20,000 nucleotides of DNA. Source: an uncultured virus (IMG/VR IMGVR_UViG_3300022660_000071) (Duplodnaviria; Heunggongvirae; Uroviricota; Caudoviricetes). Every line of letters begins with the position of its first letter. The stretch's first letter is position 1. Shown here one piece after another: positions 1-20,000 of the stretch. The notes under the pieces are model-generated. The model worked only from the letters and a program-made list of their open reading frames with translations. It was not told the DNA's origin and ran no database searches. The stretch is taken from the IMG/VR virus record IMGVR_UViG_3300022660_000071; one strand, 5' to 3'. Both the position numbers and the translations under genes were made by a program.

Positions 1-3000
1 TTTTTATTGCTTACTTGGTTACTTTTATATACTAAATCTTTAGCTTGTTTATAAAGCTTTTTAAATAATTTAATATTTGCGAGTTTATGAAGAACTGGTC
101 GGTCTGTTAAAACATTAGTATTAATAACTGCTGCCGATATAGATAAATCTCTAACAATTGCACGAATAGCACTATATAAAGGTTCAACTTCATCTTTAAT
201 AGCTTTTTTCATATAGTCAGGCCAAACTGTCACTATTGCTTCATTACCAAAAGGAAGGTCACTACTCGCTAAAGTATTATTAGAAAAACTTTCTACAGTC
301 TCTTCATACTCTGTTCTTTTTTGGATAGCTAATTCAAGCTGTTCTATTAAAATGTTACGGTTAAGAATAGTACTATCACGTAATAATGCTAAAATAGTAT
401 CTTTACTAGCCAAGTTAGTAATTTTTGTGAGCTCAGTTGTAATTATTTGTGCATTTGCTTTTGCTGCCGCCCAAATAACTCTCTCTATCTGTTCGACACA
501 ATCTACGATATCATCGTCTTTGTTACTATCGGTTTTGCTATATACCAACGTAAGTACTTCGTCAATTTTGTTTATAAGTGAGTTATTACTAAACTCGAGC
601 GCACCACCCAGCTCTTGTAAATGGTCAAGAAGCTCAGCATATAAGCTATTCTCTGCTGCTTCATTGACTTTACTTAATATAGCAGATATATTAAGAGTTT
701 TTACTTCAGCACGAAGGTCTAGTAACAACTCAGCTACAGACGTATAGTCAATATCAGTTTCAGATTTGACCGCCGTAGATATAGCACTAATTTGGTTTTC
801 AATACTAGAAGCGTCATCTGATAATAGTGCTGTGGTCAGCTCATCTATTAAGTCTTCAATATCACTATATTTAAATGTATAAATCTTTCTAGCCAATTCC
901 TCTTCCTGGCTAGCGATTAACTCAGAAACAATATACTCAAGCTTGTTGTCATATTCAGAATTAATTTTTGCCAAACTTGCTACTTTTAAAGCATTTTTAA
1001 GCCCGTCGTCTGAGAGGTAGCTTGACCCAGTAGCCTTGACAGCTATATTATAGTCATCGACAATATCTTCTTGACTCAACTCTTCAATATTTTCCATATT
1101 AGTCGATACATCGCTATACAAATTAGCTAGCGCATCAATTAAACTTTGTTGTAATGCACTAATATCATCAAAATTATTTAAAAGGTCTGCAAGACTCTTT
1201 GTAATATCTTCGATAGCTTTATTATCATCTAAAGCTTTTTGAAGTTCTTTCTCAGCAGATAGCGATTCAGTTAAGGCTTCAAACTGCGTAATTAAAGTAG
1301 TTAAAGTATCAGTAGTTTTAAAAGACGTATCGTCATCGTCAGTTTTAATTAAGGCCTCGAGTTCACTAATTGCCTGTTTTAAGAACTCTTTAATAATCTC
1401 TGCTTTTGGTCTATCAGCAGCTAATGAAGCTTCTGCTACTGAGACTTTATTATTAAGTTCTTGTATTCTAGCTTCAACTTTCTGTAGCGCTTCTTCAGTA
1501 AGAGCTTTCTTAAGATTTTTACGAGCACGAGAATCAATTTCGTTCCAAGTTGTCGTATCAGAAGTAGCTAAGTAGCCTAATTGCTCTAAGTTTAATCCAT
1601 GAGTAGTTTTTTGATTATCATTAATTTTAGAAACATCGACTAATCGTAGAGTATCAAAGCATAGTAAACCATTAGGAGCATTTGATGTAATATAAATATC
1701 ACAAGATTCTGAAATGCGAATACAGTTTAATCCTGGGGTTAGCTCTAATCCAGTGTCCTCTGAATAAGTTGCTCTACTTGAATTAAATAGTGATATTATA
1801 TCATTAGCAGACCCAGGAAGTAATCTAAGGCTTGTATGGTATTGCGTATCTTGTTTTAAATAGATACTAAATATGCCATAAGTATTTGGAAGTATTGTAG
1901 TAGACAACTTTAAAGCATTGTAAGTAATATCTCCGTGATCGTCTGTTTTACTTCCGATTTCTCTTAATAACACCTGACTCCAAGAACTAGCACTTTTAGT
2001 TATTTTTACATCACCGCTTGAGAGGCTAGCCCTCAACGGTATTATAGAATTTTCCTGAACTTGTATTACTGAAGGAGTTTCTTCTGCAGTAACTTTAAAA
2101 GTAAAACTTTTGGCATCTGTATTTAGATAAATATCAGATAACGACAGCTCACCCGTACTAGACTGGCCAGTAACGTTGGCTTTAAAAGAAAGCGGGAAGC
2201 TAGGCTCTGCCTCAATAACTTTTATTTTCTTATTATCGGTATCATATAAAGCTATACTTGTTTTCACCTTATCCGTATTACGTAGTGTTTGAGCAACAGA
2301 AGGAGACACATTTATTTCTAATAAACTACAAGCTTCCCATCCATTACCCTCATTGTCGTCGATATCGATTAGTGGAAGTTTGTCAGGTTCAGTTTCACCA
2401 GCTATCGTGTAAGACACATCGGCACATTTACACCAAGAGCCATCTAACTTACCTGGAACTCTACCCACAGTTCTTAAAGTGTTTAACTTATCATTTTGAC
2501 CTAGTGTTTTATATTGATATTCTTGGAAAATAATTTTATCATTTATACCAGAGACGCTGACAGCCTTCCATGGTATCTCAGAAATACCTGAGTCTAAGAT
2601 AGTAGAAATATCAATAATATCACAAGTAGGTATTTTTACATTGCCTTCAAGAGTAATACCGGTGCCCGTTGAATAGTAAGCAAGTTCAGACTTATTTTTA
2701 TCTGTATAAAAGAAGTATTCACCCTCTTTTAAAATATACGTACTACTACGTTGACCACTGGCTACGTCTTTAGCTTGGATAGTTTCCAATGCGGGACAAT
2801 CATTAAAGTTCTTATAAACGTATATAACTGCATCATCTGTAGCAAAAGTATCTTTACCTAATGCTACGCTAGAAGGTTCTCTAATCTCTATTTGCTCGTT
2901 TACACCTAGACTGAATAGTTCTATGTCACGTTTATTGCCATCGATAACGAAATCGGCAGATCCTATAGGAGAGTTCCCTTCATTTTGAAATGCCGTTGAA

Positions 3001-6000
3001 TCTTTTAAGCCACTCGTAAAACCATTAGGTCGTATAATAGTATTTTGGATTACTTTTGTAATAGGGGCTTGGTTTTCGTCAGTAGTGCCATCTTCTGATG
3101 TTGATGAAGGTGTATATTTAATGCATAAATATTCACCGTCTCTCAATTTATACTCAGTATCATTAGCAATTTCAGCGGCAACAGCGTCGTTACCTAACGT
3201 TTCTGCAATATAAATCCCTTGTAACCTGTTATTTAACGTATTATTTGCATCAATATACGTATCAAGTATTCCAAAGTATTCAGTTGAGAAAGAAAGTAGC
3301 TTGTAACCGTTATCTATTAAACCGCCTAAAATATATTTACCTGTTGGATATGAACTACCTGTGTATTTTCGCCATAAATTATTACCTCCCTCTGAGGCAG
3401 GAGCATTGCCATTAAATTTAATATGTTCATTAACAAACTCTTTCCAGAAGTCTAAATTAGTACTTGTAAATGGAACATATTCAATTTTATATGAAATTTC
3501 CCAGTTTGAAGTAGTATTAGCGCCAATAATTTCACTGTTTATATATTCTAAAATGTTATTAAGCTGTTCAGCGCTGTAAACTAAAACAGTCTTAGTGTCT
3601 ATGTCTGGATTAAGACCAAACCCTATTATTGTATCGTCATCAATATCCCCAACGACACCGTTAGGGGCATTAATGAGTGTAGGATCAGCGTAATAAAATT
3701 TAATACAACTGCTTTGATATAAAATTGTATTAATAGGCTGCTTATCTATAGTAGGTGCAGCACTGCTAACATTACCATTCTTGACATCTTGTTTTAAAAA
3801 TGTCGTAACAACCCCTTTATCACCATTCGTGCGTGTGTAGTTAAATAAATCGTCCCAAAGACTTTGACCAACTATTAAATTAAATAATGTATCAGCGACA
3901 GCCGGTGAAGCTTCTTGAGTGTTAGTTCTATCAAGATGTAAATGATAATTCACATAAGCGGGATAGGTTTCGGTAGTTCTAAAGTTTTTAGCTCTAAATT
4001 TTATTTGCTCCCCAGCATTTAGGGTGACGTCCTTTATATGGTCATCATTACTATCAGTAGAAGTTATTAAGCATTCAGATTTAATCTTAGTGATTTTACT
4101 ATTAGCTTCTGAAGTAATAATATTATTCGGATATTTAGGAGTAACAACTGTACTACCATCTCCATTTTCGATAACTTCTTTAGGAGACTCTGTTTTTGTA
4201 CAGGTATAGTTATAAATACGTGTCGCGTCAGGATTTGCTTCTATCTCATCAAGGTTGGTTGGCTCACCACGAGCGCCGTTACGAGCATAAGTATCATTTG
4301 TATCTTTGTCACACCAAAGCAAATAAGGAGCATCTTTGTTAATATCACTATTAAAGTACGCTAGACAAGCCTCAGGAAGGCTGCTAGGATTGATTGGCTT
4401 AGTAACTTGATATGGTTTTTCGCTAAAATCAGAGGTAAATGTGGTATTATACTTAAACAAAGGCACCCTACCTGCTAAGATATTACGAACAACTAGCTTA
4501 TTATAAAGCTCCCTAGCTTTTTTAGTATCAAAAGTGCCAGTAGAAGGCGTGTCTGTCTCAAAACGTTTAGAAGCCGTCGCCTGCTCAAGCGTTAACCAAT
4601 TATCAGAGGCTACTGCATACTCTTTAATTTCTACAGTGTCTGCAGTTATTACCTTATCTATTACCGTAAAAGTGGTATATAGGTCAGGCTCATTTAAAGA
4701 AACTACTTTAATTTTAGAGTCTGCGTGCTCTATGACATCAACGATGCTTTCAAATGGAATCTCTTCACCAAAATCTAGTTCACGCATATTAAAAGCATTT
4801 GCTAACGCAATTTTAATTTTTTCTTTTATTAATTGAGCTTCTTCTACAGAAACTTTATTATTAGTGCCAACTATAGCATTTAATCTTAAATAATTATTAA
4901 TGCTTAGGATGTCGCCCTCTTTCGGTTTTACGAAATTGTGAGCGATAGTTTTTAAGCCTGTATTTTCTAGTTCCACTTCAATATTGTTAAAAGTTTGTGG
5001 GTTATACGTAAATGATGCATCATATGTAGACTGAACTGGAGTAGAAAGACTGCGAATCTGGGTGTATGACTTAAATGGATAGATCACAAGGTCAAAGTGG
5101 TTAATCTTTGGCTCCTCAATATCTATATTAACAATATCTCCGTTTTTAGTAGTAAACTCCTTAGTCACTGTACTAGTTAGCGGCATTTCCTTATAATAAA
5201 TACCAGCATCATCACAACTACAAATAGTAATAGCTCTATTAAGGTCATTTCTAATATCAGTAACTAATACGTTAGAAACATAAGGCTTGCCAACATCAGT
5301 ACTAAGACTGTAAATCTTATTCATATAGTCTCTACAAGTAACAAGAGTTTCAAAAGTACCGATAGTCTTTTTAAAATTATTATACGCTTGACCAATAGTT
5401 TCTAAGTTTACACCAGAGGTAGCTGCGAACATATTTGTTGCACTAAAGCTTTCTGCAGCTACTTTTGACCAGTTACCTCCTGTAGGAAGCTCAATTTGGG
5501 TAAGGGTGTTTACTGATACATTACCATTTGCGCCACTAGTTCTAGCATAATAAATAAATAAACCATCATTAATCAATTCACTACAGTCTGTTGGAAACTC
5601 TACGTAAGGACGCCCTTCATATGAGTTATAACCAAACTTAAAGACCCTCGTATTACTTGCTTGTACGTTTAAATTATCAACTTTTTCCCAAGGCGTACCA
5701 TCAACAATTTGACCAGTAACCTCATCATTGGAAACATTATAAATAAAAATACCGTTTTCAGCGATTTGTGTTTCAGGTAAATAGAACTTATTTCCTTCGG
5801 ATAATTGAGCAAGAGTAATTACATTATTATTAACAGTGCTCTCGCATTTAACAATTTGGCCTTCCATACAGCTAACTGTTACAGATGGCGCTTTACTTGA
5901 AATATATAAAGGAATCTGATTAGTGGTAAAATAACTAATATCCTTATCAGCGTTAGTAATAACAGTAAATTTCGGTATTTCTAGACCAGTGGAATTCGAT

Positions 6001-6365
6001 ACAACGTGTACTTCCTCATCAGAAGGATCAGAGTTATAATACTTAACAGTAACACTAGTTTCTGCTGAACGATAGTACTTCATGCTATAACCAAGCATAT
6101 CACAAAGTTTACGCATAGAATCTTCTTGTGCTGCTGTTGGCATAAAAGCCTCTAGAGTATTTTTGTCAATATTATAATTTAACTTATCAGCAATACCAGT
6201 CAAAGCTTTTAGTATAACAATACCTGGGTCACTCTCGTTAGTAGATGTAGGATCCCAGCGCTCTGATAACTTGCCAGCAACGTCTAAAAGTTCGTTCCAA
6301 ATTTGAACGAAATCTTTTTTGGTTGGTGATAAACTTAATGTTGAAATTTCATTTTTAGTAAGCAT
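1..6365 (-). CDS. Giant baseplate wedge protein (T4 gp6 / baseplate J-like N-terminus) with long C-terminal extension; 3' end outside the window (>2120 aa)
   Basis: ATG at 6365 with AGGAG RBS. Translates MLTKNEISTLSLSPTKKDFVQIWNELL...WDPTSTNESDPGIVILKALTGIADKLNYNIDKNTLEAFMPTAAQEDSMRKLCDMLGY, typical of gp6/J-like N-termini. Frame spot-checked open at about 1-60, 1440-1500 and 2220-2340. Absent from the ORF track, consistent with no stop inside the window. Follows a gp25-like gene. Confidence 0.85.
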   Translation of the reverse strand, partial: MLTKNEISTLSLSPTKKDFVQIWNELLDVAGKLSERWDPTSTNESDPGIVILKALTGIADKLNYNIDKNTLEAFMPTAAQEDSMRKLCDMLGYSMKYYRSAETSVTVKYYNSDPSDEEVHVVSNSTGLEIPKFTVITNADKDISYFTTNQIPLYISSKAPSVTVSCMEGQIVKCESTVNNNVITLAQLSEGNKFYLPETQIAENGIFIYNVSNDEVTGQIVDGTPWEKVDNLNVQASNTRVFKFGYNSYEGRPYVEFPTDCSELINDGLFIYYARTSGANGNVSVNTLTQIELPTGGNWSKVAAESFSATNMFAATSGVNLETIGQAYNNFKKTIGTFETLVTCRDYMNKIYSLSTDVGKPYVSNVLVTDIRNDLNRAITICSCDDAGIYYKEMPLTSTVTKEFTTKNGDIVNIDIEEPKINHFDLVIYPFKSYTQIRSLSTPVQSTYDASFTYNPQTFNNIEVELENTGLKTIAHNFVKPKEGDILSINNYLRLNAIVGTNNKVSVEEAQLIKEKIKIALANAFNMRELDFGEEIPFESIVDVIEHADSKIKVVSLNEPDLYTTFTVIDKVITADTVEIKEYAVASDNWLTLEQATASKRFETDTPSTGTFDTKKARELYNKLVVRNILAGRVPLFKYNTTFTSDFSEKPYQVTKPINPSSLPEACLAYFNSDINKDAPYLLWCDKDTNDTYARNGARGEPTNLDEIEANPDATRIYNYTCTKTESPKEVIENGDGSTVVTPKYPNNIITSEANSKITKIKSECLITSTDSNDDHIKDVTLNAGEQIKFRAKNFRTTETYPAYVNYHLHLDRTNTQEASPAVADTLFNLIVGQSLWDDLFNYTRTNGDKGVVTTFLKQDVKNGNVSSAAPTIDKQPINTILYQSSCIKFYYADPTLINAPNGVVGDIDDDTIIGFGLNPDIDTKTVLVYSAEQLNNILEYINSEIIGANTTSNWEISYKIEYVPFTSTNLDFWKEFVNEHIKFNGNAPASEGGNNLWRKYTGSSYPTGKYILGGLIDNGYKLLSFSTEYFGILDTYIDANNTLNNRLQGIYIAETLGNDAVAAEIANDTEYKLRDGEYLCIKYTPSSTSEDGTTDENQAPITKVIQNTIIRPNGFTSGLKDSTAFQNEGNSPIGSADFVIDGNKRDIELFSLGVNEQIEIREPSSVALGKDTFATDDAVIYVYKNFNDCPALETIQAKDVASGQRSSTYILKEGEYFFYTDKNKSELAYYSTGTGITLEGNVKIPTCDIIDISTILDSGISEIPWKAVSVSGINDKIIFQEYQYKTLGQNDKLNTLRTVGRVPGKLDGSWCKCADVSYTIAGETEPDKLPLIDIDDNEGNGWEACSLLEINVSPSVAQTLRNTDKVKTSIALYDTDNKKIKVIEAEPSFPLSFKANVTGQSSTGELSLSDIYLNTDAKSFTFKVTAEETPSVIQVQENSIIPLRASLSSGDVKITKSASSWSQVLLREIGSKTDDHGDITYNALKLSTTILPNTYGIFSIYLKQDTQYHTSLRLLPGSANDIISLFNSSRATYSEDTGLELTPGLNCIRISESCDIYITSNAPNGLLCFDTLRLVDVSKINDNQKTTHGLNLEQLGYLATSDTTTWNEIDSRARKNLKKALTEEALQKVEARIQELNNKVSVAEASLAADRPKAEIIKEFLKQAISELEALIKTDDDDTSFKTTDTLTTLITQFEALTESLSAEKELQKALDDNKAIEDITKSLADLLNNFDDISALQQSLIDALANLYSDVSTNMENIEELSQEDIVDDYNIAVKATGSSYLSDDGLKNALKVASLAKINSEYDNKLEYIVSELIASQEEELARKIYTFKYSDIEDLIDELTTALLSDDASSIENQISAISTAVKSETDIDYTSVAELLLDLRAEVKTLNISAILSKVNEAAENSLYAELLDHLQELGGALEFSNNSLINKIDEVLTLVYSKTDSNKDDDIVDCVEQIERVIWAAAKANAQIITTELTKITNLASKDTILALLRDSTILNRNILIEQLELAIQKRTEYEETVESFSNNTLASSDLPFGNEAIVTVWPDYMKKAIKDEVEPLYSAIRAIVRDLSISAAVINTNVLTDRPVLHKLANIKLFKKLYKQAKDLVYKSNQVSNK

Positions 6366-6381
6366 TTTCTACTCTCCTGTT

Positions 6382-6774
6382 TTACGATATTTGACGTGCT
6401 TCATCAAATAGTAATAAATTAAAAGTATTGTGTGTATAATCAATCTGGTTAATGCCAGAAAATTTACAGTATAATTTACCTTTTTGTACGTCAGTAATAA
6501 TGTCTACTGAATTTCTAGTTATTTTAATTTGAGGCAAAAATATTGCAATCTGAGTATAAAGTGTATCAATTAACATATCTTTTAATACATAGCTATTTTG
6601 GTTAAACATATAGTGTTTTAATAAAATACCAAAATACGGATCACACTCAAGTTCTCCGCGCTCAGATTGAAGCAGTAATAACACGTTCTGTTTAGTAGCC
6701 TTTCCGTACTCGTCTGCACGCCAAATTTGAGAACTATTTGACCTAAACATTTTTGGAAACTTGTAAGATCTCAT
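6382..6774 (-). CDS. gp25-like / GpW baseplate wedge subunit
   Basis: 130 aa; ERGELECDPYFGILLKHYMFNQ matches the gp25-family GE..PxFGxxL..F pattern; AGGAG RBS; lies between spike-like and wedge genes. Confidence 0.8.
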   Translation of the reverse strand: MRSYKFPKMFRSNSSQIWRADEYGKATKQNVLLLLQSERGELECDPYFGILLKHYMFNQNSYVLKDMLIDTLYTQIAIFLPQIKITRNSVDIITDVQKGKLYCKFSGINQIDYTHNTFNLLLFDEARQIS

Positions 6775-6790
6775 AAACTATACTCCTATT

Positions 6791-7459
6791 TTATATATTT
6801 GGATACTTCTTATCTGCAGGTGGGTCAAGATACTGTCTAATATTATTCTTTTTAGAACAATTCTCGCCGCAAATGATACAAAAGTCGTTTTCTTCTTGAT
6901 ACATAAAGGGACAATATTCTTCATCATGTAGCCAAGAGTTATTATCGTCTAAATCTCCATCGTCGATTTCAACGTTTTCTGGCTTTAGCTGCCACTGAGT
7001 CCAATTTTTAAAACACTTAAAGTCGGAGCTTATATGATCAACATTTGCTTTAGCATAACGTTCTAACCACTTTATGTAATCTGCAATACTTTTTAAAGAT
7101 GTAAAATCTTTATATTCATTTTGCGGTGTTTGTGGAAACGTAAAGGTTGTTGATGCAGGTAAATTTGCGGTACTATTTACTGTCAAATTATTAAATATGC
7201 CGCCTCCACCACGTATATTTCCCTCAGAGGCTCCAGTAAAAAGCTTACCTAAAATAATAGGCTTTTCCATCGCATTTTCTTCAAAACCAATAAATACGAC
7301 ATCATTAACTTTTAAATTGTTAAATATACCAGGTGTAATATTTATCAAAGCAGTAGCTTCTACTGGTTTTGTCATAGAAGCGGACTTAAATAAAGGTATT
7401 TCTACGGTACAACGAGTACCAGTAGCATTTATTGATTTTATAATTGCCTTAGTAATCAA
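6791..7459 (-). CDS. Putative baseplate spike / gpV-gp5 OB-fold-like protein
   Basis: LKVNDVVFIGFEENAMEKPIILGKLF resembles the gpV/gp5 OB motif (GDxVxVxFxxGDxxxPxIxG); baseplate gene context; Cys-containing C-terminus. Confidence 0.6.
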   Translation of the reverse strand: MITKAIIKSINATGTRCTVEIPLFKSASMTKPVEATALINITPGIFNNLKVNDVVFIGFEENAMEKPIILGKLFTGASEGNIRGGGGIFNNLTVNSTANLPASTTFTFPQTPQNEYKDFTSLKSIADYIKWLERYAKANVDHISSDFKCFKNWTQWQLKPENVEIDDGDLDDNNSWLHDEEYCPFMYQEENDFCIICGENCSKKNNIRQYLDPPADKKYPNI

Positions 7460-7520
7460 AGCCGCACCTCCTATAACTTTTTATATCAAATAATTTAGCA
7501 AATAATAGATTTAATAAAAA

Positions 7521-7575
7521 TATAAATTAAAAGCTGTATGCTTATCTATAAATAATATACAGCTTTTAATTTATA
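7521..7575. terminator. 19-bp perfect inverted repeat, probable terminator/hairpin between accessory and baseplate modules
   Basis: TATAAATTAAAAGCTGTAT (7521-7539) and its exact reverse complement (7557-7575). Confidence 0.6.
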
Positions 7576-7588
7576 ATCTATTTTTAAT

Positions 7589-7951
7589 TTATTTAGTTAA
7601 TTTCGCGAGTTCAGTCTCAATATTTTTAATTTCTACCTTACGGTCTAAAGCAGCACACTCCGCATATTCTAAAGCTTTCTTAACACGACGCTTTTCGCTT
7701 TCAAGATAGTCTAAATGATTCTTGCAAGATTTTGCCCAAGCGCGTATACTGGCTTGACGTTTTTTAGCAATCTTAATATTAAGACGTTTAAGTGCAATAG
7801 TTTTACCTAATTCAAGGTCGAATTTATCATTTGGATCACACTTTGCAATAGCATAAATAGGGTCATCCGCGTATCTAGTAATAGCTTTTACAATATGTAT
7901 ACCTGTGTTTTTATCAATGTAGTCATAAACTTTTGTTTCATAATTTTTCAT
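7589..7951 (-). CDS. Hypothetical phage protein with C-terminal coiled coil
   Basis: Likely start ATG 7951 (MKNYETKVY) after AAAGGA; AKCDPNDKFDLELGKTIALKR motif typical of small phage proteins. Confidence 0.7.
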   Translation of the reverse strand: MKNYETKVYDYIDKNTGIHIVKAITRYADDPIYAIAKCDPNDKFDLELGKTIALKRLNIKIAKKRQASIRAWAKSCKNHLDYLESEKRRVKKALEYAECAALDRKVEIKNIETELAKLTK

Positions 7952-7955
7952 TTTA

Positions 7956-8672
7956 TTAATTTCCTTTATCTTTAATATCATCTAATATTTCAACCGTATT
8001 AAATAAAAAGTGCATTTTATCTATACGTTTGTTTATATGCCAATGTCCACAGTACCAGGCTTTATAATCAAGTTTATTTTCGATTTCATCAAGCCATTTT
8101 TCAGTGCTGTCATCAACAGTAGATTGATCAATGCCTGGTAAAAATACCTCAATAGGCTCATATTTAAATGGACAGGTGTGTGAAAATACAACATCTACTT
8201 TATTGCCCGCTTCCGCAATTTGGCGCTCTGCGTAAAGTTTAATACCTTTACATGGTTGTTCATCAAAAAACCAGGCATAGCCTTCTTTAAGACGATAATA
8301 CTTATCTACACTGTACGCTCCGCCAAGCACTAGACAACTCAAGCCCTCTAAATTAAAGATGGATCCATCATGAGCGAAGAGCAGGTTGGGATACTCTGGT
8401 TGAACATATACTTGTCCACCATTCCAATCCATAAGCTCATATCCCCCAATCATCGCAGGACGCGCTTCGTGATTACCATGGATACAAAGAATGGTAGCAT
8501 CAATATATTTACTTAAAGCTTCTTTTGTTCTATTATCTTTTTTATTAAGATAATAGTTCGCTCCAACGTCACCAAGAAGCACTATAATATCATCTTTAGT
8601 TATTCCCCAGCGCTGAGCCATGTAAATAATTTCTGATGGATTACCGTGAATATCTCCTGTAATATATACCAT
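7956..8672 (-). CDS. Calcineurin-like metallophosphoesterase
   Basis: Motifs GDIHG, LGDVG, HGNHE, SHTCP, GHWH. Confidence 0.93.
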   Translation of the reverse strand: MVYITGDIHGNPSEIIYMAQRWGITKDDIIVLLGDVGANYYLNKKDNRTKEALSKYIDATILCIHGNHEARPAMIGGYELMDWNGGQVYVQPEYPNLLFAHDGSIFNLEGLSCLVLGGAYSVDKYYRLKEGYAWFFDEQPCKGIKLYAERQIAEAGNKVDVVFSHTCPFKYEPIEVFLPGIDQSTVDDSTEKWLDEIENKLDYKAWYCGHWHINKRIDKMHFLFNTVEILDDIKDKGN

Positions 8673-8682
8673 TAAATTAACC

Positions 8683-8964
8683 TCAACTAAAGCTTAGTGA
8701 GTAGCCAGATATCCACGAAAAATTAGTTTCAAGAAATTTATTTATATCATGAATATACAAAGAGTCTACCTTATCAGGATAAGCCGTTTTAAAAATAGCA
8801 ACATCTTCATAAGAAATAATATTAAGTCCAACAATTCCGTAGCTATGAGCACGTTCTCTCATTTCTATAGGATTTGAACACGCAATAGTAGCGCCTTTAT
8901 CAGCTGCATGTTGAAGTAAAAGTTTAGTTTTACCAGTTCCTCTTCCACCACTAATAATAAACAT
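8683..8964 (-). CDS. Small P-loop NTP-binding protein
   Basis: Walker A GGRGTGKT at the N-terminus; Walker-B-like LYIHD; 93 aa; GAGGTG RBS. Confidence 0.7.
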   Translation of the reverse strand: MFIISGGRGTGKTKLLLQHAADKGATIACSNPIEMRERAHSYGIVGLNIISYEDVAIFKTAYPDKVDSLYIHDINKFLETNFSWISGYSLSFS

Positions 8965-8983
8965 TTTTAAACACCTCTTAATT

Positions 8984-9793
8984 TTAGATTTCTTTTTCTA
9001 GTAAATATTGTTCAATATAATTTCTATCCTGAGTAAAAATTGGAATCTCTGTATCTATTACCCAATCATGCTTATAACCTATAAGTCTATCAGTGCATTC
9101 AACTTCTTTTTTAATGCAACAAACACCACGCTTGAATTCAATAGGCATATCGTTAAAATTAATACCTTTTTGCAACATCAACATGTCTTGAATATCATTG
9201 CAACTTTTACCTTGTAATTCTCTATGAGAAAAATGAGTTTGACCTAACATTTGAATAGCATTTCGAGTTGCGTCTTGCTGCCTCCAAATAAAGCAGTTAG
9301 TTACTTCTTCTTTTGGAATATTAAAACAACGGGCATCAAACATTGCGCCTTTATCACGAGCTAGGCACATGGTCTTGTGGTAGTCATCCATGCCAATAGC
9401 GCCCTCAAAGTGGCGATTAACGGCAGTTCTAAAATACTTATTAAACATTAAAGTCGCCATCGAAGCTGCAATAGAGCACATTTTCTGAACGCCATAACCA
9501 AACCAAGCATCAGTTGTAAGAGTAGTATAGTCAGTCAAGAGAAGTGTAATCTCGTCAGACTGCGTATAACCAAGTTTACAACCCTGAATATTAGCACAAA
9601 GATACTTCATTGTGTTATTCATTGCTTCATGGAAGATTTCATCGTAAGGTCTCTTAAAACCTTTTGTAAAGCTGTGAAAAGCCTTACCATCTAAACGAAT
9701 AATTACAGGAGTTCGTCTTGTGAGGTACATCTTAGAACGATTCTCATAAAACTCCTTCATGCGATCGCCAAGTGAATCTTTAGTCTTTTTCAT
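8984..9793 (-). CDS. thg1: tRNA(His) guanylyltransferase Thg1-like protein (3'-5' RNA polymerase family)
   Basis: Motifs RLDGKAFHSFT, YTQSDEITL, FDAR, WRQQDATRN; likely start ATG 9793 after GAGGT. Confidence 0.93.
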   Translation of the reverse strand: MKKTKDSLGDRMKEFYENRSKMYLTRRTPVIIRLDGKAFHSFTKGFKRPYDEIFHEAMNNTMKYLCANIQGCKLGYTQSDEITLLLTDYTTLTTDAWFGYGVQKMCSIAASMATLMFNKYFRTAVNRHFEGAIGMDDYHKTMCLARDKGAMFDARCFNIPKEEVTNCFIWRQQDATRNAIQMLGQTHFSHRELQGKSCNDIQDMLMLQKGINFNDMPIEFKRGVCCIKKEVECTDRLIGYKHDWVIDTEIPIFTQDRNYIEQYLLEKEI

Positions 9794-10031
9794 TCTTATT
9801 ACCTCGTCTTGATTTGTTGATTCTGCGCCTTTCTTTAGCATCATCAATACAACAATAAATATATGCTACTACGATTACTAAACTTATGATACTAGTAGTA
9901 ATCCAAAGTGGAGAAGTCACCCACCACCATGACCAATTAATAACCCCAACAAGTTTCAAAACTAAAAAAATTAAAAATAACACCATACTTACTCCAATTC
10001 CACCATTTGTACTATTAGTATTTTTGCTCAT
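9780..10031 (-). CDS. Small membrane protein (2 TM)
   Basis: LFLIFLVLKLVGVINWSWWWVTSPLWI, a common phage transmembrane motif; GAGGT RBS. Confidence 0.8.
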   Translation of the reverse strand: MSKNTNSTNGGIGVSMVLFLIFLVLKLVGVINWSWWWVTSPLWITTSIISLVIVVAYIYCCIDDAKERRRINKSRRGNKNEKD

Positions 10032-10043
10032 ATAAACCTCTTA

Positions 10044-11465
10044 TTACATTTCCGCAAGAACATCTTCTGCTATTTCTGTGGTTGATTCTGTAAGCTTTTC
10101 AGAAATGATACCTTCTAAGACCTTAAATTCAAAGTTTTTATGTTTTACTGCTGCGAATTTAGGTCTATTAGTAATACGAACAACAACACCTTCTCTAGTG
10201 TGTGTCTTACCCACAGGGTCAGGTCCAGCATAAAAGTCTTCAGCACACTTTACTACCATATCACCAATAGTACCGTCACCAATTAAATAGTCATGGTCAT
10301 AACCGTCTTGTGTTACAAAATGTAGTCTATCTTCACTAATTGTAGCTTTACCGAAAACAGGAACACATTTAACGCCCATTTGTTCACAACGATACCTTAT
10401 AAAGTCTGGCGTATACTCAACAATTTCACCATCTTCATTAGTCATTGTCATACGGTAAACATAAGTATCTGATATTGGAACATCAACTGGAACTTTAAAA
10501 GCGCTAAGTTCATCTTCACCACACATAATGCACTCACCAGTTGGATTACAGCCGTAGCTAAATACAGTTTCTTTACCATACTGCTTTACAAAGTCTTTAC
10601 CAAGTTTTTCGTTATTACCATTACCCATAATAGGCGCACCAGTATGAGTAAAACCAACTACTTCGTAATAAACAGTTTCACCCTTCCAAAGCTTTCCAAC
10701 AAAAGCATTATGATGTTGTTCTCTGAATTCATTTGAGCCGTAGAAACCACCATCAAAAGTATCAAGAACTACACGACGGGTACCAGAAACATAGCCCCAA
10801 TCATAAATAGGTGTGCCAGGTCTTTTAAAAAGCTTATCAAAAAAAGTTCTCTTATAACCAGTCAAAACTTTAAGATGACCGGTACGTTGAGAAGTCCCGT
10901 GCATTTTTAGAGTAAACTCTAATTCATCACCGACCTTAAACATACCCAAGTTATAGGCAAGCTGTTCAGTGTCTGCGTGTTCTGCAAATAAAGGAGCAAT
11001 AGGCGCCTTAGTTTTTCTAGTACGATTTCCTTCAGAAAAACTGCCACGTCTAATATTAATTTTAGGTATGTACTTGGTGCAAATCTCTGTACCATTAAAC
11101 ACGTCGATTCGGTCGCCAGCCTTCAAAGTAGAAATATCACCAAAAGTTTCGAGACTATTCAAAGGAAGGAAAAGCCCATCAGACTTCTCACCTCTTAGTT
11201 TAATAGCCGCTACATTTCTTTTATCTGGGTCCATATATCCACCGATATTATTTCCTTCGGCATCTTTTTTACGAAGCAAGTTATTTGCCTCAGCAAAAGC
11301 TACTGAAAGCTGTCCACCTGTTGGAAAATATACACCAAGTTGGCCATCAGTATAAGTTAAGTCAACACAAATAGTATTACCAAATACTGAGGCAAGTTGA
11401 AGTCTGTCTGCATTAGGGTGCTTACGCACGTTTTTTAAAGCAGTTACAATAGCATAATAACTCAT
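10044..11465 (-). CDS. ATP-dependent RNA ligase with N-terminal OB/tRNA-binding-like domain (DRB0094/Rnl5- or Rnl2-like)
   Basis: N-terminal KHPNADRLQLA...KLRGEKSDGL; motif I TLKMHGTS, III YYEVVG, IV REGVVVR, V VKHKNFEF; likely start ATG 11465 after GAGGT. Confidence 0.88.
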   Translation of the reverse strand: MSYYAIVTALKNVRKHPNADRLQLASVFGNTICVDLTYTDGQLGVYFPTGGQLSVAFAEANNLLRKKDAEGNNIGGYMDPDKRNVAAIKLRGEKSDGLFLPLNSLETFGDISTLKAGDRIDVFNGTEICTKYIPKINIRRGSFSEGNRTRKTKAPIAPLFAEHADTEQLAYNLGMFKVGDELEFTLKMHGTSQRTGHLKVLTGYKRTFFDKLFKRPGTPIYDWGYVSGTRRVVLDTFDGGFYGSNEFREQHHNAFVGKLWKGETVYYEVVGFTHTGAPIMGNGNNEKLGKDFVKQYGKETVFSYGCNPTGECIMCGEDELSAFKVPVDVPISDTYVYRMTMTNEDGEIVEYTPDFIRYRCEQMGVKCVPVFGKATISEDRLHFVTQDGYDHDYLIGDGTIGDMVVKCAEDFYAGPDPVGKTHTREGVVVRITNRPKFAAVKHKNFEFKVLEGIISEKLTESTTEIAEDVLAEM

Positions 11466-11492
11466 ATTATTTAACCTCAATAATTATTTTTA

Positions 11493-11509
11493 TATTATAT
11501 AATACAATA
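11493..11509 (-). promoter_or_regulatory. Repeated phage promoter-like motif TATTGTATTATATAATA
   Basis: Identical copy at 14995-15011 and a 1-mismatch copy at 17451-17467; contains TATAAT; upstream of the ligase RBS. Confidence 0.6.
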
Positions 11510-11510
11510 T

Positions 11511-11798
11511 TTAGTAGAAAAAAGCATACATATTATTAATACAATTTTCTACATCTGTTATAAATTCTTCTTCAGTCTTATTGTGTAGTTTAAGTTGTTC
11601 TCTTACTATAGCTCTATATTCAGAACTAATATCTTTTGGGAAGTGTCCTGCGTTTGCAATATAACTTACTATACTGCTGTAGGGTTCTTTACCCGCCGTA
11701 AGACACTCTTCACAAATCGCGTATGAAAATGCGCCAAAACAACTACAAACACTTTCGCACTCTGCAGTTTTTCCACAGATATCGCAAGTATTAAGCAT
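11511..11798 (-). CDS. Hypothetical Cys-rich (CxxC) protein
   Basis: CDICG...CSC...CEEC; GGAGG RBS; overlaps the upstream stop. Confidence 0.75.
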   Translation of the reverse strand: MLNTCDICGKTAECESVCSCFGAFSYAICEECLTAGKEPYSSIVSYIANAGHFPKDISSEYRAIVREQLKLHNKTEEEFITDVENCINNMYAFFY

Positions 11799-12252
11799 TT
11801 TTATCTTCCTCCTTTAAAGTATCAATAATAAAGTCTGCAAATTCTACATAAGAACTAATCCAGTGCCACCAACAGTCATCGTGTTCTAGCTTAATCTTAG
11901 CTAGTAATCCGTTAGCTATAGCCCTTGACATTTTTGTAGAAGTTTCATATTTAAGAATGTAATCTATAACGGCTTTGTCTAAATTTACTTTGCTAATATA
12001 TCTAAGCTTTCTGTGTTTTTCACGGTCTTCGTCGAGCTTTTTATTATAAATTTCTACTTGTTCTCTGTTCCATTTTACGGATTTATCTTCATCAAAAACA
12101 AAACCTTCTGGCTTTTTACCTTCATAAGTATACGGATACATATTACAAATAGTTTCAAGTGCTCCAGGAATTTCGTTAACGTCTTCAATTATAAAATCTT
12201 TCATCACCCCGGTTTCTGGATCTATTGAATACTTATCTATTACACTTGCCAT
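11791..12252 (-). CDS. Hypothetical protein
   Basis: 153-aa ORF with AGGAG RBS in a tightly packed gene run. Confidence 0.75.
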   Translation of the reverse strand: MASVIDKYSIDPETGVMKDFIIEDVNEIPGALETICNMYPYTYEGKKPEGFVFDEDKSVKWNREQVEIYNKKLDEDREKHRKLRYISKVNLDKAVIDYILKYETSTKMSRAIANGLLAKIKLEHDDCWWHWISSYVEFADFIIDTLKEEDKNA

Positions 12253-12254
12253 AA

Positions 12255-12797
12255 TTAATCTCCTACTTTTTCTTTTAAATATTTTTCAGCAAAGAAATAT
12301 GCCATTTCTGCAACATCCACACTTGATTTCGGGTCAGCGAGTACTGCTCTAATTTTCTCTTCAAATGGATGTTGTGCTCGCCATTCTTCGGCTATTTTAT
12401 ACTGCTGTTTATTATATTCATAAAGCTCAGCCGTAGCCTCATCCCAAAGCTTTGCCCCAAATTCATTATAAAATTTATTAAGCTTTTCTTCATAACTATC
12501 AGAGGTGTCAAATAATTTTTTAACTATTATAAACAGCGGAATGAGTAGCAGTACTAATCCAAAACACGGTAATAACAAGCCAAAACTTCCTAAAATTATC
12601 GAAGCCACAAAAATTATTGCTCCACCGACGCATCCGATTAACCACGCGGATGAAGCGTATGTATTAGATTTCTTTTCATATAAAACTTCTTCAGGTGTTT
12701 CATCTCTGCACACTTCTACCTTTTCTACCTTAAAATAGTTTTTCTCAGGTACAAAAGTTTCTTTATTAATTGTTCTATAAATTTTTGCCATAATCAT
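12255..12797 (-). CDS. Hypothetical membrane protein (2 TM)
   Basis: Hydrophobic segment aa ~50-92; GAGG RBS. Confidence 0.75.
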   Translation of the reverse strand: MIMAKIYRTINKETFVPEKNYFKVEKVEVCRDETPEEVLYEKKSNTYASSAWLIGCVGGAIIFVASIILGSFGLLLPCFGLVLLLIPLFIIVKKLFDTSDSYEEKLNKFYNEFGAKLWDEATAELYEYNKQQYKIAEEWRAQHPFEEKIRAVLADPKSSVDVAEMAYFFAEKYLKEKVGD

Positions 12798-12806
12798 TTA
12801 TCCTCA

Positions 12807-12917
12807 CTATCCCAACGTTCGCCATTTTTCACAGTGCTCGCAGGTTATTTCTTCTTGAAGTTTTGCGTCAAGCTTATTCACAGCTGCTTGAACTACATGC
12901 CGTTTTATTTTACTCGT
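12807..12917 (-). CDS. Possible 36-aa CxxC microprotein with ACG start, or start-mutated pseudogene
   Basis: GGAGG RBS, 9 nt spacer, then ACG AGT AAA... giving (M/T)SKIKRHVVQAAVNKLDAKLQEEITCEHCEKWRTLG*. Confidence 0.4.
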   Translation of the reverse strand, partial: TSKIKRHVVQAAVNKLDAKLQEEITCEHCEKWRTLG

Positions 12918-12970
12918 AGCTTAGGTCCTCCAAATTATATAATATTATACAGTACAAAGCTAGACAAAAT

Positions 12971-13001
12971 AAAAGAACTGATAAAATTTACCAGCTCTTT
13001 T
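12971..13001 (-). terminator. Probable intrinsic terminator after the 13008-13466 ORF
   Basis: Minus-strand hairpin AAAAGAGCTGGT...ATCAGTTCTTTT followed by a T-rich tail. Confidence 0.5.
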
Positions 13002-13007
13002 AATTAA

Positions 13008-13466
13008 TTATTTTTTAGTTCTTTGATACTTGTGTCTATAATTCCAACAAAAATCTACTAGCTCATCAAAATTAAACTTAAGCTGGTCATAAACATCTAT
13101 TTTAACAGTACCATCTCGCCAGCCATATTCTTTTATCATTTTTTCTGCAAAAGCTGGCCAATTCAAGTCAGTTCTATCTGTAATATCCACTGCATAATTC
13201 TCTAGGTCTCTAACCCCTACCCAAGGCTTTGCAAAAACTCTTCCATTTTCTATATAAAGAATCATTTCGTATTGGCACTTAGACCAGTACTGATACATTA
13301 AGTCTCTATTTAATTTATCCGCAAATTCTTCTTTAGTATTATATTTCTTTTTTAGCTCTTTAACTAGCTTCTCACGATATTTTAAAACATCATATTCTTC
13401 TAATTTTTTACTGTTTATATCAAATAATAATACTTTCCAGCTAAAAGGTGGTCTAGTTTCTTTCAT
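13008..13466 (-). CDS. Hypothetical phage protein
   Basis: 152 aa; AGGAG RBS; YWSKCQYE...KIDVYDQL pattern typical of phage hypotheticals. Confidence 0.8.
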   Translation of the reverse strand: MKETRPPFSWKVLLFDINSKKLEEYDVLKYREKLVKELKKKYNTKEEFADKLNRDLMYQYWSKCQYEMILYIENGRVFAKPWVGVRDLENYAVDITDRTDLNWPAFAEKMIKEYGWRDGTVKIDVYDQLKFNFDELVDFCWNYRHKYQRTKK

Positions 13467-13479
13467 AGAATCTCCTATT

Positions 13480-13513
13480 TTTGTAACAAATATTATATAA
13501 TTTTTGTTACAAA
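13480..13513. promoter_or_regulatory. Putative operator: inverted pair of TTTGTWACAAA boxes flanking a TATAAT-containing spacer
   Basis: TTTGTAACAAA 13480-13490 and TTTGTTACAAA 13503-13513, just upstream of the RBS of 13466. Confidence 0.45.
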
Positions 13514-13555
13514 TTTAAACGTCATTAGAAGCCCAAATTTGGCTCAGATTGAGTT

Positions 13556-14155
13556 TTATTCTGTACAATTACAGTTTTTATTACCACCACGCTTTGTTTC
13601 TTTATGACATGAATTACAGCCGCTCTTTACAACATTAGAACCAGACTTAGGAGGTGGTGGCGGACACTCTTCACCAGAAGTTGGTCGGTATCCGTAGATA
13701 TTCATATTATACTTTTTTAAATCCTCAGGTGTAAGTTGTAGAGTACCAATAGTGCTGCTGTTATCATTAATACTAATTGTGGCCGTAGTGGTAGTATCAC
13801 AAGTCACTTTCATAGGATTTTTAGCACACCAGGTGCAGGGAGTATCGCCAACATACCAGTTAATTCCATCGGTTGTCATTCTCTTCCACCAATCACAATC
13901 ACTACAAGGGTTTAGCGCTGTGTCAGAGGGAGTATTACAAGGAATTGGTGAGCTATTAGGCCAAGGCCAACCAATATTACCAATGTTTATATAGCACTGA
14001 TTTCCACAGTCAGGGCATATTACAAATCTAGCAGAAGACGCCGTTAAATTAAAGCTATCTTGCTTTATATCTTCATATTCATATGTAAACTCACAGCCGC
14101 AGCGACTACAAGTATGAGTGAATTCTGTTTGTCCATGTTTAATAACTTTAATCAT
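13556..14155 (-). CDS. Cys-rich zinc-ribbon-like hypothetical protein
   Basis: CSRCGC, CPDCG, CSDC, CTWC, CNSC; Pro/Thr-rich linkers. Confidence 0.7.
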   Translation of the reverse strand: MIKVIKHGQTEFTHTCSRCGCEFTYEYEDIKQDSFNLTASSARFVICPDCGNQCYINIGNIGWPWPNSSPIPCNTPSDTALNPCSDCDWWKRMTTDGINWYVGDTPCTWCAKNPMKVTCDTTTTATISINDNSSTIGTLQLTPEDLKKYNMNIYGYRPTSGEECPPPPPKSGSNVVKSGCNSCHKETKRGGNKNCNCTE

Positions 14156-14160
14156 ATGTA

Positions 14161-14757
14161 TTACTCCTTCGAGTCAGCTGCTAACCACTTATAAACATCA
14201 GACTTAGTTAACCACGATATTCCGAAGAAAAGTAAAGCGATAGCTTCTGTTAACCAGATTTTAATCGAAAATCCTGGAATTAATAAAATTAAAAATGATG
14301 CTACCATACCACAACCGCAGACTCTGTAGATAATATTACGTGTCTTTTTCTGTTTTGTCATATTTCCAGATGTTTTTGTAAATTGGAAAATGGATATATA
14401 AGATAATATAATAAAAAATAATACTGCAGAAATCATATGTAAAGTGCTATTAAGTTCTGTACTGAGTCTAAAAGTACCACCAGCATCACATGGGAAAAAA
14501 CAAATACATAAACCTAAGACACCAGCAGCAGTATTCAAGATATCATCAGTTTTATCATAGCCATCATAATACATAAGTAAAATTGAAGCCGATCCCAAAA
14601 TAATCATAAATGGCACAATACACTCATCACGGTAATAGGTAGCTGAAATAGATTCAGGAAAACTATAACCAAAAGCTAGTGATAAGATAACCACAATCCA
14701 AGGAAGCAACATTGCTAACCAGCCAATAAAACATCTTAATCTTTTAACATTAATCAT
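14161..14757 (-). CDS. Multi-pass membrane protein (DUF998-like)
   Basis: About 6 hydrophobic helices; SISATYY, LHMISAVLFF, EAIALLFFGISWL. Confidence 0.75.
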   Translation of the reverse strand: MINVKRLRCFIGWLAMLLPWIVVILSLAFGYSFPESISATYYRDECIVPFMIILGSASILLMYYDGYDKTDDILNTAAGVLGLCICFFPCDAGGTFRLSTELNSTLHMISAVLFFIILSYISIFQFTKTSGNMTKQKKTRNIIYRVCGCGMVASFLILLIPGFSIKIWLTEAIALLFFGISWLTKSDVYKWLAADSKE

Positions 14758-14974
14758 TTATAATAACTCCTTTATTTTCTGAATTATCTTCAGAGTTTTT
14801 TGATTTGACTTCATAAACAGGTACCCACTCAACAGCAAAAAGTAAAAATAATAACCACAAGCATTTAAGATTACTTGTAGAAACTACCATAAAAGCTACA
14901 AAAGCAAGAACGCCTATAATAGCTAACAATCTGCAAACTATTGAAAATATAATAAAACTGTTATAATTTTTCAT
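14750..14974 (-). CDS. Small membrane protein
   Basis: 74 aa, two hydrophobic segments, AGGAG RBS. Confidence 0.75.
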   Translation of the reverse strand: MKNYNSFIIFSIVCRLLAIIGVLAFVAFMVVSTSNLKCLWLLFLLFAVEWVPVYEVKSKNSEDNSENKGVIIND

Positions 14975-14994
14975 TTAATACTCCTAAAATTTAT

Positions 14995-15011
14995 TATTAT
15001 ATAATACAATA
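14995..15011 (-). promoter_or_regulatory. Repeated promoter-like motif TATTGTATTATATAATA
   Basis: Exact match to 11493-11509; upstream of the 14974 ORF. Confidence 0.6.
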
Positions 15012-15021
15012 AAAATAATAA

Positions 15022-15060
15022 AAAAAGAAAGCTACCCAAAAAATGAATAACTTTCTTTTT
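15022..15060 (-). terminator. Probable terminator closing the tRNA array
   Basis: Minus strand AAAAAGAAAGTTATTCA...TGGGTAGCTTTCTTTTTTT hairpin with U-tract, 2 nt after the CCA of tRNA-Thr. Confidence 0.55.
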
Positions 15061-15062
15061 AG

Positions 15063-15257
15063 TGGAGCTTCAGAACGGAATTGAACCATCAACCTGCTGA
15101 TTACTGGACGCCGATACAAGATTTGAACTTGTTTATCTTAACCTAAACAATTTGATCGTAATTGTTATCAAAGGTTGTCTTTTACCTGGGATTCGGTTGT
15201 TTTCCCAATTAAACTAATCGACGAAGTCAGCTGCTCTGCCAGTTGAGCTACTGAAGC
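15063..15257 (-). tRNA. tRNA-Thr(UGU) interrupted between U34 and G35 by a 119-nt tRNA-like insert
   Basis: 5' half 15257-15224 GCTTCAG TA GCTC AACTGGCA GAGC A GCTGA CTT plus 3' half 15104-15063 GTAA TCAGC AGGTT GATGG TTCAATT CCGTT CTGAAGC T CCA give a 76-nt cloverleaf. Confidence 0.85.
15105..15223 (-). ncRNA. Nested tRNA-like element with CCA end, aberrant anticodon arm and long extra arm
   Basis: Acceptor CGTCGAT/ATCGGCG, TA, D arm GTTT-AATTGGGA-AAAC, T arm ACAAG-TTCAAAT-CTTGT, then T-CCA. Confidence 0.8.
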
Positions 15258-15261
15258 ATAA

Positions 15262-15337
15262 TGGGTGCAAAGATTGGATTCGAACCAATGATTTCCGACT
15301 TATGAGGACGGCGAGATGACCACTTCTCTACTCTGCA
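15262..15337 (-). tRNA. tRNA with CAU anticodon (Met/fMet-like)
   Basis: TGCAGAG/CTTTGCA acceptor, loop CTCATAA, TTCGAAT T-loop, CCA; A11-U24 pair is initiator-like. Confidence 0.85.
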
Positions 15338-15538
15338 ATATTGAATTAAAAATAACAGGCTCAACTAATCTTTAGTGCCTGGCACATACGTCCAGGAGTA
15401 TATGTATCTTCAATAGAAATAAGTATGAGCTCTAAGTTATTTTTATAATGGCCTGACTAAGTTAAATCCATATTTATTTTTATCCTCAGAAATAAGTTCA
15501 GGCTCTAATTTATATATTTAAATTATTTACTGTTTTTA

Positions 15539-15613
15539 TGGTAGCCCCAAGGAGAATCGAACTCCTGATTCCGCCGTGAGAGGGCGGCGTCTTAACCGCT
15601 TGACCATGAGGCC
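15539..15613 (-). tRNA. tRNA-Glu(CUC)
   Basis: CCGCC-CTCTCAC-GGCGG arm, TTCGATT, CCA. Confidence 0.92.
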
Positions 15614-15742
15614 AGGTAAGGTGAGATTTGATTATCTGGTACTCACCTATGTAAGTCTCTGTCTTAGCTTACACCACTGTTCACCATAATAGTCTTTATG
15701 CAACAGTTCTTATTGTCCTAGTGACTATCTCAAATAAGCGCT

Positions 15743-15804
15743 TGGTTATCATTGTAAGAATTGAACTTACTCTGCCATTGGAGTGCTCCGTACACTAACT
15801 GATA
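15743..15804 (-). ncRNA. 62-nt mini tRNA-like RNA lacking an anticodon arm
   Basis: TATCAGT/AATGATA acceptor (1 mismatch), D-like GTG-TACGGAG-CAC, T arm GTAAG-TTCAATT-CTTAC, ACCA. Confidence 0.55.
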
Positions 15805-15818
15805 ATATAGAGATTGGA

Positions 15819-16040
15819 TTAGATCCTATTTATAATGAATACTAATCCATTAGTGCAAATAAATTCTTGCAAGTGTTTTCTAGCATCTCTATAAATCAAC
15901 TCTCTTACTTCAGCATCAAGACTAGTTAGTTCTTTTTCCATTAATCTCATACCTGATTCTCTTGATTTAAGGATTCTTTTTGACAATACTTGATCATCAT
16001 TTGCACTGATCTCTAAGAATAGATATTTGTGTTTTAACAT
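15819..16040 (-). CDS. Hypothetical protein embedded in the tRNA array
   Basis: AAGGAG RBS; ATG 16040; 73 aa. Confidence 0.65.
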   Translation of the reverse strand: MLKHKYLFLEISANDDQVLSKRILKSRESGMRLMEKELTSLDAEVRELIYRDARKHLQEFICTNGLVFIINRI

Positions 16041-16101
16041 AATACACAATCTCCTTTATATAAAATATTTTATTGTCTTAGAGATATAAGTTTTAATTTA
16101 G

Positions 16102-16176
16102 TGGCTGGTAGGGAGGGAGTTGAACCCACCTAAGGCAGATTAACAGTCTGCTGCCTATCCGCTAGGCTACCTACCA
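16102..16176 (-). tRNA. tRNA-Asn(GUU)
   Basis: GCAGA-CTGTTAA-TCTGC, G73, CCA. Confidence 0.9.
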
Positions 16177-16253
16177 ATCTGTTTATAACCTACTTACTGT
16201 ACGGCGTAGGTCAAGCCGTGAAGGTTTAAAGTATTATACAACCAACAACTTCC

Positions 16254-16330
16254 TGGTACCCAGTACGTGATTCGAACACGCGAATGCCACCGTGAAAGGG
16301 TGGTGAGTTAAGCCTCTTCTCCAACTGGGC
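16254..16330 (-). tRNA. tRNA-Glu(UUC)
   Basis: CCACC-CTTTCAC-GGTGG, TTCGAAT, CCA. Confidence 0.92.
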
Positions 16331-16391
16331 ATAAAGTGAGGTAATTTGTTGCTAGTTTTACTCGGGGCACTTCCCACGAAACCTCATACTA

Positions 16392-16466
16392 TGGCTGGGG
16401 AAGCAGGATTCGAACCTACGAGTACTGGAGTCAGAATCCAGGGCCTTACCGCTTGGCGACTCCCCA
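16392..16466 (-). tRNA. tRNA-Gln(CUG)
   Basis: CTGGA-TTCTGAC-TCCAG, U1-A72, G73, CCA. Confidence 0.92.
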
Positions 16467-16630
16467 AAATATAACACAATACTAATGACCTTAGGTAGAG
16501 TTAGGTCAACAAAGTCTAATACCTATGTAACTTCAGCATTAGAAAAATCCTATTAGCTCTTTGGTGGGTTACCCCTATCAGTTACCTTAGAATACATTAA
16601 CCTCAATATTCTTCGTTATATTGTGTTTAT

Positions 16631-16705
16631 TGGCGGTCCTTAGGAGAGTTGAACTCCTCTCTGCGAAGTGACAGTCCGCTATACTAACCGATATACTAAA
16701 GGACC
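16631..16705 (-). tRNA. tRNA-Asp(GUC)
   Basis: GCGGA-CTGTCAC-TTCGC, G73, CCA. Confidence 0.92.
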
Positions 16706-16714
16706 ATATTATTT

Positions 16715-16797
16715 TGGTGGGGGTGACAGGAGTTGAACCTGCACGCTTACGCACCAGATCCTAAGTCTGGCGTGTCTGCCAATTTCACCACACCCCC
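16715..16797 (-). tRNA. tRNA-Leu(UAG)
   Basis: CCAGA-CTTAGGA-TCTGG, variable arm, A73, CCA. Confidence 0.92.
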
Positions 16798-16922
16798 ATA
16801 AAACGTACAATAAAGTCTTGCACTCGCTACACATCTAGCATTTAATTTCATACATAGATTAATACGCTATACTAACCTACGTAGGCTTGTTGTAGTGCTG
16901 ATATTTGTTACTTATCTACTAG

Positions 16923-16999
16923 TGGTGGACCCAGTCGGATTCGAACCGACGACCTTTTCCTTGCAAGGGAAACCATCTAGCCAGCTGATATATGGGCCC
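16923..16999 (-). tRNA. tRNA-Ala(UGC)
   Basis: TTTCC-CTTGCAA-GGAAA, G3:U70, CCA. Confidence 0.92.
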
Positions 17000-17006
17000 G
17001 TAAGGT

Positions 17007-17318
17007 TTAGCCTCTATAAAATAGAGCTAATATAAAATAACTTAAACGTCTAAATAAACTCTCATTCTCATTAAGGTCTACTGAAGAAGTTTGAGCTACT
17101 TTGTATTTCATACCACATAAAAAATTATGTGTTTTCCATTCTCTAATCCAACTAGCCATACTGCGTTTATAGGTAATTCCGCGTTTAGCAGCTCTGGCTA
17201 CAACATATCTTAAAGCTTCTTCCATTTCGGCGCTATTTTTAACTTTATATGAATTTTTTATATGAATATTATTTTCGTTGTAAGAGATTGACTTACCTTT
17301 ATAAATTATAGTATACAT
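17007..17318 (-). CDS. Hypothetical protein embedded in the tRNA array
   Basis: Real start probably ATG 17318 (MYTIIYKGKS), since the longer track start overlaps tRNA-Ser; 103 aa with WIREWKTHN motif. Confidence 0.7.
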   Translation of the reverse strand: MYTIIYKGKSISYNENNIHIKNSYKVKNSAEMEEALRYVVARAAKRGITYKRSMASWIREWKTHNFLCGMKYKVAQTSSVDLNENESLFRRLSYFILALFYRG

Positions 17319-17353
17319 TAATAGCCCCAAAATAAATTTTAATATATAGTAAT

Positions 17354-17447
17354 TGGCGGAGGGGGAGAGACTCGAACTCTCGCGACGGCTCATCACCGCC
17401 CTAACGCGTTAGCAGTGCGTCCTCTTCACCAACTTGAGTACCCCTCC
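17354..17447 (-). tRNA. tRNA-Ser(GCU)
   Basis: Loop CTGCTAA, long variable arm, G73, CCA. Confidence 0.92.
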
Positions 17448-17450
17448 AGA

Positions 17451-17467
17451 TATTATATTATACAATA
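17451..17467 (-). promoter_or_regulatory. Promoter-like motif TATTGTATAATATAATA directly upstream of tRNA-Ser
   Basis: 1 mismatch to the 11493 and 14995 copies. Confidence 0.55.
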
Positions 17468-17546
17468 AATTATTTAATTTTTAATCAGGGTACTATTAAT
17501 TTAGCATATAATTTAAAAACAAATTTAATAAAGTATAATATTTTTA

Positions 17547-17622
17547 TGGTCTGAGTGAAGAGACTTGAACTCCCGACCTCTTGAACCCCATTCAAGCGCG
17601 CTACCAACTGCGCCACACCCAG
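17547..17622 (-). tRNA. tRNA-Pro(GGG)
   Basis: CTTGA-ATGGGGT-TCAAG, C1-G72, A73, CCA. Confidence 0.92.
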
Positions 17623-17634
17623 ATATTAAATTTT

Positions 17635-17712
17635 TGGTCGATGTGGGTGGGTTCGAACCACCGACTTCCTGTGTATCAGACAGGTGCTCTAAACCAACTG
17701 AACTACACATCG
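17635..17712 (-). tRNA. tRNA-Ile(GAU)
   Basis: CCTGT-CTGATAC-ACAGG, TTCGAAC, CCA. Confidence 0.9.
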
Positions 17713-17920
17713 ATAGTGCAGAACTATTCCCTGCAGTCATATAACACTGAGTCAGTTATACTACCTCATAGGTTTTCCAACGATTACCAGAGTAAACGCT
17801 CTGTTTTGAGTCTCAAACAGATTAACAATAGGAAGTTTCAACATCCAAACAGGAGCGCCAAAATCTCCTGGTTTTATTCTTCAGCAGTGCCAACGTGATG
17901 GTTATCTCTGTAAGAAGGCT

Positions 17921-17997
17921 TGGCACGCTCTAAGGGACTCGAACCCCTAACCGTTGCGTCCGTAGCGCAAAGCTCTATCCAATTGAGCTAAGAGCGT
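17921..17997 (-). tRNA. tRNA-Arg(ACG)
   Basis: TTGCG-CTACGGA-CGCAA, A20, CCA. Confidence 0.92.
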
Positions 17998-18194
17998 ATG
18001 CATCCTGGTCTATTCCCAGGCGTCATAACGTTATCCTTTCCGCTTTATCTTCATGGGTGGAAAGTCCCTAATCATGCCCATACTCAATTTATTTAATTCC
18101 CTTTATAAGGGCGAGTCTCTGCATCCTTGTGTAATTGCGACTCCCGCAACCAAGGCTTTGTACTCTATTGAACGACTTATGAGTCTAGTCGTAT

Positions 18195-18280
18195 TGGTGG
18201 GCAGGGCTGGATTCGAACCAGCGAACCTAAACAGGGGCGGGTTTACAGCCCGCAGCGTTTAACCTCTTCGCTACCTACCC
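18195..18280 (-). tRNA. tRNA-Tyr(GUA)
   Basis: GCGGG-CTGTAAA-CCCGC, variable arm, CCA. Confidence 0.92.
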
Positions 18281-18297
18281 ATATAATATAACTTAAC

Positions 18298-18372
18298 TGG
18301 TGGGAACGTAGAGGATCGAACTCTAACTATCAGTGCCACAAACTGAGGTGCTACCTTTACACTACATTCCCC
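18298..18372 (-). tRNA. tRNA-His(GUG) with A73 and a genomic G at -1
   Basis: (G)GGGAATG/CGTTCCC-A-CCA; TCAGT-TTGTGGC-ACTGA. Confidence 0.9.
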
Positions 18373-18377
18373 ATATT

Positions 18378-18814
18378 GAGCAGGAGCCCCGTAAACCTGC
18401 TCGTCCCTATCCTACACCTAGAACGAGATTAGTCAGCTTCTCTGTTGATACTTTCGGGACATTTACTGACATTCACGGGTTTTTATTTAAGACTATTCAA
18501 CATAGCCTGTACTACTATAATTTCTTATAGTATCCAAGGAACAATGTAAAAACACTGCCTTGCCTTCCGCACATACGCTACCAAGTAGTTTATGTTATAG
18601 AGTCACTACTAAATCTCTTGCCAGAGGTATTTCAGACAGCTTTTAGTATCTTACCATATCGTAATATGTAAGGTAACATTCAACCCCAGTCTTACTGTCA
18701 AGGCTATTGGACTCACTTATACATCATAGAGGCGATTTCAGCGTTGTCATGTATAAGGTTTGGTGATCCTTCATTTTTAGACCGCCGGTTACCACACTTC
18801 CCGCGGTTTCGTGC
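18378..18814 (-). ncRNA. Candidate large structured ncRNA (ROOL/GOLLD-like setting, family unassigned)
   Basis: No credible ORF; many stems and long-range pairings (see findings); boundaries approximate. Confidence 0.45.
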
Positions 18815-18900
18815 ATAGTAAGTTTTAGTCCAATTAAACTAATCGGGGAGTTGTTCCACTTAAGGCTCCCCAATACAGGGCTCGAACCTATATTTACTAT
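18815..18900 (-). ncRNA. Circularly permuted tRNA-like domain (T arm, then acceptor hairpin, then D arm)
   Basis: ATAGTAA AT ATAGG-TTCGAGC-CCTGT ATTGGGGAG [15 nt] CTCCCCGAT TA GTTT-AATTGGACTA-AAAC TTACTAT. Confidence 0.7.
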
Positions 18901-18973
18901 TGGTACCAGATCTTGGTTACGCTCCAAGCACAGGTGGTGTATGAGACCTCCTTGTGTTCCTAGCACATCTGGC
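18901..18973 (-). ncRNA. Non-canonical tRNA-like RNA with CAU anticodon loop
   Basis: GCCAGAT/ATCTGGT-ACCA; GTG-CTAGGAA-CAC; AGGAGGT-CTCATAC-ACCACCT; CTTGG-AGCGTAA-CCAAG. Confidence 0.65.
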
Positions 18974-19107
18974 ATATTCACAACGCTCCTGATGAACCAG
19001 TCTCGTCGGTGTCAGGGTTTCCTCCACGGCATATGACCTCGTTTTGGCGTAATTCTACCTCTACCTATACTACGCGTTGCTGAGCAGAATTGTACTTTTT
19101 CCGCTTT

Positions 19108-19185
19108 TGGTGCCTCAGGGTGGATTTGAACCGCCGACGTCTAGATTTTCAGTCTAGTGCTCTTACCGAACTGAGCTACCGAGGC
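19108..19185 (-). tRNA. tRNA-Phe(GAA)
   Basis: CTAGA-CTGAAAA-TCTAG, CCA. Confidence 0.92.
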
Positions 19186-19192
19186 ATACTTT

Positions 19193-19268
19193 TGGTCTAG
19201 GTAGCAGGGCTCGAACCTACAACCGTCGCCTTAGAAGGGCGATGCACATCCAATTGTGCTATACCTAG
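19193..19268 (-). tRNA. tRNA-Arg(UCU)
   Basis: TCGCC-CTTCTAA-GGCGA, CCA. Confidence 0.92.
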
Positions 19269-19384
19269 AATCATAGTTTGTGTTTTTTAAGTCATCATAA
19301 AACCAAGCTACTGTGAAAAAGAAAAACTTTCACTTTCAGGAACTTTTATCTAGGGCTCTAATGAAAGTGATAACTGTTTGCCCT

Positions 19385-19501
19385 TGGTATGTCAGAAAGG
19401 ATTTGAACCTTTATAAGAGCTTGCAAGACTCTTCACCCTTAACAGGGTTACGTCTATCCACCTACTGTCTTTGGTCTGCAGGATTTTTCCGCCACTGACA
19501 T
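19385..19501 (-). ncRNA. Expanded tRNA-like RNA (117 nt)
   Basis: ATGTCAG/CTGACAT-ACCA; T arm AAAGG-TTCAAAT-CCTTT; extra hairpins. Confidence 0.7.
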
Positions 19502-19511
19502 GTAATTAAAA

Positions 19512-19631
19512 TGGTCTCAGTTCGCAGCCTTTCTGCATCTACAGGAATATCCGCCTGTCAGGTTAAATCCATATTCTACGCACATATGGTTGTTAGTATA
19601 ACCGGTTCAACTAACTTACCCCAGAACTGAA
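19512..19631 (-). ncRNA. CCA-terminated multi-stem RNA with 8/4 acceptor/T-like stack (120 nt)
   Basis: TTCAGTTC/GAACTGAG-ACCA; GCAG-AAAGG-CTGC; three further hairpins. Confidence 0.55.
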
Positions 19632-19759
19632 TGGTGTTGAGTGAAATGGTATCGGAGTCAAAGCTTTTTCCACATTACATTCCACTACTAAATTTACTTT
19701 GATTAAGTATTTACTAGTATGCTTAAGCATTTCAAAAGTTCGCTATATCCGAACTCAAC
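19632..19759 (-). ncRNA. CCA-terminated RNA with a 7-bp acceptor-like stem (128 nt)
   Basis: GTTGAGT/ACTCAAC-ACCA; starts at the base right after the tRNA-Val CCA. Confidence 0.5.
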
Positions 19760-19835
19760 TGGTACAGAATGACGGGCTCGAACCGCCGACCCATTGCTTG
19801 TAAGACAATTGCTCTCCCAACTGAGCTAATCCTGC
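19760..19835 (-). tRNA. tRNA-Val(UAC)
   Basis: ATTGT-CTTACAA-GCAAT, TTCGAGC, CCA. Confidence 0.92.
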
Positions 19836-19985
19836 AAAAATATGGATAATTTTATTAATATTTTCACTTATTTACTTAAGGCCTATTTTCAATTTGCATA
19901 CTTATATTAATCGAGGAGTATCCATACCTCATGACCCTACGGATTTTGCTTCGGCAGACCATTCTTCACCACATTATAACTGCCC

Positions 19986-20000
19986 TGGCAGGGGATTAAA
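19986..20000 (-). tRNA. Probable 3' end of a further tRNA truncated by the window edge
   Basis: ...ATCCCCT-G-CCA on the minus strand. Confidence 0.35.

What the first reader, a model, noticed from the sequence alone, without database searches (positions are those of the whole stretch)
15063..15257. Matryoshka tRNA: a complete tRNA-like RNA inserted as an 'intron' in the anticodon of tRNA-Thr(UGU)
Seen: removing 15105-15223 restores a 76-nt tRNA-Thr (loop CU-UGU-AA, G1-C72/C2-G71 Thr identity, CCA). The insert lies precisely between U34 and G35, with no target duplication and no junction ambiguity. The 119-nt insert starts at nucleotide 1 of its own 7-bp acceptor stem (CGTCGAT/ATCGGCG), has U8-A9, a D arm with GG and a T arm with TTCAAAT, and ends exactly in CCA. 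Its anticodon arm is aberrant (ACC-GAATCCCA-GGT) and it carries a long extra hairpin (AACCT...AACAATT-ACGATCA-AATTGTT...AGGTT). Known: bacterial tRNA introns are group I (larger, ending in G) and archaeal ones use bulge-helix-bulge motifs; this fits neither. RNase P leaves a 3'-OH on the upstream fragment, and 3'-processing endonucleases such as RNase Z/E leave a 5'-P on the downstream fragment. Inference: ordinary tRNA maturation could excise the inner RNA and leave 3'-OH/5'-P Thr halves, the substrate of an ATP-dependent RNA ligase such as the one at 10044-11465. That would be a new tRNA-splicing route, possibly gating tRNA production or shielding the anticodon from host nucleases or integrases. 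I do not know of a described precedent, but cannot search.
Basis: partly seen in the sequence, partly recalled or inferred. Interest (0 to 1): 0.93.

Follow-up and report, generated by a model that had tools for sequence, protein, structure and literature searches.

The report
tRNA-shaped intron inside phage tRNA
A gut phage's threonine tRNA gene is split in its anticodon by a 119-base RNA that is itself shaped like a tRNA, one of a family of such inserts in related phages that probably have to be cut out and the tRNA re-joined by a route not yet described.

Summary
Window 15063-15257 (-) is a tRNA carrying a 119-nt insert (15105-15223) in its anticodon loop. Removing the insert gives a standard tRNA-Thr(UGU). 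The insert has a 7-bp acceptor stem from its first base, D and T arms and a terminal CCA, and scores 32.4 bits on Rfam's tRNA model (cut-off 29). Contigs from two other runs bridge both junctions.

It is not a one-off. Related ~150-220-kb gut phages carry at least 14 further inserts of 47-115 nt with the same anatomy, in tRNA-Lys, Gln, Leu, Asn and Ile, mostly after nt 34. One lies in this phage's own tRNA-Lys(UUU). All 14 tested excisions give standard tRNAs. Six orthologous split tRNA-Leu genes show compensatory changes in both outer and inner helices, so the split genes are under selection and must be spliced.

RNase P cleavage, a 3'-end cut and ATP-dependent ligation remain inference; no RNA data exist. 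A complete relative lacks this ligase but has a T4 Rnl1-type one.

A precedent exists: Lak megaphage tRNA introns, including a tRNA-Thr(TGT) intron that "may encode a tRNA" (Devoto 2019), with no mechanism given. This scan noted a similar case on other DNA (e1-5779119).

The parts
15224..15257 (-). 5' exon of tRNA-Thr(UGU): acceptor 5' strand, D arm, anticodon stem 5' strand, loop bases C32 U33 U34
   Evidence: ARAGORN on the exons joined in a script gives tRNA-Thr(tgt), 76 nt. The joined form aligns full length with the uninterrupted Thr(tgt) of G001, 57 of 76 identical, with the same anticodon loop.
15105..15223 (-). 119-nt tRNA-like insert (nested intron)
   Evidence: Rfam RF00005 at 32.4 bits, gathering 29. 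Acceptor 7 of 7 and T stem 5 of 5 paired, ends T-CCA. No standard tRNA is called by ARAGORN.
15217..15223 (-). inner acceptor stem, 5' strand (CGTCGAT); its first base is the first base of the insert, the predicted RNase P site
15199..15214 (-). inner D arm (stem GTTT/AAAC, loop with GG)
   Evidence: Rfam alignment to the D arm of the tRNA model
15140..15176 (-). long central hairpin in place of a normal anticodon/variable region
   Evidence: RNAfold minimum-energy and centroid structures; 58 nt are unaligned to the tRNA model
15116..15132 (-). inner T arm ACAAG-TTCAAAT-CTTGT
15105..15115 (-). inner acceptor 3' strand (ATCGGCG), discriminator T and CCA; the last A is the last base of the insert
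15063..15104 (-). 3' exon of tRNA-Thr(UGU): G35 U36 A37 A38, anticodon stem 3' strand, variable loop, T arm, acceptor 3' strand, U73, CCA
15022..15060 (-). terminator-like hairpin with T run directly after the 3' exon; the split tRNA is the last gene of the tRNA array
15262..15337 (-). tRNA-Met(CAU) 4 nt upstream; the same Met-then-Thr order is seen in sister phage G001, where Thr(tgt) is uninterrupted
10044..11480 (-). ATP-dependent RNA ligase with an N-terminal OB domain (DraRnl / Naegleria Rnl type); candidate sealing enzyme
   Evidence: phrog_968 RNA ligase E 6e-61. TIGR02306 E 2e-13, below its cut-off. Pfam PHA02142 OB domain and RNA_ligase are weak. KMHGTS motif is invariant in 16 homologues. 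Profile against PDB: residues 8-126 match the Naegleria ligase (E 0.014) and 322-420 match T4 Rnl2 (E 0.011).
8984..9847 (-). Thg1-like 3'-5' nucleotidyltransferase (tRNA 5'-end repair family), next to the ligase
   Evidence: Pfam Thg1 E 2e-31; phrog_4717 E 2e-93; a 58%-identical homologue in G007
7956..8672 (-). calcineurin-like metallophosphoesterase, possible RNA end-healing enzyme
   Evidence: Pfam Metallophos E 7.5e-13; phrog_1649

Best explanation
The locus is a functional tRNA-Thr(UGU) gene carrying a nested, tRNA-shaped intron. It belongs to a family of CCA-ended tRNA-like or minihelix introns that sit in the anticodon loops of tRNA genes in a clade of ~150-220-kb gut phages. Shown: the anatomy, the family, selection on both outer and inner helices, and presence or absence of the insert among sister phages. 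Inferred: the whole array is transcribed. The inner element folds as an acceptor/T-arm stack ending in NCCA, so host RNase P cuts at its first base, leaving U34-3'-OH on the 5' exon. A tRNA 3'-end endonuclease (RNase Z/BN type or similar) cuts right after its CCA, leaving 5'-P on G35. The two halves stay paired through the outer cloverleaf, and the nick is sealed by a phage ATP-dependent RNA ligase (here the gene at 10044-11480). The inner RNA is released as a stable tRNA-like by-product or co-product. In one relative the inner RNA is a complete tRNA(CUA).
For: 1) Excision by the rule 'first base of the 7-bp stem up to CCA' gives an ARAGORN-standard tRNA in 14 of 14 distinct nested cases. These are Thr UGU (1), Lys UUU (4), Gln UUG (3), Leu UAA (4), Asn GUU (1) and Ile UAU (1). 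2) Of 49 ARAGORN -i calls, 18 meet 'ends in CCA and at least 6 of 7 closing pairs'. Only 5 do so summed over the other 63 trinucleotides. 3) Inner acceptor cells are paired in 96 of 98 (slid controls 36-49 of 98). Inner T-stem cells are paired in 70 of 70 (controls 24-39 of 70), and the T arm was not used for selection. 4) In six orthologous split tRNA-Leu(UAA) genes, 98.1% of 210 cells are paired and 22 of 35 pairs changed on both sides. None of 500 shuffles reaches this, and slid controls give 35-47% paired and 0-4 such pairs. Compensatory pairs number 6 of 7 in the outer acceptor, 4 of 5 in the outer T stem and 6 of 7 in the inner acceptor. 5) Spliced forms align end to end with uninterrupted tRNAs of the same anticodon in sister phages, with identical anticodon loops. 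Which tRNA is split differs among sisters: Thr and Lys in G000, Asn in G001, Gln in G004. 6) In the 95%- and 100%-complete genomes G004 and G007, the split gene is the only gene found for that anticodon. 7) The nested 77-nt element of L021 419-572 is itself called a standard tRNA(cta), so its ends should be made by normal tRNA maturation. 8) These phages encode CCA in 24 of 25, 28 of 29 and 29 of 31 standard tRNAs, like the inserts. 9) RNA ligase, Thg1 and a phosphoesterase lie 3.6-7 kb from the split gene. G007 lacks this ligase but has an Rnl1-type ligase, a kinase, Thg1 and a phosphoesterase. 10) From established knowledge rather than a call: bacterial RNase P accepts acceptor/T-stem minihelices with 3' RCCA and leaves 3'-OH on the leader. 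RNase Z leaves 5'-P on the trailer. ATP-dependent RNA ligases join 3'-OH to 5'-P.
Against: No RNA data exist: no RNA run was listed and only DNA contigs could be laid, so neither cleavage nor joining is shown. No enzyme is known to me that cuts exactly after an encoded CCA in the unknown host. In many bacteria CCA blocks RNase Z (recalled), and exonucleolytic trimming would destroy the 3' exon. No homologue of this particular 119-nt insert was found, so selection on this very copy is untested. The ligase family is not constant across phages with such introns, and the ligase-bearing loci were chosen through the ligase, so co-occurrence is not a test. The DraRnl/Naegleria-type ligases that the window's enzyme most resembles are known for sealing nicks in duplex RNA (recalled), not anticodon loops. 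Lak phage introns carry a 5' hairpin and linker before their tRNA-like unit, so RNase P alone cannot define their 5' splice site. In three related loci (L019, L020, L024) the intron ends ACAA rather than ACCA.
Confidence: 0.55

Rival explanations
1. It is a true spliced intron, but it is removed by a dedicated, still unrecognised endonuclease (phage or host) that reads the junction geometry. The halves are joined by another chemistry, for example 2',3'-cyclic phosphate plus 5'-OH by RtcB or a 2'-5' ligase. The tRNA-like shape of the intron would then serve another purpose, such as stability, a decoy role or a function of its own.
For: No known nuclease cuts exactly after CCA in an unknown host. 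Junction positions vary: after nt 34 in 11 cases, after nt 35 in 2 and after nt 36 in 1 of the 14. Several proteins between the ligase and the array match no family. Lak introns do not begin at the tRNA-like unit.
Against: The exact coincidence of both intron ends with the mature ends of a tRNA-like RNA in 14 of 14 cases would then be unexplained. No RtcB was found in the five phage records searched. None of the unknown neighbouring proteins is conserved across the phages that carry nested introns.
Confidence: 0.2
2. The inner tRNA-like RNA is the real product. The outer tRNA has become a mere processing scaffold, and its halves are discarded after the inner RNA is released.
For: Free-standing CCA-ended tRNA-like RNAs of similar size occur in the same arrays, for example window 19385-19501(-). 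One nested element is a complete tRNA(cta).
Against: Outer anticodon stems and the split 7-nt anticodon loops are conserved, and outer helices evolve by compensatory change. The split gene is the only one found for its anticodon in the near-complete genome G004 and the complete genome G007. A scaffold would not need a correct anticodon reading across the junction in 14 of 14 cases.
Confidence: 0.1
3. This particular insert is a recent one-off insertion of a tRNA-like element that has inactivated the tRNA-Thr gene (a young pseudogene).
For: No homologue of the 119-nt insert and no orthologous interrupted Thr gene were found. Sister phage G001 has the uninterrupted gene. The inner anticodon region is aberrant.
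Against: Both exons are intact and give a standard cloverleaf. No other Thr(tgt) gene is seen in the 54 kb held, though that record is only about 24% complete. The insert obeys every rule of a family whose members are demonstrably under selection. The sequence is identical in contigs from several runs.
Confidence: 0.08
4. It is a self-splicing ribozyme (group I-like or a small self-cleaving motif).
For: Known bacterial tRNA introns are group I, and that of tRNA-Leu(UAA) also lies between nt 34 and 35 (recalled).
Against: No ribozyme or intron family of Rfam matches 14950-15350 even at E up to 10. Family members are as short as 47 nt and consist of two stacked helices, far below the size of any group I intron (recalled).
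Confidence: 0.02

Closest known systems
'Enigmatic' tRNA introns of Lak megaphages (Devoto et al. [quoted passage not shown] 4 legend and part of Table S6)
   Same: Both are phage tRNA genes interrupted in the anticodon loop by 79-141-nt inserts. One Lak case is a tRNA-Thr(TGT) whose 114-nt intron gives an Rfam tRNA hit and 'itself may encode a tRNA'. In both, the predicted excision point is offset by one base from the program's call, and presence or absence varies among related genomes. By my reading of Table S6, the 3' end of the Lak intron also coincides with the 3' end of the tRNA-like unit.
   Different: Lak introns begin with a small hairpin and an A-rich linker before the tRNA-like unit, end without CCA (Lak tRNA genes do not encode CCA), and lie after nt 36 or 37 (read by eye). 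Here the insert is nothing but the tRNA-like RNA, from its first base to CCA, and lies after nt 34. No sequence similarity is evident by eye, and it was not tested with a tool. The paper gives no mechanism.
Group I introns in bacterial tRNA anticodon loops (e.g. cyanobacterial tRNA-Leu(UAA); recalled)
   Same: Both are bacterial-type tRNA genes interrupted in the anticodon loop. The Leu(UAA) intron also lies between nt 34 and 35.
   Different: There is no Rfam group I match. The inserts are 47-119 nt, against roughly 200 nt or more. The structure is an acceptor/T-arm stack with CCA, not a P1-P9 ribozyme core.
Archaeal and eukaryal protein-spliced tRNA introns (bulge-helix-bulge, EndA/Sen, RtcB or Trl1; review PMC4090602 seen as a search listing only)
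   Same: Both would be protein-dependent removal of an anticodon-loop intron followed by enzymatic ligation. Archaeal introns can also carry other small RNAs (recalled).
   Different: No bulge-helix-bulge is present: the closing stem of the insert abuts the loop directly. The position is 34/35, not 37/38. The expected ends are 3'-OH and 5'-P rather than cyclic phosphate and 5'-OH.
Phage T4 tRNA repair (PrrC anticodon nuclease, Pnkp, Rnl1; recalled, and the jumbo-phage overview PMC7824862 read in passages)
   Same: A phage RNA ligase seals a break in the anticodon loop of a tRNA. Ligase, Thg1 and a phosphoesterase are clustered here. The split tRNAs include classic anticodon-nuclease targets such as Lys UUU, Gln UUG and Asn GUU (the target list is recalled).
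   Different: Here the break would be programmed in the gene, not inflicted by a host toxin. The ligase is of the OB-first DraRnl/Naegleria type, not Rnl1. No polynucleotide kinase was seen in the 54 kb held.
t-elements and tRNA punctuation (tRNA-like structures that direct RNase P and RNase Z cuts in organelle transcripts; recalled)
   Same: A tRNA-shaped fold is used purely as a cleavage signal for the tRNA end-processing enzymes.
   Different: Those elements lie between genes and no re-joining follows. Here the signal lies inside another tRNA, which must be re-ligated.

Membership tests
   7 of 7 pairs (one G-U) in the window's insert; 96 of 98 cells across 14 members
   5 of 5 pairs here; 70 of 70 cells across 14 members, not a selection criterion
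   Ends T-CCA here; A-CCA in the other 13. Variants ending ACAA occur in L019, L020 and L024.
   ARAGORN calls tRNA-Thr(tgt); 14 of 14 in the family give standard tRNAs
   No BLAST or exact-pattern match of the 119 nt outside its own genome. By contrast, the Lys intron of the same genome matches the Gln intron of G004 (28 nt, 93%).
   No RNA run was listed
tRNA (Rfam RF00005), for the inner element | Score at or above the gathering cut-off | tested here: met
   32.4 bits against 29
tRNA (Rfam RF00005), for the inner element | A 5-bp anticodon stem with a 7-nt loop that presents an anticodon | tested here: not met
   58 nt are unaligned in place of the anticodon arm. ARAGORN finds nothing without allowing an intron, and only a weak Gly(ccc) with a 40-nt 'intron' when one is allowed.
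Lak megaphage tRNA introns (Devoto 2019) | Anticodon-loop insert in a phage tRNA that contains a tRNA-like unit ending at the intron's 3' end | tested here: met
   for the window; Table S6 read by eye for Lak
Lak megaphage tRNA introns (Devoto 2019) | A 5' hairpin and A-rich linker before the tRNA-like unit; no CCA | tested here: not met
   The window's insert starts at the acceptor stem and ends in CCA
Group I intron | Match to the group I covariance model and a ribozyme core of about 200 nt or more | tested here: not met
   No such match at E up to 10 in 14950-15350; the insert is 119 nt
Bulge-helix-bulge (archaeal-type) tRNA intron | Two 3-nt bulges separated by a 4-bp helix at the splice sites | tested here: not met
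   By inspection of the sequence and the fold: 3 loop bases, then the 7-bp closing stem, then TCCA plus 4 loop bases, with no central 4-bp helix
ATP-dependent RNA ligase, DraRnl/Naegleria (OB-first) type, for the gene at 10044-11480 | Nucleotidyltransferase motif I lysine (KxxG) and family profile match | tested here: met
   KMHGTS is invariant in 16 homologues; phrog_968 RNA ligase E 6e-61 over residues 3-457
ATP-dependent RNA ligase, DraRnl/Naegleria (OB-first) type, for the gene at 10044-11480 | Score above the curated cut-off of TIGR02306, or a solved-structure match | tested here: inconclusive
   49.7 bits against a cut-off of 151. PDB profile matches reach only E 0.01-0.02. The AlphaFold model has pLDDT 58.5 and was not searched.

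The most novel reading that the evidence does not exclude
Bacterial viruses may have a third, protein-only route of tRNA splicing. The intron is itself a tRNA-shaped RNA, so the universal tRNA end-maturation enzymes (RNase P at its first base, a 3'-end nuclease after its CCA) would act as the splicing endonuclease, and the phage's RNA-repair ligase as the splicing ligase. One gene would then yield two RNAs; in one relative these are a tRNA-Ile(UAU) and a nested tRNA(CUA). Because each insert equals a mature small RNA from its 5' end to CCA-3', and sits where anticodon nucleases cut (after nt 34 of Lys, Gln, Asn, Leu and Thr tRNAs), the introns may have arisen when the repair ligase trapped a bystander tRNA-like RNA between the halves of a cut tRNA and the product was copied back into DNA.
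Probability: 0.4. Interest if true: 0.92.

Novelty: new variant of a known kind. Interest (0 to 1): 0.82.

Why it matters
Bacteria and their viruses are thought to remove tRNA introns only by self-splicing. If these inserts are removed by RNase P, a 3'-end nuclease and an RNA ligase, that would be a new splicing pathway built entirely from housekeeping and repair enzymes. It would give phage RNA ligases and perhaps Thg1-like enzymes a constitutive role beyond repairing damage by host toxins. It would also explain the 'enigmatic' introns reported in Lak megaphages in 2019.

There is a practical consequence as well. Standard tRNA finders miss these genes or name them wrongly: ARAGORN -i calls Arg, Pro or Thr where the true tRNAs are Thr, Gln or Lys. 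Phage tRNA inventories and inferences about codon use or recoding are therefore biased. The design, a tRNA-shaped cassette that excises itself from another RNA, can be tested directly in vitro.

Tried and rejected
- RNA evidence: the look-up of sequencing runs listed no RNA holder, so expression and splicing could not be examined.
- An apparent 'joined form' in run X1 links 15104 to 15227 with three other letters between, one contig, side 28. It is an uninterrupted tRNA-Thr(UGU)-like gene of another organism in the sample, not this phage without its insert. I use it only as a weak pointer to the Thr reading.
- Homologues of the 119-nt insert: blastn against 46 related loci, distant blastn against 50,697 phage records, exact patterns from both of its ends and from the 5' junction in IMG/VR, and blastn-short against all sequence held. 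None was found.
- Closest relatives by ligase identity (L002-L005) have no tRNA array within 10 kb. I therefore fetched G001 and G004 whole.
- Structure of the ligase: the AlphaFold model had mean pLDDT 58.5, so I did not run a fold search. phmmer against PDB found nothing.
- Six-frame family searches for RNA ligases in phages with split tRNAs were unreliable. The PF09511 search rang nowhere, controls included, and missed the Rnl1-type gene that hmmscan of called ORFs then found in G007.
- I looked for a conserved unknown protein near the ligase that could be a dedicated endonuclease. None is shared by the phages with nested introns.
- A crude test for stop-codon recoding in L019-L027 was not discriminating.
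- Fold energy alone does not single out the insert (z = -1.6).
- Literature: nine full-text searches found no description of CCA-ended or RNase P-defined tRNA introns in phages other than Devoto 2019. The library lacks most subscription journals. The large supplementary PDF of that paper could not be read and may say more about the introns. Borges et al. 2021 (bioRxiv, passages) mentions only group I and mobile introns.
Full report
**What is there.** The window is part of a 54-kb IMG/VR virus record, estimated at about 24% complete. It carries 17 standard tRNA genes on the minus strand. At the downstream end of this array, 4 nt after tRNA-Met (15262-15337), lies the 195-nt stretch 15063-15257(-).

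ARAGORN finds no tRNA in that stretch unless introns are allowed. With bases 15105-15223 removed, it calls a standard 76-nt tRNA-Thr(tgt) with an encoded CCA. The 119-nt insert begins with CGTCGAT, which pairs with ATCGGCG near its end. It has T8-A9, a D arm with GG, and a T arm ACAAG-TTCAAAT-CTTGT, and it ends T-CCA.

Rfam's tRNA model matches the insert at 32.4 bits (gathering 29). Acceptor, D and T arms align, and 58 nt sit where the anticodon arm should be. RNAfold predicts the closing stem, the T hairpin and a long central hairpin. The energy is unremarkable, with z = -1.6. A terminator-like hairpin follows the 3' exon directly.

**Assembly.** Contigs of runs X5 and X6, which are not flagged as the possible source, span both junctions with no difference. 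The assembly therefore stands.

**Where the junction lies.** ARAGORN -i slides the same-length intron by one base and calls Arg(tct). Four observations favour the placement between nt 34 and 35:
- The family rule described below holds in every case tested.
- Sister phage G001 has an uninterrupted Thr(tgt) directly after its tRNA-Met. It aligns full length with the spliced form, 57 of 76 identical, with the same loop and the same U73.
- Among all standard tRNAs I held, the best match of the spliced form is a Thr(tgt), at 61 of 76. The phage's own Arg(tct) matches at 48 of 76, and other tRNAs reach 55-57, so this evidence is weak.
- The window already has an Arg(tct) and no other Thr(tgt).

**It is one of a family.** Through the ligase gene I fetched 46 related loci, and then the whole records G001 and G004. 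ARAGORN -i made 49 intron calls in this material. Of these, 18 have an intron that ends in CCA after a shift of at most 4 bases and whose first 7 bases pair (at least 6 of 7) with the 7 bases before N73-CCA. Only 5 calls meet the same test summed over the other 63 trinucleotides.

Removing duplicates leaves 14 distinct nested inserts of 47-119 nt. Applying the rule 'intron = first base of the stem up to CCA' turns all 14 into ARAGORN-standard tRNAs:

| Outer tRNA | Number |
|---|---|
| Thr UGU (this one) | 1 |
| Lys UUU | 4 |
| Gln UUG | 3 |
| Leu UAA | 4 |
| Asn GUU | 1 |
| Ile UAU | 1 |

The junction is after nt 34 in 11 cases, after nt 35 in 2 and after nt 36 in 1.

- One of the four Lys(UUU) cases is in this same genome, just outside the window (G000 6762-6895, 58-nt insert).
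- ARAGORN -i misnames most of these genes, calling Pro, Thr or Arg where the true tRNA is Gln, Lys, Asn or Thr.
- Across the 14 inserts, the closing stem is paired in 96 of 98 cells (slid controls 36-49 of 98).
- A 5-bp/7-nt hairpin abutting the stem, which I did not select for, is paired in 70 of 70 cells (controls 24-39 of 70).
- The loop of that hairpin is TTCRANT-like, GTCATCA or GGCAGYA.
- A scan of IMG/VR for the last type added three more split tRNA-Leu(UAA) genes. It also showed that the same odd T arm occurs in many free-standing phage tRNAs.
- Three loci (L019, L020, L024) carry an Ile(UAU) gene with a 73-nt insert of the same build that ends ACAA instead of ACCA.

**The split genes are under selection.** Six orthologous split tRNA-Leu(UAA) precursors were aligned and scored on the nested structure:
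- 98.1% of 210 cells are paired.
- 22 of 35 pairs have changes on both sides, and none of 500 shuffles reaches this.
- Slid controls give 35-47% paired and 0-4 such pairs.
- Compensatory pairs occur in the outer acceptor (6 of 7), the outer T stem (4 of 5), the outer anticodon stem (2 of 5) and the inner closing stem (6 of 7).

The sample is small (n = 6) and the structure was drawn from one of the sequences. Even so, the signal is large.

Spliced forms of the Thr, Lys, Gln and Asn genes align end to end with uninterrupted genes of the same anticodon in sister phages. Which gene is split differs among the three sisters: Thr and Lys in G000, Asn in G001, Gln in G004. The Lys insert of G000 and the Gln insert of G004 share their 3' 28 nt at 93%, so these elements move between tRNA genes. 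In G004 (95% complete) and G007 (100% complete, terminal repeats) the split gene is the only one found for its anticodon. A dead gene would not behave this way. The RNA must be cut and re-joined.

**How it probably works.** The steps below are inferred, not shown.

- An acceptor stem stacked on a T arm with a 3' NCCA is the minimal substrate of bacterial RNase P (established knowledge).
- In every member, the 5' junction is exactly where RNase P would cut. That cut would leave a 3'-OH on the 5' exon.
- The 3' junction is exactly the mature 3' end of the inner RNA. An endonucleolytic cut there, as RNase Z makes, would leave a 5'-P on the 3' exon.
- These are the ends that ATP-dependent RNA ligases join.
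- The phage tRNA genes themselves encode CCA in 24 of 25, 28 of 29 and 29 of 31 cases, so the inserts mimic local tRNA gene ends.
- By my reading of Table S6, Lak megaphage tRNA genes lack CCA, and their introns end at the discriminator of the tRNA-like unit. That parallel fits a 3' junction set by tRNA 3'-end processing.
- The 77-nt insert in L021 419-572 is itself called a standard tRNA(cta). If that tRNA is used, its ends must be made by the normal tRNA maturation enzymes.

**The candidate enzymes.** The gene at 10044-11480 is an RNA ligase:
- phrog_968, E 6e-61.
- TIGR02306 (DraRnl), E 2e-13, below its cut-off.
- A KMHGTS motif is invariant in 16 homologues.
- Weak profile matches link its N-terminus to the OB domain of the Naegleria ligase and a later segment to T4 Rnl2.

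Next to it lie a Thg1-like enzyme and a metallophosphoesterase.

**Against the model.**
- There is no RNA evidence at all.
- I know of no nuclease shown to cut right after an encoded CCA in the unknown host. In several bacteria CCA inhibits RNase Z (recalled).
- The complete relative G007 has a split tRNA-Leu but no homologue of this ligase. hmmscan of its ORFs found instead a T4 Rnl1-type ligase (PF09511, E 1e-15), a P-loop kinase, Thg1 and a phosphoesterase. 'A phage RNA ligase' therefore survives as the sealing enzyme, but 'this ligase' does not generalise.
- The related loci were collected through the ligase, so co-occurrence is not a test.
- Lak introns have a 5' hairpin and linker before the tRNA-like unit, so RNase P cannot define their 5' junction.
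- No homologue of this particular 119-nt insert was found. For this one copy, a recent neutral or harmful insertion cannot be excluded.

**Comparison with what is known.**
- The closest precedent is Devoto et al. 2019 (PMC6784885). Lak megaphages have tRNA genes with 79-141-nt 'enigmatic introns'. These include a tRNA-Thr(TGT) whose intron gives an Rfam tRNA hit, with presence or absence variants that place the excision point one base from the program's call. No mechanism was proposed.
- The present class differs from the Lak introns: it is the bare tRNA-like RNA from its first base to CCA.
- It is not a group I intron. Rfam gives no such match at E up to 10, and members are as short as 47 nt.
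- It is not a bulge-helix-bulge intron, by inspection.
- Nine full-text searches found no later account. The library is incomplete.
- This scan had already noted a 75-nt CCA-ended tRNA-like element inside a phage tRNA-Ile(UAU) on other DNA (e1-5779119). That agrees with the picture here but is not independent proof.

**Verdict.** I rate it a new variant of a known but unexplained kind (phage tRNA introns). There is a substantial chance that it represents a new, protein-only tRNA splicing route.

Noticed in passing
G000:C1:6762-6895 (about 430 nt beyond the window's high end; L078:6762-6895): A second nested intron in the same phage. It is a tRNA-Lys(UUU) with a 58-nt acceptor/T-arm minihelix ending ACCA after nt 34. 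Its 3' 28 nt are 93% identical to the 115-nt insert in tRNA-Gln(UUG) of sister phage G004.
   Followed up: yes
window 19385-19501 (-): A free-standing 117-nt CCA-ended tRNA-like RNA between tRNA-Val and tRNA-Arg. It has a 7-bp closing stem, a T arm with loop TTCAAAT, an anticodon-like arm with loop CUUGCAA, and a large insertion where the D arm should be. Rfam tRNA scores 24.7 bits, below the cut-off.
   Followed up: partly
window 18901-18973 (-): A 73-nt stretch with a 7-bp closing stem, a 5-bp/7-nt hairpin and ACCA. Neither ARAGORN nor Rfam calls it. It overlaps the mechanical ORF 18724-18981.
   Followed up: no
L021:419-572: A tRNA-Ile(UAU) gene whose 77-nt insert (after nt 36) is itself called a standard tRNA with anticodon CTA (amber suppressor type) by ARAGORN. 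This would be two complete tRNAs nested in one gene.
   Followed up: partly
L019:919-1068, L020:923-1072, L024:1278-1427: A tRNA-Ile(UAU) with a 73-nt insert of the same build (closing stem, T arm with loop GGCAGGA), but ending ACAA instead of ACCA.
   Followed up: partly
L081-L160 (IMG/VR hits): An unusual T arm, GTAGG-GGCAGYA-CCTAC, occurs in many otherwise complete phage tRNAs from diverse viral contigs. Of the 80 loci held, 29 have an acceptor stem and CCA in register, and 24 of those are free-standing.
   Followed up: partly
L004:8923-9041, L003:769-887, G004:188498-188616, G001:76656-76788: A conserved 119-133-nt CCA-ended tRNA-like RNA lies about 1 kb upstream of the RNA ligase gene in the closest relatives. 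It is absent at that place in the window.
   Followed up: no
L007:15226-15604 and L028:3146-3536: Two runs of three consecutive tRNA-like genes with 25-46-nt inserts near the anticodon arm that do not end in CCA. They appear to be a different class of interrupted or two-armed tRNA.
   Followed up: no
G001:98382-98554: A 173-nt tRNA-like gene that ARAGORN -i called Asn(gtt) with a 93-nt intron not ending in CCA. It was not reproduced when the stretch was scanned alone.
   Followed up: no
L080:7642-11002 and L079:18023-18733, L080:5826-6554 (G000 outside the window): The family A DNA polymerase is in at least two pieces, followed by a GIY-YIG/NUMOD endonuclease gene. Three GIY-YIG homing-type endonucleases lie in the 54 kb, so the phage is rich in mobile elements.
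   Followed up: no
G007 (L205:4708-5820): A method caveat. The six-frame search for PF09511 found nothing in G007, and its control rang in no genome. hmmscan of the called ORF nevertheless gives RNA_lig_T4_1 at 58.5 bits.
   Followed up: yes
window 14980-15027: The AT-rich stretch downstream of the split tRNA recurs at several places in sister phages, at 75-93% identity over 26-68 nt. It may be a shared promoter or terminator motif.
   Followed up: no
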